From a virus (Duplodnaviria; Caudoviricetes), in the IMG/VR virus record IMGVR_UViG_3300034520_000068, positions 1,732-65,731 of that record: a stretch of DNA of 64,000 nucleotides. The stretch is one strand, 5' to 3'. The translations under genes were made by a program, and so were the position numbers. The notes below the pieces were generated by a model. The model saw nothing but the letters and a program-made list of their open reading frames with translations, did not search any database and had not been told where the DNA came from. This document shows, piece by piece, positions 1 through 64,000 of this stretch (positions within the stretch are counted from its first letter, which is position 1; each line of letters starts with the position of its first letter).

Positions 1-48
1 CAACCCAAGGGACTGGATGATTTTTACCATTGAATCATCTGCCGCCAT
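1..48 (-). CDS. Tape measure protein, N-terminus (partial, runs off left edge)
   Basis: GGTG RBS then ATG at 48 giving MAADDSMVKIIQSLGL. Follows the tail chaperones, and the tape-measure body is open at the right edge. Confidence 0.6.
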   Translation of the reverse strand, partial: MAADDSMVKIIQSLGL

Positions 49-74
49 GAGACATCACCACTTTTCACTTAATA

Positions 75-368
75 TCATTTAATATCATTGAAAGCATTGG
101 CAAACGCCATGAATTCGGATAGCTTTGGAGGTCGGTCCGGGGTAGGGGAGGGGGGAGGATTATCCAATGCCCCGCCGAATATGCCGGGTATGCCGATTTT
201 GAGAGCAACATGCTTCCCAAGCCTGCTTCGTATAGCATCAATTTGAGGAATGGTCCTATTGCCGATTTCCTCATAAGATAGGCTTGTGTGACAAAGAAGG
301 TCCGCATAAATTTCCGCCCAATCAGGCTTTTGATTTTCGGCCCCGTCTTTTTTATTGGACGGGGCCAC
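75..368 (-). CDS. Putative tail assembly chaperone, downstream (T-like) part
   Basis: Position between chaperone and tape measure; W..I...L......S.EEI...T..Q pattern seen in such ORFs. Confidence 0.45.
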   Translation of the reverse strand: MAPSNKKDGAENQKPDWAEIYADLLCHTSLSYEEIGNRTIPQIDAIRSRLGKHVALKIGIPGIFGGALDNPPPSPTPDRPPKLSEFMAFANAFNDIK

Positions 369-370
369 TA

Positions 371-697
371 TCAGCCCGATAAATCACACAGTTTGCGGAA
401 GAAATTCTTGAGGTCAACAATATCCCATCCATCGTCAATAGCCTTCTGTAAAGACATTGGGTCGCCCTTTTCGTCAGTGCAGTAATCAGCAAGCCATTTA
501 TCAACCTTCGATTTTGCGTCTTTGTTAGCCACATTAAAAAGCTGACTGCCTAAACTGAGATTGTCGGACATGAACTCCTCAATGCGTGCAAGAGTAATCG
601 GTTTTACCGTATATGTCTTTCCCTTCGCTTCAAACGTTTCCCCTGAACCAAGCATTGTGGAGAGGGAAACGGGAGCATTAGCCTCCTGTTTGCTCAT
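371..697 (-). CDS. Putative tail assembly chaperone
   Basis: 108 aa ORF directly after major tail gene; GKTYTVKP-type motif; GGAGG RBS. Confidence 0.55.
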   Translation of the reverse strand: MSKQEANAPVSLSTMLGSGETFEAKGKTYTVKPITLARIEEFMSDNLSLGSQLFNVANKDAKSKVDKWLADYCTDEKGDPMSLQKAIDDGWDIVDLKNFFRKLCDLSG

Positions 698-716
698 ACA
701 ATCATCCTCCTATCAA

Positions 717-1517
717 TTAAGACTTAGGCGCAAACCTGAAATCTACGGCCTTGTTGTTGCCCCTGGGCTTTAATACCTTTAATGTAATGCTCTGCGGTTT
801 CGGCTCTCTGCCAAGCTCAGGAGGATTAATATTGCCGGTAGCTTTGCATTTGTCAATGATGATGGCCGCATCGTAAAGCGTGCTTTCATCTTCGCCTGTA
901 GCTTCACCGGAAATGACGCACTCCATCGCAAATCTTGAGCCAGATTTGGGAAGCCCGAAGCTCTTTGCGGTAAGTGCTGTATAGTCATAGGTGATAAATA
1001 CCGGCTTGCCTGCATCTACGCTATTGAATATAGCAGTTGAAGCACTTATTGCATACTGCCCCTGAGCAGGAGAGCTATCAACTTTAACCCATGCACTGGC
1101 ATCCTGCCCGACAAGGATTATCGGCCTTGTGGTATCGGGAGCATGACCAAGATTCACTTCAAAAGGAGAAACACTGGGGATTGTCAACTCCTGGTCAATT
1201 ACCGGCATGGGCGTGCTTGTCAAATCTTCAACAGTAGTGCCCATCAGGAAAGCATAGAGTTCAATAGGCATATAAGAGAGATTTACTGTAATGGTTCCCG
1301 CTTTTCCAGTATCCACATCGGCGGCGGGCCAATCACTATTACCGTCCGGCAATTCTGTGGTATTTACGGTTACACTGGGGACAATGGACTGCACAGCGCC
1401 ATTCCGAAAATATGAATTTTCTGCGCTCCTTACGGGAACGCCGTTCACGTATTTGGTAAGCATCAGCTTACCTGCTTTCTGGAAATAGATAGGCTGCATA
1501 ACATCAGCTCCTTTCAA
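717..1517 (-). CDS. Major tail (tube) protein
   Basis: Beta-rich ~260 aa ORF between neck genes and chaperones; likely start at MQPIYF. Confidence 0.65.
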   Translation of the reverse strand: MKGADVMQPIYFQKAGKLMLTKYVNGVPVRSAENSYFRNGAVQSIVPSVTVNTTELPDGNSDWPAADVDTGKAGTITVNLSYMPIELYAFLMGTTVEDLTSTPMPVIDQELTIPSVSPFEVNLGHAPDTTRPIILVGQDASAWVKVDSSPAQGQYAISASTAIFNSVDAGKPVFITYDYTALTAKSFGLPKSGSRFAMECVISGEATGEDESTLYDAAIIIDKCKATGNINPPELGREPKPQSITLKVLKPRGNNKAVDFRFAPKS

Positions 1518-1966
1518 ATTTTCCGTTTAAACACATATCTGCTTCCACAACAAAAAAAGCCTGACATGGTGGGAAGCTCACCAAGCTGGCCGTCAAAATA
1601 AAGATATCGGTTGTTGACTTTCTTTTCATGAAGAATCTGGTTCGCCCGTTCCTGAATCTGGTAAGCTATATAATCCTGAATTGCGGGAACGTGACAGTCG
1701 ATTTCCAGCACTTCTTCAAAAAAACTTTGGTTTCTCATCCTGCGTGACGGAATGAAGTAAACGCATAGACGTTTTTCGCTGCTTACAAGGTCATTCCACT
1801 GGCTGCGTTTAATGATTCGTTTTGCAATTTCAACAGGTGTTTTCCCTGTAAGCCCCATTAAGGAAAGTATCGTTTCATCGGATTTCAAAATGCTCTGCAC
1901 AGCCGTAAGGTCACTGGCCGGATTGAACATGGCACCACCCCTTTCAGGGCATAAAAATAACCCCAT
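1514..1966 (-). CDS. Putative tail terminator protein
   Basis: Synteny and size; likely start at MFNPAS. Confidence 0.5.
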   Translation of the reverse strand: MGLFLCPERGGAMFNPASDLTAVQSILKSDETILSLMGLTGKTPVEIAKRIIKRSQWNDLVSSEKRLCVYFIPSRRMRNQSFFEEVLEIDCHVPAIQDYIAYQIQERANQILHEKKVNNRYLYFDGQLGELPTMSGFFCCGSRYVFKRKI

Positions 1967-1974
1967 GAAGGGGT

Positions 1975-2517
1975 TTAGTTCTTATCCACAACTATGAAAC
2001 TGTGAAAAGGAAACTTATTTACAACACTCTGTATGACTTCTCTCATCCTGCCGTTTTGCATCCATCTTGCCGCTGTCTGAATAGCATGGGAGGGAGGCTG
2101 CGGTGTAACTTTTCCTAATGCTTCAAGGTCAATACCGCCCTTGCCTCTGCCGTTTACCGGCCTGCCAAATATGTCAATCTGCCCCGGAGCATTTGGCCTG
2201 CTTCGAATCTTCGTGTCGGGACGTGCGGGGTTCCACATGGCACTTTTTCGGTATTCGGTCAAAGCAGGATTGGATAAATCCATGGCCGAGCCCGTACCCC
2301 ACTCATCCATAGCCGCCCATGCGCCGCCTGCAATGGAAGCTACAATCACATTGGCTATGTCCCTGATTTCTTCTTCATGCAGGCTTGCGGCACCTTCCGG
2401 CGTCAACATCCTTTGTTTGGCTTCGTTCAACAATTCCTGCTGCAATTGCTTCATGGCGCCATAGAGATTGAGCCACAGAAAGTCTATACAGGCTTTAGCA
2501 TCAAAACGAATTCCCAT
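1975..2517 (-). CDS. Putative neck/tail-completion protein (HK97 gp10-like position)
   Basis: AAMDEWGTG resembles the A...E.GT motif; synteny. Confidence 0.45.
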   Translation of the reverse strand: MGIRFDAKACIDFLWLNLYGAMKQLQQELLNEAKQRMLTPEGAASLHEEEIRDIANVIVASIAGGAWAAMDEWGTGSAMDLSNPALTEYRKSAMWNPARPDTKIRSRPNAPGQIDIFGRPVNGRGKGGIDLEALGKVTPQPPSHAIQTAARWMQNGRMREVIQSVVNKFPFHSFIVVDKN

Positions 2518-2540
2518 AGAATCACCTTAATCTCAATATT

Positions 2541-3116
2541 TTACGGCCTTGTATCACTCTCAAGCTGGATTCTTGCAATGCCGGTCAAAACAATATCGTC
2601 GATATTGGCAACCTGATAATTGACGTCATTCAGGACAAATCTGTCAAGTTTAGCCACGCCAAGGGATTTTGACACTTGGAATATATATTTCGTCGGGTCA
2701 AACAAGCCAATGTCATATTGCAACAGTCGGTAAAAATCCACATCGCAATAACTGTAGACATTACTGTGAAGCGTCTGCCATTCCTGAACGATATTCCCGT
2801 TTTCATCCACCGTCTCGACATACCTTTTGTGCGTCAAAACAACATTTGTCTTGGCGGCAAAAAATACATCCTCGCCGGAGGCAGGGTCATGATTCACTGA
2901 CTGAATCAGATATTTGTCTGCACCTATAGTCAGTATTTCACCGCTTTGCAACCCTGCATCGGCAAGAATCAGACCTTCCCATAACGCCTCACGATTGCCG
3001 ACGTTGTTCGTGGATTTCGTGGTCCGTTTGATTGATACTCTGGAAGTAATAGGCACGTCTCTTTCGATTGTGCATATTTGACCATGAGCCTTAAGAAAAT
3101 TTGCAGCATATGACAT
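2541..3116 (-). CDS. Putative head-closure protein
   Basis: Two beta-barrel-like halves (TVDENGN...W, YQVANIDD); synteny. Confidence 0.45.
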   Translation of the reverse strand: MSYAANFLKAHGQICTIERDVPITSRVSIKRTTKSTNNVGNREALWEGLILADAGLQSGEILTIGADKYLIQSVNHDPASGEDVFFAAKTNVVLTHKRYVETVDENGNIVQEWQTLHSNVYSYCDVDFYRLLQYDIGLFDPTKYIFQVSKSLGVAKLDRFVLNDVNYQVANIDDIVLTGIARIQLESDTRP

Positions 3117-3128
3117 AGAACCACCGCC

Positions 3129-3527
3129 CTACTGGGAAAGGCCGAAATGGAGTAGGGGAGGGAGGGAGTCGGCTAGTATCTTGCCGATATATCCATCCCT
3201 TTCCGCTTCAAATTCGGCCTTCTTTTTATCCCAGTCAACATTAAGCTCGTGGGTTTCACTTGGCCCCTGCTCACGTATCGGCAAGCGTGCGGGCATGGAA
3301 GGGCATAAAAGGGCCGCACATTCGCAGACAACGGCAGCCTCAAGATAGACTTTTTTGTCATCGGTGAGACTGGCATAATCAGGAACCTGTTCGATTATGT
3401 TAGATTCAGCCACTATTATAATGTCAGGTTGTTCAATATCTGCATTTGGCAAATAAGGCTCGGATACGCCCATTTTTGAGCGTATCCTGCCTTGCCAACC
3501 TTCAGCCGTCAATATACGATTAGCCAT
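3129..3527 (-). CDS. Putative head-tail adaptor
   Basis: Helical 132 aa ORF directly after capsid gene. Confidence 0.5.
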   Translation of the reverse strand: MANRILTAEGWQGRIRSKMGVSEPYLPNADIEQPDIIIVAESNIIEQVPDYASLTDDKKVYLEAAVVCECAALLCPSMPARLPIREQGPSETHELNVDWDKKKAEFEAERDGYIGKILADSLPPLLHFGLSQ

Positions 3528-3546
3528 AGGGGATTACCCCCTTTGC

Positions 3547-4632
3547 TTAGTCAATTTCCAAGATTTTGTTAGCTTGGTTAAACATCTTGGCAAATCCGGC
3601 ATTTTCGGAAATGGTAAGCACCTGGGTTTGATTGGTAATGAATTTATCGGCTTCCTGTATATCGCTGCCGGATTCCATAACCTTCTCGATTGCATACCGC
3701 CTGTCAAGGCCATACAAAGCCACATGGTCATTGATTTTCTCCACATTCGGATTGTAGAGCAAGGTGACGTTTGTCCAGAGCTGCTGCGGCAATTCCACTC
3801 TGGCAGTAATGGCCATGCCTTTGAGCAGGAAGTCCATCATCTGGGTTGCATCGTTCGGATAGAGAATATCCAGCACCTGAAGCAATCCGTCTTCGCTCGC
3901 CACAACGGTGTTGCACTGATAAGGATAGAAGCGGAGCAAGAATCTTATCCATGCTTGTTTGGAAAGCGTTCCGGAAGTAGCTGCCGGGTCAAGGTCAGTC
4001 TTGGCCTTCAGAATAGGAGCGGCAGTATTGTCGTTGCCATCGCCATTTTTAATTACGTAAAGCACATCCTCAACTTCATCCTGTGCCGCTTGTTCACCGA
4101 TTCTCCTGATGTGGACGGAAAGCAGGTCAATCCTCATCCTTCTGATGACTTCGTAGGAAGCCTCGATAGCACGGCCATACTTCCAGATTTTTACCGCATT
4201 TTCTCTGGTTTTCAGTCTTGCCTTCGGCAGGTCGGCGGCTTCAGTTACCCTTACCTTCTTGGCGGCCTTCTTGTTGGCATCGCTGTCATCGCAGTAAACA
4301 GTCCTGTAAGCATTGCCGTCAATGGTGGTGGTGGTGGCCAGCAGGTAGGGGAGTATGCTGGAACCGACAAGGGCCTCCCTTAATTGTGTCGCTATGAATT
4401 CAGGGAAAAGCACCTTACTTTCTTCAGTTCTGTAAAAAGCCTCAACTTTTGAAGCAATTATGCCTTTTTCGGGGATAGACTGGGTGACGATTCCATGTTC
4501 CTTCAACTGATTCTCGAAAGCGGTCAGCTTACTGCCCTCGGGAGCGGGAGCAAGCTGTTCAAGCAACTGAGAAAGTGTCATTTCTTTCTCGCTTGCCTGA
4601 TTGTATAACTCTCTGGTCAATGTAAATTTCAT
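3547..4632 (-). CDS. Major capsid protein (HK97 fold)
   Basis: 361 aa; LFPEFI...V.E...LP...K.K.GRAIEASYE.I...........NGDGN pattern; position. Confidence 0.8.
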   Translation of the reverse strand: MKFTLTRELYNQASEKEMTLSQLLEQLAPAPEGSKLTAFENQLKEHGIVTQSIPEKGIIASKVEAFYRTEESKVLFPEFIATQLREALVGSSILPYLLATTTTIDGNAYRTVYCDDSDANKKAAKKVRVTEAADLPKARLKTRENAVKIWKYGRAIEASYEVIRRMRIDLLSVHIRRIGEQAAQDEVEDVLYVIKNGDGNDNTAAPILKAKTDLDPAATSGTLSKQAWIRFLLRFYPYQCNTVVASEDGLLQVLDILYPNDATQMMDFLLKGMAITARVELPQQLWTNVTLLYNPNVEKINDHVALYGLDRRYAIEKVMESGSDIQEADKFITNQTQVLTISENAGFAKMFNQANKILEID

Positions 4633-4661
4633 TAATGCTCACATCCTTTCGTTAATTTGAA

Positions 4662-5057
4662 TTAGCCTATATACACGACAACGGTATTATCAGTGGAATC
4701 CACAGATACAGCATAAGCCAGTCCTGCATTGCCGGAAGCCACCTTGCTTACGGCACCAGCACCGTTAACACAGAGGAAGTCGTTCGCGGCAGGAAGCGCA
4801 CCGGATATGCCAGGAACACCTTCCTTGAATCCTTTGACCTGAACGGTCATATATCCGTCATCCTCGTATGTCTCGATAATGCCCCTTAATGGGTCGCCAG
4901 CAGTCCCGAACCCCATCTCGCCGTTTCCGGTTACAGTAACCGCCTTGCCTTCAACAGCGGCGGCACCGGAAGCCAGCGCAACCGCACTCACGCTGCCATG
5001 CGCCTTAAATGTAGCTCGCAAAGCGCCAATGCCTTCAAATTCAATACCTCTTGCCAT
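4662..5057 (-). CDS. Putative capsid decoration/cement protein
   Basis: Gly/Ala-rich beta protein between protease and capsid genes. Confidence 0.5.
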   Translation of the reverse strand: MARGIEFEGIGALRATFKAHGSVSAVALASGAAAVEGKAVTVTGNGEMGFGTAGDPLRGIIETYEDDGYMTVQVKGFKEGVPGISGALPAANDFLCVNGAGAVSKVASGNAGLAYAVSVDSTDNTVVVYIG

Positions 5058-5126
5058 TTACACTCAACTCCTTTCAAAAAATGGGCATAAAAATAACCGC
5101 TTTTTTAGCGGTTTACGGTTTGATGT

Positions 5127-6809
5127 TTACTTTTTCACCTTAAAAGCCTCTTCCGGGATATCCTTTACAGTAACACCGGAAGATAGCCCAGCCGCAGGAT
5201 CAGTCTTTCTTCCTGCGGGGATAGCTTCTTTTGCCTGAGCTTCCCAAGTCTTCGCTATATCCTCGATTGCCTTTTTGTCCATAGTCTCGAAAGTCTTCTT
5301 CCATGTTTCGGCAGGGAAGTCATTGCCCATAGCCCTGACGCCCCATGCAATAGCCGAATCAACGGTTTCCTTGCGGTATGCTTCATATTCGGCTTTTTGG
5401 TATTTGGTCATAATGCACTCATTTTCTTTCAATGCAAGCGTTTCAGCAGATGCCTTAATGGTTTCGATGGTTCCATCCCACTTTTCGGCAATCTGGCTTA
5501 AAACATCTTCAAGTTTTGTCTCACCTTCCTTATAAGTTATTCCAAGTTTTTCAAGCATCTTCAAAACCTTTTCATCCATATGCTTTTCACCACCTTTCAT
5601 AAATGTTTGATTGTTATTCGAAAAAGCATAGACCTTTTTATGGTCTGCTTTTTTGATAAACGTCAATATCCCTCCTTTGCTGCTGTATGTGCCGTATATG
5701 CGGACGTCCGGTGGAATCTTTTTGAAATCATCGAACATCGTAAATATGCCGTATTCGTTTTCGAAATCTCCGCCTGAAGCGCTGAGGCTTGCACCGGCAC
5801 CAGGATATGCGCCGTCAAATACAGCCGAATCTTCCATCAAATATCCCGGAGGCTTGGCTATCGCCCAGCAAAGTTTGACTTCGTTAGTGTCTTCGTCAAT
5901 AACGTATTTTTTGCCTGGGATATGCGGACATTTAAACACGTTTCTTATATCCTCACCGCATATAGAACATTCGAATTTATTGGCACCCCAACCGATTGAA
6001 GTATCGAACAATACTCCCGTTTCAATGTCGGATATAATGGAATCAGTACTTATACCGTCCTTTTCAGTTCCACGTACGATATAAGTAGAACCATTAAAGG
6101 ATATCGTTTCACCTTGCATAAGCCCTTCTTTACTCAGCCAGCCTTCAAACACCCTGCCATAAGGCAATGCGGGTTTCGGCCTTCCGAATCCGGCCCATGA
6201 ATGGTCGAGAAGAAATGAAACGCCATCGTTTGCGTTTTTCTCAAAAACCTCAAGGAGTGGCACCGATAATTGTATGAAACGGTCGGGAATAATCATGTCT
6301 CCGGCCATCTTATGGGTATAAATAAAGACCTCATCTTTTGAAAGAGGTCTTTTGGCAATACGATTTATTTTTTCAAGCTGAGCCGGTGTCGGTTCGCCAA
6401 ATGTGCGGGCAAATGTTTCCATGCCGAAAGCATGGCTTTCGCCTTCGGTATTCTGGAATCTATCCATCTGCCTCTGTGCTACCCGTCTCACAGCAGGCTT
6501 GTCATCCGCCGGAATGTTGCTGTTTTCAATTCTTGCAAGCGCATTTTGCACGGCATTTCTCACTACATGAGGGGAACCGTCAATTATATCAGCATATGGG
6601 AATTTGAACTGTCCGAAATCACTTAATTCTCCTGCCTCATGCCAGAAGAACACCTTGCGGTATTTCTGCCAGTCCATTTTGTCTTTGTCGCCGCTGCCGT
6701 CGGATGAAGCCCATTGTCTGCACCGCATAACTGCGGATGTTTTGTCCCATGTCCTATCCCTGGGAGCTAATGGGAAGTCATGATATTGTTCAGCAGGCAT
6801 ATTATTCAC
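5127..6809 (-). CDS. Prohead protease/scaffold fusion
   Basis: LLDH, TSIG...CSICG...C.H.PG..Y, E.SAV..GA.P.A motifs; charged helical C-terminus; extra N-terminal domain. Confidence 0.65.
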   Translation of the reverse strand: MNNMPAEQYHDFPLAPRDRTWDKTSAVMRCRQWASSDGSGDKDKMDWQKYRKVFFWHEAGELSDFGQFKFPYADIIDGSPHVVRNAVQNALARIENSNIPADDKPAVRRVAQRQMDRFQNTEGESHAFGMETFARTFGEPTPAQLEKINRIAKRPLSKDEVFIYTHKMAGDMIIPDRFIQLSVPLLEVFEKNANDGVSFLLDHSWAGFGRPKPALPYGRVFEGWLSKEGLMQGETISFNGSTYIVRGTEKDGISTDSIISDIETGVLFDTSIGWGANKFECSICGEDIRNVFKCPHIPGKKYVIDEDTNEVKLCWAIAKPPGYLMEDSAVFDGAYPGAGASLSASGGDFENEYGIFTMFDDFKKIPPDVRIYGTYSSKGGILTFIKKADHKKVYAFSNNNQTFMKGGEKHMDEKVLKMLEKLGITYKEGETKLEDVLSQIAEKWDGTIETIKASAETLALKENECIMTKYQKAEYEAYRKETVDSAIAWGVRAMGNDFPAETWKKTFETMDKKAIEDIAKTWEAQAKEAIPAGRKTDPAAGLSSGVTVKDIPEEAFKVKK

Positions 6810-6984
6810 CTTCTTTCAAGGTCTTTACTTTCTTTTTAAAATCCATTTCCTCATATTTCCTGCAAATATCTTCGTAAATACAGCCTTCGCAATCAACACA
6901 CTCATACAGGCTATCAGAGGCCCTTTTCTTTTGTATGGAATTGTAATTTCGGCCCCTGATGTTGATTTGTTCCAAAAATGTCAC
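6802..6984 (-). CDS. Small Cys-rich hypothetical protein
   Basis: 60 aa, overlaps neighbours at both ends; CVDCEGC...C. Confidence 0.5.
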   Translation of the reverse strand: MTFLEQINIRGRNYNSIQKKRASDSLYECVDCEGCIYEDICRKYEEMDFKKKVKTLKEGE

Positions 6985-8414
6985 CTCCCGAATAAGTCTA
7001 TAACTTTCTTATCTATTTCTTTTTGTTTGCCTTCAAGCATCTTGATTTTATTGTTGATAACTTCGCTGGAATCGTTGCTAAAACTTACCCTGACCGTATC
7101 AAGCGGCGGAGTTCCAACTGCGTTTTCAACTCCCATTACTTCCTGTGCTGCCTTATTATTATCAATCCAGTTCATGATTACTGCAATTGCATAGAATTTC
7201 TCTTTAAGCAATGCAACATTAATTTTGTCAAGTTCACTCTGCCAATCAACGACATTATGAGTGAATACAGGAATGGCTTGAATACCCTTCACTCTTAACC
7301 ATAGTCGGGCTATTTCCTCAATCAGTCGCTTACTACCTCTTTGCAGGGAAAGAATACCCTGTACAAAAATTTTCATTTCTACGCTAGACCAGGTCTCTGT
7401 CCGTCCTGAGCTTCTATTTTCAAAAATGCCAAGTTGCTTCAAGCCATTTAATGTCTGTATATCCGTTAACTCATTTATAGCCCTGAAGTCAACACTTCTT
7501 GAAACATTGCTACCCTGTCCTTGATTTCTGTTCACATCATCAAAAGTAACTATATCAGAATCGGGGTGTATGTTTTTTAAGGTATTAACGATATTGTCGT
7601 ATTGTTCTTTAAGCCATGCTTGAAGCTTTGCGGCATCATTTTTTACATGAGCCGGACAGTATTTCATCATTCGTTCAAGGTTGATTTGATAGAAGTCCCT
7701 TACATAGCCCTGATGATGTAGAACGGCATGTACATCATTAAAAACCTGCAACTGGGAGTCAATAGCCTGCAATGCAGGAGCCATAATTAAATTACCACGT
7801 GGGTCATTCCCATCGGGGTCTGTAGGCACTGCAAATATATTACCCTTACTCAAGTCTATTTTGCCAGAATCAAAACCATATTGATACGGTATCCAAACTT
7901 TCTTACCATCTCGTTCTTCAAGTTCCCATGTTACGGTACGTGGGTCAATAGGATGGACTTCAACTATATCTGTCCTATCTGCATTAACTTCAACCTCGCA
8001 CATTTGAAGCCCATACAGGATACCGTTTTTATGGAATATATCAATCAAGCCATCGAGTCCCGAATTGCTGATAGAATTTATCCTTGCCGCAAACTCCCGC
8101 CATTGTTCCTCAACATCAGTCAATACAACGCCTTTGCTTCGTGTATTAATGCCGTAAAATTTCATCTGGTGCCCCTGATTTGCAAGCCTGATGAAATTCC
8201 ATAGCGCCATAGAAGCATCAGGTGTCTTTTTGACTATAAACTCAATAGCATTGGCTTCATCTGAAATTCTGCGCAATTCATCAAGCAATTTTGCGCTTCT
8301 TGAACGATAAGGGGAAAGTATTGTCCTAATATTACCAGCAGCGGAAACTCGCCCGGTCGGTATGTTCCGAGGCTCATCCCTGGACCGTGCAAAAATTCTA
8401 TTCCAAAACGCCAT
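6981..8414 (-). CDS. Portal protein
   Basis: 477 aa upstream of protease; HPIDPRTV and DPRG..I..PAL motifs. Confidence 0.75.
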   Translation of the reverse strand: MAFWNRIFARSRDEPRNIPTGRVSAAGNIRTILSPYRSRSAKLLDELRRISDEANAIEFIVKKTPDASMALWNFIRLANQGHQMKFYGINTRSKGVVLTDVEEQWREFAARINSISNSGLDGLIDIFHKNGILYGLQMCEVEVNADRTDIVEVHPIDPRTVTWELEERDGKKVWIPYQYGFDSGKIDLSKGNIFAVPTDPDGNDPRGNLIMAPALQAIDSQLQVFNDVHAVLHHQGYVRDFYQINLERMMKYCPAHVKNDAAKLQAWLKEQYDNIVNTLKNIHPDSDIVTFDDVNRNQGQGSNVSRSVDFRAINELTDIQTLNGLKQLGIFENRSSGRTETWSSVEMKIFVQGILSLQRGSKRLIEEIARLWLRVKGIQAIPVFTHNVVDWQSELDKINVALLKEKFYAIAVIMNWIDNNKAAQEVMGVENAVGTPPLDTVRVSFSNDSSEVINNKIKMLEGKQKEIDKKVIDLFGR

Positions 8415-8424
8415 AGCATCACCT

Positions 8425-8697
8425 TCATTCCTTTAACTTTTCTATTTCCTCAAGCAACTGCGCCTTTGCAAGATTGATTATATGCGGACTCTTCTCGATA
8501 AGTTCCTTAAGAAATCTCACATCAGACTTATCAACATCAATCTCGCCGTCATTGGTGAGATTAACCGCCCATGTAATCATCTTTGCAGGCTTGCCGGTAG
8601 TAGCAAGAGCCAGCACATTCGCCAGAATATCGCTGAGCTTTTCCGGCAACGGTTCGCCTTTGAGATTCAATAGGTTTTTATCAAGGTTAAGTTTCAT
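8425..8697 (-). CDS. Hypothetical protein
   Basis: 90 aa ORF coupled to neighbours. Confidence 0.6.
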   Translation of the reverse strand: MKLNLDKNLLNLKGEPLPEKLSDILANVLALATTGKPAKMITWAVNLTNDGEIDVDKSDVRFLKELIEKSPHIINLAKAQLLEEIEKLKE

Positions 8698-9268
8698 TTA
8701 CTTTCGCCTCCGCTTTCTTTGCCAGAGCATACACAAGATATGGTTCTGACGGCTCAGGGCCGAAGCGTTTGGCCCATTCTGCGCCTGCTAATCCGCTTTT
8801 GACAATTTTTAGCCCTGCATCTTTGTGCAATTCCTCAAAATTTGGAATATCAAAATCAAGTTCATTTTTCCATTCAGCCGTAGTTTTTGCCTTCGCCTTC
8901 TTGTATGCAAGGCAGTTTTTATTAGGCACATAGTTCAGTATATATTTTCTGCTCAGTGAGGCCATATTCTTGATGATTTCCGGTATTTCGCCAATAGGGA
9001 AATGCTCAAGTAAACCAGATGAGAATACAAGGTCATATTTCTTCTTACCTTTAGGATTAATCTCTCTTATATCAGCTTTAAGCACATCTTTTCTTTGCGG
9101 ATTCAGGTCTATGCCAGAAACTTCAATATCCATGCTGTGTAATGCTTCAAGCAATTCACCCGACAGGCATCCGACTTCAAGCGCCGATTTAATATCAAGC
9201 TTATTTACAAGGTTAGCAAATTCCTGTATAAAAGCTTCGTCATTGAATTTCATATAATCAACCTCCAA
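8687..9268 (-). CDS. Class I SAM-dependent methyltransferase
   Basis: LEVGCLSG motif I, GID, YDLVFSSGLLEH. Confidence 0.8.
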   Translation of the reverse strand: MEVDYMKFNDEAFIQEFANLVNKLDIKSALEVGCLSGELLEALHSMDIEVSGIDLNPQRKDVLKADIREINPKGKKKYDLVFSSGLLEHFPIGEIPEIIKNMASLSRKYILNYVPNKNCLAYKKAKAKTTAEWKNELDFDIPNFEELHKDAGLKIVKSGLAGAEWAKRFGPEPSEPYLVYALAKKAEAKVNET

Positions 9269-9274
9269 ATGCGT

Positions 9275-9589
9275 TTATTGTGGATTGTTCGGGTCCTGAT
9301 AAATAAATCCCAACGTTTTCATCCGTTGTTCATGCTTTTGTTTGATAAATTCCTGAGCTTTTTTGATTTTCTCAGTAGGGAAGTGGTCTTTGGAATAAAG
9401 TATTCCTTCCGGGTCGTCCCGATAGTCCCATATACCATTAAGTTTTTCTGTACCATCATCGTCAACAGCCACTTCCAGAGCTAAGCCAAGCGGATGGAAG
9501 AATGCTCGGTTAACTTCTGCAAGAAGCCCCATTTCCCTGAATTCCTTAATATCCATTCTTTTAATCTTGTTATCCATAAAATTTATCAA
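9275..9589 (-). CDS. Hypothetical phage protein
   Basis: 104 aa; G.L.EVNR.FFHPLGLALEV and WDYRDDPEG; GGAGG RBS. Confidence 0.65.
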   Translation of the reverse strand: MINFMDNKIKRMDIKEFREMGLLAEVNRAFFHPLGLALEVAVDDDGTEKLNGIWDYRDDPEGILYSKDHFPTEKIKKAQEFIKQKHEQRMKTLGFIYQDPNNPQ

Positions 9590-10749
9590 CCTCCAACTCC
9601 AAACGCATTAATTAAGGCTTTCCATTTGCTTCTCCATATCTCTATATCAAAGCACTCCACGGCAATTTCACGATTGCGTTTGCCGAATTTCTCTCGTACA
9701 TCAGGATTTTTCGCAAGGTAGTCAATATACTGTCCTAAGTCCTCATGGTTCGGGTCGTAAACAATAGCATTATAGCCGTGTATAACTGCATCTCCCAAAC
9801 CTCCAACCGGTGTCGTTATAACGGGTAATCCGCTTGCCATACTCTCAAGCAGGGATAGGCTTAATCCTTCACAGGATATCGTCGGTATAACCGAAATATC
9901 TGCCTGCCGATAAACTTCCGGCATTTCGTCAGTTTCTTTATGCACAAACTTCACATTCTTTCTATCCGAATGTGCTTTAACAAAAGCCTGCTCTGCCTTT
10001 TCATCATGTGCCTGCCCTACAAGAGTAAAGTTATACTGCGGATAGCGCATGAAGGCTCTTGTAATTTCTGTACTGCCTCTTAATGCCGTCAATCTTCGGG
10101 GGAATAGCACGTTAATGTCTTCCCAATTTTTCTTTTCGGCAGGAGTGAATTTTTTTGTATCAACGTAATTGTAGATAATCTGTATCCGCTTTTCTGCACC
10201 CGGCTGTATGGCCTGTATAACTTTGCGGACATTGCTGTCCACGCTTACCACCACATCGGGAGCAGTAAAGCCATAAAGCTGTCGCTTAAAGAATTCTTTC
10301 CTATGTTCATCGGTAAGGTTATTGATTATGCTGTTGCCCTGAATATTGTCCCAGTATATGCCGTGAGAAATGGCAATGCAGGGGGAGGGAGCATAAGGGT
10401 ACGCTAAAAAAGTGGCGAAATAAATACGCATATCGTCAAGTGCCGACAACTCATTAAATTGCCAGTTAAGGTCAGTGCATGTGCTGTATTCCCAGCCACC
10501 GTTATTCGGTATCATCACAAACTTTATGCCTTTGTATTCTTTTGCAAATGGAGTATTAATGCCGTAAAAGGGTTGGTAGACCGTAACAATATGATTCATT
10601 GATTGGAGTAAGTGGCACAGGTCCATTAAATATCTTTCGGCTCCGCCAAAGATAATCTTATCTTTGCCCTTGACAGACTTGCCGTTAATCGTCCTTGTTA
10701 CTTCCTTGCAATCGTGAAAGAATGGTGATGTTAAGATAGCAATTCTCAC
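9586..10749 (-). CDS. Glycosyltransferase family 4 (GT-B)
   Basis: GGAERY, IYNYVD, EGLSLSLLESMASGLPVITTPVGG (EX7E). Confidence 0.92.
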   Translation of the reverse strand: MRIAILTSPFFHDCKEVTRTINGKSVKGKDKIIFGGAERYLMDLCHLLQSMNHIVTVYQPFYGINTPFAKEYKGIKFVMIPNNGGWEYSTCTDLNWQFNELSALDDMRIYFATFLAYPYAPSPCIAISHGIYWDNIQGNSIINNLTDEHRKEFFKRQLYGFTAPDVVVSVDSNVRKVIQAIQPGAEKRIQIIYNYVDTKKFTPAEKKNWEDINVLFPRRLTALRGSTEITRAFMRYPQYNFTLVGQAHDEKAEQAFVKAHSDRKNVKFVHKETDEMPEVYRQADISVIPTISCEGLSLSLLESMASGLPVITTPVGGLGDAVIHGYNAIVYDPNHEDLGQYIDYLAKNPDVREKFGKRNREIAVECFDIEIWRSKWKALINAFGVGG

Positions 10750-10769
10750 GCTTTGCGCCTCCTAAATTT

Positions 10770-10967
10770 TTATTTTGTTATAGTTTCAAGGCAATCAACC
10801 CATATGCCTCCAAAACGCTCCTGCTTTTTGCCGCATATAAGGCATCTTCGCTTATAAAACTTTGTTTTAGCATGATAAAGGCTTATTGCCCAGTAAGACC
10901 ATCGATGCAAGCCTATTTTGCATAATAAACGTCTGAACATTGGAATCGCCTGCCTTTCGCCTCCCAT
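10770..10967 (-). CDS. Small Cys/His protein
   Basis: LLCKIGLHRW...RCLICGK. Confidence 0.5.
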   Translation of the reverse strand: MGGERQAIPMFRRLLCKIGLHRWSYWAISLYHAKTKFYKRRCLICGKKQERFGGIWVDCLETITK

Positions 10968-11034
10968 ATCAAAAAAGATGTGCGCCGCACGTAGGAATGA
11001 GTGGGAGGCGCACCCCTATGCAAGTCCCCGTTAT

Positions 11035-11904
11035 TCACGGCGCACAAACTTTGTTGCTTGGTATTTTTATTACCTTATCTTCATCCCAACCATATTGCTT
11101 CAGTCTAGGTATGCATATTTCATTTATGTATTCTGCGGAAATATCTATGCCAATAAATTTTCTATTATTTAGCCATGCCATCTTACAAGTAGTTCCTGCC
11201 CCACACATGGGGTCCAAAACTATATCGCCAGGGTTACTCCACGATATGATATGGTCGGCGGCTAGTTGTTCGGGAAAGACAGCTGGGTGTTTATAAGCAT
11301 ATTCATCTTTGGTTACTTTCCATTTTCCTACACTGTAAAGCCATACATTACCCCTAACTCCATATTTTTTTATTGTTCTATTTGTTTTATTTTTAACTGC
11401 TGAACATGGTTTAAGTGTTCCATCTGGATTTCTATCAGTGCCTCTTATTTTTACACCATATGTTTTATTTGATTTATCAGCTATCAAATTAACAGTTTTA
11501 GGTTTACCCTTGCTAAATACAAACATGTATTCAAACATAGGATAATACCTATTTGTTTCAGGAAAAGGGCAAGCATCTTTCTGATATATCATAGTGTCGT
11601 GTAGATTGAAACCAATTTCTTTGAAATATAATGCTTGCCTGAAGCTTGTTCCAGTTTCACTTCCATTTATAGTTGCATCGCCGACAACCCAAACTACTAC
11701 GCCACCTCTTTTAATAATTCTGTATAATTCTTTAATCATAGCTTGATAATCAAATTCAAAACCGTTATAAGTTCTTAAATTATCATAAGGTGGGCTAGTA
11801 ATAGTTAAATCAATAAAATTATCCGGTATATTTTCACGCATAAATTTTACTGCTTCGCTTATGTAAAATTGATTCAATTCAAGCATTGAACCATTGCTCA
11901 CCAC
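11035..11904 (-). CDS. DNA N4-C/N6-A methyltransferase (beta class)
   Basis: TSPPY motif IV, then HPAVFP and VLDPMCGAGTT motif I. Confidence 0.92.
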   Translation of the reverse strand: MVSNGSMLELNQFYISEAVKFMRENIPDNFIDLTITSPPYDNLRTYNGFEFDYQAMIKELYRIIKRGGVVVWVVGDATINGSETGTSFRQALYFKEIGFNLHDTMIYQKDACPFPETNRYYPMFEYMFVFSKGKPKTVNLIADKSNKTYGVKIRGTDRNPDGTLKPCSAVKNKTNRTIKKYGVRGNVWLYSVGKWKVTKDEYAYKHPAVFPEQLAADHIISWSNPGDIVLDPMCGAGTTCKMAWLNNRKFIGIDISAEYINEICIPRLKQYGWDEDKVIKIPSNKVCAP

Positions 11905-11944
11905 CTTTTAAGTATGAGAAAAGGGCGGTGAGTGATTCCCGCCC

Positions 11945-13552
11945 TTATGCTATCTTGTCAATTCCGCCAATAAGCCCTACCCAGGGCAGCGCCATATCAG
12001 GCAACATAAAATCGGCAAAACAGAAATAGGCCGCACTGATATGGTCATCATGACCATCGTTGCTTCCGTTTTCATATTTTGTAGTTCCTGTGCTTCTTGT
12101 AATGCTGATATAGTCTTTGAATTGATTTTCAACTTCCTGCGACCACGGAATTTCGCAATATCTTTGCTCGATTATAACCGCAAGATTTTCAACAAGCCTT
12201 TCTTTGTTGTTTCCTTGTTCGTTTATCGGATTACATGGCACTCCACGCTTAGTTAATTGAGATTCGATTGTTTCACCAAGACCTGTTTTGCCAAAATTGC
12301 ATGAAGCACCATTGTATTTTCTTGAATAATATGCAATTCTGTCCCATTGGCCGTCCCAGCTCAAGCCGGCCATCGTCTCTATTTTAACAACACGTCCTTT
12401 ACTATTTCTAATCCATATAACAGGGTCGTCAACAGATTTGCCGGGGTCATATCCCATAGTGTATATTTCAAAAGGTTCCGGTTCGCTCCATGCATCTCTT
12501 TGCTCCTTCGGTAAATCCTCAAGTTTGACAAAACATCTGTCGATGTTCGGAAATACGGCATTGACGTTCGATATAAATTCTGCCAGATAATCCTGACGGT
12601 ATCTTTTATCCGACATTCTTCGAATCAAATTCTCTTTATAAGTTCTACCGTTTTTGGTTATCTGTTCACCACGTGCAGCCATAAGCGGATTGTCCCATGT
12701 GGTGAATCGCCAGCTTTCCCAATCGGGGTCCCAATCTGAAGTTCCTTTTTGTCCCCATTTCCACATCTTATAAAAGTAATTCATGCCTAAAGGGGAGGAA
12801 TTGATTAATGCAACACCGCCTTTGCCGTTTAATCCACGCCCCGGAGAATTCAAACGGCCTTCAAGATTCGCCCATACATCTTCGAGGTCGGCTATCCTTG
12901 CGGCTTCAGTAATAGTTACAATATCAAGGCCAACACCGACCAATGCTTCGGGGTCATATGCTGAATGTACTTCTATTATACCGCCGTTTATCGTTTCAAT
13001 CGTTCTTGTGGTCTTTGATACGTCAACAACGATTTCCTTCGGCAAATTGCCAAGTAATTCACGCCAATTCTGGTTTGCGATTCTGTCTGTAGGAGCAATT
13101 ATCCACCATAAGGCATGAGGAATAATGCTTGACGGTCTGTCCTCGTTTAAGCAGGCAATAAAGTACTTTATGCCTTCCATGATGGAGCATCTATCCTTGC
13201 CCCACCTGATTCCCGCCGCAATAACCTTAAATCTTGCATTGCTCTCATGCACCAATTTTTGTCCCCAATGCGGCTCATATTCGACGGCAATGTTCAGACC
13301 GCCTCTGACATTTTGCATACGGCATTGAGGACAAGTGCGAAAGGAAGTATAAGCATCATACTCAGGGCGGTATACCTGCGAGAACGGTTTTCCACATTGT
13401 TGACAAATAGAAACTCTATCGCTCGTTGAATGTTTTATAAGCTTTTCATTTTTTTGAGTGATTATGCTTACAGAACCGCCTTTTCGAGGCATAAGACCAC
13501 CACCAATAAAAACCCCGTCATTCATTCCTCGTAATATAATATTTGTCCGCAT
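11945..13552 (-). CDS. terL: Terminase large subunit (N-terminal CxxC..CxxC)
   Basis: AAGIRWGK Walker A, ITEAA Walker B, SSPLG.N.FY, GYDPG and HDDH nuclease motifs; likely start ATG 13492. Confidence 0.9.
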   Translation of the reverse strand: MRTNIILRGMNDGVFIGGGLMPRKGGSVSIITQKNEKLIKHSTSDRVSICQQCGKPFSQVYRPEYDAYTSFRTCPQCRMQNVRGGLNIAVEYEPHWGQKLVHESNARFKVIAAGIRWGKDRCSIMEGIKYFIACLNEDRPSSIIPHALWWIIAPTDRIANQNWRELLGNLPKEIVVDVSKTTRTIETINGGIIEVHSAYDPEALVGVGLDIVTITEAARIADLEDVWANLEGRLNSPGRGLNGKGGVALINSSPLGMNYFYKMWKWGQKGTSDWDPDWESWRFTTWDNPLMAARGEQITKNGRTYKENLIRRMSDKRYRQDYLAEFISNVNAVFPNIDRCFVKLEDLPKEQRDAWSEPEPFEIYTMGYDPGKSVDDPVIWIRNSKGRVVKIETMAGLSWDGQWDRIAYYSRKYNGASCNFGKTGLGETIESQLTKRGVPCNPINEQGNNKERLVENLAVIIEQRYCEIPWSQEVENQFKDYISITRSTGTTKYENGSNDGHDDHISAAYFCFADFMLPDMALPWVGLIGGIDKIA

Positions 13553-13683
13553 TTAGGGCAAGCTACAACATCATGGTAACTTCCATCATCTTCAACCACA
13601 ATGTCATAATCAAGTTCATCATTAGGACACCTACAATATGGGCAATTATCATGGAAATTCCATAATAAATATTTATCATCCAT
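13522..13683 (-). CDS. Small zinc-ribbon protein (not in ORF track)
   Basis: MDDKYLLW...CPYC...CPKCGQILYYEE, 53 aa. Confidence 0.5.
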   Translation of the reverse strand: MDDKYLLWNFHDNCPYCRCPNDELDYDIVVEDDGSYHDVVACPKCGQILYYEE

Positions 13684-13911
13684 AAACTCACATCCATTTT
13701 TTTATACAAGGCCAGCCCCGCCCTGCTGATAAAATGCCTTGTCATACCCGCCTGTAAACAGGCACGCCAAAAATCTTTATAGCAATTCCAAAAAAATCGC
13801 ACACAACATGCAAAATGATGCTATATCGAATCTATCCCTGATAACGCAAACAATAGATGCAATTAAGCTTAAAAGAATAAGTATATAACGAATAATCATC
13901 TTGACCCTCCC

Positions 13912-14844
13912 TTAATAATCATTCTTCCGGGCAATAAAAAACGGCACGAATTCGGATTTAAACCGTTCAACCGTGCCATCCTTGCCAATATGCACTTCTA
14001 CAATCCAGCCGCCAATCTTCGGCATTATCCCTTTACGTTTCAAAAATGGTGTTTGCCCCTCAAAGCATCCGCATTGCAATATATGTATATTTCGTTCGAA
14101 TAAATATTCTGACTGGTGCCAATGGCCCAATAGCATAATGTTTGGTTTATCGCCGCCGATAAATCCTGCCGCTATTTTCTGTGGCTTGTAACTCACGGCA
14201 TAGGCTTGTCCGGAATCTGGATGAAGTAAATATATCCTTGTATTTTCGCCTATCTTCACCCATGCAGCCCACTTCCCTAGATAATTTAGGTCCGGCCTTT
14301 TGAGTGATATTTTCTCCCCCGGGTCCACGCCACGGCTTTTGTAATAGGATAGGTCGTGATTTCCGGTGATGAAATGTGTTGTTATTCCCGGCCTTGATGG
14401 ATATTTGTCTATGATATAATCTACCTGATTATCAAATCCCACATTGAATATTTCGTATATCTGCCCCGAATACATTCCCTCACCTGCTGTAATGTCGCCA
14501 GCGTGGTAAACATCGCTGACACCCTCCGCCGCAAATATATCATACATTCGGTTCAGGTGAGTGAGTTGTTGCTCTCGTGAGTTCAAGTGAGTATCACTAA
14601 CCACACCGAATTTGTATGTCCGGCTTTGGGTAAAATCGTATTCCTTATCTTCGGGAGGGGGTAATGGCCTTTGTCGCTGGTCGATTTTCTTTTTCTTTTT
14701 ATCTATGTTCCTTACCGCTGTCCGTATTGTTTGGTCGGGCTTGTTTTTAAGGTCCGGAAATTGTGTTCTGATTTCATCGTATAATTCTGTCCAACTCAAG
14801 CCTTCTTCTCGTTTCAGCCTCCAAGCTTCTTCTCTCCAGTTCAT
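13912..14844 (-). CDS. Calcineurin-like metallophosphoesterase with N-terminal HTH-like segment
   Basis: SDTH, HAGD, GNHD, GHWH motifs. Confidence 0.88.
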   Translation of the reverse strand: MNWREEAWRLKREEGLSWTELYDEIRTQFPDLKNKPDQTIRTAVRNIDKKKKKIDQRQRPLPPPEDKEYDFTQSRTYKFGVVSDTHLNSREQQLTHLNRMYDIFAAEGVSDVYHAGDITAGEGMYSGQIYEIFNVGFDNQVDYIIDKYPSRPGITTHFITGNHDLSYYKSRGVDPGEKISLKRPDLNYLGKWAAWVKIGENTRIYLLHPDSGQAYAVSYKPQKIAAGFIGGDKPNIMLLGHWHQSEYLFERNIHILQCGCFEGQTPFLKRKGIMPKIGGWIVEVHIGKDGTVERFKSEFVPFFIARKNDY

Positions 14845-14859
14845 CTACCCACCTCGCTT

Positions 14860-15261
14860 TTAGCAATACATAGCTACAATATAGTCCAATGCATCTTCCA
14901 AAGTTTCAAAATGCTTTGTTACATGCGCCTTTATCCATACACTTTCGTTGTATTCAGCCCTGCCCCACGTTATCACGGGCTTCCCTTTCATGGCGGCATA
15001 TACTATTTCGCCTATGGTGCCGGGAGAAGGCTCCCGGTAATCCATCTCTGCCAGGATTATATCGGATTTATCTATGTAATATTTGTTTCGTATAACGATT
15101 TCCTGTGGCTCGTATTGGCCGTTTATGTCAAATCCTTCTAAGGGATTATGTGCTTTAATTCCCACCCGAAGTAAACTAAAAATGGCTTTCACACGCCATT
15201 TGCTCGCTTCGGCCTGAGTTAAGCCGGATATTTTACCTGCAAGATATATCAGCATCGACAT
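14860..15261 (-). CDS. Nucleoside 2-deoxyribosyltransferase-like protein
   Basis: IYLAG, SDIILA, S.GT..E..YA...GKPV. Confidence 0.8.
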   Translation of the reverse strand: MSMLIYLAGKISGLTQAEASKWRVKAIFSLLRVGIKAHNPLEGFDINGQYEPQEIVIRNKYYIDKSDIILAEMDYREPSPGTIGEIVYAAMKGKPVITWGRAEYNESVWIKAHVTKHFETLEDALDYIVAMYC

Positions 15262-15577
15262 CCTCCTTTAACGGTAATGTAAATGTCCCTTTCCGTAGCA
15301 TGAGGGCTATAATTGCATAATTGGCGGCATCTCTCCACGTATCGTCAAGGCTTTCATTTTTAGGCTCTTTTTTGCCCAACAGGTTCTTGAGCCTTGCCAC
15401 CTTATCATTAAGCCTCACCAATACGCCGTATTCGCCAAAGTCCATTATGTTCCGGTGCCCGTAATCCCTTTGTTTGTTTATCATCAGTTCTCGAAGTTCG
15501 GCCATGACTTCATCAACGGCATCCTCGAAGGTTTTATGGCCTTTGGGTATTGGTGGTAACATCAATTTTCTTTCCAT
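15233..15577 (-). CDS. DUF1599 / nucleotide-modification-associated domain protein
   Basis: K..DYG, R..DK..RL, ES..DT..D.ANYAII. Confidence 0.8.
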   Translation of the reverse strand: MERKLMLPPIPKGHKTFEDAVDEVMAELRELMINKQRDYGHRNIMDFGEYGVLVRLNDKVARLKNLLGKKEPKNESLDDTWRDAANYAIIALMLRKGTFTLPLKEDVDADISCR

Positions 15578-15618
15578 GATAATCCGCCTCCTGTATTATT
15601 TAAAATTAGCCTTATTCA

Positions 15619-15861
15619 TCATTCCTTAACAATCAATTTATCTGCCAGCAGTTCCAATAGCTTCTTGATAAAAGCCTTATCATCCTGACTGTCCATACAT
15701 TCACTATACCCTGATAATTCGCCATCTTCTTTTATGATTGTATATTCACCAAAACCTATATCCGAAGACCAAAGGATTTTAAAACCTTTATTAAAAAATT
15801 CAAGGTCATCGATTTGCAAATTGATTTTATTTACATCATGCTTGCGTGGCATATAAATCAC
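15619..15861 (-). CDS. Hypothetical protein
   Basis: 80 aa ORF in operon. Confidence 0.55.
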   Translation of the reverse strand: MIYMPRKHDVNKINLQIDDLEFFNKGFKILWSSDIGFGEYTIIKEDGELSGYSECMDSQDDKAFIKKLLELLADKLIVKE

Positions 15862-15876
15862 CTTTTTAAAATATTT

Positions 15877-16239
15877 TTATGGTTTCACCTCAACATATTT
15901 GTTTTGCTTTGTGTCGTAGTATTCAATCTTAAGATTCTCCGGCCTCATATCTTCTTCGACTTTTTGCTCTATATCTGCATATAAGCCTAATCGCTTTGCG
16001 CACTCTATTTTGTACCACTTCTGAAATTCAGGTGTTTTAATAAGCCGTTCAAAGGCTTTCTTTTTGTTTTGCATTTGGCTTCGTTCTTCTCTGCTTTCTC
16101 CAACTGCTCCGCTGGCTATATGTATCATTCTTACCCCTGTTTCTACTTTGTTTTGGTTTTGGCCGCCTTTGCCACCACTTCGAAAAGTATCTATGCGAAA
16201 ATCTTTTTTGGTTATGGAAAACAATAATTCCCTTGACAC
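15877..16239 (-). CDS. Release-factor-like peptidyl-tRNA hydrolase domain protein (GGQ)
   Basis: FRSGGKGGQNQNKVETGVR..H..SG......ERSQ.QNK..A..RL; no stop-codon recognition domains. Confidence 0.88.
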   Translation of the reverse strand: MSRELLFSITKKDFRIDTFRSGGKGGQNQNKVETGVRMIHIASGAVGESREERSQMQNKKKAFERLIKTPEFQKWYKIECAKRLGLYADIEQKVEEDMRPENLKIEYYDTKQNKYVEVKP

Positions 16240-16242
16240 GGT

Positions 16243-16659
16243 TTATTCCTCCATTTTCTTATAAAGCCATTTATTATCAATGCCGATGAATACTTTTCTT
16301 ATCCATTCAGGGTCCGAAGTTTTGTTTATTAGCCTCTGGAATTCTTTGTCATCTTTTAATACGTGCTCCCAAAATATACTAAAAAGTATATGCTGGTGGA
16401 ATATAAATACCTGTATGAATGCATCCCAAAAGCTGTTTTTCTCAAAACCTAGTTCTTTTATGAATATTCGCCACGTTTGTTTAAGTAAGCCGCTCCAATA
16501 TGAGGCTAGAGTAATGAAGTTAATCTTATCGTCCACGGTAAATTCATAATCAGAATAAAGGTATTTAACAAAAGCCTCATAGCAGTTTTCATATAATCCC
16601 GGCATATCTGGAATAAAATTTTGGGAGAAATATTGATTAATGATTCCTACTTCATCCAT
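16243..16659 (-). CDS. Hypothetical protein
   Basis: True start MDEVGI after AGGAG; the longer ORF call overlaps the tRNA. Confidence 0.6.
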   Translation of the reverse strand: MDEVGIINQYFSQNFIPDMPGLYENCYEAFVKYLYSDYEFTVDDKINFITLASYWSGLLKQTWRIFIKELGFEKNSFWDAFIQVFIFHQHILFSIFWEHVLKDDKEFQRLINKTSDPEWIRKVFIGIDNKWLYKKMEE

Positions 16660-16674
16660 AATCTGCTCCTTTTT

Positions 16675-16748
16675 TGGCTTCAGGGGAAGGAATCGAACCT
16701 CCATCGCAAGGTCCAAAGCCTTGTGTCCTACCTTTAGACGACCCTGAA
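16675..16748 (-). tRNA. tRNA-Gln (TTG)
   Basis: Acceptor TTCAGGG/CCCTGAA, anticodon arm CAAGG-CTTTGGA-CCTTG, T arm GGAGG-TTCGATT-CCTTC, encoded CCA. Confidence 0.95.
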
Positions 16749-16754
16749 AGGCAC

Positions 16755-17312
16755 TCAATCCTTAGAATGGTCAATCTGAATAGCTCCCTGCACAACACCG
16801 CTTGATTTAAACATAAAATTGATTTTCGTCTTTTTCTTCGTTCCGAATTCATCGACAACATTCGGATTCATCAAGTTTCTAAGTGTATTAGTCAACCTTT
16901 CTGCGGCTTCGGCCATCATCTTCATGTCTGAAGGCGTTTTAATTCTTTTGGTTACTTGCTCAATAACATCTGCGTCTCCTACGGCTTCTATGATTTTGTC
17001 GATAGAATCTATGGTCTTATTTGCGGCATCAAGTTTCTTGTTATCGACGATGAGTTCCATTTGTTGCCGTTTTACTGCTAATTTTTGCTTATTTAACTCC
17101 ACTAATGATTCGATTTCATTTATAATCTGGACCTTTTGTTCGGTTTCACTCTCGGGAGTTATAAGAGGTGTCTGTTGCAGCAGGGGATTGAAAGGCAACA
17201 ATGTATTTTCGGCCTCTTTCGGTTGTTCCTGTGCAGTCTGCGGCTTTGTTATTGGCTTTTGTTCCTTCGCATTTGCCGTTTTTTTAGATTTGTTTGACGC
17301 CATTATCACCAC
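16755..17312 (-). CDS. Helical hypothetical protein, possible terminase small subunit
   Basis: Upstream of terL cluster; helical core with C-terminal beta strand. Assignment is inference. Confidence 0.3.
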   Translation of the reverse strand: MVIMASNKSKKTANAKEQKPITKPQTAQEQPKEAENTLLPFNPLLQQTPLITPESETEQKVQIINEIESLVELNKQKLAVKRQQMELIVDNKKLDAANKTIDSIDKIIEAVGDADVIEQVTKRIKTPSDMKMMAEAAERLTNTLRNLMNPNVVDEFGTKKKTKINFMFKSSGVVQGAIQIDHSKD

Positions 17313-17751
17313 CGCCTAAAAACTGAGGCCGACGCTGTATAAACTCTCGCATTGCCACAGCAATCATGTCTCTATATGTGTATTTAATGGCCGATATTGC
17401 GTTCCCGTTGTCTACAACCTTCTTAAATTCTTCGTATAGGGTTTTGTCTATTGGTATATTTATATTGACAAGGTTTGGATTGTTCTTCCATTTCGGCGGC
17501 CTTCCGGGGCTTACCTTTGGAGGTTTGCCTTTTTTCTTCCAATAATCGTAGTGGCTTTTCAGTATGCCGTATTGCTTACGCATGTCGCCTTTCTCAAATT
17601 CTTTGAATAAATGAGCTATAGGTTTTAGCTTTTCTATTCCGGCTATACCGGCAAGACCTTCTTCACCGACCGCTCGCTTTGCAGTGCCTGTCGGTATGCC
17701 TTCCCACTTGCATATATCGAAGTAGTTATAATAATTTTTGGGTAAAGCCAT
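17284..17751 (-). CDS. Hypothetical DNA-binding protein (C-terminal ribbon-helix-helix-like)
   Basis: GRPPK then NINIPIDKTLYEEFK...IAVAMREFI. Confidence 0.5.
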   Translation of the reverse strand: MALPKNYYNYFDICKWEGIPTGTAKRAVGEEGLAGIAGIEKLKPIAHLFKEFEKGDMRKQYGILKSHYDYWKKKGKPPKVSPGRPPKWKNNPNLVNINIPIDKTLYEEFKKVVDNGNAISAIKYTYRDMIAVAMREFIQRRPQFLGGGDNGVKQI

Positions 17752-17776
17752 AATTTAACGCCTCCGATGGGAAAAA

Positions 17777-18040
17777 TTACTTATTTACAACAGCCCTAAA
17801 ATTTCCTCTGCGAATACTGGCCGCATATTCCGCATATTCTTTTTTTGCGGTTTCCGATGGCTTACAGATTAGATATGAGCCGTCATTATTCTTGTTGAAA
17901 TTCTCTGGCTTCATTTCTTCATCGTATGTTTGAATATACATATTCACAGTGCCGATTACGATTTTGTTTTCATATATGTAATTTACGAAAGCATCGGCAA
18001 TTCTTTCCGGGGTCAAGCCTTTGTCGAATTTAATTCTCAT
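17777..18040 (-). CDS. Hypothetical protein
   Basis: 87 aa, coupled to neighbour. Confidence 0.55.
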   Translation of the reverse strand: MRIKFDKGLTPERIADAFVNYIYENKIVIGTVNMYIQTYDEEMKPENFNKNNDGSYLICKPSETAKKEYAEYAASIRRGNFRAVVNK

Positions 18041-18596
18041 GTGGAGCGACCCCTTTCCGGATAAATTTAGGATTGAAAAAGTAAGCCTTTTTTTTGTTGT
18101 TATAATGCATTATACCTAGTTCGGCAAGCTCTTTGATGATTGAAGTCACCTTCGATTCGCTAACATTTAAAAAAGCCGACAACATGCTTTTTGTCATCGA
18201 CTTTCCGTCCCGCTTCCTGTAAATTCTGCCGGTATTCCATTCTATGTAGTCAACCAGTTTTAAAATCATTCCTGCCGCATCAAGCGAAATGCTTTTTTTG
18301 TTCAATTCTTTTATAGCATTAGGCATTAGCATGACATATAAAGGCTTTCCGCCAGTCCCTTTGGGTTTTACAACTTCGAATATATATTCCTCAGTATTTG
18401 CGGCATTTTCAACACATTTAACTCTATATTTTTTAGCCATTTTCTTACTGTTCCACAACGCATAAATGGGCTTTTCGCACTCAGGCAAGGCCACAATTAT
18501 AAACTCCGAATTACCAGAACGCTCCCGACCCAAAATCAGTTCATCTTTTACTACATTACGGAATCCGCTTAGATATTCCATCATTTCTTTTTTCAT
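18030..18596 (-). CDS. Winged-helix protein (RepL-like C-terminus)
   Basis: LSAFLNVSESKV...IKEL.E.GI......YFFNP.F..KG. Confidence 0.55.
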   Translation of the reverse strand: MKKEMMEYLSGFRNVVKDELILGRERSGNSEFIIVALPECEKPIYALWNSKKMAKKYRVKCVENAANTEEYIFEVVKPKGTGGKPLYVMLMPNAIKELNKKSISLDAAGMILKLVDYIEWNTGRIYRKRDGKSMTKSMLSAFLNVSESKVTSIIKELAELGIMHYNNKKKAYFFNPKFIRKGVAPHEN

Positions 18597-18775
18597 TTTT
18601 TCACCGCCCTGCTACATAACCTGCGACTTATCGAAAAAGGGTGGGTATTAAAATTTAATATGGTCAAAATTGCCCTCTAACCCTTGATACATATAAGCTA
18701 AACCCTATTTTGATATGTAATTTAGTTTATATGGTATTCCTCTAGGGTCCTTTTCTGGGTATTCCTTTTAAGCCC

Positions 18776-18814
18776 AAAAACAAAAAACGCCTTCGGTTTC
18801 ACCAAAGACGTTTT
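18776..18814 (-). terminator. Intrinsic terminator ending the structured leader
   Basis: AAAACGTCTTTGGT-GAA-ACCGAAGGCGTTTT followed by T-tract. Confidence 0.75.
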
Positions 18815-18819
18815 GGATA

Positions 18820-19070
18820 TGCTCAAGCCCCACATATTCGTGCTATGCGGGGCGTGCTTGTAAAATGTCCTGCCCTGGTCCGCTTCACATGGATTCGTAC
18901 CCATGCATCGAGAGGCGTGGCAGGCTCTGTTTTAAAGCCGCCCTATATGTCATCGCCTGTGTCATGGATTCACAGCACTCATATAGTGGCGGCCAACCCG
19001 TATGGGTTAATTCTCTGGAGCTGCGGGGCTTTCGCCAGCGGTCGCTAAGGGCAACCTGCCGCAGCCTGGA
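18820..19070 (-). ncRNA. Series of GC-rich structured RNA modules
   Basis: Stems GCTGCGG/CCGCAGC (3-way junction), GGCCGCC-CTATATG/CATATAG-GGCGGCT, CCTGCC/GGCAGG, GCCCCGCATA/TATGTGGGGC; no credible ORF. Confidence 0.55.
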
Positions 19071-19080
19071 AAGTATCTGC

Positions 19081-19214
19081 ATTGGCGGGCCGGTCCTGCC
19101 CCGGCTCCCGTCGTGCCCCTCTAACCCGATATTAGTCAACGGTTCTTAGCGTCGGGTGAGGCAAGTTTCCTTTTTTTTCGCGCTGTGCGTGTCATCTCGC
19201 CACGCCGCCGCCAA
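19081..19214 (-). ncRNA. tRNA-like element B (134 nt)
   Basis: Acceptor-like TTGGCGG/CCGCCAA, D-like GCGTG/CACGC, T-like GCCGG-GGCAGGA-CCGGC, long insert instead of anticodon arm. Confidence 0.6.
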
Positions 19215-19220
19215 CTTATT

Positions 19221-19356
19221 TGCATAGGGGCAGGGACTCGAACCCTGCAATACTACCCTCACGGAATAGTCACCGAATACTTTGGAGTCGCAATCAGCCT
19301 CAGCCCATTGCGTTTAACCCATTTCTAGGGTGCGTATGCTTTCCGCCACCCTATGC
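19221..19356 (-). ncRNA. tRNA-like element A (136 nt)
   Basis: Acceptor GCATAGGG/CCCTATGC, D-like TGGCGGAAAGCATACGC, T arm GCAGGG-TTCGAGT-CCCTGC, three internal hairpins, no CCA. Confidence 0.7.
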
Positions 19357-19374
19357 ATCGCCGCCTATCGGCTC

Positions 19375-19403
19375 ATTATAATATTACCACATATCATCGT
19401 GCA
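19375..19403 (-). promoter_or_regulatory. Putative late/leader promoter
   Basis: TATAAT at 19380-19375; weak -35 position occupied by a TGCACGA repeat. Confidence 0.55.
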
Positions 19404-19487
19404 TGTGCGCATGAAAATCGTGCAAAAATGAATGATTTTCGTACAAATATCGTGCAAAAACGTGCAGAAATGATTAAGTTTCGTGCA
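19397..19487. repeat. Phased TCGTGCA direct repeats
   Basis: Copies at 19397, 19418, 19439, 19450, 19460, 19481 (spacings 21, 21, 11, 10, 21). Confidence 0.8.
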
Positions 19488-19663
19488 AGGGAGAAAATGA
19501 CAAAGGGAGAAGCAAAAGCAAAAACAGAATATCTGTGGCTATGAAACAGATTTTGGCGTAAGTTTTCGGCTAAAATCGGCCTTGGTACGGGGAAATTTTT
19601 GGGAGGGGGAACTCTCCCGCCTGCACGATGACCCTCCCCCCACGGGTGCCGCCCGACCGCAGA

Positions 19664-19753
19664 GGGCAGGCAGGCAAGCAGGCAGAGGCAGGGAAGGAGG
19701 CTGGGAGGCAGACTGTGGCTGTTGTGGCTGTTGTGGCTGCTGGCGGCTGTGGC
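19664..19753. repeat. GGCA and TGTGGCTGT short tandem repeats
   Basis: ggcaggcaggcaagcaggcagaggca and (tgtggctgt)n seen directly. Confidence 0.75.
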
Positions 19754-19968
19754 ATATAGCTGTGAATCCGTGATAAGTGCAAATACAATACCGAAAAGAG
19801 ACAAAAAAGGTATTGCCGTATCTAGGGCCGTAGCATACGACGATAAATAATACCATGCAGGGGTATGATATACCCTATATGGGTATAGGCAACAGAATGA
19901 TATACCCTGCGGGGGTATCTGGTTTATCTTGGCGAGAAGATACTGATTGTCAACCCTCCCACATTATC

Positions 19969-20180
19969 CGGTTAACAATACACCGCTACGCATTGTCTAC
20001 AATTCGCCATTCATCGGTTGACAATACCATCACCCATATGTCCACCTCTTGCACAATTACGGTTGACAATCCCTGCATAGCGTAGCAAGAGACGGATTGT
20101 ATACACATAACCGCATATCGGTTGACAATTTGATACGATATCGAGTTGTATACCAAAAGCAAAAGAAAGGTTGACAATTG
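19969..20180. repeat. Dispersed GGTTGACAAT repeats
   Basis: Five copies near 19969 (variant), 20016, 20061, 20120, 20170. Confidence 0.7.
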
Positions 20181-20579
20181 GCGCATGGGCTTTGTGGCTT
20201 TCTGTGACCTCCCGTGACTTTCCCGTTGCTTCCTCTGTGCATTTCCCTGCTTCGGCTTGTCGGCTTTCTCTCCTGGCTGCATTTCCGGTCCTTCCGTTTC
20301 TTTTGTGGCTTTTCTTCTGTGGCTGTTCTTCTGTGGCTTTTCTGTATGTTTTTCCGGCCTGCGGCGGCCGTAGTAGTTTTGTGTGCCGGTCCCTTTTCTG
20401 CCTCCCGATGCTCTTCCGGCCCTTCTTCCGATCCCTTGGATGCCGATGCGAAGTCCCGAAAAAAAAATAAAAAAATCCCCAAAAAAATTTTTTTCCGGCA
20501 AAAAGAGTGAATCCCTAAAAGCCTTGATATACCTGTATTTGCGGGAAAAATAATTTTTGAAAAGATTTTTTAAAAGGTA

Positions 20580-20608
20580 TTGACAAAGTAACGACGCAGT
20601 AGTAATAT
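20580..20608 (+). promoter_or_regulatory. Strong sigma-A promoter of early region
   Basis: TTGACA-17 nt-TAATAT with AT-rich upstream tract. Confidence 0.75.
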
Positions 20609-20721
20609 AATAATAGAACAACGAAATACCGAACATCCCCTACAAACCTGCCAAGACCCGGATTTTCCGGCGAGCGGGCCATACGGCACAAGATGCTAGG
20701 AGGAAGAAAGGGGGGGGAAGG

Positions 20722-20770
20722 TAATGCAGCCGAGGCCCGTCCCAAGCCGGGCGGAAGAATGCAGAGGGGG
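20722..20770 (+). ncRNA. Twister ribozyme-like (no evident P1)
   Basis: TAA-TGC-AGC...GCCCG-TCCCAAGC-CGGGC...GCA-GA-GGG core. Confidence 0.7.
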
Positions 20771-20794
20771 AAATAATTAAGGAGGAATTTTGAA

Positions 20795-21022
20795 ATGATG
20801 AACTTAAAAGAGATTGACTGGAAGGAATTTGAGAAGAAGTATCCCGAAGCATACAGCTTTTTAATCGGCCGGAATTTAGAAAGGGAATATATGGACCTTA
20901 AAAATGAAATTAGAAACGAAAATATAGACTACAGGAGGTGGCAATGGGTAAGGGAAAGATTGATTGATATACGGGAGATAGCTCCCGATATCGAAGGAAG
21001 AGTAAAAAAGCTGGCCGGTTAA
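20795..21022 (+). CDS. Early hypothetical protein
   Basis: AAGGAGG RBS, 75 aa. Confidence 0.7.
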   Translation: MMNLKEIDWKEFEKKYPEAYSFLIGRNLEREYMDLKNEIRNENIDYRRWQWVRERLIDIREIAPDIEGRVKKLAG

Positions 21023-21030
21023 CTCCGGCA

Positions 21031-21093
21031 TCTCTAATGCAGCCTGCCGAATTCGGCAGCCGGTCCCAAGCCCGGATAAAGGCAGAGGGGAGA
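21031..21093 (+). ncRNA. Twister ribozyme (type P1)
   Basis: TCTC-TAA-TGC-AGC-[CTGCCG/CGGCAG]-CCGG-TCCCAAGC-CCGG-ATAAAG-GCA-GA-GGG-GAGA; P1-P4 and both pseudoknots can form. Confidence 0.9.
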
Positions 21094-21114
21094 AAAGAAC
21101 AAGGGGGCTTAAAG

Positions 21115-21423
21115 ATGTTTGAGATGATAGACGAAAAAGCCTTAAACCGCAGGAGAATCACCGAACCTAAATTTTATAGAATGGTGAAACGCATTGAAAA
21201 GAAATATCCTCAAATCACGGTTTATTGCGACTGGGACACGATGCGTGAAGAAGGCTTTCTAGAAATTAGGCTAATAAAAGACCTGACAAAGAAAGTAACA
21301 ATCAAAGTCGTTTATAACGTTTTTGAAGAAAAATTTCAATTCTTCCAAGATGGCGAAAAAGTAAGTATAGGCTGGATGATAAGAAACTTTATAAAGAAAG
21401 GGGAAAATAGGAAATGTTTGTAA
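21115..21423 (+). CDS. Early hypothetical protein
   Basis: Start MFEMID after AAGGGGG. Confidence 0.65.
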   Translation: MFEMIDEKALNRRRITEPKFYRMVKRIEKKYPQITVYCDWDTMREEGFLEIRLIKDLTKKVTIKVVYNVFEEKFQFFQDGEKVSIGWMIRNFIKKGENRKCL

Positions 21424-21635
21424 ATCCGAAAGACATGAGCGACGATGAACTCGCATACTGCTACGACACAAATCCCGACCCGGCACATATTGCAGCCGGA
21501 ACTCCCGAATATCAGCAATGGGTTCGGGAAATACAAGAAGAATACGAAAGGAGGTTTTTGAGAGACTTTGTTGAATTCTGGGAGAGAGAAGTCAAATTCG
21601 CTTGCGATGAAGAATCCGAACAGATCCGGGGCTAA
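21414..21635 (+). CDS. Early acidic hypothetical protein
   Basis: 73 aa, coupled to upstream gene. Confidence 0.6.
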   Translation: MFVNPKDMSDDELAYCYDTNPDPAHIAAGTPEYQQWVREIQEEYERRFLRDFVEFWEREVKFACDEESEQIRG

Positions 21636-21643
21636 ATCCCCGG

Positions 21644-21693
21644 TCCGTAGCGGCACAGCCGCCTGAAGAGCCGGGGAAGTCGGCCGAAACGGA
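21644..21693 (+). ncRNA. Hammerhead ribozyme (type III)
   Basis: TCC-GTA, stem I GCGGC/GCCGC, CTGAAGA, stem II GCCG/CGGC, GAAAC-GGA; predicted cut after 21649. Confidence 0.85.
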
Positions 21694-21904
21694 AAAGGAT
21701 ACGGAGAGGGGGAATAAAACTTGAGAAAATTTGTCCGCACATCTCGCACGGGGGATAAAGAGGTGATTGAAATTGCATACAACAAAATAATGATGTACCG
21801 AGTTCACTTAGGATACGTAACAGAAAGAACTATCTACCCCATAACAGGGAAAATTGATTTCGAGAGACTTGAAAAAATTGGATACAAAGAAGAATAGAAA
21901 ATCA

Positions 21905-21935
21905 CCGCCGCCCGGGGCGGATACAAATGCCGGGC
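21905..21935 (+). other. H-type RNA pseudoknot upstream of RBS
   Basis: CCGCC/GGCGG and GCCCGG/CCGGGC interlocked stems. Confidence 0.6.
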
Positions 21936-21955
21936 AGGACGGAAAGGAGCAAATA

Positions 21956-22387
21956 ATGAAAATCATGGATGGCATTGAAAAAATCATAGAAGGCTATCAG
22001 CAACTTGGCTTTGACGTGATATCTATAGACGAAGAAAATGCTATTTCGGAATACATACACCAGAATTTGCAGTCTTGCCCCGTAGAACTATACAGAGGCA
22101 TCATGGTGAGTTGTGATTTCACAGTTGAAGTCGGAGACATAATACGCTCCAAGCATCTATTTGAATCATATACTGAAGACATCGAAGTTGCGAAAGAATT
22201 TGCCCTTCGCAGAAATCAGGGCGCAATACTGAAAATTGAAGAACCCATCGGACTGCCCATCTACATGGTCACAGAAAACGAAAATGAGCAAGAGTGGCTG
22301 ATACCCAGCGGCGAGTATATAGTCACTGATATCGAATCCGATGAGGATGACGATATACAGATTATCACTATCAGGGAGGTGAAATAG
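21956..22387 (+). CDS. Putative ADP-ribosyltransferase (R-S-E clade)
   Basis: LYRG, FESYT...VAKEFA, ENEQEWLIP motifs. Confidence 0.65.
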   Translation: MKIMDGIEKIIEGYQQLGFDVISIDEENAISEYIHQNLQSCPVELYRGIMVSCDFTVEVGDIIRSKHLFESYTEDIEVAKEFALRRNQGAILKIEEPIGLPIYMVTENENEQEWLIPSGEYIVTDIESDEDDDIQIITIREVK

Positions 22388-22389
22388 AG

Positions 22390-22626
22390 GTGAAAACATT
22401 GTCCCCCAGCGAAAAAGCCCTTTTAGGGGCGATTCGCTCCGCCCTGAAGTTCGGAGAAATTGCCCCACTTGCTACAAATGATGAAGTCAAAGAGTATATA
22501 CTTTCCACTACAGACACCACGGAAAAAGAATTTTCTACTGAAGCAGAAGGCATTTTCAAAAAACTAGATGTTGATAGTTTGGTCGGCGCAGTTTCAAAGG
22601 CTGAATTTCTAGGGTTGATACCATGA
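22390..22626 (+). CDS. Hypothetical protein
   Basis: 78 aa ORF in operon. Confidence 0.55.
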   Translation: MKTLSPSEKALLGAIRSALKFGEIAPLATNDEVKEYILSTTDTTEKEFSTEAEGIFKKLDVDSLVGAVSKAEFLGLIP

Positions 22627-23387
22627 AAAAATATACAAAAGATGCGCTAGTCGAGCAAATACGAAAATCTATACAATCTCTGGGCTATGTGCCCTCGTTG
22701 CCAGAATACAACAAACTCCGATTGAAACCCACGGAGCAAACCATCAGAAGACACGGCCTGACTTGGAGCGAAGCTATGAACCTTGCCGGATATACCACTC
22801 GAAAAGTTGATTTTCTATCGAAAGAAGAAATGCTTGAACAGTTGAAAAAGTATATCTCTATACATGGTCCTGTAATATCGTATCAAGACTATTTGCGTGA
22901 CTATCAAAGATATGACCTACCAAGCCCATCTACATTGATTCGTCAATTCGGTTCTTTCAAAAAAGCCATTGAGGAGGCCGGGGGAAGTACTCCCTACCGT
23001 ATGATTGAATACACAAAAGAGGATTTGATATTTTTTCTGCAAGAATACTATCGAAAATACAAGGTTGCACCAACTATGCCCGAATGGGAAGTATATTCGG
23101 AGAAAAACAATCTCCCTGGAAAAAGCGCATTCCAAAACATTTTCAAAAGGTGGAATCTAGCATTGGAAGCCGCCGGATTGGTGCCGAATTTGCGAAGGAC
23201 TCCAAAATGGGATAGAGAGAAAATCCTTTCAGCACTACGTGAAAACTTTTCTACAATGCCAGGAAGGAGGGAGTACGAAAAATTGAGCAAAGGTAATAAA
23301 GATATCCCTTCTTCCACCACAGTTGTCCGGTTTTTTGGCTCCCTTGCAAATGCGTTTATGCAAGCATTTGCAAAAGATAGCCAGTAG
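22623..23387 (+). CDS. Homing-endonuclease-associated repeat protein
   Basis: Four ~60 aa repeats KE.L...L......P...EY.....PS..T..R.FGS...A...AG; no nuclease motif seen. Confidence 0.7.
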   Translation: MKKYTKDALVEQIRKSIQSLGYVPSLPEYNKLRLKPTEQTIRRHGLTWSEAMNLAGYTTRKVDFLSKEEMLEQLKKYISIHGPVISYQDYLRDYQRYDLPSPSTLIRQFGSFKKAIEEAGGSTPYRMIEYTKEDLIFFLQEYYRKYKVAPTMPEWEVYSEKNNLPGKSAFQNIFKRWNLALEAAGLVPNLRRTPKWDREKILSALRENFSTMPGRREYEKLSKGNKDIPSSTTVVRFFGSLANAFMQAFAKDSQ

Positions 23388-23449
23388 GGCAAGGCCAGCA
23401 CGGTGCAAGCCCGTGCCGCAGGGTTTTATCCCTGCGCCGCTCAACCTAC
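23384..23449 (+). ncRNA. Twister-sister ribozyme
   Basis: GTAGG-GCAAGGC...GCACGG-TGCAAGC-CCGTGC-CGCAGGG/CCCTGCG-CC-GCTCAA-CCTAC. Confidence 0.85.
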
Positions 23450-23468
23450 AACATAAGGAGGAATAAAA

Positions 23469-23717
23469 ATGTTTTCCACAAAAAAAGAATTTACCGAATT
23501 CTGCAAAGAAATTTCGGCCCAAACTTCAAAAAAGTACACTCTTGTGGTGTTTCGGGACCGGACTGTTGCTCGTGTCACCGGCCCCTGGGAAGCCCGGAAG
23601 CCGGTATGGTGCAGTTTCGAGGGGGAGTTTTCCCCTGCAGAAGTCTTCAACGCCCTGTACGAGGCGTACGAAGACGAAGACGGGGTCCCTTGTGTCCCGT
23701 ATTCGGAGCACAAGTAG
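23469..23717 (+). CDS. Early hypothetical protein
   Basis: AAGGAGG RBS, 82 aa. Confidence 0.7.
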   Translation: MFSTKKEFTEFCKEISAQTSKKYTLVVFRDRTVARVTGPWEARKPVWCSFEGEFSPAEVFNALYEAYEDEDGVPCVPYSEHK

Positions 23718-23833
23718 GGCAAAGCCAATGCCCGCATCCCCGGAGCAATCCGGGGATTATTAACGACCACAACGGGCCGTCGTAAATATTATACATGCGG
23801 CGGCCTCCAAAATCAAGATTGGAGGTTTTATCA

Positions 23834-24046
23834 ATGAGATATATTAAAACCGGGTATTATAACGAATTTGTCACGTTTGAACATGAAGGCAAAATTTATA
23901 CTCGTGACTTGTATGGCGTCAATGAAAATGATTATTCCATGAAAGGGTATTTTGAATTCAACGACAAAGAATATTGCTTAACGAAGCAGTTAAAACTTTC
24001 CCCTAACGGAGCAACGGTATTAGATATTAGCATAAAGGAGGTTTAA
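23834..24046 (+). CDS. Early hypothetical protein
   Basis: GGAGG RBS, start MRYIKT. Confidence 0.65.
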   Translation: MRYIKTGYYNEFVTFEHEGKIYTRDLYGVNENDYSMKGYFEFNDKEYCLTKQLKLSPNGATVLDISIKEV

Positions 24047-24049
24047 TCA

Positions 24050-24643
24050 ATGTTTTCACGTTTAAACACCGCCGAAAAACGGCAGGAAGCAAGAAAGTTT
24101 TACCTTGAAGGATGCGACGTTAAAGAATATCCCGAATTGGATTGTATTATTGGGATATCCCGAACCGGTAAGCCATGTGCTATGGCATTTGTCGGCACTG
24201 CTGGCAGGCCAGAGTGGCATTATCTCTTCAAAACTACCGCCGACATGAACGCATACATTGAGAAGTATTTACAGAGCCGTAAAAAAATAATCGAGTATAA
24301 ACAACAGCGCAAACAATCCCGCAAAGCTCCTGCTTTATATGCAGTTCCTTTCAAGCCGGGCGATATCCTTTATGATTCTTGGGGATGGGAGCAGACAAAC
24401 GTAGATTTTTACGAGGTTGTGCAGGTCAAGACGGCAAGCACAATCATTATTAGGCAGATTGCAAAAAATACGACTGAAACGGGCTTTATGAGCGGATACA
24501 CTACACCAAGACCGGGCGAATATATTGGCGAACCACAGCAAAAGCGCATTTCATGGCTTAATGGGGAGCCTTATATAAAATCTCAATATGGCAGTATCAG
24601 CAAATGGGATGGTAAGCCTGTTCTTTGCAGTTGGTATGCGTAA
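24050..24643 (+). CDS. Early hypothetical protein
   Basis: 197 aa; GDILYDSWGWEQTNVDFYEVV motif. Confidence 0.7.
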   Translation: MFSRLNTAEKRQEARKFYLEGCDVKEYPELDCIIGISRTGKPCAMAFVGTAGRPEWHYLFKTTADMNAYIEKYLQSRKKIIEYKQQRKQSRKAPALYAVPFKPGDILYDSWGWEQTNVDFYEVVQVKTASTIIIRQIAKNTTETGFMSGYTTPRPGEYIGEPQQKRISWLNGEPYIKSQYGSISKWDGKPVLCSWYA

Positions 24644-24716
24644 AGCCCCGAGGTTGCCCCGCAAGGGGAGCGGTAAAATTCCGCAGGCCCGAAAGGGCCA
24701 ACGCTCACAGGCTTTA
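24641..24716 (+). ncRNA. Twister-sister-like ribozyme (extra arm)
   Basis: TAAAGCC/GGCTTTA, GTTG/CAAC, CCCC-GCAA-GGGG, GCGG-TAAAATT-CCGC, GGCCC-GAAA-GGGCC, GCTCA. Confidence 0.7.
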
Positions 24717-24738
24717 TCCGGGAAAGGAGGGTTTATTG

Positions 24739-24954
24739 ATGAGTATTTTTCATTTTACACGGCAAGAACTCAAGCAAAAGCAAGCACATGACTTTAAGGA
24801 AGGTAATGTGGTTGTGTGTGGCAAATATTTTATTTGGATTAAATACGGACCTTATAAAGAATATCCTTTACGCACAACTGTTAGTACTAAAAATGATTTT
24901 CGGGACCTGCCGTTGCATAAATGGCCTTATTATATCCGAGATTTTGTAAATTAA
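24739..24954 (+). CDS. Early hypothetical protein
   Basis: AAGGAGG RBS, start MSIFHF. Confidence 0.6.
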   Translation: MSIFHFTRQELKQKQAHDFKEGNVVVCGKYFIWIKYGPYKEYPLRTTVSTKNDFRDLPLHKWPYYIRDFVN

Positions 24955-24989
24955 CGAATAAAAAAAGGAGAGGAAGGAGGGGTTTATTG

Positions 24990-25220
24990 ATGCGGTATTA
25001 TGAAGCCAAGCCCAAAAACGGGCGGCTTACCGAACGTCACAAAACCGAATTAAAAAAAGCCGGTTTTAAATGGGCTGGTTTGGGCTGGATTGCTATAGCC
25101 GACCGTCCCCCAAAAGTTTGGGGGTGTACTGTGAAGGCTATTAAGCCACCGTCCCATAAAGTAGTCATTAAAACTGAGCAGGATTGGGATAAATTCTTGG
25201 GGAAGATTTTTGGGTTATAA
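24990..25220 (+). CDS. Early hypothetical protein
   Basis: AAGGAGG RBS; ELKKAGFKW....W motif. Confidence 0.6.
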   Translation: MRYYEAKPKNGRLTERHKTELKKAGFKWAGLGWIAIADRPPKVWGCTVKAIKPPSHKVVIKTEQDWDKFLGKIFGL

Positions 25221-25269
25221 ACGGGGGTTTATCAGTCCCCGCAATAATTCATAGAAAGGAGGGATTCGT

Positions 25270-25455
25270 GTGACCAACGCACAATGTCAGGCTTATGCGG
25301 TTATAGCCGTCCGGAATCTCATCCGTGACGGCATAATAAAATCCAACATAAAGAAGGTTTATCGAGCAATAGACCGGGAACTTTATCAGCTATTCGATGA
25401 AATTGGCGAAGAAGAAGCCGAAGAAAGAGCCGCAAGAATACTCACCGGGGCTTGA
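25270..25455 (+). CDS. Hypothetical protein
   Basis: AAGGAGG RBS, 61 aa. Confidence 0.65.
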   Translation: MTNAQCQAYAVIAVRNLIRDGIIKSNIKKVYRAIDRELYQLFDEIGEEEAEERAARILTGA

Positions 25456-25510
25456 ATAGGGGTTTATTAGGACCTCAAAAATTCATAGGGAGGAAGGGGA
25501 AATACCAAAC

Positions 25511-25711
25511 ATGCATAGGCTTGAAATAAAAGAACCGTATATTGTTAACAATTGCAGGGGTAGCTATGAAAGAAAAGCCGTGCCTGTATTTCATTCATGG
25601 CGGTATAAATGCGTAGCAGTATCCGAAAATAAACAGGCATTAATAGATTATGCAGAACAATTACCTTTAGATATGTTCTATCAGCGAGAAAGGGTATATA
25701 AGATTGAATAA
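25511..25711 (+). CDS. Hypothetical protein
   Basis: RBS, 66 aa. Confidence 0.55.
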   Translation: MHRLEIKEPYIVNNCRGSYERKAVPVFHSWRYKCVAVSENKQALIDYAEQLPLDMFYQRERVYKIE

Positions 25712-25772
25712 CCCCAAAACATATGGGGTTTATCAGGGCGAAGTTTAATTCATGGAAGGAGGTATAACAAAT

Positions 25773-25919
25773 ATGAGGATGGATAACTATGATAGGCGCA
25801 AATGTTCTATCTGTCGGCGTGAATATGAAACAACCGACAGTGAATCAAAAATATGCCCCTTGTGTAGGGCTGACGAATTGAGGTATAAAGCACAGAAATC
25901 GATAAATAAAACATCTTAG
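25773..25919 (+). CDS. Small zinc-finger protein (not in ORF track)
   Basis: AAGGAGG RBS; CSIC...CPLC, 48 aa. Confidence 0.6.
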   Translation: MRMDNYDRRKCSICRREYETTDSESKICPLCRADELRYKAQKSINKTS

Positions 25920-25968
25920 GAGGGTTTATTAGTGTAAAGTTTTATTCATGCGAAGGAGGCGAACACTC

Positions 25969-26541
25969 ATGCTCAAACTCCCGAAAATCGTCAGCAAAGA
26001 CGGGATTCTAGCCATGCTTGACCAAATTAACACAAAATGTTCTACCGGTGCCCGCAACCACGCCATAATCATGATGATGTGGCGGTGTGGTTTGCGGGTG
26101 TCGGAGGTCTGCAATTTGACGCCAGCCGACGTAAACATAGATAGCGGGTCAATTTATGTCCAGCAGGGGAAGGGGAAAAAGGACAGATACACGTACATGG
26201 ATATGATGACACTAGAATCCGTCAATCGTTGGCTCAAAATCCGGCCCGACAGTCCTTACTTTTTCTGCACTCTCGAAGGTGGGCAACTACAGCAAAGATA
26301 CGTCCGGGAGGTATGCTATCGGATATCAAAAAAAGCGGGGGTTTATATTCAAGATGGCACAAAAAAGAAGCCCGTCAGCCCCCACAAGCTCAGGCATACA
26401 TGTCTTACGAGCTTGTTGAAAAGTGGGTTTAATATCAGGGAAGTGCAGGAAATTGCAGGTCATGCCAGCATAAATACAACACAAATCTATCTCCATGTCG
26501 ACAACCAAGAGCTGGCGGCAAAGATGCGGAGCAGGAAATAA
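25969..26541 (+). CDS. Minimal tyrosine recombinase (catalytic domain only)
   Basis: GLRVSE, GKGKKDR, HKLRH, GHASINTTQIY; 190 aa. Confidence 0.9.
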   Translation: MLKLPKIVSKDGILAMLDQINTKCSTGARNHAIIMMMWRCGLRVSEVCNLTPADVNIDSGSIYVQQGKGKKDRYTYMDMMTLESVNRWLKIRPDSPYFFCTLEGGQLQQRYVREVCYRISKKAGVYIQDGTKKKPVSPHKLRHTCLTSLLKSGFNIREVQEIAGHASINTTQIYLHVDNQELAAKMRSRK

Positions 26542-26644
26542 GGCGGGGGTTTATCCGCACACCAAAAGATTCATAGGCCGGGATTTATCAGCAACAAAAA
26601 AGATTCATAGCTTTACAAAAAATAAACAAAGGAGATGATTCGAT

Positions 26645-26854
26645 ATGGCTCATCCATGGCCCACAAAAAAAGACGGCGCAGATGCCGCAATTGCTATAAG
26701 GGATATATATAACACAACCGGCACATTGCCGGAGGAAATGGTGACGGCTTACAAAAAAATGCTCAAGACGGCAAGGCCGGGAGTTATCCAGTCATTTTTC
26801 GAGGCGCTGGCGAAGGAGTGCCCCGAGGCATTGAAGTTTTTTATTAAACAGTAA
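26645..26854 (+). CDS. Hypothetical protein
   Basis: AAGGAG RBS, 69 aa. Confidence 0.6.
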   Translation: MAHPWPTKKDGADAAIAIRDIYNTTGTLPEEMVTAYKKMLKTARPGVIQSFFEALAKECPEALKFFIKQ

Positions 26855-26860
26855 ACCACA

Positions 26861-26889
26861 TTGACATTAATATATTAATATGCTAATAT
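26861..26889 (+). promoter_or_regulatory. Sigma-A promoter
   Basis: TTGACA-17 nt-TAATAT with extended -10 TG. Confidence 0.75.
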
Positions 26890-26895
26890 TAGTTT

Positions 26896-27172
26896 GGATG
26901 GTTTTTCATAGCTATATAGGGGCAAATATAGCTATATAGGAAATCAGCGATACGGTAAGCATAGAGGATGCAAATTTTAGTCTACCTGCGTACGGCCAGC
27001 CGGGGGGAAACTCGGCAGAGGTGCAGGGTAAGTCCGAAGAGTGCCTGTGACACAACGGTCGTACGCGAAGGGATTGCAACAACTTTAATTTTTCTCTAGC
27101 ACTGTTAGTGCTAGAAACTTTTAGCCTACCTAGCTAGGGGAGAAGGGCCCGGAGTAAAATCCGGGCTTTTTC
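26896..27172 (+). ncRNA. Candidate ~275 nt structured small RNA
   Basis: Own promoter and terminator (GCCCGGA/TCCGGGC-TTTTT); stem GCGTACGGCC/GGTCGTACGC; no ORF with RBS. Confidence 0.55.
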
Positions 27173-27249
27173 TCGTTTTTATGCAAGGTTATACAGCCAT
27201 CGTACAGCCAACAAGAAGCCTGAAAAAGCCATAACATAAAGCCGAACCA

Positions 27250-27298
<49 letters not shown>

Positions 27299-27404
27299 GA
27301 AAAAACCGCTTGTCCGTAAGGATAAGCGTTTTTATTACTTTTCTGAAAATTTTTCTGGATGGCGGAAATTTAGGGCGGTAGCCAACACACAGCCAACACG
27401 AAAA

Positions 27405-28448
27405 TTAGATAAGATTGATATTCTTTCTCAATTCTTCAATATCGGTATGAGTATAGATATTGGCTGTTGTAGCATAGTCGCTATGACCAATTAACTTTTG
27501 GATAAATACGGTCTCGGCTCCTGCATTTGAAAGCAAAGTTGCAAAAGTATGGCGGCAACAATGAGGATTTAATTTTCTTATTTCCAATTTTTCCAATGTC
27601 GGATAATAAATATATTTTCTATAGTAATCTGCACTCATTTTTTTGCCATTTTTTTTGCATATAATTGTTTCTCCGTTTTGTTTATATCTTGCCTCAATAT
27701 ATTTAAATATCTTTGGATGTATGGGTATAATCCGATTTTTGCCTGCATCAGTTTTTATCCCGCCAGTAATAAGTTGTTTTTCTAAATCTATATTAAATTT
27801 AGTTAACGTCAACATTTCCGTTATCCGCATGCCAGTATAAATCATTATTAATATTGTATCTACCCATTCTATTTTATCTACATTATCCAGCATTTTTTGT
27901 ATTTCAAGGTCTGTAAAAATATCTTTTTCGTTTTTATCAAAAGAAGGCATTTCTATTAAAGTTGCATAGTTTTTATTTACAATATCATTAGCGATTGCAT
28001 AAGAATATAAACTTGTAGCCAATGCTTTTATTTTAGTTAATGTCGATTGACTTTTTTTGTTTTTATAACATTCTGTAATAATATCTTGTAATTGTGCGGT
28101 CCTAATATCTTTTACCTTTATATTTTCGTATTTAGACAAATATTTCCACGCTGCTTTATAATTATTTATTGTATCTTTTGAAATATATTCATATTTACTG
28201 CTAGACCATTCTTTATACAAATCCCCGAGTGTAATATTTGCCTTTGGCGATATCGGTTCTTTGCGATTCATCGCCAGTGCATCCATAGCCTCCTGCCTGG
28301 TTTCAAAATAACCTATTATTTGACGCTGTTGTTTCCCATCTGGTGTCCATCCTGTCGTTATTCGGGCAACCCACGGCCTTCTCCTTCTGCCATTGAGCCG
28401 ATAAGTAGCACCATATCCATTCGGATTCCGCATCTGCTTTCTTTTCAA
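27405..28448 (-). CDS. int: Phage integrase (tyrosine recombinase)
   Basis: N-terminal RNPNGYG arm-binding segment; TGMRITE, KTDAG, HCCRH, GHSDY.TT.NIY. Confidence 0.95.
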   Translation of the reverse strand: MKRKQMRNPNGYGATYRLNGRRRRPWVARITTGWTPDGKQQRQIIGYFETRQEAMDALAMNRKEPISPKANITLGDLYKEWSSSKYEYISKDTINNYKAAWKYLSKYENIKVKDIRTAQLQDIITECYKNKKSQSTLTKIKALATSLYSYAIANDIVNKNYATLIEMPSFDKNEKDIFTDLEIQKMLDNVDKIEWVDTILIMIYTGMRITEMLTLTKFNIDLEKQLITGGIKTDAGKNRIIPIHPKIFKYIEARYKQNGETIICKKNGKKMSADYYRKYIYYPTLEKLEIRKLNPHCCRHTFATLLSNAGAETVFIQKLIGHSDYATTANIYTHTDIEELRKNINLI

Positions 28449-28813
28449 TTAAATTCCTCCTTTGTATATTTTAATTGAATATTTAAATAATAATCTGCAA
28501 ATTTATCCGCTTCTTGTTCGGAACTTTCATGCCGAATGTCCAGCCCCGGGGTAATAAAATAACTGCCCTGCGGCATGTCATATATAATATGTTTTATTTC
28601 ATGAAGTAGCGTTTTTATCTGTGTTTCGTGGTTTATATTATCATTGATAATTATTAGATAAGCTCCTGACGGGTCGGCGTAAACAAAGCCATAAATCGTT
28701 TTTAGACTTGCCGTAGCGACAGTTATGTTATAGCTTCGCAGTAAATCATAAAATTTAATATTATCTTCAAGGCAATCAATAAGGGATTGTTCCGTAAGAT
28801 GATGTTCCGTCAC
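28445..28813 (-). CDS. ImmA/IrrE-like metallopeptidase (anti-repressor)
   Basis: LLHEIKH (HExxH) and EQEADKFA; between integrase and repressor. Confidence 0.8.
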   Translation of the reverse strand: MTEHHLTEQSLIDCLEDNIKFYDLLRSYNITVATASLKTIYGFVYADPSGAYLIIINDNINHETQIKTLLHEIKHIIYDMPQGSYFITPGLDIRHESSEQEADKFADYYLNIQLKYTKEEFN

Positions 28814-28843
28814 GAGTCCATCCCCCTGCTAATAAAAATAATA

Positions 28844-29236
28844 TTAAATTTGTGTTGCGGCTTGTTCGTTTTTAAATCGTTTTATCAACATCAAAATAGT
28901 TTTTATATCTTCTTCGCCCAGCTCCTTCGCTTGTTTCATCATCAGGTTTAAATCCTCCCGCCTGCTAATTTCTTCCCAAAACTTCAATATTTCCGGGTTG
29001 TTTTTTATTACTTCCGTGATTTTTTCCGCCGGTGTTCTTATATTTGTATAACCAAGCAAATAATCAATACTGACATTGAAAAATTTGGCTATTTGTTTTA
29101 ATGTATCAGGGTCCGGTGTGCGCTGGTTTGTTTCATACATTCCTATTCTTCCCGGGGTTAGATTCAGCTTTTTTGCCAATTGCTTCTGCGTCAAGTGCAT
29201 TTCTTTCCTTAATTCTTTTATTCTTTCTCCAATTAT
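28844..29236 (-). CDS. CI/ImmR-like XRE repressor, probable ATA/ATT start
   Basis: IGERIKELRKE..LTQ.QLA..L......I..YE...R.P; GAGGTG RBS 7 nt before ATA; in-frame TGA upstream. Confidence 0.85.
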   Translation of the reverse strand: MIGERIKELRKEMHLTQKQLAKKLNLTPGRIGMYETNQRTPDPDTLKQIAKFFNVSIDYLLGYTNIRTPAEKITEVIKNNPEILKFWEEISRREDLNLMMKQAKELGEEDIKTILMLIKRFKNEQAATQI

Positions 29237-29565
29237 CTGACATCACCTCTCGATAATATTTTGCTTTGTTTTTCTTTAATTTATCACGGTATGTTATATT
29301 TATCAATACTTATCACGAAAAGAAAATATTTTTAAAAAAACTATTGACGATTTTAACGATATGTGATATATTCTTATCAGAACGTTGCGAAGGGGATGAT
29401 CAAAATTACAAAACGTGAAAAAGCGGAGGTGATATTTAAGGAATTAAATAAATACATACAAATCGATGCCAAATTTTAAGGAAATTTATTTAAAAGCAAT
29501 GGAAAGGGGGTTATGCAAGATAGAATTACAATTGAATAAAACTTAAGTGCTAAGGGGGTCTATTT

Positions 29566-29730
29566 ATGGAACTGGAATGGGTTCTCTGCCCGCTTTGCGG
29601 AACAAAATTATGTCGGAGGGACCCAGCAGTCAATGTAGAATTTACCGGAATTTACATTGACTGTAAAAAATGCAAGCAACGGATTGAAATAAAACCAGTG
29701 CCAGTACCAGTGCCAGTGCCGGTCACTTAG
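29566..29730 (+). CDS. Com-like / Cys-rich zinc-finger protein (not in ORF track)
   Basis: WVLCPLCGTKL...IDCKKCK..IEI, 54 aa, AAGGGGG RBS. Confidence 0.7.
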   Translation: MELEWVLCPLCGTKLCRRDPAVNVEFTGIYIDCKKCKQRIEIKPVPVPVPVPVT

Positions 29731-29800
29731 TGACTTTGAGTGCCAGTGCCTGTGTCAGTGCCAGTCTAACGTTTTATACGTTATGACTGGCTTTTTATTT
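29695..29800 (+). terminator. CCAGTG/AGTGCC repeats running into an intrinsic terminator
   Basis: About 8 hexamer copies; hairpin GCCAGTC-TAACGT/ACGTTA-GACTGGC-TTTTTATTT. Confidence 0.7.
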
Positions 29801-29823
29801 TGTCGGAACAAGGAGGGAAGTTT

Positions 29824-30027
29824 TTGAAAGCACTTAAAAAGTTGAGGAAATCTAGAAATATGACACAAAAAGAATTGGCTGATGCTTTAGGAGTTACGAT
29901 TAGCGCAATAGGTATGTGGGAAGTTGGTCTTAGAACGCCTAGACCAGAAATAGCGAAGAAAATTGCGGATTTTTTCGGGGTTACTATGGAAGAAGTTTAT
30001 TTTGGAGAGGTGCCCGAAAATGAATAA
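29824..30027 (+). CDS. Cro-like XRE HTH regulator
   Basis: LKKLRKSRNMTQKELADALGVT...WE.G.RTP; divergent from repressor. Confidence 0.85.
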   Translation: MKALKKLRKSRNMTQKELADALGVTISAIGMWEVGLRTPRPEIAKKIADFFGVTMEEVYFGEVPENE

Positions 30028-30763
30028 GTTGTTGTTAATTAAATCATCTAATTTTGGCAACGTGCAATGTGATTTTTGGGAAGATGATAACGGCGAAATA
30101 TTGATGACAAGAGAGCAAATCGGATTGGCTTTGGAATATACAGACCCAATGGTAGCAATAGGCAAAATTCATGACAGACACAAAGAAAGGCTAGAAAAAT
30201 ATTCATTTACCATTTTGGTAAACGGGAGAAACACATATTTTTATACGGCTAAAGGAGTATATGAAATATGTCGGTTCAGCCAGCAACCAAAAGCTGATGC
30301 GTTTATGGACTGGGTATGGGACGTAATTGAGTCTATTCGAAAAACCGGCACATACTCAATTCAACCAATTACACCCATACAGGCCCTCCAGCAGGCCGTA
30401 AATATCCTAGCTGAGCAAGAAAAACGGTTAAAAGCGGCAGAAGAAAAGATGCAAGTTCTCCAGTATCGGGTAGAAAACCTTGATGCAACCAACATCGACG
30501 GAGACCTTCAACAAAGGTTAAATAAATTAGTTCGTAAATATGCCTTCAAGAATGGCATCATGCACAATATAGCCTGGGAGCACTTCAAGCAGGCTTACAA
30601 CACAGCCTATCGCACTAATCTAGAATTGCTTATAAACAATTACTCTGAACGGGAAGGAGTTAAAAAGCTTACAATACCGCAGTATTTAGCCGTAACCGGT
30701 AAACTGGAAGATGCTTTAAGAGTAGCCGACAAAATGATTAATGGTATGGTTCGGGAGGCGTAA
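30020..30763 (+). CDS. BRO-N domain antirepressor
   Basis: GVYEICRFS.QPKA..F.DWVWDVIESIRKTG.Y. Confidence 0.85.
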   Translation: MNKLLLIKSSNFGNVQCDFWEDDNGEILMTREQIGLALEYTDPMVAIGKIHDRHKERLEKYSFTILVNGRNTYFYTAKGVYEICRFSQQPKADAFMDWVWDVIESIRKTGTYSIQPITPIQALQQAVNILAEQEKRLKAAEEKMQVLQYRVENLDATNIDGDLQQRLNKLVRKYAFKNGIMHNIAWEHFKQAYNTAYRTNLELLINNYSEREGVKKLTIPQYLAVTGKLEDALRVADKMINGMVREA

Positions 30764-30766
30764 TTT

Positions 30767-30967
30767 ATGATTGCACAAGGGCTAAAACAAAAACTTACCG
30801 TTGTAGAAGCCGCTAAAATAATGGGAGTTACCCCACAGTTCCTGAGATTAGGCTTGCAACAACATCGTTTTCCATTTGGAGAAGCGGTAAAGATGAAAAG
30901 ATGGAGTTATTACATTAATGCAGAGAAATTCCAAAGATGGATGAAGGGAGGGGTAATTGATGTATAA
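30767..30967 (+). CDS. Excisionase-like HTH protein
   Basis: LTV.EAAKIMG..PQF.R.GLQ....PFG.A. Confidence 0.7.
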   Translation: MIAQGLKQKLTVVEAAKIMGVTPQFLRLGLQQHRFPFGEAVKMKRWSYYINAEKFQRWMKGGVIDV

Positions 30968-31119
30968 CTGGCTCATCCAAAAATGCCGTGAAAGCAACAC
31001 ATTGGCGTGGATACTTACCGGTTTTGGGATAGCCATAATGATTATCATTGCGCTTATATAGTGGTGGTGGGAAAGTGCACAGTATGTAAATTAAGCGCAA
31101 TCAGGAGGTGTAAAACCAA

Positions 31120-31536
31120 ATGTATTTTTATTTAATAAAGCGTGGGCCAAAACCAGATTATCACAGAGCACCATACCACCCAGTGATTATAACACCAAAG
31201 AGGAAAGTGGCTAAATGGGAAGCTGGAAGCACCGAGAATAGAGCATGGATTTGGGTGGGAGACGCAGAAGGTGGTTGGTTATTAGTTCGTTGGAATGGTT
31301 TTGACATTGATTACGGACATACGGTTCACTTAATCAGAATGCCAGATGGTACGGAAGCTAAATTTTATCATAATCGTAATGCAGAACCATGGACACTTTT
31401 AAAAGGCGCAATATGGTGGGATACAAAAGAAATACCAAAACGGTTACTAGACTTAGGGGTTGTAAATGCGCCAGATGAATGGACATTAGAACATATTAAG
31501 CGGACATTGAATGCAGTAAAAGAATTAAGATTATAA
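31120..31536 (+). CDS. Hypothetical protein
   Basis: GGAGG RBS, 138 aa. Confidence 0.65.
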   Translation: MYFYLIKRGPKPDYHRAPYHPVIITPKRKVAKWEAGSTENRAWIWVGDAEGGWLLVRWNGFDIDYGHTVHLIRMPDGTEAKFYHNRNAEPWTLLKGAIWWDTKEIPKRLLDLGVVNAPDEWTLEHIKRTLNAVKELRL

Positions 31537-31573
31537 TTACACATTCCAAAGATAAAGCGAAGGAGGGGGAGAT

Positions 31574-31942
31574 ATGGAAAATCTGGTTGAGCAGCTCAAA
31601 TCCTTCTTAGAATACACAAAATCAAGCTTCGGGAGATATGCCGCAAAAGCAGCACTAAATTTTCTGGCTGAAGAAAAAGTCCTGCAAGAGCTTACGGAAC
31701 ATGAAGTATATGCAATTTTAGAACACAAAATATGGCGCAAGGACTTCCCGAGGCTGAAAAGAGTTTGGCCGGTCACATTATCGGCATATGATTTCAATTG
31801 TCCATATTGCAAAAACAAAATATGGGGCAATGTAAGATTCGTCACCGTAGTAAAAGAAACGCCAGATATAGACTTAATCCTGCTTGTCTGTAAATGCGGC
31901 ACAGCTTTCCGCAAATACGAAGATAAGCGGGAAGAAATATAG
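31574..31942 (+). CDS. Hypothetical protein with zinc ribbon
   Basis: CPYC...CKCG. Confidence 0.65.
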   Translation: MENLVEQLKSFLEYTKSSFGRYAAKAALNFLAEEKVLQELTEHEVYAILEHKIWRKDFPRLKRVWPVTLSAYDFNCPYCKNKIWGNVRFVTVVKETPDIDLILLVCKCGTAFRKYEDKREEI

Positions 31943-32122
31943 GAAGGAGGGATAGGCATGATATACGATGCTACGGCAGGATATATCGAAACACCGGACG
32001 GCCCCGGCAAGTTCGTGGAATTCGACGGTGTTCATGGGACCGTGACGGTGGAGATGGACCACAGGCATTTGGTTATTTATCCGGCAGAGTTATGTTATAT
32101 CAATCCGAAGGAGGCGTGAATA

Positions 32123-32467
32123 ATGGAAATCAATACTAATGAACTAATGCTCAATGCCATAGTCAAGGAAACTGCCGCAAAGGTGGTTAATAGCCTGGAT
32201 GAAAATGTAAGAAAGCAATTAATCGTCAACGCAATAGCAAAAATTTTAGAAGATATAGAAATTAAATATGATGTAAGACAAATGATGCTTAACGATGCTA
32301 AGGCCATAGCACAGGAATATATCAAACTCCCGGAAGTACAAAAACAAATGAAGCAAAAAGTTATCGAGGCCGCAAATGAGGTAATGGATGGGCTGGCGCA
32401 GGCGATAGCAAGAGGTATGCAGAACACTATCAAAAGCGAATATAATAATTGGCTTAAGGAAGATTAG
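32123..32467 (+). CDS. Hypothetical helical protein
   Basis: GGAGG RBS, 114 aa. Confidence 0.65.
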   Translation: MEINTNELMLNAIVKETAAKVVNSLDENVRKQLIVNAIAKILEDIEIKYDVRQMMLNDAKAIAQEYIKLPEVQKQMKQKVIEAANEVMDGLAQAIARGMQNTIKSEYNNWLKED

Positions 32468-32741
32468 GGGGATTAGAAAGCCCATGGATAATAAACTGCC
32501 AAAATATAAAACATATTGTATCCCTATAGATTTAAGAAATAGAAGCCAAAAGCATATTCATTTTTTCGGCTGCGTATGTGAATTTGCCGAAGAGTGCGAT
32601 ATAACACTCAAGGAATTTTTAGATGGCAAGAAATGTAAAGCCAGTTCTTGCCCACAAAAATAAAAAAGCCGTTTAAACGGCATTAAAAAATCCACTAACA
32701 AAAGAATATCACAAATTCACAAGAAAGGCAAGTGAGTGAAT

Positions 32742-32912
32742 GTGAAGGGGGATATATGGCTCAGTTGTATTCAATGTGGTGTCGGATTCTTGTTTTCCGT
32801 CGGAGAGCAGAAATATTACAAAATACATGGGTTTGAGGAACCGAAGCGATGCCCGGCTTGTCGGAAAAAGAAAAGGAGGCTTAACTGTGGACCCGATATT
32901 AATGGCGGTTGA
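32742..32912 (+). CDS. Zinc-ribbon domain protein (not in ORF track)
   Basis: CIQCG..F.FS.GEQ.YY...GF.EPKRCP.CR. Confidence 0.7.
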   Translation: MKGDIWLSCIQCGVGFLFSVGEQKYYKIHGFEEPKRCPACRKKKRRLNCGPDINGG

Positions 32913-33258
32913 ACATCAAAAATTATACAGCAAAATCCCGTCTTTTCAATGCAAGCCCGGATGTACCGATTGTTGTGGTCCGGTGCCCTTCTCAAAATGG
33001 GAATGGGACCGGATAGCGGATAAAAGAAAACCGACGGAGGAACAGGAGAAAATCCTTATCTGCCCGTATGCCGTCGGTGGCAAATGCGAGATATATGACA
33101 AACGACCGCTTATATGCCGGTTGTTTGGTGCGGTGGATGACCCCTTAATGACCTGCCCTCACGGATGTGGGCCGAAGAAGAAGCTGACAAAGGCACAGGG
33201 AGCGGAAATCAGGGCGGAATATATCGAACTGATGAAAAAATGTGCGGAGGCAAAATAA
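32887..33258 (+). CDS. YkgJ-family Cys-cluster protein
   Basis: C..GC..CC, CPY....C.IY..RPLICR.FG. Confidence 0.8.
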   Translation: MDPILMAVEHQKLYSKIPSFQCKPGCTDCCGPVPFSKWEWDRIADKRKPTEEQEKILICPYAVGGKCEIYDKRPLICRLFGAVDDPLMTCPHGCGPKKKLTKAQGAEIRAEYIELMKKCAEAK

Positions 33259-33260
33259 GT

Positions 33261-33452
33261 ATGAGCACACAAAATAATTCAAGCGGCGGAATTGGTTTTA
33301 CAGGATTGTTATCGATTGCCTTTATCGTTTTAAAACTATGTGGCGTTATAAAATGGTCGTGGTTTTGGGTTTTGTCACCGCTATGGATTCCGTTGGCCTT
33401 TGTAACAATTATCGCAATCATTATGGTATTGCTAGAAGAAGGAGGTATGTAA
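33261..33452 (+). CDS. Small membrane protein
   Basis: GGIGF.GLL.I.FIVLKL.GVI.WSW.WVLSPLWI. Confidence 0.75.
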   Translation: MSTQNNSSGGIGFTGLLSIAFIVLKLCGVIKWSWFWVLSPLWIPLAFVTIIAIIMVLLEEGGM

Positions 33453-33456
33453 ATTT

Positions 33457-33732
33457 ATGGACGGCATTTGGATACGGACGCAAGACAGAAAAGGCTTAAT
33501 ATATGCCCAAAGAATCGCTATTGAATCCTTCAAAGAATGGAAAAGCGAGGAATTCAAATATCGGATTGTCAACCAAGTCTTATATCAAGATGTAGCAAAC
33601 GATTATGACCTGCTTGGCGTATACGATACGGAGGAACGAGCAATAGAAGTTTTAGATTCGATACAGAACATAATAATGGCACATATTCTGGGAGATATGA
33701 TAAATCCAGTTTTTGAAATGCCTAAAGCGTGA
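33457..33732 (+). CDS. Hypothetical phage protein
   Basis: WIRTQD..., LG.Y.TEERA.EVLD.I, FEMP. Confidence 0.7.
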   Translation: MDGIWIRTQDRKGLIYAQRIAIESFKEWKSEEFKYRIVNQVLYQDVANDYDLLGVYDTEERAIEVLDSIQNIIMAHILGDMINPVFEMPKA

Positions 33733-33770
33733 ATTGATGCCTTTTAAAAAAACAAAAGGAGGCAAACCAT

Positions 33771-34082
33771 ATGATTCTGAAAGATATATTTGAAGTCCAG
33801 AAAAATCCGGAACTGAAAGCGGAATATGAAAAAACTTACAATGCGCTAAAGGAAAGATTCCCGCTAACTAAAATAGGCTTATTTGATTTAAAAGCTATCT
33901 TTGACAAATGCGAGGATGAACCTGGATATGCACATACAAAATATACCGGCAAAATCAAAGATTATATTGAAATTACTGAGCTGGAACTATCGATGATTTG
34001 TGACAATGGATATATGCATTTTGGCGGCAAAAGCGTAATAAGGCCGGATAAGACGTTTGAGGTTGTGATTTATACGGATTAA
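33771..34082 (+). CDS. Hypothetical protein
   Basis: GGAGG RBS, 103 aa. Confidence 0.65.
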   Translation: MILKDIFEVQKNPELKAEYEKTYNALKERFPLTKIGLFDLKAIFDKCEDEPGYAHTKYTGKIKDYIEITELELSMICDNGYMHFGGKSVIRPDKTFEVVIYTD

Positions 34083-34155
34083 GACGAAAAATATGTTTTA
34101 TCTATATAATCAGGCAATGCAATCAATAACCGAATAAAAAAAGGAGGCAAAACAG

Positions 34156-34437
34156 ATGACCAGTTTTGATGAGATTTTGACAAGAGAATTAGAGTGGAAA
34201 ATCAGAAGCAAAGTCCAACAGGATTTTAATGAGCTTATTGAGGCTTATCGTAAATTTATCCACAAATATGGCATGAATGGAACTGTAGCTGATTTTGAAA
34301 AGATAGAAGAATATACCCTAAAAAGCCTTCCCAAAAGAAACTTTGAAATGTTTCCCGAACTTGAAGAATATTTATTCAAGCAGGAAAGCCAAAAACTTAT
34401 TGATTCTCTGATGAAGAATGGGGAGGCGGGAAAGTAA
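34156..34437 (+). CDS. Hypothetical protein
   Basis: GGAGG RBS; stop overlaps start of next gene. Confidence 0.65.
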   Translation: MTSFDEILTRELEWKIRSKVQQDFNELIEAYRKFIHKYGMNGTVADFEKIEEYTLKSLPKRNFEMFPELEEYLFKQESQKLIDSLMKNGEAGK

Positions 34438-35075
34438 TGGCTAATAACGCTAAAGCATCAGAGCAAATAATTGTTATTCCTGCAATAAATATTAAAAAGT
34501 TTCAAATTACATTAGTTGGCGATAGTCCTCTAATAGTCCATAGATTTGACGAAAAATCAAAAAAACAGATTTTTGATAAACAGACGCAAAAAGCAAAATC
34601 GGGGAAAGAGCCAAAAATTCCAATGCGAGATTTTATTGAAAGTCTTTATTGGTTATCTGGCAAACCAAAAGAATATACAGAAGAAGCTTTTGAGCAGGCT
34701 ATTAAAGAAGGGGCAAGATTCGGATTTCCTGCGATTGCATTTAAGGCATCGGCAGTATCGGCTGGATATAGAGCAGGAGTAACTAAGGACAAGGTAACAA
34801 GCAATGGAGCGTTTCATATTGACGGTGAATTTGTTGAAATTAATGGTATTCCTCAAATGCGTGAAGATATGGTTCGCATTGGCATGGGGACGGCAGACAT
34901 TCGCTATCGTGGCGAGTTTAAGGAGTGGGAAGCTACATTCACAGTAAAATACAATGCAAGTGTTTTCAGTGCAGAGCAAATTATTAATCTTTTTAACCTT
35001 GGCGGTTTCGCTTGCGGCATTGGTGAATGGCGACCAGAAAAAGGCGGTAGTTATGGAATGTATCATGTGAAATAA
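34437..35075 (+). CDS. RAMP/Cas7-like RNA-binding protein (putative effector of GGY-NN array)
   Basis: ITLVGDSPLIVH first strand, FPAIAFKAS, R..EF..W, and C-terminal Gly-rich loop GGFACGIGEWRPEKGGSYGMYHV. Fold is inferred. Confidence 0.65.
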   Translation: MANNAKASEQIIVIPAINIKKFQITLVGDSPLIVHRFDEKSKKQIFDKQTQKAKSGKEPKIPMRDFIESLYWLSGKPKEYTEEAFEQAIKEGARFGFPAIAFKASAVSAGYRAGVTKDKVTSNGAFHIDGEFVEINGIPQMREDMVRIGMGTADIRYRGEFKEWEATFTVKYNASVFSAEQIINLFNLGGFACGIGEWRPEKGGSYGMYHVK

Positions 35076-35079
35076 ATTT

Positions 35080-35280
35080 GACAAGGCAGGCATGGTGAGG
35101 CCGGTCCAGGTTAGGCAAGGTGAGGCGCAGTAGGGCGAGGTTGGGCAGGGCAGGCAAGGCCAGTTGTGGTAGGCGGGGTGATGTTGGGTTAGGTTCGGTA
35201 TGGCAGGGCAGGCGAGGCAAGGCCTGGTATGGCCGGGCATGGCACGGCCGGGCATGGCACGGCAAGGCAGGGCATGGCAA
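35080..35280 (+). repeat. GGY-NN pentamer array, candidate guide ncRNA
   Basis: About 37 pentamers with constant GGC/GGT and variable dinucleotide, broken by GGCA/GGTA tetramers; lies between a stop codon and the next RBS. Confidence 0.9.
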
Positions 35281-35305
35281 GCATAAAAAAAGGAGGTGTA
35301 TATCA

Positions 35306-35782
35306 TTGATTTACAAATGGAAACAAAACCGTTTTCCCGTAGATGCGCAAACAGCAGGAAAAGAATTGGAACGAATTCAGAGCAAATATAACGGGATTTT
35401 GCCATCAGCAGTCGTGGAAGAATCCAGACCAGAGGAAGCAGTATTACATAATTGTTTTAACTGGAATGATGCAGATGCAGCGGGAAAATACAGGGAAATA
35501 CAGGCGAAAGAGATTATAAGGAATATTGTAGTCGTCAAAGTAGATGAAGTTGAAAAGGATATCGTACCTGTAAGGGCATTTGTCAGTGTAGTAAATGAGG
35601 ATGAAGAAAGACCAAAATATATTTCTATCAATAAAGCTATGTCAGAACCAGATTATCAAGAACAAATATTGCAGACCGCACTTAAAGAATTATTGGCTTT
35701 TAAACAAAAATATCAGAGGTTATTACAGTTTAAAAAAGTCTTTGACGCTATAGATGAAGTTCAAGCAGAATTGGCAATGTAA
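35306..35782 (+). CDS. Hypothetical protein, partner of RAMP-like gene
   Basis: AGGAGG RBS, TTG start; P..VVE.SR.....LH..F.W.D..AA..YR..QA..IIR.I motif. Confidence 0.75.
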   Translation: MIYKWKQNRFPVDAQTAGKELERIQSKYNGILPSAVVEESRPEEAVLHNCFNWNDADAAGKYREIQAKEIIRNIVVVKVDEVEKDIVPVRAFVSVVNEDEERPKYISINKAMSEPDYQEQILQTALKELLAFKQKYQRLLQFKKVFDAIDEVQAELAM

Positions 35783-35822
35783 ATGATTTAAAAAGGTAAA
35801 GCAGGAGGCGAAAAAGCGAAAA

Positions 35823-37829
35823 ATGGATATAAAACTAAATTGGTTAAAGCTCAAAAATTTCAAGGGAATTAAGGATTTTACCCTAAAAATTGACGGCAGA
35901 AATGCCAATGTGTATGCGGACAATGGCGTTGGAAAGACCACCCTTGCCGATTCTTTCCTTTGGCTACTTTTCAACAAAGACAGTACCGACCGCACATCAT
36001 TCAAAGTCAAACCTCAAGACGAATACGGTAACGACATTCACCACCTGCAAACCGAAGTCGAAGCCGAACTTTCGGTTGACGGCAAATCGCTAAAACTTCG
36101 CAAGATGTTGGAAGAAAAATGGACGAAGAAGAGGGGAAGTGCCGAAGCCGAACTTACCGGCAACACCATTTCCTACTGGTGGGATGACGTGCCAGTAAAG
36201 GAGAGCGAATACAAGCAGCGCATAAATGAACTCATCAACGAAGGCATATTTCGCATGATTACCAATCCCATGTATTTTAACACCCGTCTGTCATGGCAGG
36301 ACCGGCGCAAGATATTGCTTGAGATGTGCGGAGATATGTCAGACGAGCAGGTCATTGCGTCGGATGCCAGATTATCAAAACTGACGGAGATTCTTCAGGG
36401 TAAAACAATCGAGGAATACAAGAAAATACTTGCCGAGAGAATTAAGCGGCTGGAAAAAGAAAGGGCCGACATTCCACCCCGGATTGATGAACTTACTCTT
36501 TCGCTACCACAGGAGAATACGGATTATTCGGCGGTGGAAGCGGAATTAAAACAGTATAAGAATGAACTTGAAGCCATTGAATTAGGGCTTACAGATGCGT
36601 CAATAATTGCTACAGAATTCAGCAAAAAACAGCAAAAATTATTGCAGTTAAAAAATAAGCTGGTGGATATAAAAGCCAGACTCGATGCCGAAGCCGGAGC
36701 GGATAGAAAGAAGCTTGTTGATGAGAAATCGGCCCTAACGTCACACAAATATCTGCTTGAAACAAGCATAAATGATTTAGAAGCAAATATCGCACGTATA
36801 CAAGCAGGTATAAAAAACAATATGGATTTGCGTGCAAAACTGCTGGATGAATGGAGAGCACTTACGCAAGAAAGGTCCAATATCCTTGCACAAGAATTCA
36901 CAGAACCGAAGGAAAATGAATTTATTTGCCCGACATGCGGTCAGAAGCTCCCTGAAGAAGCAAAAGAGAAGGAAATTGAAAAAATGCGTGCGAGTTTTGA
37001 GGCTAATAAAAATTCTCAATTGATTATAGTTGACGGAAAACTTAAGAACAATAAAATTAATGGCCTTTCAGTAAAGGAAAGCATAGAACTTGCACAATCT
37101 CAAATACAAAAAATGCAATGGGAGCTTGAAGCACGCAAAAAAGAATATGAGGAAGTTATTATCAGGCTTTCAGAAATCGACATAGAACTTGCTAAACCTA
37201 TGCAAGAACCGGACTACAACAGCGATGAAGAATACAACCGCTTGCAGAAGCAGATTGAGGTATTGGAGGCCGGAATTTCACAGCCGGTAGAGGATAAAAC
37301 CAGTGCATTATTGCAACGCAAGCGGGAGATTCAGAGCAAGATTGATGGGTGCAATCGAATCCTGAACAATAGAACGGTAGCCGCAAACACAAAGAAGCGC
37401 ATAGAAGAACTCAAAGCCGAAGAAAAACGGCTTGCACAGCAGGTTGTAGAGTTAGAAGGGCATAAATACCTATGTGAGCAATTCACCGTAGCTAAAGTGA
37501 ATTTGCTTGAGGACAAGATAAACAGCCGTTTCAAGTATGTCAAGTTTAAATTGTTTGAAATGCAACTAAATGGCGGCATAGCGGAAACATGCCAAGCACT
37601 GGTCAATACTAATGGCGTATATGTACCGTTTGATGATGCGAACCATGCGGGGAAGATTAATGCCGGAATCGACATTATCAATTCGCTATGCAGTTACTAC
37701 AACGTCACAGCCCCAATCTTTATAGACTTCCGTGAGAGTGTTAGCAGGATAATTGAAACCAATAGCCAGGTTATAAACCTTGTAAAGAGCGAGCCGGATA
37801 AAACATTGCGGGTGGTGTTGGAAGAATGA
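35823..37829 (+). CDS. SMC/SbcC-like coiled-coil ATPase
   Basis: LKNFKGI, NGVGKTT, central CPTCGQ hook, PIFID..ES. Confidence 0.88.
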   Translation: MDIKLNWLKLKNFKGIKDFTLKIDGRNANVYADNGVGKTTLADSFLWLLFNKDSTDRTSFKVKPQDEYGNDIHHLQTEVEAELSVDGKSLKLRKMLEEKWTKKRGSAEAELTGNTISYWWDDVPVKESEYKQRINELINEGIFRMITNPMYFNTRLSWQDRRKILLEMCGDMSDEQVIASDARLSKLTEILQGKTIEEYKKILAERIKRLEKERADIPPRIDELTLSLPQENTDYSAVEAELKQYKNELEAIELGLTDASIIATEFSKKQQKLLQLKNKLVDIKARLDAEAGADRKKLVDEKSALTSHKYLLETSINDLEANIARIQAGIKNNMDLRAKLLDEWRALTQERSNILAQEFTEPKENEFICPTCGQKLPEEAKEKEIEKMRASFEANKNSQLIIVDGKLKNNKINGLSVKESIELAQSQIQKMQWELEARKKEYEEVIIRLSEIDIELAKPMQEPDYNSDEEYNRLQKQIEVLEAGISQPVEDKTSALLQRKREIQSKIDGCNRILNNRTVAANTKKRIEELKAEEKRLAQQVVELEGHKYLCEQFTVAKVNLLEDKINSRFKYVKFKLFEMQLNGGIAETCQALVNTNGVYVPFDDANHAGKINAGIDIINSLCSYYNVTAPIFIDFRESVSRIIETNSQVINLVKSEPDKTLRVVLEE

Positions 37830-38026
37830 GATTAACCGTTAATGATAAAGAAATTCATATATTCCCTGGATGTGTGCTCTATATAAGAAATTCAAATTAT
37901 TCTTCAGATATTCCTGAGGACAAATATATTACTGTAACACTTAAGTTGCATGTTAACAAAAAATTATCTAATTATGAAAAACAAAAGGTTGCTGAATATT
38001 TAGAGGACAAAATTAAAGAAGATTAA
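37826..38026 (+). CDS. Hypothetical protein
   Basis: 66 aa, coupled. Confidence 0.5.
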   Translation: MRLTVNDKEIHIFPGCVLYIRNSNYSSDIPEDKYITVTLKLHVNKKLSNYEKQKVAEYLEDKIKED

Positions 38027-38263
38027 CAAGGGAGGATAAGTAAATGGGTGGCTTTGTTAAAGTAAACGACACCGTTATCCATATCAGTTCACCCGATACA
38101 CTTACCCGAGAATAGATTGATTTTTGGGAAAAAGAATATGATGACGAACTGCTTTGTTCCAAATGTGGCAAGCACCTTGAACCAGGAGACCAAAAAGACC
38201 ATTTCTGGCCGTATTTCAGTGACTTTAACCTTTGCAAAGAATGTATGAAAAAGAATAAGGAGG

Positions 38264-38482
38264 ATGATTCAAATGACACAAGCACTGAATTACCCCGATG
38301 AATGGGTAACTTTGAAATGCAGAATGGGTTTGGACATTTGCATTGTAGACGACCAAATAACCATTAGGCATAAATTCGATGATGACAATGGCAATCCTGT
38401 TCAAGTATCAAGCTGGCATGTGAAATCAGAAGTTAAAGAGATTGTTAAATTTTTAAATAAATTTTTAGGAAGGATGATGTAA
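38264..38482 (+). CDS. Hypothetical protein
   Basis: AGGAGG RBS. Confidence 0.55.
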   Translation: MIQMTQALNYPDEWVTLKCRMGLDICIVDDQITIRHKFDDDNGNPVQVSSWHVKSEVKEIVKFLNKFLGRMM

Positions 38483-39433
38483 ATGGCAAATAACCAGAAA
38501 CCGACAAGTAATCTGGCATTAATCAAAAGCGAGACCATAGATGTCGTAACAGCGAAGGTAAAGGAATTCCAGAACAAAGGCGAGCTTTATTTCCCTGCAA
38601 ACTATAGCCCTGAAAATGCTCTCAAATCAGCGTGGTTGATGCTGCAGGAAACGGTTGATAGAGACGGTAAGCCGGTTTTAGAAACATGTACAAAGGCAAG
38701 CATAATGAACAGCCTTTTAAGTATGGTTATTCAGTCGCTTAACCCCGACAAGAAACAGTGCTACTTCATAGCCTACGGCAAAAAACTTGTCTGCCAAAGG
38801 TCCTATTTTGGCAGTATGCATGTTGCAAAAAGCGTGGACCCGAATATCGTCGATATTTACGCAAAAACGGTTTACGAAGGTGACGAATTCGAGTATGAAA
38901 TTCGTCACGGCAAAGAAGTTGTGACAAAGCACGTTCAGAAGCTCCAAAACATCGACAAAAATAAAATAATCGGGGCATATGCAACGATTGTTTACAGAGA
39001 CGGCAGGGAAGTTTCCACGGTAATGACTTTAGAGCAAATTAAGCAGGCATGGAAACAGTCGCATATGAAACCGGTGGATGAAAAAGGGAATATCAAGCCC
39101 GGCAGCACTCACGAAAAGTTTACTGCCGATATGTGCGAGAAAACGGCCATTAACAAGGTGTGTAAGTATGTTATCAATTCTTCCGACGACGCAAACATCA
39201 TGGCGAGATTTGCAAAGCAGGCCGATACGGAAATTGCTGAGGCTGAGGCGGAGGCAGAGATTGAACAAAACGCTAATAAACAGGTAATCGATATCGAGGA
39301 AGTGGAAGAAGTGGACCCGGAAGATATACCAGAACCTGAGCCAGAGCCGGAACCGGAGCAAAAGTCGGAGAAAAGCAAGGCGAAGATAGAAGTAGCAGGG
39401 CAGATGAGTTTAGATGAAGGGCCGGGGTATTGA
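38483..39433 (+). CDS. recT: RecT-family ssDNA annealing protein
   Basis: SI.N.LL.MV.Q.LNP.K.QCYFI.YG..L..QRSYFG, M..KT.I; acidic tail. Confidence 0.9.
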   Translation: MANNQKPTSNLALIKSETIDVVTAKVKEFQNKGELYFPANYSPENALKSAWLMLQETVDRDGKPVLETCTKASIMNSLLSMVIQSLNPDKKQCYFIAYGKKLVCQRSYFGSMHVAKSVDPNIVDIYAKTVYEGDEFEYEIRHGKEVVTKHVQKLQNIDKNKIIGAYATIVYRDGREVSTVMTLEQIKQAWKQSHMKPVDEKGNIKPGSTHEKFTADMCEKTAINKVCKYVINSSDDANIMARFAKQADTEIAEAEAEAEIEQNANKQVIDIEEVEEVDPEDIPEPEPEPEPEQKSEKSKAKIEVAGQMSLDEGPGY

Positions 39434-40180
39434 TGAAACTCAAAGTGCTTGCCTCTGGTAGCAAGGGGAATTGCTATCTCCTTTCCACTCCAACGGGGAT
39501 CCTGCTCATCGAAGCAGGTATCCCCTGGAAACAAATTCAAAAGGGGTTGAACTTTGACTTAAGGGAGGTAGTGGCTTGCCTTATATCCCACGAACACCTT
39601 TGACCATGCAGGCAGTGTTAAAGATGTTATGGATGCCGGAATAGATACATATATGAGCACAGTAACGGCAAAGGAGTTAGGCGTTTATGGTGAGCATTAC
39701 AGGCTTTGTTTGATGAGTGCAGGGATTCAAAGCAGGATAAGAGACTTTACAATACTCCCGTTTGACACGGAACATGATTGCCAAGAGCCGTTAGGCTATC
39801 TCATCCAATACCGTCCAACAGGCGAGAAGCTACTTTATCTGACGGACAGCTTTTACAGCAAATACCGTTTCCGAGGTCTTAATTACATCTGTATCGAGTG
39901 CAATTACATCAAAGAAACCCTTGACGCCAACATAGCCGCAGGTTACGTGGACGAAGCCATGAAACGCCGGTTACTTGAAAGTCACTTTTCGCTTGAACAC
40001 GTGAAGGATTTCCTCAAAGCCAACGACCTGAGCCAGTGCCGCAAAATCATACTCCTGCACTTGAGCGATGCCAATTCAGACGCCGCAAGGATGGTGCGGG
40101 AGATACAAGAACTCACCGGCATTGAGACAGTGGCGGCGAAAGCAGGTCTGGAAGTGGATTTAAACTTATATCCGTATTGA
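39433..40180 (+). CDS. MBL-fold metallo-hydrolase/exonuclease, interrupted by +1 frameshift at 39598-39604
   Basis: LASGSKGNCY...SHEHL(stop); +1 frame continues DHAG...HD...TDS...ECNY...SH.S...LLHLSD.NS. Confidence 0.85.
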
Positions 40181-40186
40181 GGTGAT

Positions 40187-40372
40187 GTGATGTATATATC
40201 TAACGGCATGATACGAGGTGGCAGAATATACACCGACACAATCGAATTCAAATGCCCTTCATGTGGTTATGAATGGGAGGCTAAATGCATTGTTGATGAG
40301 GCGATAAATGCCTGTGACCTCGTCAACGATAACAATAAATACTGTCCCGAGTGTGGCGAAAAAGGGGAATGA
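40187..40372 (+). CDS. Zinc-ribbon protein
   Basis: CPSCG...CPECG. Confidence 0.6.
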   Translation: MMYISNGMIRGGRIYTDTIEFKCPSCGYEWEAKCIVDEAINACDLVNDNNKYCPECGEKGE

Positions 40373-40415
40373 TTTTGCAAGCAGAATTAACCAATTTTTG
40401 GAGGGATGATGCAAA

Positions 40416-40607
40416 ATGATAAGGCTAAAATTCGAAAGGTTGAAAAGGGATATGTCCCAAAAGGAGCTAGGAGAAAGGACTGGAGTACCCTATACCGACA
40501 TTTGCCGATACGAAACGGGGCGAATGAAACCATATCCAAAACACCTGCGAAAATTGTCCGAATACCTTGGGGTACCAGCAGAAGACCTATTGAAGGAGGT
40601 GGAATGA
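40416..40607 (+). CDS. XRE HTH protein
   Basis: MSQKELGERTGV....I.RYETGR..P. Confidence 0.8.
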   Translation: MIRLKFERLKRDMSQKELGERTGVPYTDICRYETGRMKPYPKHLRKLSEYLGVPAEDLLKEVE

Positions 40608-40994
40608 TATGGGCCAACTGGGATATATCTCCCAAAATGGCGGGAGTAGTGCCAGCTCCCGCCAGACAAAAAGATGCACAGTATGTAAATTATGTGTAAT
40701 AGAGGAGAGTAAAATGTACGAACATCAAGAAAAAAACGATGAATTGCGGCGACATATCAAGGATGAGTTAGGTATATTAATGCAAAATACACTTGATAAA
40801 AAATGTTTTGGTTGTGTGTGGTTTAACCACTACCCCGTAACTGGATACGGCGCACCGGAGAGAGTTGCTCATGCGAGTTGCAATCAATACGGTATAAGTT
40901 GGGAATGTAGTCAAACTGCAAAATTGGTTAATAGACTTATAGTTTGTTTGTTAGATAATGGAAAGGAAATGTAATTTTATATGTAGTAAAGAAG

Positions 40995-41459
40995 GTGATA
41001 ACCGTGGGGAAGCGGATTCTCGATGCCACTTGCGGCAGTAGGATGATGTGGTTTGATAAACAACACCCAGATGCAATCTACATGGACAATCGAGAATTGA
41101 CAACAATCTTATGTGATGGGCGAATACTCAACATAAAACCAGATGTTGTTGCTGATTTTCGGGATATGCCTTTCCCAGATAATACATTTTACCTTGTAGT
41201 TTTTGACCCTCCACACTTGAAAATGGCTGGGCAGAATTCATGGCTTGCTAAAAAGTATGGTGTGCTATCAGATACTTGGTGGGAAGATATTTCGCAAGGA
41301 TTCAAAGAATGTATGAGGGTGCTAAAGCCTAATGGCACATTGATTTTTAAGTGGAATGAGGAACAGATAAAACTATCAGAAGTGTTAAAAGCTATTAGAC
41401 AAAAACCGCTTTTTGGAAACCGTAGAAGCAAAACACACTGGTTGGTTTTTATGAAATAA
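40995..41459 (+). CDS. SAM-dependent methyltransferase
   Basis: ILDATCGSRM, VVFDPPH, RVLKPNG. Confidence 0.85.
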   Translation: MITVGKRILDATCGSRMMWFDKQHPDAIYMDNRELTTILCDGRILNIKPDVVADFRDMPFPDNTFYLVVFDPPHLKMAGQNSWLAKKYGVLSDTWWEDISQGFKECMRVLKPNGTLIFKWNEEQIKLSEVLKAIRQKPLFGNRRSKTHWLVFMK

Positions 41460-41720
41460 TGTTACGCATTCCTATGATAATATGCAGGGCCGAAAGGCCC
41501 AGAAAGGAGGAAGAAAGTTGAAATCAGATGTTTTTAACAAGATAGATGACGCAATCTGGAATGCTTTGGAAGAATCCGGTCTAGATGTGGATGATATTTT
41601 TGATTTACATCATGCAATAATGGGTAACATTAAGGAAATAATTGATGAATATTTATAAGAATTCCGGCAGGTGGGCTATCCCTCCCCCGGCCTGCCTGCC
41701 GTTTTTTGAAGGAGGTTGAT

Positions 41721-42167
41721 ATGAAGAAGCTGATTTTGTGCATGATTATATTCCTGTCCTTCCAATCCCCGGCACTAGCACCGGCAGACGTAGCAACAGC
41801 AGATATGACCGAAACGAAGAATGTTCAAGAAGAAATCAACGGCGATTGGGTTTTAATGGAAGTTACGGCATATACGGCGGGACCCGAAAGTACAGGTAAA
41901 ACGCCGGAACATCCTTTATATGGAATTACAGCAAGCCAAGCAAAGGCAAAGCAATGGCATACCATAGCCGCAGGGCCAAGTATACCATTCGGCACAAAAG
42001 TATACATACCTGAATTCATGGATAAAAATGGTGGGTGGTTTGTTGTGGAGGACCGGGGAGCGGCGATAGGAGACAATGACCTTGATATATACATGGAAGA
42101 CCTTGAAGATGCTTTGGAATTCGGCAGAAAAGAGATGTATGTCTTTATTATGCGAAATGATGAGTAA
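41721..42167 (+). CDS. Exported 3D-domain protein
   Basis: Signal peptide; VTAY, GITAS, IPFGTKVYI, EDRG.AI....LDIY. Confidence 0.85.
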   Translation: MKKLILCMIIFLSFQSPALAPADVATADMTETKNVQEEINGDWVLMEVTAYTAGPESTGKTPEHPLYGITASQAKAKQWHTIAAGPSIPFGTKVYIPEFMDKNGGWFVVEDRGAAIGDNDLDIYMEDLEDALEFGRKEMYVFIMRNDE

Positions 42168-42170
42168 GGA

Positions 42171-42509
42171 GTGACCTATATGACGGCAGAAGAGATGGCG
42201 GTATTAAACAATATTCCGCACGGGCATAAAAATGCAATCACGTCAAATTCTTTAGCGAAGAAATTGCAGATACCCGAGCGCAAGGTTAGAAGAATAATTC
42301 AAACTTTGATAGAGGATTACGACTTCCCTATTGGCAGTTCAGTAGATGAGCGGCCCGGATATTTCAAAATAGTCACGGAAGAAGATTTCGACATTGCTAT
42401 AAAGCACTTGAAACCAAGAGCGGTGAAGATATTTAAAAGACTTCGGGCTTTGGAAAAACTGGCAGTGAATAAGTTCGGGCAGATAAGTATTGAGGATATT
42501 GTTTTGTAG
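42171..42509 (+). CDS. Winged HTH protein
   Basis: G..NAITS..LA..L...ER.VR..I..L......PI.S....GYF. Confidence 0.7.
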   Translation: MTYMTAEEMAVLNNIPHGHKNAITSNSLAKKLQIPERKVRRIIQTLIEDYDFPIGSSVDERPGYFKIVTEEDFDIAIKHLKPRAVKIFKRLRALEKLAVNKFGQISIEDIVL

Positions 42510-42522
42510 GGGATGTGAGAAC

Positions 42523-43320
42523 ATGAAATCTGCACCTGTATTAAAATATCCCGGAAGCAAATGGAAAATAGCAGATTGGATTATATCCCATTTCCCGCCG
42601 CATACTACATACCTTGAGCCTTTTTTCGGCAGCGGTGCGGTATTCTTCACTAAAAAGCCGTCGAAAGTAGAAACCATAAACGACATTGACGGCAATGTGG
42701 TAAACCTGTTTCAGGTAATCCGTGAACAGCCCGAAGAATTGGCCAGACTAATAGAGTTTACTCCCTGGGCCAGGGATGAATACTATGCAAGCTATGAGCC
42801 TATAGATGACCCTTTGGAAAAGGCAAGAAGATTTTTGGTGAAATGTTGGCAAGGATATGGGACAGACCTTAGCCATAAAGTTGGCTGGAACAATACTAAA
42901 CGAGGCTCACTCAGGGTAAGTAAAAATAATGAATTTCAGAAACTGCCGCAAAATATACTTCATACCGCAGAAAGGCTTAAACATGCTCAAATTGAAAATA
43001 GGCCGGCCTTAGAATTAATACAAGAATATAATTACCCAGAAGTCCTAATTTACGCTGACCCGCCTTATATATTCGACACAAGGTCTGGCGGCAAAAGATA
43101 TGAAAATGAAATGATAGAGGAAGAATATATAGAACTGCTTGAAGCCCTAAAACAGCACAAAGGTCCGGTTATTCTATCAGGCTATCAGAGTGACCTTTAC
43201 GACCGAATTCTGCAAGACTGGGATAAGGAAGTAATAGAGACCATTGCCGTTAGCGGTGGCCAGAGGCAGGAAGTCATATGGATGAACTTTGATAATCCGA
43301 ATATAAGTTTATTTGATTGA
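42523..43320 (+). CDS. Dam-family DNA adenine methyltransferase
   Basis: KYPGSK, YLEPFFGSGAV, ETIND, YADPPY. Confidence 0.92.
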   Translation: MKSAPVLKYPGSKWKIADWIISHFPPHTTYLEPFFGSGAVFFTKKPSKVETINDIDGNVVNLFQVIREQPEELARLIEFTPWARDEYYASYEPIDDPLEKARRFLVKCWQGYGTDLSHKVGWNNTKRGSLRVSKNNEFQKLPQNILHTAERLKHAQIENRPALELIQEYNYPEVLIYADPPYIFDTRSGGKRYENEMIEEEYIELLEALKQHKGPVILSGYQSDLYDRILQDWDKEVIETIAVSGGQRQEVIWMNFDNPNISLFD

Positions 43321-43341
43321 CCCCGCAAGGGAGGGGAGAAA

Positions 43342-44136
43342 TTGGCAGTTTATAGACAAGTTCATGTTTCATTTTGGCAGGACCCGGAACTAGTTGAATG
43401 GGATATAAAAGAAAAATACTTTTATCTGTATTTGTTGACAAATCCGCACACTACACAGTGTGGTATATATGAAATTTCACTTAAACTTATGTCGGTAGAG
43501 TTAGGATACCCTATCGATACAGTATCTATACTGTTACAAAGGTTTATCGATAGACATAAGATACTGTATTCGATGGATACAAACGAGATATTTTTACTAA
43601 ACTGGCTGAAATACAATTCCTTAAAAAGTCCAAAGGTAATGTCATGCGTCAATAAAGAGCTTAAAAACGTTAAAAACAAGCCATTTCTTAAGATATTTCG
43701 TGATTTGTGTATACGGTATGGATACTCTATCGATAGACTATGTATAGACTATGGGGAAGAAAAAGAAAAAGAAAAAGAAAAAGAAGAAGAAAAAGAAGAA
43801 GAAAAAGAAATACTATTACCGGAAGGTAGTAATAGTAGTAGTTCTTATTCCGATGAAGAATTCAGAGAGATTGCAAATATATACCAACAGACAATAGGTG
43901 TAATAAACGAACTTACTTCTGATTGGTTACAGGCTATCTTGGATGAGTATGGCTTTGAGTGGTGTAAAGAAGCCATGATGGAGGCAGACAGACAAGGAAA
44001 GCGGTCTAAAAAGTATGTCGAAGGTATTTTGCAAAACTGGAAAACATCGGGCGGTATGAAACTGAGTAAGGATAAAGATAAAAAAGAAATTAAAACCAAT
44101 TATGATAAAGCCTCTGAATCTAAATGGGGATGGTGA
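43342..44136 (+). CDS. Replication initiator (DnaD-like C-terminus)
   Basis: FW.D.......KYFYLYLLTNPHT..CGIYEI; YVEGIL.NW. Confidence 0.88.
   Translation: MAVYRQVHVSFWQDPELVEWDIKEKYFYLYLLTNPHTTQCGIYEISLKLMSVELGYPIDTVSILLQRFIDRHKILYSMDTNEIFLLNWLKYNSLKSPKVMSCVNKELKNVKNKPFLKIFRDLCIRYGYSIDRLCIDYGEEKEKEKEKEEEKEEEKEILLPEGSNSSSSYSDEEFREIANIYQQTIGVINELTSDWLQAILDEYGFEWCKEAMMEADRQGKRSKKYVEGILQNWKTSGGMKLSKDKDKKEIKTNYDKASESKWGW
43505..43810. promoter_or_regulatory. Putative replication origin inside initiator gene
   Basis: Repeated TATCGATA / GTATNKATAC-like palindromes followed by GAAAAA tract. Confidence 0.55.
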
Positions 44137-44819
44137 GTGCATTGAATATAGATGATTTTCTTAGGGACAGCATCCGCAAAAACGAAGAAGAAGCAAAGCA
44201 AATATTGATGAAAAAGCGACAGGATAGGATAGCGGAACTTTTGGCAAAAAGTGGATTAGGGAAGCGATTTCAAAAAAGGACCTTTGAATCATTCAAGGTC
44301 ACAGACGAAAATAAAACCGCATACAAAACAGCCTTCGATTTTGCAAAGGAATTCCCAAATATCAGTCGTGGGCTACTGTTCACCGGGCCAGTCGGCGTGG
44401 GCAAGTCACATCTTGCATCAGCAATAGCAAACACATTAATAGAAAAACTATACACTGTTATATGCAAAAATATCACAGATATTATATCACTCATCAAATC
44501 TACATACGGGAAAAACACAGAACTAACTGAATACGAAATAGTCGACATCCTCACAAAAGAAGTGGACCTACTTATCATAGACGATTTAGGTAAAGAAAAG
44601 ACATCGGAAAATACAAATACTCTATTGTATCAAATCGTAAACCGTCTATATGAAGATGAAAAGCCTATTATAATAACAACAAACTTCGTTGGCGATTCGC
44701 TAGCCGAAAAACTAGGGGAGAGGGGAGAGGCAATAGTATCAAGAGTTACGGAAATGTGCCAGCCGGTGAAAATGACTGGAAAAGATTGGCGAGTGAAAGG
44801 AGCCAAGCAGAATAAATGA
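44124..44819 (+). CDS. DnaC/IstB-like helicase loader ATPase
   Basis: GPVGVGKSHLA, LLIIDDLG.E, IITTN, SR. Confidence 0.9.
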   Translation: MGMVSALNIDDFLRDSIRKNEEEAKQILMKKRQDRIAELLAKSGLGKRFQKRTFESFKVTDENKTAYKTAFDFAKEFPNISRGLLFTGPVGVGKSHLASAIANTLIEKLYTVICKNITDIISLIKSTYGKNTELTEYEIVDILTKEVDLLIIDDLGKEKTSENTNTLLYQIVNRLYEDEKPIIITTNFVGDSLAEKLGERGEAIVSRVTEMCQPVKMTGKDWRVKGAKQNK

Positions 44820-45169
44820 AAAAAGAAAACATTCGAATCCCTAAATGTTGGATATGCATGGACGAAGGCGTGATACTCTATCACAAGCAGGTAGGAGACA
44901 TCAAGGCCGAATATGCGGCACGTTGCACCTGCCAGGCCGGAGAAGCTTTCAACTATGACGGAAGCAAATGCGAGAAAAAAAGCCCTTATTACATACCGGT
45001 TATAAGCCAGGTTATGGACACGTCACAATTAGCAAAAGAAAATTTCCATGCATGGTGGAAAGCGAACAAAAACAAAAATGGTGTAGAACAAGCCATGCGA
45101 GAGCGGGGAATACCAATACCTAACGAAAGGAGGCAAGCGGGCAATGATGCAGCGCATGAGCGAACGTGA
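44816..45169 (+). CDS. Hypothetical Cys-containing protein
   Basis: CWIC.D.G, RCTC..G. Confidence 0.65.
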   Translation: MKKENIRIPKCWICMDEGVILYHKQVGDIKAEYAARCTCQAGEAFNYDGSKCEKKSPYYIPVISQVMDTSQLAKENFHAWWKANKNKNGVEQAMRERGIPIPNERRQAGNDAAHERT

Positions 45170-45901
45170 CCGGCTACTGCAAGCTTATGCCGAAGCCCGT
45201 GGCGAAGAACGGGTAAAGATACTTGCGAAGCTGGCCGTAATGGATGAGGAGGCGACCATGATTGATAAAACAAAAGCCAAAGATAAAAATAGACCTTCTA
45301 CCTGGAATTAAAATAAAAGTCATAGATAGCGATAAAAGAAAAAGCATGCACGAAAGCCGCAAATTTAATGCTACCGTTTTGAAAGAATACAAAGACTATT
45401 GGCTGGTGCAAAACGAAAGCGGCTACCGGGAATGCCTGAGCAAAAGGCTGATTGAAACCGGGCATATAAAAATACATGCGGAGGAATGAATCATGAACAA
45501 ACATCACAATCCCGGCCAGCTTGTAGTAACCAAATTTAAGCCCAAACCCTGCAAGCGGTGCAAAAAAATGTTTCGGCCTATAGCGGCAGGGCAGTTATAC
45601 TGCAGCTTATGCAGGAGAGCGAGGGCGAAGGGACATGCAGTATAACGACAAATGGAAACTCCGACCCCCGGAATTGATAATCGCATTGGATGACCTTGAT
45701 TTCTCCTTCATACCGGAAGAAGCCGAAACAACAAAACAAATGTGGCTAGAGGGGAAACATATAGCAGATATAGCGGAAAAACTCAAGAGAGATATGGATG
45801 AGGTTGCTATCTTAATCATGCATATGGCCCGAAATGGAGAAATTGAACGACGAAAAACCGGAGTGTTTGGCATTTAAAATAATCAAAAGGAGCGATGAAT
45901 T

Positions 45902-46261
45902 ATGAATAAAGCATTTCTCATTGGCCGCATAACAAGAGACCTTGAACTTAAATACACAACTGGTGGAACTGCCGTTACGAATTTTACGATAGCAGTTGAT
46001 AGATACAGAAAAGGCAGCGAACAGGAAGCAGACTTCATACCCATTGTAGTGTTCGGTAAGACAGCGGAAGCCTGTGCCAACAATCTTGGTAAAGGACGAT
46101 TGGTAGCAGTCTCAGGCAGGATACAGACCAGAAGCTACGAAGGGCAAAACGGAAAACGGCATGTAACAGAAATTATAGCCGACGAAGTGCAATTCCTGGA
46201 CAGGCCCAAAAGCGACGCATCCGAAGAAGGGCAAGAATATCCCGAAGAAGCACCGTTTTAA
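45902..46261 (+). CDS. ssb: Single-stranded DNA-binding protein
   Basis: MNKAFLIGRIT.D.EL.YT, ADFI..V.FGK.AE, GRIQTRSY, acidic PF tail. Confidence 0.95.
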   Translation: MNKAFLIGRITRDLELKYTTGGTAVTNFTIAVDRYRKGSEQEADFIPIVVFGKTAEACANNLGKGRLVAVSGRIQTRSYEGQNGKRHVTEIIADEVQFLDRPKSDASEEGQEYPEEAPF

Positions 46262-46363
46262 GGAGGGTTGATTATGTGGCTGTGGGTAATCATGAGCTTT
46301 TATGTGAGCTTCTTTTTCGGCCTGTTCATAATAGCCTTGCTGAAAGCGGGAGGCGAGGACTAA

Positions 46364-47119
46364 TTGCTGATTGAAAACACAATTTTTGGTATGCGAGATA
46401 AAGTCAAAATAGCCATAGAAAGGCTAAAAGAATACGAACCTCCTGAAGGCTACTATCTAGCCTTTAGCGGCGGCAAGGATTCGCAAACAGTATACGAACT
46501 TGCCAAAATAGCCGGAGTGAAATTCGATGCACACATGAACCTGACCAGCGTGGACCCGCCGGAAGTAATCGAATTCGTGAAGAAAAATTATCCCGAGGTT
46601 GAACTGCACAGGCCGAAGAAAACAATGTTTCAGCTTATCATTGAAAATAAAACACCGCCAACAAGATTAATGCGGTATTGTTGTAGAGAAATAAAAGAAG
46701 TTGGGGGTTCAGGCAGATTCGTTATAACAGGAATAAGGGCACAGGAAAGCACAAAGCGGGCTAAAAGGCGAATGGTTGAAGTATGCATGACCGATACAAC
46801 AAAAAGATATATACATCCGATATTCGATTGGAGCGAAAGCGATGTATGGGATTTTATCAGAAGCAGGAATTTAGCATATTGCAAACTTTATGACGAAGGC
46901 TGGAAAAGAATCGGATGTTTAGCCTGCCCGATGGCTTCGGAAAGAGAAAGGGAATTCCATCTGCAAATATACCCACAATACAAAAAAGCTTATTTAAGGG
47001 CATTTGAGATTATGCTAAAAGCCAAAGGGAATGATGTTGAAACTCCTGAACAATTTATGCACTGGTGGATATACGGGCAAGAGAAAATCCCAGAAGGGCA
47101 ATTCTCAATATTTGATTAA
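46364..47119 (+). CDS. PAPS-reductase-family protein
   Basis: AFSGGKDS, RYCC, GIRAQES..R, RIGCLACP. Confidence 0.88.
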   Translation: MLIENTIFGMRDKVKIAIERLKEYEPPEGYYLAFSGGKDSQTVYELAKIAGVKFDAHMNLTSVDPPEVIEFVKKNYPEVELHRPKKTMFQLIIENKTPPTRLMRYCCREIKEVGGSGRFVITGIRAQESTKRAKRRMVEVCMTDTTKRYIHPIFDWSESDVWDFIRSRNLAYCKLYDEGWKRIGCLACPMASEREREFHLQIYPQYKKAYLRAFEIMLKAKGNDVETPEQFMHWWIYGQEKIPEGQFSIFD

Positions 47120-47267
47120 CCCTCACTCATAAAATCAATCCTAACGCACAGAAATAGGGTAAATTGGGGCGAAAGTTCCCAAATAGTTATAAATATATCC
47201 CGAAATAATAAAGCCGTTTTAAAAGGCAATTTTGAGGGGGAGAAATTTAAATTGAGAAGGTGAGAGA

Positions 47268-47753
47268 TTGATATTGGCGATAGACCCCGGCAACATCGAA
47301 TCCGCTTATGTGATACTGGATAGAGATTTGAAGCCTATTGAGTTTGGGAAAGTTGAAAACAATAAACTGCTTCCTGTTATTGACAATGCTGAAATAATCG
47401 GCGTTAAAAGCATGGCAACAGAAATGGTAGCTTCTTATGGTATGCCTGTAGGAGCGGAAGTTTTTGAAACCGTATTGTGGATAGGTCGTTTCTGGGAAAG
47501 GGCTGTGAAAAAAGGCTATGAAGTCGTAAAAATATACCGCAAAGATGTGAAAATGAATCTATGCCACAGCATGAACGCCAAAGATGGAAACATAATACAG
47601 GCACTTATAGACCGTTTTGCTTATGGCGTGTCGAACAGGGGCAAGGGTACAAAGAAAAATCCGGGATGGTTTTATGGATTCAAGAATGATATATGGCAAG
47701 CTTATGCGATTGGCGTGACATATTATGACCTGTATGTTGCAAAAGAAAATTAG
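47268..47753 (+). CDS. RuvC-like Holliday junction resolvase
   Basis: ILAIDPG, E, K and D..QAYA motifs. Confidence 0.7.
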   Translation: MILAIDPGNIESAYVILDRDLKPIEFGKVENNKLLPVIDNAEIIGVKSMATEMVASYGMPVGAEVFETVLWIGRFWERAVKKGYEVVKIYRKDVKMNLCHSMNAKDGNIIQALIDRFAYGVSNRGKGTKKNPGWFYGFKNDIWQAYAIGVTYYDLYVAKEN

Positions 47754-47769
47754 AAAGCGAGGGCAAAAA

Positions 47770-48045
47770 ATGAAAGAAGATAAAATCCTAGTGGAATGTA
47801 AGTGCGGTAGCGAAGGGATAACCGTGGAACATTTTGATGACGAGATATATCTTTCATTCTGGATTGATACATGGTATGCCGAACAGAAAAGCTTTTTAGA
47901 AGAAATATTAAAGCGACTTAAGATAGCGTGGACAATATTAAGAAAGGGCATGTATTTATATCAAGAAATAATACTTACAAAAGACGAAGCAAAAAGACTA
48001 TACGAATATTTGGGGAAAGTGACAGAACAAAAAATCAATTCCTGA
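47770..48045 (+). CDS. Hypothetical protein
   Basis: Start MKEDKI after GAGG. Confidence 0.55.
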   Translation: MKEDKILVECKCGSEGITVEHFDDEIYLSFWIDTWYAEQKSFLEEILKRLKIAWTILRKGMYLYQEIILTKDEAKRLYEYLGKVTEQKINS

Positions 48046-48062
48046 GCAAAGGGGGTAATTGG

Positions 48063-48614
48063 TTGAACTACATATCCTATCAAGAAGCCGAGAAACTGTT
48101 TGAAGTCTGGCCCATGCTTGAGCGAATAAAAGAAAACTCAGCAATCGAAACCAAATTAATCGAAGCGGTAAAAAACGAGAATATTGACGAATGGATATAC
48201 AGCCTGGCAATCGGCAACAAAGTATTGGACGACCTGCCGCATCCGCATACAAACTCAAGCCCGACAGAAAGAATTGCCATGAGCTATGCAAAAACAATAG
48301 AACACGAACTGCTAGACACAAGCGAAGAAGTCAAAAAAGAAATAATGCTGCTATTTTTGGTAGATATAAAGCTCAAAATAGCCTTCGATGGCCTGACACC
48401 ATTGCAGCAAAAGATATTAAAACTATTCTACTGGGAGAAAAAGACATGGGCTGAAATACTTTCGCAGCTTGCTAAGGAAAAGGAATATTTAAGCAAACAT
48501 CAGGCACAGGTCCAACGGAAGGAAGGCATAAGGCGATTAGCAATTACATCAAGGATTACGGTAAAGGTGTATGAGGATGTAATGAGGATAATTGAGAGGG
48601 GAGAAGGAAAATGA
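48063..48614 (+). CDS. Sigma-70 region 4 / ArpU-like transcription regulator
   Basis: LTPLQQKILKLFYWEKKTW.EI...L; candidate late activator. Confidence 0.6.
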   Translation: MNYISYQEAEKLFEVWPMLERIKENSAIETKLIEAVKNENIDEWIYSLAIGNKVLDDLPHPHTNSSPTERIAMSYAKTIEHELLDTSEEVKKEIMLLFLVDIKLKIAFDGLTPLQQKILKLFYWEKKTWAEILSQLAKEKEYLSKHQAQVQRKEGIRRLAITSRITVKVYEDVMRIIERGEGK

Positions 48615-49063
48615 GAGGATATTGCGCTATAGGAATTGAAAATTGCAAGGATGAGAAAAACATAGGCACTCTTTTCCGCACAGCATATATATTTGGTGCT
48701 AATTATATATTCACTATCAACAAGCGATATACTGGCCAATGTTCTGATACGCCAAAGTCATGGAGGCATATACCTTTATTCAATTATCCAACCTTTGAAG
48801 ACTTCTATAATCACATGCCTTATGACTGCCGATTGGTCGGGGTTGAACTGGACGATAGGGCGCAATGGTTAAAATCATTCGTTCATCCAGAAAGATGTAT
48901 TTATCTTTTGGGTGCAGAAGACCACGGATTAAGTAAAAAGGCATTGGAAAGATGCCATTACTTGGTAAAAATACCTGGTAATATATCGTTAAATGTCAGT
49001 GTTGCAGGTAGTATAGTGCTTTACGACAGAATTGCAAAAGCAACGGGAGGCGAGAATGCATGA
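48611..49063 (+). CDS. SpoU/TrmH-family RNA 2'-O-methyltransferase
   Basis: NIGTLFRTA..FGA, LGAEDHGL, IPG..SLNVSVAGSIVLY. Confidence 0.9.
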   Translation: MRGYCAIGIENCKDEKNIGTLFRTAYIFGANYIFTINKRYTGQCSDTPKSWRHIPLFNYPTFEDFYNHMPYDCRLVGVELDDRAQWLKSFVHPERCIYLLGAEDHGLSKKALERCHYLVKIPGNISLNVSVAGSIVLYDRIAKATGGENA

Positions 49064-51202
49064 TAACTTTCATGTATACGTGGGTAATAGTCAGCTTATT
49101 AGTGTCGTTGCCGCTTTTGTGGTTTATATTTATCAGAGTAATGTTTAAAGGAAGCTATGAAATCGAAGGTTTTTTTGCAACAGCCTATGTTATTAGCGTA
49201 ACGTTATCTCCAATAATGAACATAGCGACGAATATATTTTTCGGGTATTTGTTGCTGAGAGTAAGCGGGATTATAAGATGACAAGGAAAGCGAGGTCGAA
49301 CACGATGCCAGATATTAGGAAAATATTAGCAAAATGCAATATAAAGCGGTTTGGCTATGTACATGAAAATTTGCTTGAAGCTGACATAAAAAATGGCTGT
49401 GGAATCCTCAAAATAACGGTAGACCCTGAAACAGCAAGGAATTTGCAAATAGCAAGTTTAAACGGAAAACTCAAAGAAGGCGTATTGTTGCTTGTGGTAG
49501 ATGCACAGGAGTTTAATAAGGCGTTTGAGGAGTTGAAGGAAAGCGAGGGCGAGGAAGGATGAAAACACTATTAAATGCAGTTATTTTAGCTTTAAGTGTG
49601 ACCTGTCTAACTGTCTTTATAGTATACACAAGAAATATAACACCAGAAACACCAATGTTTAATACACTGAAGACTATAGCATATGGTTGGACTGGATTAT
49701 ACTTGCTGAGGCTATACTGGAAAGAAAGCGAGGGCGAACACGATGGCTAAAGCGATATTGGAGTTGGAGATGCCGGAAAGCTGTAGAGGTGGATGTCCAT
49801 TTTATAAGATTTGCGATATTTGTGATATATTATCCGCTTGGAATCATCATATGCCTGTATATACGCCAAGCGAAGGCAGACGGGCAGACTGCCCATTGAT
49901 AGACAAAGATGAGTTTTTGAAGAAGCATTATTTTTAGGGGGGAATAACATGAGATTAAGCAATGAACAATTGAAACATATAAAGAAATGGTTTGCCGACT
50001 GTGAAGAAAAAGACTACATTCCTGAAAACGGCCTTACAATAGGCGGTTTGCTTGATACCATAGAATTTTTGCAACAGGAGAATGAGCAGCTTAAAGCACA
50101 AGCGGCAGTAATGAGAGAAGCTCTAAAAAGTATATACTATGGGCCATACCAAATGCATAAAGGCTATGTAGAAATACTTGAAGAAGCCCTCTCCACCGAT
50201 GCAGGCAAAGATTATCATAATCCGACAGATATTGAGGCATTAAAGAAAGCAAGGGAAGCACTGGGGCAAGCGACATACACTGAAGAATTATTACCGGATT
50301 GGAAATACAAGAAGATTGTGTATGAAGCCATACGAGCCATAGATAAAGCGATTGGAGGCAGTCAGCATGAAAACAAAATATAAATACCTGGTGTTTGAAA
50401 AGGCAGCTCAACAGTCACCCAAAACATCAGTTTGGGAGTGCAAAAACGCCAAAAGCGGGACGGTGTTAGGTATAGTCAAATGGTATGGCCCCTGGCGGCA
50501 GTATTGTTACTTCCCGACGGTACAGGCGGTTTATAGTGCTGGATGCTTAAATGATATGGCAGATTTTATAAACCAATTAGAGATGATTGGAGGCGGTCAG
50601 GATGACTGAGCAAAAAGACAAACGTTGTGGAACATGCAGGCATTGTGTTGAAACAAAAGGAAAAGACGGCCTGCCGAAAACTTACTGCCGGTTGAACGGC
50701 CACAAAAGGGACAAAGATGACATGCAAGATTGTTTAGGGTGGAAGGAGAGGAAATAAATGTCAAAGTGCGATACATGTGCAAATCTGGAAGAAATAAATT
50801 GGGAATGGAACAATTCGGTTTATAATGATTGGGTTTGCAGGGCAAGAAAAGATGTGAATAATAGGGAAGACGATTATTTTCCTGCAAGAGTAAAGAAATG
50901 CAATTATTACAAAATAATAAGAAGGAGGCAAGAGCATGAACGATACGATTGAATTTGAACGCAAATACTTTGTAATTAAAATTGATGATGCGAATAAATA
51001 TCTTAATGATGGTTACAGATTTTTACTTGCTGACTGTTTAATTAGAATAGAAGAAGGCAGGCGCAAAGACGGTAAAAAAACTATGAATAATTATCTTGTA
51101 ATCAATACAGATGAATCATATGCTAGCGAGATAGCCGAAATAATGAAAACGCATGGACACTATACTCCTGGCGGAGAAATAAAAGTAAATATTTCAAAAT
51201 AA
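49060..51202 (+). other. Cluster of short hypothetical CDSs (49060, 49278, 49559, 49743, 49949, 50367, 50758, 50936)
   Basis: Tightly coupled ORFs with RBSs; two are hydrophobic; no function recognised. Confidence 0.6.
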
Positions 51203-51214
51203 AGCGAAGGAGGC

Positions 51215-51628
51215 ATGACCATGACAAAAGAAGAAATCCTGGGCATGAAGCCTGGCAGAGAGCTTGATATATTAGTAGCAGAAAAAGTTTTGGGCTGGCG
51301 TAGGGTAGAAGGACCGCACTATGATTATAACGGACCTTGCGAATACGGCGATGTGCTGATACCGCCAGATATGAGCGAGGATGAAGCCTTTGCCATGATA
51401 CCACCAATAGGTAAGGTGCCGTTAGGATATTTTATAACTGAAAGGTATTCCACCGACATATCGGCGGCATGGGAAATAATCGAGAAATTTCCCATGTTTG
51501 AGATAGAAAAAAATGGTGACGGAATATGGTGCGTATTGATGGATGATAAATGGAAAAGATTTGTAGGCTATGGAGAGACGGCACCTGAAGCCATTGCAAA
51601 AGCCACATTGCTGGCGAAGGAGGCTTAA
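51215..51628 (+). CDS. Phage ABA-sandwich-like domain protein
   Basis: RELD..VAEKV.GW, YSTDI.AAW.I.EK, TAPEAI.KA.L. Confidence 0.75.
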   Translation: MTMTKEEILGMKPGRELDILVAEKVLGWRRVEGPHYDYNGPCEYGDVLIPPDMSEDEAFAMIPPIGKVPLGYFITERYSTDISAAWEIIEKFPMFEIEKNGDGIWCVLMDDKWKRFVGYGETAPEAIAKATLLAKEA

Positions 51629-51629
51629 A

Positions 51630-51905
51630 ATGATAAGAAACGACACAATAGTTTACTTTGGCAACGGAAACGTGATAATCAACATCGGCAGAAGAGAAGG
51701 ACAAGATAAGCCCAGTGCCATAATATTCAGGAATTCAAGAAAATCTTTTGAAATTGGTGCAAAAGGAGAAGAACTGGAAGAATATGCAACAAAAGATACA
51801 CGGGTGGTGTTGGATTTCGGCAATGTGGAATCCTTGAATGTTGTGTTAAAAAGATTAAATGAGTTAAAAATGGCAATGGAAGAGGAAAAAAAGGAGAAGA
51901 AGTAA
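51630..51905 (+). CDS. Hypothetical protein
   Basis: GGAGG RBS, start MIRNDT. Confidence 0.6.
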   Translation: MIRNDTIVYFGNGNVIINIGRREGQDKPSAIIFRNSRKSFEIGAKGEELEEYATKDTRVVLDFGNVESLNVVLKRLNELKMAMEEEKKEKK

Positions 51906-51926
51906 AAAAGGGGTGCAAAGCCCCTT

Positions 51927-52109
51927 TCAATGCCAAAATAATGTATTTCCGCAACTAACAACGATACGCATTATTATTATGGCAAGCGGAATCATAACAA
52001 TAAAAAATAAAATCGTAGAACTTGTACTCATTGGAATTCTGTGACCACAATGTGGGCATACCTCTGCGTTATCAGCAATCATCTCGCCACAGGAATCACA
52101 TTTTTTCAT
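51927..52109 (-). CDS. Zinc-ribbon membrane protein
   Basis: CDSCG.....A..CPHCG plus a TM helix. Confidence 0.7.
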   Translation of the reverse strand: MKKCDSCGEMIADNAEVCPHCGHRIPMSTSSTILFFIVMIPLAIIIMRIVVSCGNTLFWH

Positions 52110-52385
52110 CTTAATATCCCCCTTTTTTCTTCAATCTTATCGAAAAATTGGCAATAATGCAATGCAAAAATTTCCATTTCGATTATAACGCACAAAAATG
52201 GGGATTATAGCCGATATTATTTTCGTAGAATTAAATGGTCATGAACGAATAAAAACCCGCTAAAAAAGGCAAGCTAGGCGTTGGGAAAAGGGTATAAAAA
52301 ATTTCCATTTGGAAGCCCAAGAATCATTTGACAAATTTTTCAAACAAATATATAATAAAATCAAAAATGGAGGCGAAGGGAAATT

Positions 52386-53030
52386 ATGCTAAAGAGATAT
52401 AGACAATTCCTTATCGGCTTTCTTCTTGGTGCATTATTATTCAGCATAATCCCAGTCAGTGCGGCGGTACAGGAGTATATCCTCACAAAGTCCGAAACGA
52501 AAATCATCGTTGACGGAACCGAATTTACGGACGATAGCCTGCCAGTATTGAACTATAAGGGATATAATTACATTCCTGCCGCAGTATTCAAAGGCATATG
52601 TGCGAAACTGGGATTAAGTTTTGAATGGGTGGGGGAGAAGAAGGAAATACAAATTCAGACGGGGAAGGGAGAGAAGGGTATGGCTACAACAGTAAAACAA
52701 CCTACAGTGATGTATGAGACGATTGGTGGGAAGGAATATATAAGTGCCGAAGATTTAAAAGCATACTGCAAGGAATTATACGGGAACAAATTCTCAGTTG
52801 GATATGGGAAAAGCGACCCAACCTGGGCAAATATATATAGCAGAAAAGGTCTTGAATCTGCCAGACAGTTAATATCAGATAACCCAAGGGCTACAAGCGA
52901 AGAAGAATTAATAAAATCCGGTGTAATGCTTGAATTGCCTATAGAGTTTATTAATGGCAAAATTTATATCACAAAAGAAACATTCGAGGATATTGTATTG
53001 CCGTTTATTGATAAGTGGGAAGCAAAATAA
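52386..53030 (+). CDS. Exported stalk/copper-amine-oxidase-N-like domain protein (moron)
   Basis: Signal peptide; IIVDG, LNYKG.NYIP......LG..FEW; own promoter (TTGACA..TATAAT near 52327-52356) and terminator. Confidence 0.7.
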   Translation: MLKRYRQFLIGFLLGALLFSIIPVSAAVQEYILTKSETKIIVDGTEFTDDSLPVLNYKGYNYIPAAVFKGICAKLGLSFEWVGEKKEIQIQTGKGEKGMATTVKQPTVMYETIGGKEYISAEDLKAYCKELYGNKFSVGYGKSDPTWANIYSRKGLESARQLISDNPRATSEEELIKSGVMLELPIEFINGKIYITKETFEDIVLPFIDKWEAK

Positions 53031-53062
53031 AAAAGGAGGTTCCAAGTCAGAACCTCCTTCAT
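53031..53062. terminator. Terminator between convergent genes
   Basis: AAGGAGGTTC-caagtca-GAACCTCCTT. Confidence 0.7.
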
Positions 53063-53065
53063 TTA

Positions 53066-55033
53066 TTAGTTATAGACGTAAAACAATCCATAACTACCCA
53101 ATTTGTCCAATATGCCGTTGATTTTGATTATCACATCTGACAAAGTAGCACTAGAAGACAACCGTTGCGCTGTTTGTTGGGAAACGGGAATTGCGCCAAA
53201 AAAGCCAATTTCATCATTAAAGCACCATCCACCATAAGCATATGTTATACAATAACTATTTCCTATAGTCATATCTATACTAGAATTAGGGTAAATATCA
53301 AATGTGCCGCTAGTTGCTTCTATGGTGCCCTTGATATCACCTCTATAATAAAAGTCAATCTTAGCCATTCCTATATCTATTAGTGCCCCATGGAATCTAT
53401 CGCTACTGTCTTTACAAGCGAACCACCAATTATCCATTTCTATTCTATCATACCCGGGCACATCGGTTCTTATCAAACTGCCTGTGATAGTGCCACCATT
53501 TATAATAACACCGTTTATAGTGCCGCCGTTTATAGTGCCGCCCGTAATGATAGGGCCTTCTATGCTTATAGTAGCCTTTATGGTTCCTGCCGTAATTTTA
53601 TCTGCCGACAAACTCACTATTTTTGCATCAGTAATCGTGGCATTAGCTATCTTTCCGCCAGTTATGGTAAGATTGGCAATATTGCTATTGGTAATGGTCA
53701 GACTGGCTATCTTACTACCTGTAATAGTTGCATTGGCAATCTTATCTGCCGTAATTGTGAGGTCTGCTATCTCATTGCTTGTAATCGTTCCTTTCACTAT
53801 TTTGTCTGCCGTAATAGCCAAGTTGGCAATCTTTTCCGTTGTTATAGTCAAATTTTCTATGCTTTGGCCACTTAATTTTCCAATGGAATTAAACACACTC
53901 CCCACAAAATCACTCGTATCAAAAGAAGCCTTCAAATCCTCAATAAGCCTTTCCTCCGGGTCGCCCAATTCAATTTCACAGTTCCAAGGTTGGAAAAGAT
54001 TATACCTGTGCCGCAGAATCCTTGGCCGGGGAGAATCGGGAGATACATCAGGGTCAATCACATCCGCCATATCGCCTACTGTAAAATCCTCATGATTATA
54101 TTCCGGCAAAGTGCGCAGGTCGGCAATCTTCACCTTATAGTTATATCTTGGCCGACAGTTCAATGCCAATTCTGCGGTTGCCTTATCCTTTAACTCCTGA
54201 GCATCGTAAATATCCTGATTTTTGTATATCCCCACATACGTCCGGGAGGTATAGCTGTAATTGGTGATATACTTCATGCCGCCGTTGACGGAAGCGATAT
54301 CCAAATTATCATGCCCGAAAGGATATATCTTTGTATAGATTTTATTCGACTGCGTCCTTGTAATATGCTTAAGGTTTTTCTTATACCGTATCTGAAAGCC
54401 GTTATAAGGCTGCCATATATCGCCCGAACGAAGGCTAACCGTCTTGTTTATGGAATCCCATACAAGATACCCGCCCCATATTTCCTGAATCTGTTTTATA
54501 AGCTCAAGCCTGCTTGCCTTCTCCATCTCTAAATCATGAATTCCGGGCACGTCTACAGTCCCTACAGACCATCCCGAACCGTTTAAAACCGCATAAAGCG
54601 CATGACCGGCAGTCCCTACCGCATATCTTCCACCGGATAAATCGGTACCGCCGCCAACAATTATTACCGTAAGGTCGGCAGGATTGGTGATAGTGGGGTC
54701 ATTGCAGATGTAAGGCTCCGGGAATTGGTAATCAAGGTCCATCCATCGCTCAACCGCCATTACCTTTGCCCAGAGCTTGTTATTTTCATCCCGGACTATG
54801 TCAATAGCATCGTCCTTGAGCAGGGAATAAACCCTGCCGCCAGCCCAAATCTGGCACTCCGGCGTAAGCTCCGCTAGCTTTTCGGATGTGGCCGGAAGCT
54901 GGAATTCCAGCGTGGATTCGCCGTTAAGCCTGCAATCCACATATACATCTTTTAATCCATCTGCTTTTGGAGATAAAAAAGCAGATATTTTGCCGTCTGC
55001 CGTTTTTATTTCAATATATTTAGGTATCTGCAT
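53066..55033 (-). CDS. Tail spike / baseplate hub protein (Tal-like) with decapeptide repeats
   Basis: After Dit; KKNL..I, T.IYP.G.D.L; ITADKIANLT-type repeats. Confidence 0.8.
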   Translation of the reverse strand: MQIPKYIEIKTADGKISAFLSPKADGLKDVYVDCRLNGESTLEFQLPATSEKLAELTPECQIWAGGRVYSLLKDDAIDIVRDENNKLWAKVMAVERWMDLDYQFPEPYICNDPTITNPADLTVIIVGGGTDLSGGRYAVGTAGHALYAVLNGSGWSVGTVDVPGIHDLEMEKASRLELIKQIQEIWGGYLVWDSINKTVSLRSGDIWQPYNGFQIRYKKNLKHITRTQSNKIYTKIYPFGHDNLDIASVNGGMKYITNYSYTSRTYVGIYKNQDIYDAQELKDKATAELALNCRPRYNYKVKIADLRTLPEYNHEDFTVGDMADVIDPDVSPDSPRPRILRHRYNLFQPWNCEIELGDPEERLIEDLKASFDTSDFVGSVFNSIGKLSGQSIENLTITTEKIANLAITADKIVKGTITSNEIADLTITADKIANATITGSKIASLTITNSNIANLTITGGKIANATITDAKIVSLSADKITAGTIKATISIEGPIITGGTINGGTINGVIINGGTITGSLIRTDVPGYDRIEMDNWWFACKDSSDRFHGALIDIGMAKIDFYYRGDIKGTIEATSGTFDIYPNSSIDMTIGNSYCITYAYGGWCFNDEIGFFGAIPVSQQTAQRLSSSATLSDVIIKINGILDKLGSYGLFYVYN

Positions 55034-55045
55034 TGTATCAACTCC

Positions 55046-55966
55046 CTATAGCCACCTATCTCTCCACTTTATCCTTGTTGTTGAAATGGAAGGAACAACC
55101 GATGCGCTTATTCCTGGTTGCAACATATAGTCGATGGCGCCTGAAACATTGGCTATCATATTGCTTGAGCCTATTTTTGCGGTCTGTGCGCCGGTATCAA
55201 TTACCAGCGTTTGGCCTGAGGCAATAGTGCCGATATATGAGATAATCGAAGTACCAATGGAAACTGTCGGATTATTCGCAGGCCCCGGAATCTCAATTAA
55301 TATCGGCGTCTCAAAAGTGCCAGAATTGACGATAACTCCTGCACCCGTCTGTATATGCTGTTCTCTGCTTTCGATGAACGGCTGGCACATCTTAAAAGGT
55401 ATGGTAAACTCCATCCAGTCGGCATATTTTGTCAGGTCGATTTTGCCCGCATACTTAACCTCATACTGCACGTCGATGTCGTCAAGAAATACCAGTTTCT
55501 TTGTTCCTGAAACCGGATTGAGATACTTCGCTATCGTGCGTTTCAACTGCTCCTTTTGCAGGGTAGTAAGGCCGTCCGGTGTAGCAACGTGCAGTTCAAT
55601 GGCCCTCGCCTTGAATTCACTCCCGAAGTCAATCTCGCCATGCCTGCCGGGTATTTCTTCAGTCATATCCCTTGTTTGCGGCATAAGCTCATGTCTGCTG
55701 TCACGAAGGACAATTACACCCAAAGGATTCAAATCGCCTTCGCATGTCATGACAAAATACGCATCGGCAGGGAATTGGCTCAAATCGCTGATAGAATCAA
55801 CACCTGAACCCGAATCCGATACAGACATGCTTGCAAGGATGGAAATAAGTTCCTGCCCCAGTGCCGCGTCGGAGACTTCGATAATGTAATAAGCGGCGGA
55901 GTTGTAGTTTGCCCCGCCGCCTTTCACGCCTGCGTTGTATAGGACGCCTGAATTATAATTTGCCAT
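55046..55966 (-). CDS. Distal tail protein (Dit)
   Basis: EIPGR.G, L.F.DD....Y, F....PF, N.GT.ETP..I.I.G. Confidence 0.8.
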   Translation of the reverse strand: MANYNSGVLYNAGVKGGGANYNSAAYYIIEVSDAALGQELISILASMSVSDSGSGVDSISDLSQFPADAYFVMTCEGDLNPLGVIVLRDSRHELMPQTRDMTEEIPGRHGEIDFGSEFKARAIELHVATPDGLTTLQKEQLKRTIAKYLNPVSGTKKLVFLDDIDVQYEVKYAGKIDLTKYADWMEFTIPFKMCQPFIESREQHIQTGAGVIVNSGTFETPILIEIPGPANNPTVSIGTSIISYIGTIASGQTLVIDTGAQTAKIGSSNMIANVSGAIDYMLQPGISASVVPSISTTRIKWRDRWL

Positions 55967-56009
55967 AAAAAAGACCTCCTTTCGGAGAGGGGTGTTACAT
56001 ATAATAAGT

Positions 56010-56246
56010 CTACTGTGCATTTACCTTTTGTTGCCAAGCTGATATTATTTCTGGAGTCCAATAATTGTAAATTAGTTGCTTAAATGTTGTATTACCTATA
56101 TAAGTTTCTACAGCTTGGTTATCCCCTGGTTGAATAGCCCTCGCAAAGTTATAATCTATATATCCGTCATCATATTTTACTATCGCAATTAACTCAATTT
56201 GCCCATCCTCACGAATATTAATTGATTTTGTTTTTATAACTTCCAC
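56010..56246 (-). CDS. Small tail-associated protein
   Basis: 78 aa; WTPEII.AW motif; follows fibre-like gene. Confidence 0.5.
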   Translation of the reverse strand: MEVIKTKSINIREDGQIELIAIVKYDDGYIDYNFARAIQPGDNQAVETYIGNTTFKQLIYNYWTPEIISAWQQKVNAQ

Positions 56247-56257
56247 ATTAATCCCTC

Positions 56258-57076
56258 CTAATCAGTTAGATATGTTGCTGAAAAGTCAAGCGTAGAACCA
56301 TTTTGTAACGCACTGACATCTACAGCACTCGATGATGTTTGATTGTCTCCACCTGCGAATAAATATATGTTGCCAGTACCTTGTATTATTTTTCCAGTAA
56401 GAACATCAAAACCAGTTGGCATGTCAAATTTTATAAACCTGGCAATCGCTATCCCTGCGGGATAATTCGCAGCACAGACAAACGGCAGACCGTCTATATA
56501 CAATTCTCCTGCCATAGCGGTATCTTTTGTAGCCACAGCTATACGAGCTTGAATTATAACTACATTATCAATTTTAGTATATTTTCCCGCGTTATAAACA
56601 TAAATTGTGTTTCCTGGTGTTACAGAACCTTTGAAAACAGGTGCCCATGTTCCCTTTTGGATTAATAATCCATGTACTGTCTTTTGAGTCACATTATCGG
56701 CCAAATGCGTAGCAAGTTTGTTCCCATCTGTCTTAGTCCTGTAAACATCCGCCGTAAAAACATCCGTTGCGGTTGCAGACGGGCTTAAAATTATCGCACC
56801 ACCGCCATAATCTATCGTAAAACCACTTGTAATTTGCACACCGTTCTTTTTTATCACAGGAGCAGGAGAAGCCGCCCAGTTGCGCTTTCCTTCGGGAGCT
56901 TGATAAATGCGGTATCTGTCAGTTTCTGATATATATACTTCAGTTAAAGGCACATTGGTTTCAGCCTCTAACTGCACATCAAGAATGTCCTCAATTTTGC
57001 CAATAGCTTCCTGCAGGCCGGAAATATGCGTAGAGCGGATTTCAGAAGTCTGTGGGTCCTGCCAGTTTGTCTTCAT
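56258..57076 (-). CDS. Tail fibre / receptor-binding protein
   Basis: HLAD linker, G.W.P, G.YTKI..VV, I.GLPF head motifs. Confidence 0.65.
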   Translation of the reverse strand: MKTNWQDPQTSEIRSTHISGLQEAIGKIEDILDVQLEAETNVPLTEVYISETDRYRIYQAPEGKRNWAASPAPVIKKNGVQITSGFTIDYGGGAIILSPSATATDVFTADVYRTKTDGNKLATHLADNVTQKTVHGLLIQKGTWAPVFKGSVTPGNTIYVYNAGKYTKIDNVVIIQARIAVATKDTAMAGELYIDGLPFVCAANYPAGIAIARFIKFDMPTGFDVLTGKIIQGTGNIYLFAGGDNQTSSSAVDVSALQNGSTLDFSATYLTD

Positions 57077-57099
57077 AAGATGTCACCACCCTTTAATAA

Positions 57100-57906
57100 T
57101 TAAGACGAGCAATTAGATTTACTCGTCTCATTAGCTGAGTTTAGTTTATTTTTAAGTTCGCTGATTTCTTGTTCAAGTTCACGAATTTTCTGTTGCAATA
57201 TGTCTTTAAGCTTTGGAGTTTTTGCCGCTTGTTTCCCAGATATTTTGGCATGTTGTCTTTCTGGGAGATTTATAAGATTTTCAGGTCTATTATCATTGCG
57301 GATTCCATTAATATGATGGACAACCTCGCCAGGTTCAAGAAATCTGCCTATCTTTTGTTCACAAACAAGAATATGTTCGAAGACATACCCTTTTGAATTT
57401 GCCCTTGGATGCCACGGCGCTTTAACCCTTACGTATCCACTACGTGCATCTTCGATTCTTCCACCTTTCCAATTGCAATGTTGTTCCATTGGCTTCCACG
57501 GAGTGACAAAAGTACCTTTTTTAATTTTTATATTTATCGCTTCTTTAATAGTTCTTTTTGGTACGCCGTGTTTCTTTAAAATTTTATCTACACCAGAGTA
57601 TGATAGCCCAACAATTTTGCCTATCTCATAAGATGAAAGTCCACTCTTATAAAGTTCAATCACTTTTTCATCGGAAAAATTTTGCTTACGCAATGATGGT
57701 CTTGACTTGCCAGTTCTTTTTACGGCTGCCAATTTATTTCTTTCTTCTAATGTTCTAAGTGCATTATGTTCTTTAAGTATTTTTATAATTGGAGCAACGC
57801 TACAGTCGTATTTCTTTGCAATTTCATTTGTTGAAAGGCCGTTTTTGTAAAGTTGAAGTATATCATTTTGATTTTCATAAACTTTTTTACATCTATACAT
57901 AATCAA
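57100..57906 (-). CDS. HNH homing endonuclease
   Basis: HTH repeats, NWKGG, EH....E..IGR.L...EVVHHING.R.DNRPENL; AT-rich insert. Confidence 0.9.
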   Translation of the reverse strand: MIMYRCKKVYENQNDILQLYKNGLSTNEIAKKYDCSVAPIIKILKEHNALRTLEERNKLAAVKRTGKSRPSLRKQNFSDEKVIELYKSGLSSYEIGKIVGLSYSGVDKILKKHGVPKRTIKEAINIKIKKGTFVTPWKPMEQHCNWKGGRIEDARSGYVRVKAPWHPRANSKGYVFEHILVCEQKIGRFLEPGEVVHHINGIRNDNRPENLINLPERQHAKISGKQAAKTPKLKDILQQKIRELEQEISELKNKLNSANETSKSNCSS

Positions 57907-57916
57907 GCCCTCATAA

Positions 57917-58498
57917 TTATACTAATGTAATTTGTAGGCTTAGGCACCAAGTATCCGTAGACGATTTCACGCCATGATTTTCCACTTTGCGGCATAGATT
58001 GACCGCACTATCACTATTGCCGTTCGCTACAGTAAATTCCTGCCACTCGAAAGCCGCTTCGTTTGAGCCAAATGTTGCCCTGAAAGTGATTGTCTGATTG
58101 CTTATCTGTGGATATGTCGGGTCCATAGGCTTATACAGCTTGCTTGAACCCTGCAAGCCGGTTTGAGAAGCCGTAGCAGCTGTTGTCCCGTTGCCTACGC
58201 CAATGTAGGAATTGGCACTGTCAAAATGCGCCGAAGATGCACCTGCTATCAGCTTCCACATCTCCGTTATGCCTTCGGCAAGAAGCATATTTCCTGCAAA
58301 TTCCTCCACGGCATACAGCCTGCCGTGTGCGTCGTACTTCTCAATCTTCCACTTTGGCCGCCACTTTGCGGATTCAACAACACCCATACCAGCATTAACG
58401 GATACGTTGACATCGCCCCTGCCGACAACGGCAAAAGGCGTATTTTTCAAAAGCAGGTTAAGAAAACTTTTCAGGTCCATGCCATCACCCCAAATCAT
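57917..58498 (-). CDS. Putative tail/baseplate structural protein
   Basis: IGVGNG..A.....TGL, F...EA.F.W.E motifs. Confidence 0.55.
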   Translation of the reverse strand: MIWGDGMDLKSFLNLLLKNTPFAVVGRGDVNVSVNAGMGVVESAKWRPKWKIEKYDAHGRLYAVEEFAGNMLLAEGITEMWKLIAGASSAHFDSANSYIGVGNGTTAATASQTGLQGSSKLYKPMDPTYPQISNQTITFRATFGSNEAAFEWQEFTVANGNSDSAVNLCRKVENHGVKSSTDTWCLSLQITLV

Positions 58499-58547
58499 AC
58501 GAAATAGAAAAGCCGTCCCAAAAGGAACGGCTTTCTGCCGATACAGT

Positions 58548-58874
58548 TTATTTCACTGAATCATTCACCTTGCCATCATCCAGCATGTCTTTCGCCAGAT
58601 TATACCATTCTTGCAATTCCTTTCTAAACATATCCTCGGTAATGAACACCCTGAGCCATGCAGGGATAACGGTATAATACATTTTTTGGAATACAGCATT
58701 GAATTTCCCAGTCCCGTATGCGTCGGCATATATCTTTTCTGCCGACAGCATGAGAGCATAAGCCTGCATCCGGAGTTTCGTCCACTGTTTGGTGAGAATA
58801 AGATGTATGACATAAGCCACAAAAGCCGCCACTACAAGGATTACAAACCAATTCTGAATTAGGATTTCCTTCAC
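58548..58874 (-). CDS. Putative holin
   Basis: N-terminal TM then L...AE....G..K; after endolysin. Confidence 0.6.
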   Translation of the reverse strand: MKEILIQNWFVILVVAAFVAYVIHLILTKQWTKLRMQAYALMLSAEKIYADAYGTGKFNAVFQKMYYTVIPAWLRVFITEDMFRKELQEWYNLAKDMLDDGKVNDSVK

Positions 58875-58900
58875 GAAAAATCACTCTCCTAAAAAATTTT

Positions 58901-59521
58901 TTATTTCAGCTTCTCAATCAATCTCACCAATGTCGATGCCAACTCCGCTCTTGTAACATTTCTGTCCGGTTTGAAGCTACCATCTTTATAGCCACTCATA
59001 AGTCCATCAGCAATAACTTTTTTTATGGCCGCCTCCGCCCAGTGACCCTCGTAATCCTTCGCCATATTGTTCAACACCTCCTCGATTTGCACCATGTATT
59101 TGGCGATTTTCTTGGCCCAATTCTTGTCCGTTGCATATTTCACATTCATGCCGGTAAGAGTCGGGCCATTGTAATATTTGCCTGTAGAAGAAAGATAATT
59201 TTTGGCAACATACTTCGCCACATACAAAATGCAGTCCTCGAAAGAATCAAAAGTATATGCGCTGTTATACGGGTCGCTGTCGTATGCGCCGAATCCGAAA
59301 AGGTTTTTCTTATTCTGCGCAATTCTGCTCTTGCCCCAGTTAGATTCGTGCACTGCATGTGCGCAAAGATAATGAGCACTCACACCATATTCCCTTTCGG
59401 CCTCCATAAAAGCCGAACCCAAGCCTGCCATCGGAGTACCTTTGAGGAATTTGTTCAAAACAACATAATTCACATCCGATGGCTTGGTAAGGTCTAAAGT
59501 TAAATACTTATCTATGCTCAT
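58901..59521 (-). CDS. Endolysin: glucosaminidase (GH73) + SLH domain
   Basis: HESNWG.S, NLFG.GA.D, YATD..W; HWA......GLMSGY.DG.F.P...VTRAE. Confidence 0.9.
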
Positions 59522-59536
59522 TGTCTTACACCTTCT

Positions 59537-60538
59537 TTATTCCAGAAGCTCTATTTCGATATCCTTGTTGCCTTCCACCACATGAATTTTGCGCCTGCCG
59601 ATTGCTGGAAGAATTGCTTCGGCCTCTATCTTTCCGTTGTTGTTTCTCCACCAGTTGATTGATTCGGCATGTTCAGCCTCAAACATACCACGGAAGGGAA
59701 TGACGAAATATCCCGGCGATACAATCTGCGGAGCTATGGTCGCTTCTATAATCCGCTTTTGCAAGTCGGTTATAGCCCAGATTTCCTGTATGCCCCTATA
59801 GTTATACGGCATATAGCACAGGCCGTTCTTTCCCCATTCTTTGCCCCATGAGTTTAAAATAATGAGATATACTTTATTATTCTTCGTAAAAAATCCCACG
59901 CAAGTAAGCGAATGATAGCCCCTGAGACTGCCGCTTGTATACGATGTAAGATATCCGTCTGAACCGACATTATCAAAATCAGAATAAACTCCTATGCATA
60001 CATTTATAGCGCCGCACTTCATTATAGCAGTTCTTATCTCATCGGCATCCTGGCTAATTGCTACATAGGATTTCTTTTTATAGTTAGAGGCTTGCTTTAA
60101 CAATTTGTCTTTATTTTTGAGAACGGCTTCGTAACATTCGGAAAAAGTGCCTATTACTGGCAGACTGTCATATTCGCATACCCCGTCCTCGCAAAGCTGC
60201 GCCCACGCTTCTCTTGGCTCCATGCCCTCGCCCATGTACATTCCCGTGTCACGATTGCCGTAAATCCAGCCTGGAGAAACACGTCTAAAATTGCCTGTTT
60301 CAAGATATTCCTGCTGCTCGGTGATTGCCGCACCTGTAAATGCAACGCACATACTGGTATATCCCTGGTCGTATACTGGAATGTCTTCTTCTTTTTCATA
60401 AGGTGGCACCAAGTAATAGTCGGGAAAATCTTTTTCAACGTCAACAAATTGAGTTAAACGATAGTCTCTATAGTCTGGCCTGGATGGAATTACTCCCAAT
60501 GGCCGTTTGCTAAAATCCATCGTTTCATCCCCTTTCAT
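59537..60538 (-). CDS. Papain-like C1 cysteine peptidase
   Basis: DQG..SMCVAF, GYHS..CVG, LNSWG..WG.NG. Confidence 0.88.
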   Translation of the reverse strand: MKGDETMDFSKRPLGVIPSRPDYRDYRLTQFVDVEKDFPDYYLVPPYEKEEDIPVYDQGYTSMCVAFTGAAITEQQEYLETGNFRRVSPGWIYGNRDTGMYMGEGMEPREAWAQLCEDGVCEYDSLPVIGTFSECYEAVLKNKDKLLKQASNYKKKSYVAISQDADEIRTAIMKCGAINVCIGVYSDFDNVGSDGYLTSYTSGSLRGYHSLTCVGFFTKNNKVYLIILNSWGKEWGKNGLCYMPYNYRGIQEIWAITDLQKRIIEATIAPQIVSPGYFVIPFRGMFEAEHAESINWWRNNNGKIEAEAILPAIGRRKIHVVEGNKDIEIELLE

Positions 60539-61020
60539 TTCTTTTCATCATCCCCTTTTGGGATAACTTCATCTTCTTTCTTCTTCACCCAAAACAAAAG
60601 GGGCTGAAGGTAGTCAGCCCCCGCATCAATCAGATTCTCGATATTGCTGGCGAATTCACGGAAGAATAAAAATGAATAAATCACAGTAGCCACCGCATTG
60701 TTGATATAAGTCAATCCCACAAACCGCATTGAAAGCCCTGCAAGAATTTGTATAACCAGATACGACACGATTTTCACGGATGTTTTATGATACATGGCGT
60801 CTGAACTCCACGCCTTCGTTTTTATCGACCTAATAACGCCGCCATTCTTCATGAATATGGCAAACCATCGGGTAAAAAGGTCCAAAACTACGGCAACCCA
60901 TAAAGCAATACACCATGCAACAAAACTTTTGTTTGGAAACATAAGATATGTTATTGCCGCTCCGAACAAGGCAATAGCAGGCTTTACAGTGGCATATGCT
61001 TTTTCAAAAATCTCATACAT
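60535..61020 (-). CDS. Holin-family membrane protein
   Basis: Several TMs; LD..T, RE..S..ENL...G. Confidence 0.75.
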   Translation of the reverse strand: MYEIFEKAYATVKPAIALFGAAITYLMFPNKSFVAWCIALWVAVVLDLFTRWFAIFMKNGGVIRSIKTKAWSSDAMYHKTSVKIVSYLVIQILAGLSMRFVGLTYINNAVATVIYSFLFFREFASNIENLIDAGADYLQPLLFWVKKKEDEVIPKGDDEKK

Positions 61021-61043
61021 AGCATACCTTCTTTCATGTAAAA

Positions 61044-64000
61044 TTACAGAGCTAAAACAGCCCTGCGGAGTTCACGAGACAATATTTCGCTATCAACCTC
61101 ATCCTCCATATGCATATTCTCTACATTCAGCAAAGGCCCGTTGAATATTTTACGATTATCAACAGAACTGGTCGTAACATTGCTCTGTGACTGTTGCACT
61201 GGCCTTGCATAGAGGGCCGATATCAATGATTCAAGTTTTTTCGACAAATCTGGAGGGAATATCAATTCTCCGGGTGCAAGATAAGCGGCACCATACGATA
61301 GAACCTTTGAACCTTCGTGGGATTTTGGAAGTGTCTTAAGATATTCTTTGGCCTGTTCATAATTCATGCTGTGCAGGTTGTTTGCCACCCTTGAGCTTAA
61401 TTCTTCAAGCTCATCATATAATGATGTGGCCTTTGTCGCTGCGCTTTTGTCGCCTAATACTTCATACTGCCTCTTTAAATCCACTATCTGGCTTGCAAGG
61501 GAATATATCTGTTGATTTTTGCTCATGGATGATGCCGTTTCGTTGTATCTTTCCAGAATATCTTCAATTTCTGAATAATCCCCTGCTTCCAAAGCCTCGG
61601 AAAGCGGTTTAAGATAGTTATCTTTCACCTGTTCAAACATATCCTTCGCCATAGCGCCTGCAGCGGCTATCATATTAATGCTATGTTCGTCAAAGGCTTT
61701 TTCTATCAGCTTATATGATTTTTGTAATTTCTCCCTTTCCTCTCTTGCCGCTTCTTCTATTGCATCTATTTCATCCTCGGCGGCTTTCTTTTTATCCTCA
61801 AGCTTCTGCCTTTGAAGTTCAACTTCTCGGTCATGCTCGGCCTCGTCAATCTGCTTGTTTATATCGGCAACCTTCTGCCGTGCTTCCTCGCTGGTACGAA
61901 CACTCCAATATGCAAGCTGTTCTTTTAGGTCGGCCATTTTCTGCTCATAACTGTATTCGGATTCCTGCCGGTCGAGAAGGTCAAGCTCTTTTTCGATTCC
62001 GTCAATGATTTCTTGCTGTGCCTTTTTCTTGGCTTCGGCTTCATCCTCGATTTGCTGTATGCGCTCATCGTATGCGTCTTTTATGGCTTGTTGCTGTTCT
62101 CTCAAAAGGTCTTTATATAAATCAAACAATTTCTCTGTCCGTCTATATTCATCCTCAACAGAAGCAGCTTTGGTGGAATATAATTGCTTATATGCGTCGA
62201 TTTGCTGCTGAACAGTATAAAGGCCGAGTCTAGCCAGATGCTGGATTCTGGTTTCTTCGCTTGAATAAATATCTTCGGCAAGCTGCTTTCTGAGCTTATG
62301 CAGGTTTATAGTTGCTTCTTTTACTGCTTCTATATTGTTTTTCTGATTTTTCAACACCCGCTCCCATGCGGCAATTTCTTCCTCTGCCGAAAGCTGGTCC
62401 AAAGCCTTCTTTTCATTTATCCAGTTGATTGAATCCTGCAAACGCTTATCTTTGAGCCGCTTTTCCGCATTGTATATCCTTTCCTCGATGTCCATCCGTT
62501 CTTCGGCATTACGGACGTAAAGCTGCTCCACTTTGCGAAGGTATGCGATTTCTTCCTGAATGGAAATCTCATCCATGCGTTTTTTGTGTTCAAGGATTCT
62601 AAGGGCGTTTTGCAGGGCTTCGTTTGTGCCTGCACCGCCGGTGCCGGTTCCGGTGCCTCCCGTATCCGTGCCTCCGGTTGACGTTCCCGTAGCAGTTATC
62701 CCGGCCATTCCTTGTATATGTTTTCTTAATATATCTTGCTCCTCTGCAATTGTTAATCCGACGATTTGTTTATATTGATAAATTTTCTCTACAACTGCGG
62801 ATAATTGCGACATCAGCGTTTCATTCAATTTAATCAACTGCTGTCTTGTATCAATCATATATGTCTGCCCACGGGCGTTTATCGTCGTTTGCGTATCGCC
62901 TTTTGCCAACGTTTCTCTGTTTGCGGCAATTTGCGCTTCTAATCGCCTTTTTTCGGCTTCAAGCTGTGGCAAAGTTGTCTGAGCTTCCTTAAGCATTTTC
63001 TGCCGTTCAAGCTCAAGATCCTGTTGCTTTAATGCTATCGTTTCACGAAGAAGTGGAATATTGGTTACAAGCTTATTTCCTTCTTCGTCGAGGGCGTCCA
63101 CATATTCCGGATATATCGAGGCAAGCTGCTTTTGTATTTCAAGCAATTGGCCCTTAACTTCGCTGTTTTCGCCTGTTTTGCTATGCAATTCTTCATAGCT
63201 ATTAAGAAGTTTTTTGGTTTCTTCGATTTCCTTATCTGTCTGTTCAATTTCTTTTTTCTTGGCATTAACGGCACTTAAGGCATCTTGTAGCGTTTGCTCA
63301 TATGTCTTTTTTGAATTATAAGCATATAAACCTATTGCACCTGTCAGTGCAATCACGCCAGCAGTTATTTGTCCAATAACGGGAGGTAATCCAAATAAAG
63401 CGGCCCCTGCTCCTATAAGAGTTTTTAATCCTTTTGTGGTAAATAATGCCAATACAGCTTGAAGAGCCTTAAAAGCAGCCAAAAGCTCTAATGCGGTTAA
63501 AACCAATGCTTTTGCATTATCGTCCCATTTAGAAAATGCTCTGGCCATATCCGTTGTGGTATCGGTTAATCCTTTGAGTATATCAAGCAACCCTGCATCG
63601 CCCAAAGCTACTGCCAATTGCTGTGCGGCGGCTTTCAGGGAATTGTACTTCTTTTCCAACGTGTCCATTGTGCGTTCATTCTCACGCATGGAATATCCCG
63701 CTGCGTCCATCATATTGTTGAGAACTCCCTGAGCCTGAGCCAGCCTTTCAATCATAGCAATAAAATAATTCCGTCTGTAAACACCGGCGGCGGCCTGAGA
63801 AATGTCCCTCTGCTGCAAGTCATTCCATTGCTGCTGCACGCCGATTGCATTTGCCAATTCTTCGTTATATAGTCCTGCGTCATCGGCAGCCTTGACAAAG
63901 CCGTCCTGGATTTCTGCACTTAGAGTTCCCCATCTTGAGGCTATGTCCTGGAATATCTCCATGACATTCCGGAATTGTGTCCTTGCTTCGTCTGCAAATA
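61044..64000 (-). CDS. Tape measure protein (partial, open at right edge)
   Basis: Long helical/coiled-coil ORF upstream of tail-tip genes; frame open to window end. Confidence 0.88.
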   Translation of the reverse strand, partial: FADEARTQFRNVMEIFQDIASRWGTLSAEIQDGFVKAADDAGLYNEELANAIGVQQQWNDLQQRDISQAAAGVYRRNYFIAMIERLAQAQGVLNNMMDAAGYSMRENERTMDTLEKKYNSLKAAAQQLAVALGDAGLLDILKGLTDTTTDMARAFSKWDDNAKALVLTALELLAAFKALQAVLALFTTKGLKTLIGAGAALFGLPPVIGQITAGVIALTGAIGLYAYNSKKTYEQTLQDALSAVNAKKKEIEQTDKEIEETKKLLNSYEELHSKTGENSEVKGQLLEIQKQLASIYPEYVDALDEEGNKLVTNIPLLRETIALKQQDLELERQKMLKEAQTTLPQLEAEKRRLEAQIAANRETLAKGDTQTTINARGQTYMIDTRQQLIKLNETLMSQLSAVVEKIYQYKQIVGLTIAEEQDILRKHIQGMAGITATGTSTGGTDTGGTGTGTGGAGTNEALQNALRILEHKKRMDEISIQEEIAYLRKVEQLYVRNAEERMDIEERIYNAEKRLKDKRLQDSINWINEKKALDQLSAEEEIAAWERVLKNQKNNIEAVKEATINLHKLRKQLAEDIYSSEETRIQHLARLGLYTVQQQIDAYKQLYSTKAASVEDEYRRTEKLFDLYKDLLREQQQAIKDAYDERIQQIEDEAEAKKKAQQEIIDGIEKELDLLDRQESEYSYEQKMADLKEQLAYWSVRTSEEARQKVADINKQIDEAEHDREVELQRQKLEDKKKAAEDEIDAIEEAAREEREKLQKSYKLIEKAFDEHSINMIAAAGAMAKDMFEQVKDNYLKPLSEALEAGDYSEIEDILERYNETASSMSKNQQIYSLASQIVDLKRQYEVLGDKSAATKATSLYDELEELSSRVANNLHSMNYEQAKEYLKTLPKSHEGSKVLSYGAAYLAPGELIFPPDLSKKLESLISALYARPVQQSQSNVTTSSVDNRKIFNGPLLNVENMHMEDEVDSEILSRELRRAVLAL

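Follow-up and report, generated by a model that had tools for sequence, protein, structure and literature searches.

A bipartite intergenic repeat and a catalytic-domain-only tyrosine recombinase recur together in phages and look like a gene-cassette module

The window analysed here, a 64,000-nt stretch of a 65,731-bp temperate phage genome, contains a series of small genes that are separated by a short bipartite repeat and include one for a tyrosine recombinase. The repeats bound four small open reading frames (ORFs) and the recombinase gene, with no site after the last gene, g5. The array belongs to an operon that likely starts at a sigma-70-like promoter and, since a tRNA 3'-end fragment is found beside the integrase gene, it lies at the attP-proximal end of the genome. 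The features of the locus are as follows:

20580..20608 (+): sigma-70-like promoter, TTGACA-17-TAATAT, likely start of the array-carrying operon
24729..24741 (+): left-half-like GGGTTTATTG just 5' of an ATG, as the ribosome-binding site (RBS) plus spacer of the ORF at 24739
25225..25254 (+): bipartite site 1, GGGTTTATCAG-N11-ATTCATAG, between the stop codon of the 24990-25220 ORF and the RBS of g1
25270..25455 (+): g1, a 61-aa helical ORF belonging to no Pfam, PHROG or NCBIfam family
25460..25488 (+): bipartite site 2, with an N10 spacer, from the motif search
25511..25711 (+): g2, a 66-aa ORF with no family and no close IMG/VR relative
25726..25755 (+): bipartite site 3, from the motif search
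25773..25919 (+): g3, a 48-aa Cys-rich (CxxC...CxxC) ORF whose zinc-finger match is sub-threshold only
25922..25951 (+): bipartite site 4, immediately 5' of the recombinase RBS
25969..26541 (+): 190-aa catalytic-domain-only, Xer-like tyrosine recombinase (PF00589)
26547..26576 (+): bipartite site 5, spacer CACACCAAAAG, 6 nt past the recombinase stop codon
26581..26610 (+): bipartite site 6, GGATTTAT variant, in tandem with site 5
26645..26854 (+): g5, a 69-aa ORF and the operon's last gene, 99% identical to the copy in locus L017
27251..27298 (+): tRNA 3'-end fragment, likely the attP core beside the integrase gene

The repeat unit spans 28–30 bp and follows the consensus GGRTTTATYMG-N10/11-ATTCATRG, with six copies within 25225–26610, all on the plus strand. 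Searches by regular expression and by DNA comparison both returned exactly six full-motif matches in the window, while 100 dinucleotide-preserving shuffles gave a mean of 0.02 matches and a maximum of 1. The first-pass annotation had reported six copies with RTTYAT half-sites 20 bp apart in five of them and 19 bp apart in one, and both statements are confirmed; the spacer is 11 nt in five of the six copies and 10 nt in the copy at 25460. The full motif has no match on the minus strand, elsewhere in the window or in the remaining 1.7 kb of the genome. By itself, the right half (ATTCATR) is frequent across the window, occurring 16 times on the plus strand and 13 times on the minus strand; specificity resides only in the left half and in the bipartite combination. 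A second copy of the left-half-like GGGTTTATTG is present at 24980–24992. Inspection of the tabulated sites revealed no dyad symmetry or inverted repeat between the two halves. The left arm may resemble the XerD arm of Firmicute dif sites. RNA folds of the six intergenic stretches were not significant (z −0.5 to −1.0), and Rfam yielded no match over the sites and only noise-level matches in 24600–27400.

Every copy in the window begins 3–15 nt after a stop codon. The annotation had placed each copy between a stop codon and the next RBS; the first half of that description stands for all six, and the second for five, each with a Shine-Dalgarno sequence and then a start codon after it, as site 5 instead precedes site 6 by 5 nt. 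The spacer of site 5, CACACCAAAAG, has the same letters as the spacer that follows the recombinase gene in locus L177. The L177 array also continues directly into a homologue of the window's early gene at 29566–29730, which agrees with the earlier assignment of the array to early genes. Homologues of g1 occur in L018–L020, directly 5' of the recombinase in L019 and L020; an IMG/VR search with the cassette proteins g1 and g2 found no relatives. In a collection of phage genomes from GenBank, the segment 21800–27400 has no relative except for one 43-bp tRNA-like match. Two self-cleaving ribozymes, Twister-P1 (21031–21093) and twister-sister (23382–23453), occupy intergenic gaps of the same operon.

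Sequence analysis of the 190-aa protein showed that it aligns to positions 4–171 of the 172-position PF00589 profile (E 4e-40; 137.8 bits against a cut-off of 27.1), beginning at the first helix of the catalytic (CAT) domain, with no N-terminal integrase domain and no SAM-like Pfam match. Residues R43, K68, H139, R142, H165 and Y174 are invariant among 35 homologues, and their motif context (GLRxxE, HxLRH, GH, Y) presumably places them at the canonical R-K-H-R-H/W-Y positions. The integrase is a separate gene on the minus strand (27405–28448; 347 aa) with weak SAM-like N-terminal matches. The earlier description of a minimal recombinase with a complete catalytic hexad, distinct from the prophage integrase, is thus correct. 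An AF2 model of the recombinase (pLDDT 91.3) retrieved XerA 5hxy as the top Foldseek match (TMq 0.81, E 3e-14), followed by XerH, IntI4, Tn1549 Int and Cre, and the protein scores below the equivalog cut-offs for XerA (159 vs 220 bits), XerC (146 vs 335) and XerD (133 vs 330). It belongs to a large, uncharacterised family of about 195 aa, with 1,837 homologues at E <= 1e-10; the best 120 homologues range from 147 to 321 aa, nearly all of them 179–209 aa. A complex prediction of the recombinase with the 61-aa g1 protein, made without control runs, scored 0.00.

By sequence comparison, the recombinase and the bipartite site recur together in at least four further phage lineages, with array-carrying homologues 57–72% identical to the recombinase of the window. 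Among loci found through the protein, the number of sites is nine in L022, seven in L024, four in L177, three in L017 and one in L178, a 1-kb contig, and in the window, L022, L024 and L177 the recombinase gene is co-oriented with the array and internal to it. Searches that started from the motif led to the same protein. A first IMG/VR motif scan returned 16 stretches, only two of which held more than one match (L014 with seven and L015 with three), and the recombinase homologue is present in both; when tandem sites were sought in a second scan, 35 stretches came back, with arrays only in L014, L015 and L271 (the L024 contig), all on recombinase-bearing contigs. In a complete 70,076-bp relative (G001), all seven matches fall within 12514–14890, a 2.4-kb segment around the recombinase, as opposed to none for a reversed-pattern control, and all three matches in G005 lie no more than 3 kb upstream of the recombinase. 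That the pair turns up in distant phages, and that the recombinase lies within the array there, supports the view that repeats and minimal recombinase belong together. The anatomy of the sites, their conservation, their linkage to the recombinase, its intact active site and the differing cargo are established.

Of the 11 loci with at least 57% identity for which sequence downstream is present, 8 have a left arm starting no more than 10 nt after the stop codon of the recombinase gene, as do 0 of 16 less similar loci; the members of the family with 59% identity or less (L023, L025, L026, L097–L099 and L181–L189) have no such sites. Half-sites also occur alone, the left in L179 and L180 and the right upstream of the L024 recombinase. 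In the genome collection, only three of the 80 loci kept are close members of the family, and the motif is missing from all three; nor was it found in 5 genomes examined or in the 401 genomes sampled of the class of G006. Among 33 new loci scanned, 32 have neither three or more sites nor a tblastn match to the recombinase. One candidate, L273, contains repeats with GGGTTTAT, which were set aside as iterons beside DnaA-box-like repeats; its 8.3-kb contig has no recombinase.

Comparison of gene content between the sites of related phages, as the annotation had proposed, showed cargo that is unrelated from lineage to lineage: the only ORF common to all arrays is the recombinase, the genes between sites are non-homologous across lineages, and a comparison of neighbours across arrays revealed no common partner gene, the HNH-repeat protein included. 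Phages with unalignable flanks still have almost invariant site cores. Spacer types recur across lineages, with eight pairs agreeing at 9 or more of 11 positions where 1.3 are expected (0 of 2000 shuffles reach this number). Two sites follow the recombinase in the window and three in the near-identical L017. In L022 and L024, a tandem array at the operon start is kept in the same order and with the same spacer types. Since these tandem arrays are conserved, they cannot be cassette remnants or debris; moreover, site-by-site deletion would leave a single site, so the earlier interpretation of tandem sites 5 and 6 as an empty cassette is not upheld.

These data have led us to a model in which the minimal Xer-like recombinase has as its DNA targets the repeats around its own gene, the whole being a cassette module within an early operon of counter-defence type, a proposal that we consider plausible, if short of probable. 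Recombinase and sites would constitute a conserved module of 65–74 kb temperate phages, adjoining attP in this genome. Each compact unit consists of a site, an RBS, a small ORF, a stop codon and the next site, the recombinase gene itself being one such unit. The enzyme would bind the 11-bp left arm GGGTTTATCAG and a right arm, WWWWR-ATTCAT, around a variable centre of 5–6 bp, and this 11-6-11, 28-bp arrangement has the size of a dif site. Through cutting and rejoining there, single-gene units could be swapped, acquired or shed between co-oriented sites. As most centres of an array are unlike one another, deletion within a molecule would be restrained; exchange would be favoured with a like-spaced site of a related phage that is resident or co-infects the cell. 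We infer binding, the position of cleavage and any recombination from the arrangement of the locus. The more specific proposal, a new phage-borne cassette system in which a catalytic-domain-only recombinase swaps single ORFan genes between related phages in one cell, is put forward only tentatively; it would amount to a natural form of recombinase-mediated cassette exchange at short direct sites of 28 bp that are non-palindromic and have heterospecific centres, and the swapped ORFan genes would probably serve counter-defence or host takeover.

Several observations count against recombination. The arms lack dyad symmetry, and the core sites of tyrosine recombinases are normally inverted repeats. 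The recombinase has no core-binding domain and there is no conserved partner gene near the arrays. The centres differ within each array, which in classical systems blocks recombination between them; for pdif modules, recombination is reported only between sites with identical spacers (PMC13141974). Sites are absent at homologues at or below 59% identity, half-sites occur alone, and the left half doubles as RBS plus spacer just before start codons. The excision junctions that the annotation had suggested looking for did not appear: in contigs from three further runs of the same study the array is colinear with no joint at any site, although contigs cannot show rare circles. The runs listed were five DNA runs from two studies, four of which may be the source of this DNA, and the comparison used contigs of X2–X5. 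Two joints outside the sites derive from diverged relatives, 23836>24641 (X2, depth 12) and 24692>25244 (X5, depth 3.7), and these breaks are not clean site-to-site events.

The repeats could instead act at the RNA level, as intercistronic elements tuning translation or mRNA processing of each small cistron. The left half, a G-rich, Shine-Dalgarno-like run followed by UUUAUCAG, would then be a 3'-end or ribosome-retention signal and the right half an A/U-rich translational enhancer joined to the true Shine-Dalgarno sequence, in parallel with the self-cleaving ribozymes Twister-P1 and twister-sister in other intergenic gaps of the operon. All 30 tabulated sites lie on the coding strand; for 19 of the 30, a Shine-Dalgarno sequence and start codon follow 7–34 nt downstream, often with the terminal RG(G) of the site merging into the Shine-Dalgarno sequence, and the left half falls within 6 nt past the stop codon in 16 of the 18 sites for which an upstream stop was found. 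The two halves are also found separately, the left serving as RBS plus spacer at 24729, at 24980 and in L018, L020 and L021. Two genes of L022 are identical over a stretch of about 31 nt that takes in the right half, the Shine-Dalgarno sequence, the start codon and the first codons, which suggests that translation-initiation regions are copied as units. However, a signal read by host machinery would be expected genome-wide, yet the sites occur only around the recombinase, form tandem runs of up to five without intervening ORFs, stand in two cases directly before terminators, and show neither a significant fold nor an Rfam match. Their 17 near-invariant positions across very distant phages also exceed the usual needs of a spacer or enhancer, and we regard an RNA function as possible and on the doubtful side. 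Slightly less likely, in our estimation, is a set of operators at which a protein controls or obstructs transcription of the array but does not recombine the sites, the binder being either the recombinase acting as a regulator, like MrpR (YopR) at SPBRE, or another repressor, as at stoperators. In their asymmetry, two-part build and common direction with transcription, the sites resemble stoperators, and PMC10516654 describes MrpR as a repressor with a tyrosine recombinase fold acting on a repeated intergenic element. The retention of multi-site tandem arrays at the operon start in L022 and L024 fits this explanation, and variable tandem spacing with non-palindromic halves would suit a monomer with two contact surfaces. 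Conversely, the catalytic hexad is invariant here and mostly lost in MrpR (PMC10516654); SPBRE and stoperators are dispersed genome-wide at promoters whereas the present sites are local, intercistronic and pre-terminator; and no other conserved DNA-binding gene accompanies the arrays.

A passive origin, in which the repeats are conserved boundary sequences spread by duplication and homologous recombination as phage genomes became mosaic, with no protein dedicated to them and the recombinase as a passenger, appears improbable. Gene-content breaks in relatives also fall at ordinary site-less gene boundaries, the L022 translation-initiation regions attest to duplication, and the one-site difference between the window and L017 could come from unequal crossing-over; nevertheless, near-invariance of the sites is unexpected for neutral sequences while the recombinase drops to 57% identity and the flanks are unalignable, and the recombinase is inside every array found, the motif-first ones included. 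Least credible of all is the idea that the sites are promoters read by a sigma factor of the host or the phage, one for each early gene and a tandem group where the operon begins. Other phages are known to have early promoters in tandem. The conserved blocks are about 20–22 bp apart centre to centre, within the −35/−10 range, and L022 has no sigma-70-like promoter between the upstream terminator and its five tandem sites. Against this, reading ATTCAT as a −10 element would put transcript starts in or beyond the Shine-Dalgarno sequence, which comes 0–3 nt after that element; neither of the blocks looks like TTGACA or TATAAT at a spacing that would work; a sigma-70 scan calls none of the six sites; and the L022 site at 5678 is downstream of its own extended −10 element. 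The sites abut Shine-Dalgarno sequences and two lie immediately 5' of terminators, which argues against promoters, as the annotation had judged for most of them from their closeness to the RBS; promoter function is unlikely.

Returning to the recombinase-target model, the pairing of recombinase and repeat looks like a new kind of gene-cassette module, and its likeness to known systems is partial in each case. Integrons, including those reported in phages (PMC9892861), share a tyrosine recombinase beside co-oriented, compact, mostly promoterless ORFs, each ending in a repeated site at or just past its stop codon, with cargo that differs between relatives. Unlike integron integrases, the present recombinase lacks a core-binding domain and scores only 95.4 bits against 265 (TIGR02249) and 67.8 against 435 (NF011946); its sites are 28–30 bp, non-palindromic and devoid of an attC-like single-strand fold; it is internal and co-oriented rather than divergent at attI with Pc; and ORF-less tandem sites occur. 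Thus, of the integron-like capture and excision system first suggested, the recombinase-repeat pairing and the variable cargo hold, while contig joints and an attC-like fold were not found and the enzyme is not an integron integrase.

Xer/dif and the pdif modules of Acinetobacter plasmids (PMC13141974) come close in having an Xer-like catalytic domain (XerA, XerC, XerD and XerH are the best structural and profile matches), a 28-bp unit in tandem runs parsable as 11-6-11, though with arms unrelated to each other in the phage sites, and single-gene modules between sites with differing short centres. There, full-length host XerC and XerD bind pdif sites whose arms are partly symmetric and whose C/D modules alternate; here, a phage-encoded catalytic domain stands alone and all 30 sites are direct, with unrelated arms. 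MrpR (YopR) and SPBRE of Bacillus phage SPbeta likewise combine a phage protein of tyrosine recombinase fold with a short intergenic repeat, but PMC10516654 describes a protein with core-binding (CB) and CAT domains, three of seven catalytic residues and no recombination, acting at 15-bp sites at about ten promoters across the prophage, in contrast to the intact active site and the bipartite, local, intercistronic sites reported here. Mycobacteriophage stoperators and start-associated sequences (PMC9283540 and PMC3203893) are also short, asymmetric, one-orientation motifs in short intergenic gaps near translation starts; they are genome-wide and tied to the immunity repressor or to start codons, unlike a recombinase-centred array. 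FimB/FimE-type invertases match in size (about 190–200 aa without a full N-terminal domain), yet the recombinase scores 60.3 bits vs 222 and 56.4 vs 221 for these, and the phage locus has no inverted repeats and no opposite-strand sites. SGI1 MpsA with its separate CB-like MpsB (PMC6414798) offers a precedent for DNA-binding help from a separate small protein, whereas no conserved small partner was found near the phage arrays. RecV of C. difficile is a further candidate relative.

A literature search, supplementary files aside, returned no description of the module. Should the sites prove to be recombination targets, integrons and dif modules would be joined by a third site-specific architecture for cassette shuffling, the first that phages themselves carry and operate, and its enzyme would be the smallest tyrosine recombinase known to work on its own. 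The architecture would be distinct from integrons in having no attC folding and no IntI, and from Xer/pdif in needing no host Xer and having no core-binding domain. Such a system would provide a concrete mechanism for the fast turnover of small early or anti-defence phage genes, would make site-finding by a catalytic domain without a core-binding domain a directly testable question, and might yield a tool in the form of a compact recombinase with sites of 28 bp. If the repeats are RNA or operator sites instead, they would still be a sharply defined, conserved regulatory element tied to a recombinase family of ~195 aa. Within the recombinase ORF itself, a stretch encoding GVYIQ, GGGGTTTATATTCA, resembles both site cores fused; we rejected it as a coincidence because its synonymous positions vary freely among homologues, whether or not sites are present.

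Six copies of the bipartite repeat GGRTTTATYMG-N10/11-ATTCATRG are present in the window, all on the + strand and exactly where the first-pass annotation had placed them. No further copy occurs in the rest of the window or of the genome, and chance alone would give 0.02 copies in the window. Together with a small tyrosine recombinase and four small ORFs (g1, g2, g3 and g5) they form an array in the order site 1-g1-site 2-g2-site 3-g3-site 4-recombinase-site 5-site 6-g5. The same locality holds in the other records examined: in a complete 70,076-bp relative, G001, all seven matches fall in a 2.4-kb stretch that surrounds the recombinase, and reversing the pattern as a control gave none.

Thirty sites were tabulated, every one on the coding strand. 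Downstream lies a Shine-Dalgarno sequence with a start codon in 19, another site within 19 nt in nine and a terminator hairpin in two. Within GGTTTAT and ATTCAT there is little or no variation across the 30, while the last four spacer positions are nearly always A or T and the first five or six are variable and C/A-rich. Tandem runs have a period of 28 bp, a unit that can be parsed as 11-6-11, although the arms show no relation in either orientation. The spacers are non-random: eight cross-lineage pairs agree at 9 or more of 11 positions against 1.3 expected, a number of pairs attained in none of 2000 column shuffles. The window and relative L177 share an identical spacer 3' of the recombinase, and L022 and L024 can be aligned over their first tandem sites, spacer included, but not over the flanks. 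The two halves also occur singly: in L179 and L180 a left arm alone is followed by a terminator, and the L024 recombinase has a right arm alone upstream. A left arm begins no more than 10 nt from the recombinase stop codon in 8 of the 11 loci at least 57% identical with downstream sequence and in none of 16 less similar loci.

The recombinase (25969-26541, +) has no domain but the catalytic one (PF00589, E 4e-40). Its predicted fold is confident and Xer-like (pLDDT 91.3; XerA TMq 0.81), and the family it represents, of proteins about 195 aa long, is large and tightly conserved, with 1,837 matches at E <= 1e-10. Across 35 aligned homologues the active-site residues are invariant and mean column identity is 70%. 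In four relatives (L025, L026, L185 and L186) a short, probably disordered Lys/Arg/Thr-rich extension precedes the conserved LPK start, and one 321-aa family member (P0101) carries a fused XRE-type HTH domain; such extensions and fusions may be alternative suppliers of DNA binding.

A motif-first scan of IMG/VR returned 16 stretches, two with several matches and 14 with one, the latter being about the chance number for 17 specified bases in that amount of DNA. Scanning again for a pair of sites within 30 bp returned 35 stretches, among which only L014, L015 and L271 carry arrays. L271 alone of the 33 new loci has at least three sites, and tblastn of the recombinase against those 33 gave no match; the L271 stretch scanned ends before the recombinase gene, which lies between the L271 sites on the fuller contig, which is also that of L024. 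In L014, five sites stand in tandem runs and two more 5' of a 57%-identical recombinase homologue; one site follows this gene and another lies beyond. L015 carries three sites 3' of a 95% homologue. Relatives found through the protein were counted with one common regex:

L022: 9 sites
L024: 7 sites
L177: 4 sites; recombinase 72% identical
L017: 3 sites
L178: 1 site on a 1,035-bp contig; recombinase 72% identical

L018-L020 (recombinase 62-66% identical) carry a variant site, GGTTTATC-N12-AATTC, followed by CCGG or GGGG replacing ATRG. The less similar members L023, L025, L026, L097-L099 and L181-L189 (42-59% identity) have no sites. The evidence is comparative throughout, and the independent lineages with sites are few, about five and one variant clade, mostly represented by metagenomic fragments. 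In L020 a gene for a large serine recombinase (Resolvase and Recombinase domains, 3687-4511) precedes that of the small one by about 500 bp; this provirus therefore uses another integrase type but has kept the small recombinase and variant sites. The bacterial MAG contig L099 encodes a homologue with 49% identity, flanked by CRISPR-like arrays at 4230-5340 and 7487-7880 (repeats of ~37 nt, period 71-80 nt, 15 and 5-6 copies). A candidate on an unrelated viral contig (L273, 60-260, -) was rejected: its two 55-bp iterons with GGGTTTATAAGGGTTTATAATGATTCATAAG resemble the motif only superficially, adjoin three DnaA-box-like TTTTCCACA repeats and are probably a replication origin.

The source record is a single virus genome of 65,731 bp (window = bases 1732-65731), laid out in the window as follows:

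1-14 kb, leftward: head and packaging genes
27251-27298: 48-nt tRNA 3' fragment adjoining the integrase
on the - strand: lysogeny module (integrase, 27405-28448; ImmA-like protease; XRE repressor)
~29.5 to 53 kb, rightward: early and replication genes
53-64 kb, leftward: tail genes

The tRNA fragment is the likely attP core, since it recurs in numerous unrelated contigs, where the sequence upstream is that of a tRNA 5' half. The array forms the distal end of a rightward operon that begins at a sigma-70-like promoter (20580-20608), and a scan from there found no strong + strand terminator before 26854. Because the L177 array runs directly into a homologue of the window early gene 29566-29730, the array is, by sequence context, part of the same transcription unit as the early genes, from which an apparent insertion, the lysogeny module, separates it. 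The operon also encodes an ART-like ORF, an HNH-repeat protein and a PHROG_37844 protein; at other loci this last protein has longer homologues with DUF3560 or LPD29 "polyvalent protein" domains. An ORF at the operon head (21854-22387, +) gives a weak, above-cut-off match to NAD:arginine ADP-ribosyltransferase (24.2 bits vs 22.3). Two self-cleaving ribozymes above gathering occupy intergenic gaps, a type-P1 twister (21031-21093, +; 70.5 bits) and a twister-sister (23382-23453, +; 39.2 bits), so the operon mixes ribozymes with bipartite repeats as intercistronic elements.

We would class the module as a site-specific recombinase with repeat-bounded cassettes, and the literature searched holds no description of this pairing of recombinase and repeat. 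The integron-like system first proposed fits in part: in its likely mode of working the module comes closest to an integron or a dif-module array, yet by the tests applied it belongs to neither, and the only membership they establish is among the tyrosine recombinases, through the catalytic domain. Co-localisation in every lineage, confinement of sites to its neighbourhood, an intact active site and cargo turnover point to the recombinase as reader of the sites, and suggest that DNA breakage and rejoining are part of the function. That the sites are recombinase targets with cassette exchange is a serious but still tentative reading. Cargo does differ across arrays, the recombinase being the only common ORF apart from g1: L019 and L020 have homologues of it that directly abut the recombinase start. 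The capture and excision envisaged earlier finds no counterpart in a rearranged contig among those examined, which counts against a classical recombination site, as do arms without symmetry, the missing core-binding domain, differing centres, separable halves and a left half that also serves as a ribosome-binding-site spacer.

An RNA element, which would account for how tightly the sites fit stop codons and Shine-Dalgarno sequences, and would suit a ribozyme-rich operon, is possible but rather doubtful, as neither the locality nor the ORF-less tandem runs nor the sites ahead of terminators follow from it. Operators have a good precedent in MrpR/SPBRE; however, MrpR has lost catalysis and SPBRE sites are dispersed, and we consider this reading unlikely. 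Passive linkers seem improbable, and promoters highly improbable on geometry, in agreement with the earlier view that most of the sites are poorly placed for them. Cassette exchange at recombinase targets is the reading we prefer.

Several further features lie nearby. A 95-nt GC-rich intergenic stretch (24644-24738, +) with a multi-stem fold (-39.6 kcal/mol, z -1.6) matches Rfam RAGATH-36 at noise level only (E 0.87) and is possibly a further structured RNA of the operon. At 26861-27180 (+) a strong promoter (TTGACA-17-TAATAT with TG) precedes ~250 nt of non-coding sequence that terminates at 27142-27171, just 5' of the tRNA fragment, and may be an unclassified phage ncRNA; over 27004-27298 the Rfam tmRNA match is sub-threshold (20.8 bits vs 47) and ARAGORN finds none. 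Finally, a 120-aa protein with an RF-1 domain only (15877-16239, -; ArfB-like, PF00472, E 8.5e-21) is encoded next to a tRNA-Gln(UUG) gene (16675-16748, -), an adjacency that hints at manipulation of translation or ribosome rescue by the phage.

What the first reader, a model, noticed from the sequence alone, without database searches (positions are those of the whole stretch)
34437..35782. Candidate phage RNA-guided system: RAMP/Cas7-like gene + GGY-NN repeat RNA + partner gene
Seen: a 212 aa gene, then a few nt after its stop a ~200 nt array of constant-triplet/variable-dinucleotide pentamers, then a strong RBS and a 158 aa gene, all inside the early operon. Established: CRISPR RAMP proteins (Cas7/Csm3/Cmr4) have an N-terminal strand followed by SPL-like residues, a P...hKG helix and a C-terminal Gly-rich loop, and polymerise along guide RNA with a fixed step. 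This protein shows ITLVGDSPLIVH, FPAIAFKAS and GIGEWRPEKGGSYG in that order. Inference: each subunit grips one GGY and presents the NN for pairing, forming a CRISPR-independent guide, plausibly against competing phages or host genes. No cas1, cas6 or CRISPR array is in the window and no nuclease motif is evident, so repression or blocking is more likely than cutting. From memory this resembles recently reported VIPR-type GGY/NN systems; I could not verify that here.
Basis: partly seen in the sequence, partly recalled or inferred. Interest (0 to 1): 0.96.

Follow-up and report, generated by a model that had tools for sequence, protein, structure and literature searches.

The report
Phage VIPR guide-RNA system, staggered array
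A temperate phage carries a small Cas7-like protein gene, three five-letter-repeat guide RNAs and a partner gene, a genuine further example of the VIPR RNA-guided DNA-silencing systems first described in 2026, though what its guides are aimed at was not found.

Summary
A 212-aa gene (34437-35075) is followed after 10 nt by a roughly 200-nt GGY-NN pentamer array (35085-35280), then an RBS and a 158-aa gene (35306-35782). The array has 10 of 10 in-phase GGY per 50 nt, against at most 5 in 50 shuffles.

- A profile of the protein family hits solved SUSP1 Vipr at E=6e-13 and 1.2e-15 by hhalign.
- The GGY-contacting residues are kept.
- The AF2 model (pLDDT 95.6) finds only CRISPR Cas7/Csm3-type RAMPs.
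- Of 29 related loci, 27 carry the same-strand array and all 29 carry the partner gene.

The array is the 'staggered' type. It holds three tail-less guides joined by GGCAG|G with a 1-nt overlap. Across relatives the NN positions are near-random and GGY is fixed.

The partner is unrelated to SUSP1 vap1. No natural target of the three guides was found, and no RNA data exist.

A related phage contig lacks exactly this 1386-nt cassette.

The verdict is a new member of a known kind. This scan has noted such systems 347 times before, on other DNA.

The parts
34437..35075 (+). vipr: 212-aa RAMP (Cas7-like) protein that would polymerise on the guide RNA
   Evidence: The ORF is listed. It matches phrog_4652 at E=4e-24 and no Pfam or NCBIfam family. 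phmmer against the PDB finds SUSP1 Vipr (36pp_D) at E=1.7e-5; the family profile gives E=6.3e-13; hhalign against SUSP1 Vipr from KT454805.2 gives prob 98.6%, E=1.2e-15 over 172 columns. The AF2 model has pLDDT 95.6. Foldseek against the PDB returns 38 hits at E<=1e-3; every listed one is a chain of a CRISPR-Cas complex or a Cmr6 crystal structure.
35085..35089 (+). Leading delimiter GGCAG; its last G is the first G of guide 1
   Evidence: The same GGCAG followed by a -1 shift opens most of the arrays parsed in related loci.
35089..35153 (+). vrRNA 1: 13 pentamers (65 nt) ending in GGCAG. Units 4 (GTCCA) and 9 (AGTAG) are not GGY.
35153..35211 (+). vrRNA 2: 59 nt, with an extra -1 slip at 35172 after GGTAG. 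It is either two short guides or a guide damaged by a 1-nt deletion.
35211..35280 (+). vrRNA 3: 14 pentamers (70 nt), all GGY. It contains an exact 15-nt duplication and ends in the variant delimiter GGCAA followed by GC.
   Evidence: (period 15).
35292..35296 (+). GGAGG ribosome-binding site, 9 nt before the TTG start of the partner gene
   Evidence: An AAGGAG-type site closes the intergenic region in most of the related loci parsed.
35306..35782 (+). vap-like partner gene (158 aa), function unknown. The model shows three helices and a beta wing followed by two long C-terminal helices.
   Evidence: It matches phrog_15946 at E=4.8e-19. A homolog lies downstream of vipr on the same strand in 20 of 20 viral loci and 9 of 9 genomic loci. 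The AF2 model has pLDDT 92. No PDB fold hit reaches E<=1e-3; the weak rows include MarR-type winged-helix proteins. It is unrelated to SUSP1 vap1 (hhalign prob 0.1%).
34436..35821 (+). The whole vipr-array-vap cassette (1386 nt), behaving as one presence/absence unit
   Evidence: One 1877-nt contig of run X6 (depth 6.8) joins 34435 directly to 35822. The shorter side of the joint has 77 letters, 5 letters fit on either side, and the flanks are about 90% identical to the window.

Best explanation
This is a VIPR (Viral Interference Programmable Repeat) system sitting in the early rightward operon of a temperate phage.

Proposed mechanism:
- vipr, the array and the partner gene are transcribed together.
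- The array is cut, or otherwise resolved, at GGCAG|G into three tail-less vrRNAs of 12-14 pentamers.
- One Vipr protomer binds each pentamer. H35, R158, E197, W198 and R199 clamp the GGY, and the two N bases are presented.
- The filament reads double-stranded DNA by the published '1-nt skip' code (NNxNNx...) and blocks transcription of a competing mobile element.
- The 158-aa partner assists in a way not yet known.

Shown here: homology, fold, conserved contact residues, array statistics and family-wide synteny.
Inferred from the SUSP1 work: RNA binding, DNA recognition rule and repression.
Unknown: the target, and how staggered arrays are processed.
For: Sequence homology to the solved SUSP1 Vipr:
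- phmmer gives E=1.7e-5.
- A 71-sequence profile gives E=6.3e-13, with the next PDB hit at 0.45.
- hhalign gives prob 98.6%, E=1.2e-15, aligning query residues 20-212 to template 3-191.
- tblastn with the C-terminal 86 aa finds phiSUSP1 KT454805.2 at E=2e-4.

Contact residues named in 10.64898/2026.04.26.720927 (section read) map as follows: H17 to H35 (H in 59 of 71 family members), R138 to R158 (71 of 71), D177 to E197 (E 55 and D 15 of 71), W178 to W198 (53 of 71) and R179 to R199 (71 of 71).

Fold: the AF2 model has pLDDT 95.6 and pTM 0.88. Foldseek against the PDB gives 38 hits at E<=1e-3; every listed hit is a chain of a CRISPR-Cas complex (type III Csm or Cmr, type VII, Cascade) or a Cmr6 crystal structure, and the best is 9ash_F at 2.1e-5.

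Array: 10 of 10 in-phase GGY against at most 5 in shuffles.

Family linkage: 20 of 20 IMG/VR loci have an in-phase array (at least 6 of 10) on the vipr strand and none on the other strand. Of 9 genomic loci, 7 have one; one of the remaining two is masked with N and the other has a degenerate array that still carries GGCAGGY delimiters. The partner gene is present in 29 of 29 loci.

Staggered grammar:
- 86 of 91 delimiter-bounded segments have a length that is a multiple of 5.
- In 85 vrRNAs from 24 loci (915 units), position 1 is G in 94%, position 2 is G in 82%, and position 3 is C or T in 96% and never G.
- Positions 4 and 5 carry 1.84 and 1.96 bits of entropy, and all 85 NN strings are distinct.

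Arrays turn over faster than their genes. For L007 versus L008, vipr is 94.4% identical, vap 96.4% and the array 77.2%, with array lengths of 251 and 394 nt. For L013 versus L014 the figures are 96.6, 97.0 and 83.3%.

The 1-nt skip code seems to operate in this clade. One guide of L022 matches codons 141-150 of the vipr gene of L004 at 19 of 20 NN bases, in frame with x at the wobble position. Control skips of 0, 2 and 3 reach at most 0.875. My estimate of the chance of such a match is about 2e-4 for 87 guides against 18.4 kb of vipr DNA.

The array RNA has no fold beyond shuffles (z=-0.75), as expected for a protein-coated guide.

Context: integrase, repressor and anti-repressor lie upstream; RecT, a methylase and DnaD/DnaC-like genes lie downstream.
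Against: - No RNA run holds this DNA, so transcription, processing and ends are untested.
- No target was found for the window's three guides.
- Parts of the array look worn. Two of the 13 units of vrRNA 1 are not GGY, vrRNA 2 has a 1-nt slip, and vrRNA 3 carries a 15-nt duplication and ends in GGCAA instead of GGCAG.
- The partner gene has no detectable similarity to SUSP1 vap1, and its fold gave no significant PDB match.
- The preprint text says only the ribozyme-interspersed and single-vrRNA architectures were confirmed by sRNA-seq, so staggered arrays are not.
- TM-scores to Csm3 and Cas7 are only 0.36-0.53.
- The VIPR type (I-VII) could not be assigned, because the figures and supplements that define the types were not readable.
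Confidence: 0.88

Rival explanations
1. The G-rich tract is coding sequence: an Arg/Gly-rich N-terminal extension of the 158-aa protein (GTG ORF 35120..35782, 220 aa), not an RNA array.
For: An open frame runs from 35120 into the partner gene.
Against: The repeat period is 5, with -1 phase shifts, so no peptide repeat would be kept. The tract between vipr and vap in 17 related loci varies from 207 to 731 nt, and it changes far faster than the flanking genes. A GGAGG site and a start codon sit just after the array here, and similar sites close the array in most relatives. The alignment of the partner protein begins at the TTG/ATG after the array.
Confidence: 0.02
2. It is a VIPR-like system that targets RNA rather than DNA, for example by blocking or cleaving rival transcripts, like the type III Csm3 proteins that its fold most resembles.
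For: The best structural matches are chains of type III-A Csm, type VII and Cmr complexes.
Against: The only relative detectable by sequence among solved structures is SUSP1 Vipr. The preprints report that it binds double-stranded DNA and silences from either strand. In the one strong cross-match found here, and in a weaker one, the targets lie on both strands of vipr genes. I did not look for a Csm3-type catalytic Asp.
Confidence: 0.05
3. The neighbouring 668-aa SbcC/Rad50-like ATPase (35823-37829) is the system's effector, so the outcome is target destruction, as proposed for VIPR types III-V.
For: The gene is directly adjacent and co-oriented. It matches AAA_23 and phrog_77 'SbcC-like', and shows weak PADLOC similarity to LmuB, AriA and PtuA.
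Against: It is not a conserved neighbour. tblastn finds a relative in only 3 of 20 viral loci, upstream in two of them and as a 52-aa fragment at a locus end in the third. The contig that lacks the cassette keeps this gene. It sits beside RecT and a metallo-hydrolase, an ordinary phage recombination module.
Confidence: 0.05

Closest known systems
VIPR systems with 'staggered' vrRNA arrays (bioRxiv 10.64898/2026.04.26.720920; Results text and the legend of fig. S18, read as passages)
   Same: The locus has a stand-alone Vipr RAMP, an accessory gene and GGY/NN pentamer guides. Successive vrRNAs share one nucleotide, so the end of one marks the start of the next; here that is GGCAG|G with a -1 phase shift. 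The system is phage-borne.
   Different: Nothing I could test differs. I could not see the figure or the supplements, so I cannot say whether the GGCAGGY delimiter, the rule that lengths are multiples of 5 (86 of 91) or this partner family are already described there. I also could not assign the type (I-VII).
Type II VIPR of Escherichia phage SUSP1 (KT454805.2; PDB 36pp; bioRxiv 10.64898/2026.04.26.720920 and .720927)
   Same: The Vipr proteins are homologous. The GGY-contact residues are conserved (H, R, D/E, W, R). Guides hold 11-15 GGY-NN units, and the locus has two genes.
   Different: In SUSP1 each vrRNA stands apart, is followed by a non-repeat stretch of about 40-60 nt, and has no GGCAGGY; the vrRNAs lie upstream of vipr and downstream of vap1. 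The preprint calls that stretch a tail that forms a pseudoknot. Here three guides abut head to tail between vipr and the partner gene, with no tail and no fold beyond shuffles. The partner is unrelated to vap1. The hhalign alignment shows 19% identity.
CRISPR-Cas class 1 backbone proteins (Cas7: Csm3, Cmr4/6, type VII Cas7, Cascade Cas7)
   Same: The RAMP fold is shared: an RRM core, a Gly-rich loop and a beta-hairpin thumb. The logic of one protomer per fixed RNA step is also shared.
   Different: There is no CRISPR array and no Cas1 or Cas6. The step is 5 nt with 2 read bases, not 6 nt with 5. No Cas family model matches at the sequence level.

Membership tests
VIPR | Vipr protein homologous to an experimentally characterised Vipr | tested here: met
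   Against SUSP1 Vipr: phmmer E=1.7e-5, profile E=6.3e-13, hhalign prob 98.6% and E=1.2e-15.
VIPR | Minimal RAMP fold with an RRM core, a G-loop and a thumb | tested here: met
   The AF2 model has pLDDT 95.6, a beta-hairpin at 139-161 and the GIGEWRPEKGGSYG loop. Every listed Foldseek PDB hit is a chain of a CRISPR-Cas complex or a Cmr6 structure. I did not superpose the model on the Vipr structure itself, because 36pp is not in the fold library.
VIPR | Residues that clamp GGY (SUSP1 H17, R138, D177, W178, R179) | tested here: met
   They correspond to H35, R158, E197 (D to E), W198 and R199. In the 71-sequence alignment their conservation is 59, 71, 55 E plus 15 D, 53 and 71 of 71. The equivalent of K33 was not resolved.
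VIPR | Adjacent tandem YNNGG/GGYNN repeats (at least 4 units; 9-16 per vrRNA) | tested here: met
   The three guides have 13, about 12 and 14 units. The array is far above chance.
VIPR | GGY conserved and NN hypervariable among relatives | tested here: met
   In 915 units the three constant positions are G 94%, G 82% and C or T 96%. The NN positions carry 1.84 and 1.96 bits, and all 85 guides are distinct. Arrays diverge faster than the flanking genes.
VIPR | A vipr-accessory gene (vap1-6) in the locus | tested here: inconclusive
   A conserved partner gene is present in 29 of 29 loci, but it is not vap1. Sequences of vap2-6 were not available to me.
VIPR | vrRNAs are expressed and co-purify with Vipr | not testable with these tools
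   No RNA run holds this DNA.
VIPR | Targets obey the 1-nt skip (xNN) code | tested here: inconclusive
   For a relative's guide the code fits: L022 against the L004 vipr gene matches 19 of 20, in frame, and exceeds the skip 0, 2 and 3 controls. For the window's own guides no target reaches the preprint's level of 80% or more over the full length.
VIPR | Encoded by a virus or provirus, outside any CRISPR-cas locus | tested here: met
   The source is a virus record of 65,731 bp with an integrase, a repressor and replication genes. No CRISPR-like repeats and no Cas1 or Cas6 were found.
CRISPR-Cas (class 1) | CRISPR repeat-spacer array plus cas1/cas2 or cas6 | tested here: not met

The most novel reading that the evidence does not exclude
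In this clade the tail-less staggered arrays are matured by a route unlike that of SUSP1. Either the Vipr filament itself or the 158-aa partner (unrelated to vap1, always next to the array) would recognise GGCAG|G and set guide length in whole pentamers. The partner would then act as a Cas6-like ruler or processing factor with a different fold.
Probability: 0.15. Interest if true: 0.55.

Novelty: new member of a known kind. Interest (0 to 1): 0.3.

Why it matters
The locus adds a well-documented VIPR example from a temperate phage whose closest relatives lie in Oscillospiraceae, Ruminococcaceae and Lachnospiraceae assemblies. That is far from the E. coli and Pseudomonas systems studied so far.

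It gives a compact test case of 1.4 kb with three guides for two open points.
- How are staggered, tail-less arrays processed? By the preprint's own text this has not been confirmed experimentally.
- What does a non-vap1 partner do?

The family is very large: 3371 representatives at 50% identity with E<=1e-3. The GGCAG|G grammar and the cross-targeting of rival vipr genes seen here may therefore be general. It does not change the picture of what VIPR is.

Tried and rejected
Target search for the window's guides, using the 1-nt skip code:
- Own genome: best matches were 17 of 26, 13 of 16 and 17 of 28, no better than skips 0 and 2.
- 269 kb of related loci: nothing for the window's guides except the L030 site that one search had already picked out (20 of 24).
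- Exact 10-NN patterns of vrRNA 1 and vrRNA 3 in IMG/VR gave 0 hits each.
- An 11-NN pattern of vrRNA 1 with up to 2 mismatches, searched in 401 genomes of the order of G001, gave 1 hit (20 of 22). I expect about 0.2 by chance and treat it as noise. Five genomes reached by handle gave 0.
- 8-NN seeds of vrRNA 1 gave 40 and 31 IMG/VR stretches.
  - After full-length scoring the best is 20 of 26.
  - About 17 of them fall in frame on an IDRQYNDAR motif of a roughly 280-aa virion structural protein (phrog_6121).
  - About 14 near-identical ones fall on IERQYKEA in a Mu-F-like minor head protein.
  - The number of independent events is no more than chance would give, and neither reaches 80%. I keep them as leads only.
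- A vrRNA 3 seed gave 9 stretches, best 21 of 28. A hypothetical de-duplicated vrRNA 3 gave 1 stretch, 19 of 22, at chance level.
- One metagenome scan gave 1 hit, 21 of 26.

Partner protein:
- No match in Pfam, NCBIfam or PADLOC.
- The profile against PDB sequences found nothing below E=0.065.
- Foldseek against the PDB gave no hit at E<=1e-3.
- BFVD returned only uncharacterised phage proteins, and the Atlas only unnamed viral clusters.
- Complex prediction of Vipr with the partner returned 'no answer', which is no evidence either way.

Other searches:
- Rfam found no match in 34000-36500.
- The promoter and terminator scan was at shuffle level.
- No RNA holder was listed among sequencing runs.
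- A profile-based related-loci run failed for lack of a conserved stretch.
Full report
WHAT IS THERE.

Searches show an ATG ORF at 34437..35075 (212 aa) whose start overlaps the stop of the upstream 93-aa ORF (TAATG). Ten bases after its stop a G-rich tract begins at 35085 and runs to 35280. GGAGG follows at 35292-35296, and a TTG start at 35306 opens a 158-aa ORF that ends at 35782.

In the tract, GGY recurs every 5 nt in four phase blocks, each shifted by -1 from the last. A scan for in-phase GGY gives 10 of 10 per 50 nt only here. The rest of the window and the minus strand reach 4-5, and 50 shuffles of the window reach 3-5. TRF independently calls period 5 and period 15 at 35200-35279.

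THE PROTEIN IS A VIPR.

Pfam, NCBIfam and PADLOC give nothing for the 212-aa protein. PHROGs gives an unnamed family, phrog_4652.

- Against the sequences of solved structures, the single protein hits 'SUSP1 Vipr protein' (36pp_D) at E=1.7e-5 over the C-terminal 56 residues. The stretch includes CGIGEWRP against CGVGDWRP.
- An exhaustive phmmer search found 3371 cluster representatives at E<=1e-3.
- A 71-sequence alignment of these (A1) hits the same chain at E=6.3e-13, with nothing else below 0.4.
- tblastn with the C-terminal 86 aa finds phage phiSUSP1 itself (KT454805.2, E=2e-4).
- Its annotated 195-aa gene aligns to A1 by hhalign with probability 98.6% and E=1.2e-15, over query residues 20-212 and template residues 3-191.

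The cryo-EM preprint (10.64898/2026.04.26.720927, section read) names H17, D177, R138, W178 and R179 as the residues that hold G1, G2 and Y3. In the alignments these correspond to H35, E197, R158, W198 and R199. In A1 they are H in 59 of 71 sequences, E in 55 plus D in 15, R in 71, W in 53 and R in 71.

The AlphaFold2 model is confident (pLDDT 95.6, pTM 0.88). Foldseek against the PDB returns 38 hits at E<=1e-3. Every listed hit is a chain of a CRISPR-Cas complex (type III-A Csm, type VII, Cmr, Cascade) or a Cmr6 crystal structure, with TM-scores of about 0.36-0.53. That fold library stops on 2026-04-08 and does not hold the Vipr entry.

THE ARRAY IS A STAGGERED vrRNA ARRAY.

I fetched 20 IMG/VR loci (39-73% identity) and 9 loci from bacterial assemblies. 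The assemblies are Ruminococcaceae, Oscillibacter, Oscillospiraceae, Lachnospiraceae, Ruminococcus, Selenomonadales, Lactobacillales and one Xanthobacteraceae MAG.

- All 20 viral loci have an in-phase GGY array on the vipr strand and none on the opposite strand. In 18 it starts right after vipr; in two (L017, L019) it follows the partner gene.
- Of the 9 genomic loci, 7 pass the same threshold. L021 is masked with N at that place. L026 has a degenerate array that still carries the delimiters.

Parsing the arrays shows one grammar throughout. Each guide ends in GGCAG, and the next guide starts on that last G, which produces the -1 phase shift.

- Of 91 segments bounded by GGCAGGY, 86 have a length that is an exact multiple of 5, between 45 and 95 nt.
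- In 85 such guides from 24 loci, with 915 units, the three constant positions are G 94%, G 82% and C or T 96%. The two variable positions carry 1.84 and 1.96 bits.
- All 85 NN strings differ, and guides have 9-19 units with a mode of 11.

[quoted passage not shown] S18, passage seen). The same text says that only the ribozyme-interspersed and single-vrRNA architectures were confirmed by sRNA-seq.

In the window the delimiters lie at 35085, 35149 and 35207. The last junction is the variant GGCAAGC at 35276. This gives three guides.

- vrRNA 1 (35089-35153) has 13 units, two of them not GGY.
- vrRNA 2 (35153-35211) is 59 nt, with an additional slip after GGTAG at 35172.
- vrRNA 3 (35211-35280) has 14 units and an exact 15-nt duplication.

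The array RNA folds no better than shuffles (z=-0.75), and Rfam finds nothing. By contrast, the SUSP1 locus has separate vrRNAs, each followed by a non-repeat stretch of about 40-60 nt, and no GGCAGGY.

THE PARTNER GENE.

A homolog of the 158-aa protein lies downstream of vipr on the same strand in 29 of 29 loci. It belongs to phrog_15946 but to no named family.

Its model (pLDDT 92) has three helices and a beta wing followed by two long helices. Foldseek gives no PDB hit at E<=1e-3. The weak rows include MarR-type and other winged-helix proteins, with the best at E=0.49. BFVD and the Atlas return only uncharacterised viral proteins.

hhalign against SUSP1 vap1 is null (probability 0.1%). A winged-helix DNA binder would fit what the preprint says of vap genes in types II, VI and VII, but this is a weak inference.

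THE THREE PARTS FORM ONE UNIT.

In two pairs of closely related phages, vipr and the partner gene are 94-97% identical, while the array between them is 77-83% identical and differs in length.

Laying public contigs on the locus showed one 1877-nt contig from a wastewater run that joins 34435 to 35822. It omits exactly the 1386 nt from the vipr start to the base before the next gene, and its flanks are about 90% identical to the window.

The neighbouring SbcC-like ATPase and RecT are kept in that contig and are not conserved neighbours of vipr elsewhere. I therefore treat them as the phage's recombination module, not as part of the system.

The wider context is a temperate phage. An integrase and a repressor lie on the minus strand. 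An anti-repressor lies on the plus strand, followed by this cassette, RecT, a methylase and DnaD/DnaC-like loaders. The record is 65,731 bp and about 95% complete.

DOES THE CODE WORK HERE, AND WHAT IS TARGETED?

Only skip 1 gave matches of 0.90 or more.

- The best is a guide of L022, from a Lachnospiraceae assembly. It matches codons 141-150 (DMVKVGMGTA) of the vipr gene of L004 at 19 of 20 bases, in frame with the skipped base at the wobble position. I estimate about 2e-4 for such a match by chance among 87 guides and 18.4 kb of vipr DNA.
- The same guide matches its own vipr at 15 of 20 and the window's vipr (34866-34894) at 16 of 20.
- A second, weaker case (16 of 18) lies on the G-loop codons of another vipr gene.

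For the window's own three guides I found no convincing target.

- There is no self-match.
- Exact 10-NN patterns have no hit in IMG/VR.
- One 20-of-22 hit in 401 bacterial genomes is at chance level.
- The 8-NN seeds give hits whose best full-length score is 20 of 26.
- One metagenome hit scores 21 of 26.
- vrRNA 3 reaches at most 21 of 28.

The vrRNA 1 seed falls in frame on an IDRQYNDAR motif of a virion structural protein family (phrog_6121) in about 17 diverged phage contigs. The number of independent events is not above chance, and the match stops after nine codons. I record it only as a lead.

COMPARISON AND VERDICT.

The locus meets every VIPR criterion that can be tested by computation. 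These are a Vipr homolog with a RAMP fold and conserved GGY-clamp residues, an adjacent GGY/NN array with hypervariable NN, a linked accessory gene, a viral location, and no CRISPR array and no Cas1 or Cas6.

It differs from the studied type II systems in array architecture and partner gene, and it corresponds to the 'staggered' class mentioned in the preprint. Expression, processing, binding and the natural target are untested.

This scan has already noted such systems 347 times in at least 196 genomes. The finding is therefore real, correctly read by the first stage, and a new member of a known kind.

Noticed in passing
window 34436-35821, seen through run X6: A related phage contig of 1877 nt joins 34435 to 35822 and so lacks exactly the vipr-array-vap cassette. 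This is a clean presence/absence polymorphism of the module.
   Followed up: partly
L022:690-744 against L004:1109-1137; window 34866-34894: A guide in a Lachnospiraceae-assembly locus spells the conserved DMV[KR][VI]GMGTA codons of vipr genes. It matches a rival's vipr at 19 of 20, its own at 15 of 20 and the window's vipr at 16 of 20 under the 1-nt skip code. The window's vipr may itself be a borderline target of rival systems.
   Followed up: partly
L064, L061, L057, L038, L032 and about 12 further IMG/VR loci: Units 1-9 of vrRNA 1 read in frame as IDRQYNDAR, a conserved motif of a roughly 280-aa virion structural protein (phrog_6121). The wobble bases vary among contigs. The match ends after nine codons (20 of 26) and is at chance level. 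The window's phage has no homolog of this protein.
   Followed up: partly
window 35231-35260: An exact 15-nt duplication (GGCCG GGCAT GGCAC, twice) lies inside vrRNA 3, probably from recent slippage. A search with the de-duplicated guide found one IMG/VR site at 19 of 22, at chance level.
   Followed up: partly
window 19942-20178: Four copies of a 38-nt element, 63-100% identical and each ending in GGTTGACAAT or GGTTAACAAT, are spaced 46-104 nt apart. They look like repeated promoter or operator sites near the divergent region at about 20 kb.
   Followed up: no
window 19665-19753, 20297-20343, 29695-29765: TRF reports other short tandem repeats: GGCA about 12 times, TGTGGCTGT about 3-4 times, a 14-mer 3.4 times and the hexamer CCAGTG about 12 times. 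None has the GGY-NN pentamer pattern.
   Followed up: no
L071-L101 (many): The second vrRNA 1 seed mostly hit a recurrent, out-of-frame conserved element in about 20 unrelated IMG/VR contigs. The translations in the guide's frame contain stop codons, so it is a chance match to some conserved non-coding or other-frame sequence.
   Followed up: no
L021:2681-2780: The stretch between vipr and the partner gene in this genome contig is masked with N, so its array could not be read.
   Followed up: no
phage records: Full-length Vipr homologs at 25-40% identity occur in 27 Mycobacterium phage records, 5 Gordonia phage records, Cyanophage Cy-LDV1 and Pseudomonas phage LESphi2. All are annotated as hypothetical proteins. 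I did not examine their arrays.
   Followed up: no

What the first reader, a model, noticed from the sequence alone, without database searches (positions are those of the whole stretch)
35080..35280. The array parses as a punctuated dinucleotide code with about three units
Seen: GGCA tetramers at 35085, 35149 and 35207 break the 5-nt phase. Unit 1 NN = AT GA CG CA TA AA GA GC AG GA TG AG. Unit 2 = AA CA GT, a GGTA phase slip, then GG GA TG TA TC AT AG. Unit 3 = GA AA CT AT CG AT AC CG AT AC AA AG AT AA, with an exact 15-nt duplication (35231-35260). The triplet is held nearly constant while NN is diverse, unlike a decaying microsatellite. Units 1 and 2 both end in GGCAG-GGCA, a possible processing mark. 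Inference: NN strings specify a target read contiguously or with a skipped base (NN.NN.NN), which could ignore codon wobble. Alternatives: a TRAP-like triplet+2 nt protein-binding scaffold, or a G-quadruplex.
Basis: partly seen in the sequence, partly recalled or inferred. Interest (0 to 1): 0.85.

Follow-up and report, generated by a model that had tools for sequence, protein, structure and literature searches.

The report
Phage VIPR guide-RNA array
The five-base repeat tract is the guide-RNA array of a phage VIPR system, a CRISPR-like weapon against rival phages first described in 2026, so it is a clear new example of a known kind.

Summary
Window 35085-35284 (+) holds about 40 GGY-NN pentamers, cut into three units by GGCA four-base steps.

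It is the vrRNA array of a VIPR system (Viral Interference Programmable Repeat; bioRxiv 10.64898/2026.04.26.720920 and .720927).
- The gene just upstream (34437-35075) is a Vipr protein, a minimal Cas7-like RAMP. Its family profile hits the solved SUSP1 Vipr (PDB 36pp) at E=1.6e-13, and thumb Arg and G-loop Trp-Arg align.
- The gene just downstream (35306-35782) is a conserved accessory, found beside vipr in 22 of 22 related loci.
- The same trio occurs in 20 IMG/VR phages and in cluster F mycobacteriophages.
- GG-Y is fixed and NN is near-random.
- Sister phages with 94-99% identical vipr carry mostly unrelated NN strings.
- Phase breaks are almost always -1 and GGCA (90 of 104). I read this as the "staggered" array of that paper's fig. 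S18 legend.

It rests here on family membership only. I found no convincing natural target for these guides, and no RNA data exist.

The scan already holds 23 notes with the VIPR search words on other DNA. Verdict: a new member of a known kind, of modest interest.

The parts
34437..35075 (+). vipr gene: 212-aa Vipr protein (minimal Cas7-like RAMP), same strand as the array and directly upstream of it
   Evidence: Matches phrog_4652 at E=4e-24; no Pfam family. A 55-sequence family profile hits PDB 36pp 'SUSP1 Vipr protein' at E=1.6e-13; the single sequence hits at E=1.7e-5. R158, E197, W198 and R199 align to SUSP1 R138, D177, W178 and R179. AlphaFold model has pLDDT 95. Foldseek top hits are Csm3/Cas7 backbone subunits, E about 1e-4, TM 0.45-0.52.
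35085..35088 (+). Leading GGCA mark (four-base step) that opens the array 10 nt after the vipr stop codon
   Evidence: In most of the 17 related loci printed the array likewise opens with a GGCAGG(C/T) mark shortly after the vipr stop.
35089..35148 (+). vrRNA unit 1: 12 GGY-NN pentamers, two with a degenerate triplet (35104, 35129)
   Evidence: Parsed. Bounded by GGCA marks at 35085 and 35149.
35149..35152 (+). GGCA mark between units 1 and 2 (-1 phase step; read as a 1-nt overlap of two pentamer registers)
   Evidence: GGCA accounts for 90 of 104 four-base steps in 32 sources. 89 of 101 mark-to-mark distances of 100 nt or less in 23 sources equal 4+5n.
35153..35206 (+). vrRNA unit 2: 3 pentamers, an internal GGTA four-base step at 35168, then 7 pentamers. 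Probably a damaged or split guide.
   Evidence: GGTA is the only such step among 104 four-base steps.
35207..35210 (+). GGCA mark between units 2 and 3
35211..35275 (+). vrRNA unit 3: 13 perfect GGY-NN pentamers, including an exact 15-nt tandem duplication (35231-35260)
   Evidence: (TRF period 15).
35276..35284 (+). Terminal mark, one base off the GGCAGGC-type consensus, closing the array
   Evidence: Relatives end their arrays with a GGCAGGC-type mark 10-25 nt before the accessory gene's ribosome-binding site.
35290..35296 (+). Ribosome-binding site (AAGGAGG) of the accessory gene, abutting the array's end
   Evidence: It lies 9 nt before the in-frame TTG at 35306.
35306..35782 (+). vap-like accessory gene: 158 aa, TTG start, no known fold or family
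   Evidence: Matches phrog_15946 at E=5e-19. A homolog lies downstream of vipr in 22 of 22 related loci. AlphaFold model has pLDDT 91. No PDB match by fold (best E=1.5) or by sequence. ESM Atlas neighbours are viral hypothetical proteins. The mechanical 220-aa ORF 35120-35782 runs through the array and is an artefact.

Best explanation
The tract is the guide-RNA (vrRNA) array of a phage VIPR system, made of vipr (34437-35075), three vrRNA units (35085-35284) and a vap-like accessory gene (35306-35782). All lie on one strand in the early operon.

By homology to the tested type II systems, the mechanism is as follows.
1. The array is transcribed.
2. One Vipr protomer binds each pentamer. The two G's and the pyrimidine are flipped into protein pockets, and the NN bases are presented.
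3. The filament pairs NN with double-stranded DNA that carries the same dinucleotides separated by one skipped base.
4. An R-loop triplex forms and silences transcription of a competing phage, satellite or prophage.

This locus has the 'staggered' array form. There is no structured 3' tail. Guides of mostly 9-12 pentamers are delimited by a GGCA step that shifts the register by -1.

Shown here: family membership, array anatomy, conserved punctuation, NN turnover.
Inferred: transcription and processing, the one-base-skip code for this subfamily, and the biological target.
For: PROTEIN
- The family profile hits solved SUSP1 Vipr at E=1.6e-13 over residues 59-210.
- Thumb Arg and G-loop (D/E)-W-R align to the residues that the structure paper reports as holding G1 and G2: R138, D177, W178, R179.
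- R158 and R199 are invariant in 55 of 55 family members.
- The model's fold matches Cas7/Csm3.

ARRAY
- The repeat is GGY-NN with period 5.
- In 83 in-register units from 23 sources: position 1 G 94%, position 2 G 83%, position 3 C/T 96%; positions 4 and 5 have 1.84 and 1.96 bits of entropy. Unit length is 8-16 pentamers, mode 10. The paper reports 9-16 repeats.

LINKAGE
- Strand-matched arrays lie beside vipr in 18 of 20 IMG/VR loci and 2 of 2 mycobacteriophage loci at a strict threshold, with none on the opposite strand.
- At a looser threshold, 31 of 32 sources have an array.
- The accessory gene is present in 22 of 22 loci.
- In mycobacteriophages the order is array-vipr-vap, so the link survives rearrangement.

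PROGRAMMABILITY
- Three sister pairs have vipr 94-99% and vap 96-97% identical in DNA, but arrays only 46-76% identical.
- The best NN identity of any guide to any guide in the sister locus is 0.36-0.77.

PUNCTUATION
- Of 1316 tokens, 1211 are five-base, 104 are four-base and 1 is six-base.
- 90 of the 104 four-base steps are GGCA. Random indels would not give this.

OTHER
- There is no self-targeting above shuffled controls, as the paper reports for its own loci.
- The RNA has no excess secondary structure (z=-0.75), as expected for a protein-bound single strand.
Against: - No natural target was found (details under Tried and rejected). The single hit, L040, matches 23 of 24 NN. It lies in an OmpL-like porin gene of a 60-66% GC contig, and the skipped base falls on codon position 2. 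I read it as chance.
- The one-base-skip rule was validated by the authors only for type II, and was used by them for types III and V. It is untested for this subfamily.
- Unit 2 has an internal frame slip and unit 3 a recent duplication, so one or two of the three guides may be decayed.
- The accessory protein matches no known DNA-binding fold.
- The paper's text says sRNA-seq confirmed the ribozyme-interspersed and single-vrRNA forms. It does not say this of staggered arrays.
Confidence: 0.9

Rival explanations
1. The tract is a protein-binding RNA scaffold without a guide function. In a TRAP-like way, Vipr or another protein coats the GGY repeats in the vipr-vap intercistronic region only to regulate translation or stability of the downstream gene. 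NN would be mere spacer.
For: The array's end abuts the accessory gene's ribosome-binding site in the window and in most of the 17 loci printed. No target was found for the window's guides.
Against: Spacers under no selection would not turn over far faster than the flanking genes while GGY stays fixed. In mycobacteriophages the array lies upstream of vipr, not before vap. Some loci carry extra arrays elsewhere. Homologous systems are shown experimentally to be NN-programmed.
Confidence: 0.05
2. The tract is a G-rich DNA or RNA structure element. GG every 5 nt would form two-tier G-quadruplexes, or a G-rich non-template strand would promote an R-loop, for instance as a replication origin in the recombination/replication module.
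For: G makes up 96 of 215 bases and GG recurs every 5 nt on the non-template strand. An SbcC-like recombination gene follows.
Against: This does not explain the pyrimidine fixed at position 3, the GGCA punctuation at 4+5n spacing, or the strict strand-matched linkage to a RAMP protein across phyla.
Confidence: 0.02
3. The tract is a decaying pentanucleotide microsatellite, or it is coding sequence. The mechanical ORF 35120-35782 and the annotated Donkeykong gene 48 both read through such arrays.
For: TRF reports period 5 and 15 repeats. An ORF caller and a GenBank annotation both place a CDS over arrays.
Against: A decaying microsatellite would lose all positions alike and would gain +1 as often as -1 indels. 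Instead GG-Y is kept at 83-96% and steps are 104 to 1 in favour of -1. The real start of the downstream gene is the TTG at 35306, behind a strong ribosome-binding site. The downstream protein's homologs begin at the residue equivalent to 35306.
Confidence: 0.01

Closest known systems
VIPR systems with 'staggered' vrRNA arrays (bioRxiv 10.64898/2026.04.26.720920, Results text and fig. S18 legend)
   Same: The locus has a Vipr RAMP protein, GGY/NN pentamer guides and an adjacent accessory gene, and it is phage-borne. Guides follow one another without a tail. [quoted passage not shown]
   Different: I could not see the figure or the supplementary tables, so the equation of GGCA steps with the paper's staggered boundaries is my reading of a legend. 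The VIPR type (I-VII) and the vap class of this locus could not be assigned. The paper's text does not list staggered arrays among the forms confirmed by sRNA-seq.
Type II VIPR of Escherichia phage SUSP1 (Vipr structure PDB 36pp) and of a Pseudomonas fulva prophage
   Same: The protein is homologous, with the G-binding thumb Arg and the G-loop (D/E)-W-R conserved. Guides have the same GGY/NN repeat, in a similar number per guide. It is also a two-gene locus.
   Different: The relationship is distant: the single sequence reaches only E=1.7e-5 over the last 56 residues. The SUSP1 clade's vrRNAs carry a conserved 3' tail of about 40 nt that includes a pseudoknot. Here only 21 nt separate the last mark from the next gene's start, and the tract shows no excess structure. 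The accessory protein shows no detectable winged-helix or HTH match.
Class 1 CRISPR Cas7 (Csm3/Cmr4/Cas7) backbone filaments on crRNA
   Same: The fold is the same RAMP fold (Foldseek top hits). One protomer binds per RNA repeat unit, and a thumb breaks guide-target pairing periodically.
   Different: There is no CRISPR repeat-spacer array, no cas1/cas2, no other Cas subunits and no Cas6-type hairpin handle. The period is 5 nt with three bases sequestered, not 6 nt with one flipped. The guide is written discontinuously.
TRAP (trp RNA-binding attenuation protein) binding to (G/U)AG repeats
   Same: A fixed triplet plus a 2-3 nt spacer is repeated about 11 times, and each triplet is bound by one protein subunit.
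   Different: The proteins are unrelated (an 11-mer ring against a RAMP helical filament). TRAP spacers carry no information, whereas here the spacers are the hypervariable, information-bearing part.

Membership tests
VIPR system | Vipr protein: a minimal single-RRM RAMP with a G-loop and thumb, homologous to characterised Vipr | tested here: met
   Profile against PDB 36pp (SUSP1 Vipr) gives E=1.6e-13. R158/E197/W198/R199 align to R138/D177/W178/R179. AlphaFold pLDDT is 95 and Foldseek top hits are Cas7/Csm3.
VIPR system | vrRNA of tandem GGY/NN pentamers, 9-16 per guide, next to vipr on the same strand | tested here: met
   Units have 12, 3+7 and 13 pentamers at 35089-35275. Relatives have 8-16, mode 10. 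Arrays occur only on the vipr strand.
VIPR system | GGY conserved while NN is hypervariable among relatives | tested here: met
   Positional composition and entropy were measured in 83 units. Sister pairs have 94-99% identical vipr, but best NN identity between their guides is 0.36-0.77.
VIPR system | An adjacent vipr-accessory (vap) gene | tested here: met
   A homolog of the 158-aa downstream protein lies beside vipr in 22 of 22 loci. Which of vap1-6 it is could not be tested, because the paper's supplementary data are closed.
VIPR system | Encoded mainly by phages or proviruses | tested here: met
   The window is a 65.7-kb IMG/VR virus record. Neighbours match PHROG families. Relatives lie in IMG/VR contigs and in mycobacteriophages.
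VIPR system | vrRNAs are expressed as discrete small RNAs and co-purify with Vipr | not testable with these tools
   No listed sequencing run that holds this DNA is on record as RNA.
VIPR system | NN strings match natural targets under the one-base-skip rule better than under 0, 2 or 3 skips | tested here: inconclusive
   In DNA held locally, all four skip rules equal shuffled controls. There were 0 exact hits in IMG/VR for 6 window-derived patterns and 1 Quico pattern. One likely chance hit came from JGI metagenomes. There were 0 hits with up to 3 mismatches in 406 genomes.
VIPR type II (SUSP1 / P. fulva clade) | A conserved structured 3' tail (about 40 nt in the SUSP1 clade, with a pseudoknot) after each repeat tract | tested here: not met
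   Units follow one another separated only by GGCA. Only 21 nt lie between the terminal mark and the next start codon. The fold z-score is -0.75 and there is no Rfam match.
VIPR 'staggered array' architecture | Successive vrRNAs overlap by 1 nt, so the end of one marks the start of the next | tested here: met
   Steps are -1 in 104 of 105 phase breaks and GGCA in 90 of those 104. 89 of 101 mark spacings of 100 nt or less equal 4+5n. The actual RNA ends were not tested.
CRISPR-Cas (Class 1) | A repeat-spacer array with a Cas6-type handle, multi-subunit effector genes and an adaptation module | tested here: not met
   There is no long direct repeat family and no CRISPR-like array in 33000-37000. 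The neighbours are an SbcC-like ATPase and small phage ORFs. PADLOC finds nothing for either protein.

The most novel reading that the evidence does not exclude
In this tail-less subfamily the guide array may punctuate itself. The conserved GGCA step leaves only one base between a pyrimidine and the next GG, so it cannot be accommodated by two adjacent Vipr protomers. It would therefore break the filament register. On this reading the protein lattice itself, not a folded RNA handle or a ribozyme, measures each guide and exposes the junction for cleavage. Because the last mark abuts the accessory gene's ribosome-binding site, filament occupancy could also gate vap translation. That would be a guide-definition mechanism unlike those of CRISPR or of type II VIPR.
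Probability: 0.3. Interest if true: 0.45.

Novelty: new member of a known kind. Interest (0 to 1): 0.3.

Why it matters
VIPR is a months-old discovery: an RNA-guided DNA-binding system with a gapped code, proposed by its authors to predate CRISPR.

This locus adds a clean, compact example from a roughly 41% GC phage whose closest Vipr relatives lie in Firmicutes-type genome bins. It documents four points with numbers:
- The tail-less GGCA-punctuated array form is widespread. The Vipr family has at least 3371 clusters at 50% identity.
- The punctuation is a specific -1 step, not a random slip.
- Guides turn over far faster than the genes beside them.
- The same subfamily sits in well-studied cluster F mycobacteriophages, where one record annotates a protein-coding gene over much of the array. 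Those phages offer a tractable laboratory system for testing staggered arrays.

It does not change the concept, and this scan already holds 23 notes with the VIPR search words on other DNA.

Tried and rejected
1. RFAM. All 4227 families were searched on 34000-36500 at E up to 10, with no match.

2. SEQUENCE LIBRARIES. Pfam, NCBIfam and PADLOC gave nothing meaningful for the two proteins.

3. LITERATURE. A search for 'mycobacteriophage' plus 'pentanucleotide repeat' returned one microsatellite survey, seen as a listing only and not relevant.

4. EXPRESSION. No RNA holder was listed among the 9 runs that hold the stretch.

5. TARGET SEARCH UNDER THE ONE-BASE-SKIP RULE.
- Local test of the four window-derived guide strings (units 1, 2 and 3, plus the 7-pentamer part of unit 2) at skips 0-3 against the window and held loci: the best scores equal shuffled-order controls, apart from the trivial skip-3 self match.
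- Local test of 63 guides from 24 sources against all other held loci, with arrays masked: the mean best fraction was 0.74-0.75 for every skip, so no signal.
- Exact scans of IMG/VR with unit 1 full, unit 3 full, unit 1 inner ten NN, unit 1 with the two degenerate repeats masked, one Quico unit, unit 3 with the duplicated block removed, and unit 2 with the slipped repeat masked. All gave 0 hits.
- Both unit 3 patterns carried a final NN that I later reassigned to the terminal mark.
- One JGI metagenome scan with masked unit 1 gave 1 hit, L040:9717-9751. I rejected it as chance. A 20-base pattern may well give about one chance hit there; that is my rough estimate, because the collection's size in bases is not given. 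3 of the 4 unconstrained bases match (p about 0.05). The contig is 60-66% GC. The site lies in an OmpL-like porin gene, with skipped bases at codon position 2.
- Unit 1 with up to 3 mismatches: 0 hits in 5 genomes that hold relatives, and 0 in 401 genomes sampled from the class of one of them. This means 'not found in those searched', not 'absent'.

6. ACCESSORY PROTEIN. No fold match, no sequence match, and only unnamed viral clusters in the Atlas.

7. UPSTREAM ORF. The 93-aa ORF 34156-34437, whose stop overlaps the vipr start, has no homolog in the 22 loci. It is not counted as part of the system.

8. SUPPLEMENTS. The type assignment, vap classes, fig. S18 itself and any listing of mycobacteriophage or Firmicutes loci may be there.

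9. NOT USED. Complex prediction was not used. The tool takes no RNA chain, and Vipr self-assembly would pass by likeness to solved structures.

Full report
WHAT IS THERE

Between the stop of a 212-aa ORF (34437-35075, +) and the ribosome-binding site of a 158-aa ORF (TTG at 35306, to 35782, +) lies a 215-nt stretch with 96 G. It reads as GG-pyrimidine-N-N repeated about 40 times.

The periodicity is well beyond chance.
- Base autocorrelation peaks at lags 5, 10 and 15 (0.57, 0.57, 0.55), against 0.17-0.21 at lags 2-3.
- A five-unit GGYNN pattern with up to one mismatch matches 24 times, all on the + strand inside 35089-35278. The mean over 100 dinucleotide-preserving shuffles is 0.03.
- The whole 65.7-kb virus record has no other such tract: 20 forward, 0 reverse and 0 control matches, all in this tract.

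The tract has no Rfam match and no secondary structure beyond its composition (z=-0.75). No promoter-like or terminator-like site hugs it on the + strand. It is therefore most simply part of the same early transcript as its two neighbours.

HOW IT WAS IDENTIFIED

A distant blastn of the region against GenBank phages hit nothing from related phages. It did hit the array itself in three cluster F mycobacteriophages: Donkeykong, Quico and Florinda, genus Cheoctovirus (6 records, RefSeq/GenBank duplicates).

Those phages carry a roughly 250-340-nt tract of GGC-NN pentamers with the same GGCA steps. The gene directly downstream of it (Quico gene 57) is 38% identical to the window's upstream ORF (E=2e-38). 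An array-plus-protein pair that is kept across phyla, in a different gene order, points to a functional unit.

The protein belongs to phrog_4652 and has no Pfam family. The family is very large.
- 7940 of the 8000 candidates scored reach E of 0.001 or better among 90%-identity clusters.
- 3371 clusters at 50% identity reach E of 0.001 or better.

A profile of 55 diverse members hits one solved structure, PDB 36pp 'SUSP1 Vipr protein', at E=1.6e-13. That name led to the literature.

THE KNOWN SYSTEM

VIPR (Viral Interference Programmable Repeat) was described in bioRxiv 10.64898/2026.04.26.720920. I read the abstract, all of Results, Methods sections 20, 26 and 27, and the legend passages. The companion structure paper is 10.64898/2026.04.26.720927, of which I read the abstract and Results part 1 of 2.

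The main points are these.
- Vipr is a minimal RAMP protein.
- vrRNAs hold 9-16 YNNGG repeats. One protomer binds each repeat.
- G1 is read by H17 and D177. G2 is read by R138 and W178. The pyrimidine sits in a pocket of the next protomer that excludes purines (with R179 stacking).
- The NN bases pair with double-stranded DNA while one target base per repeat is skipped, mostly the codon wobble base. An R-loop triplex forms and represses transcription.
- Natural targets are rival phages, satellites and prophages.
- Seven types are described. [quoted passage not shown] The legend says that vrRNAs derive from 1-nt overlapping positions, so that the end of one marks the start of the next.
- By the text, the ribozyme-interspersed and single-vrRNA forms were confirmed by sRNA-seq. 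The text does not say this of the staggered form.

Two later preprints extend the picture.
- 10.64898/2026.10.15.759431 (abstract and outline only) shows that VIPR decides the outcome of phage-satellite competition.
- 10.64898/2026.10.21.760802 (passages only) recovers 99 VIPR-like clusters from 5-nt entropy periodicity.

MEMBERSHIP OF THIS LOCUS

Protein. In the single-sequence alignment to SUSP1 Vipr (E=1.7e-5), R158, E197, W198, R199 and C193 align to R138, D177, W178, R179 and C173. R158 and R199 are invariant in the 55-member alignment. The AlphaFold model (pLDDT 95, pTM 0.87) finds Cas7-type backbone subunits of type III, VII, I and IV CRISPR complexes as its best PDB matches (E about 1e-4, TM 0.45-0.52). 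That fold library predates the Vipr entries.

Array. In 83 in-register units from 23 sources:
- position 1 is G in 94%;
- position 2 is G in 83%;
- position 3 is C or T in 96%;
- positions 4 and 5 carry 1.84 and 1.96 bits;
- units hold 8-16 pentamers, mode 10.

Linkage. A period-5 GG array lies on the vipr strand in 18 of 20 IMG/VR loci and 2 of 2 mycobacteriophage loci at a strict threshold, with none on the other strand. At a looser threshold, 31 of 32 sources have one; the exception is L036.

Accessory gene. A homolog of the downstream 158-aa protein lies beside vipr in 22 of 22 loci. Its model is confident (pLDDT 91). It matches no solved fold (best E=1.5), no PDB sequence and only unnamed viral clusters in the ESM Atlas. 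I call it vap-like and cannot say which of vap1-6 it is.

Programmability. Three sister pairs have vipr 94-99% and vap 96-97% identical at the DNA level. The arrays between them align at only 46-76%. The best NN identity of any guide to any guide of the sister is 0.36-0.77.

THE PUNCTUATION

I tokenised all arrays in 32 sources without assuming a mark. The result was 1211 five-base tokens, 104 four-base tokens and a single six-base token. 90 of the 104 four-base tokens are GGCA. These are followed by GGC (68), GGT (17), GGA (4) or GTC (1).

Of the 101 distances of 100 nt or less between GGCAGG(C/T) marks in 23 sources, 89 equal 4+5n, with a mode of 54. So the step is a specific signal, not slippage.

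Read as two pentamer registers that share one G, it fits the paper's '1 nt overlapping' staggered arrays. This equation rests on a figure legend, because I could not see the figure.

In most of the 17 loci printed, arrays open with a mark just after the vipr stop and close with a mark 10-25 nt before the vap ribosome-binding site. The window's closing mark (35276-35284) has one base changed. Unit 3 is therefore 13 pentamers, not 14.

Unit 2's GGTA step is the only GGTA among the 104. It is probably a mutated mark or a one-base deletion, which would leave a split or dead guide. Unit 3's 15-nt duplication looks recent.

There is no room for the roughly 40-nt tail of the SUSP1-clade (type II) vrRNAs. 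The type II test therefore fails, while the general VIPR tests pass.

TARGETS

This is the weak point.
- Under skips of 0-3, the window-derived guide strings score no better than shuffled-order controls against the window and all held loci. This agrees with the published absence of self-targeting.
- 63 guides from 24 sources show no preference for any skip against the small set of held loci.
- Seven exact one-base-skip scans of IMG/VR gave nothing.
- One JGI metagenome scan gave a single site with 23 of 24 NN. It lies in an OmpL-like porin gene on a 60-66% GC contig, with skipped bases at codon position 2. I read it as chance.
- A search allowing up to 3 mismatches in 406 genomes found nothing.

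The negative result is therefore weak. The two unit 3 patterns were also over-specified by the terminal mark's bases.

VERDICT

The locus is a new member of a known kind: a VIPR system with a staggered, tail-less array. I put 0.9 on that statement.

The biological target, RNA processing at the GGCA steps and the role of the accessory protein remain inferred.

The scan already holds 23 notes with the VIPR search words on other DNA. The 8 shown were each read as VIPR, and three of them name staggered arrays. I reached the identification from the PDB hit before consulting those notes.

Noticed in passing
L009:2842-3228 (Mycobacterium phage Donkeykong, record 36870-37256) and L010:2935-3200 (Quico): Cluster F mycobacteriophages (Cheoctovirus) carry the same VIPR subfamily in the order array-vipr-vap. 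In Donkeykong the CDS annotated as gene 48 'hypothetical protein' covers much of the GGC-NN array (about L009:2857-3200) and overlaps gene 49, so it is probably a spurious ORF. Quico leaves the stretch unannotated. The main text of the VIPR paper does not contain 'Mycobacter'.
   Followed up: partly
window 35120-35782: The mechanical ORF call of 220 aa (GTG start) runs through the repeat array. The real gene starts at the TTG at 35306 behind an AAGGAGG site. Homologs in 16 loci align from that start.
   Followed up: yes
window 35823-37829; L023:743-2587; L024:704-2575: A 668-aa SbcC/Rad50-like AAA ATPase (phrog_77, PF13476) follows the VIPR trio in the window. A 25-26% identical homolog lies just upstream of vipr in two of the 22 loci. 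This could be a loose association or simply the phage recombination module.
   Followed up: no
L023:2623-2914, L024:2606-2927, L026:1702-1786, L015:1529-1588: Some relatives carry a second GGY-NN array upstream of vipr in addition to the downstream one. L026 has about 590 nt of array in all. Array number and size vary widely within this subfamily.
   Followed up: partly
L040:9717-9751: A JGI metagenome contig (60-66% GC) matches 23 of 24 NN of unit 1 under the one-base-skip rule. The site lies inside an OmpL-like porin gene (PF07642), with skipped bases at codon position 2. I judged it a chance match.
   Followed up: yes
L037 (Xanthobacteraceae MAG contig) and L035 (Selenomonadales MAG contig): Vipr homologs 45-54% identical to the window's occur on contigs binned to diderm lineages as well as to Clostridia-type bins. 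The subfamily therefore crosses host phyla (contig binning not checked).
   Followed up: no
window 32776-33258: A 160-aa ORF with a CxxCxxCC putative zinc/iron-chelating domain (PF03692, E=1.7e-7) lies in the same early operon. Its function is unknown.
   Followed up: no
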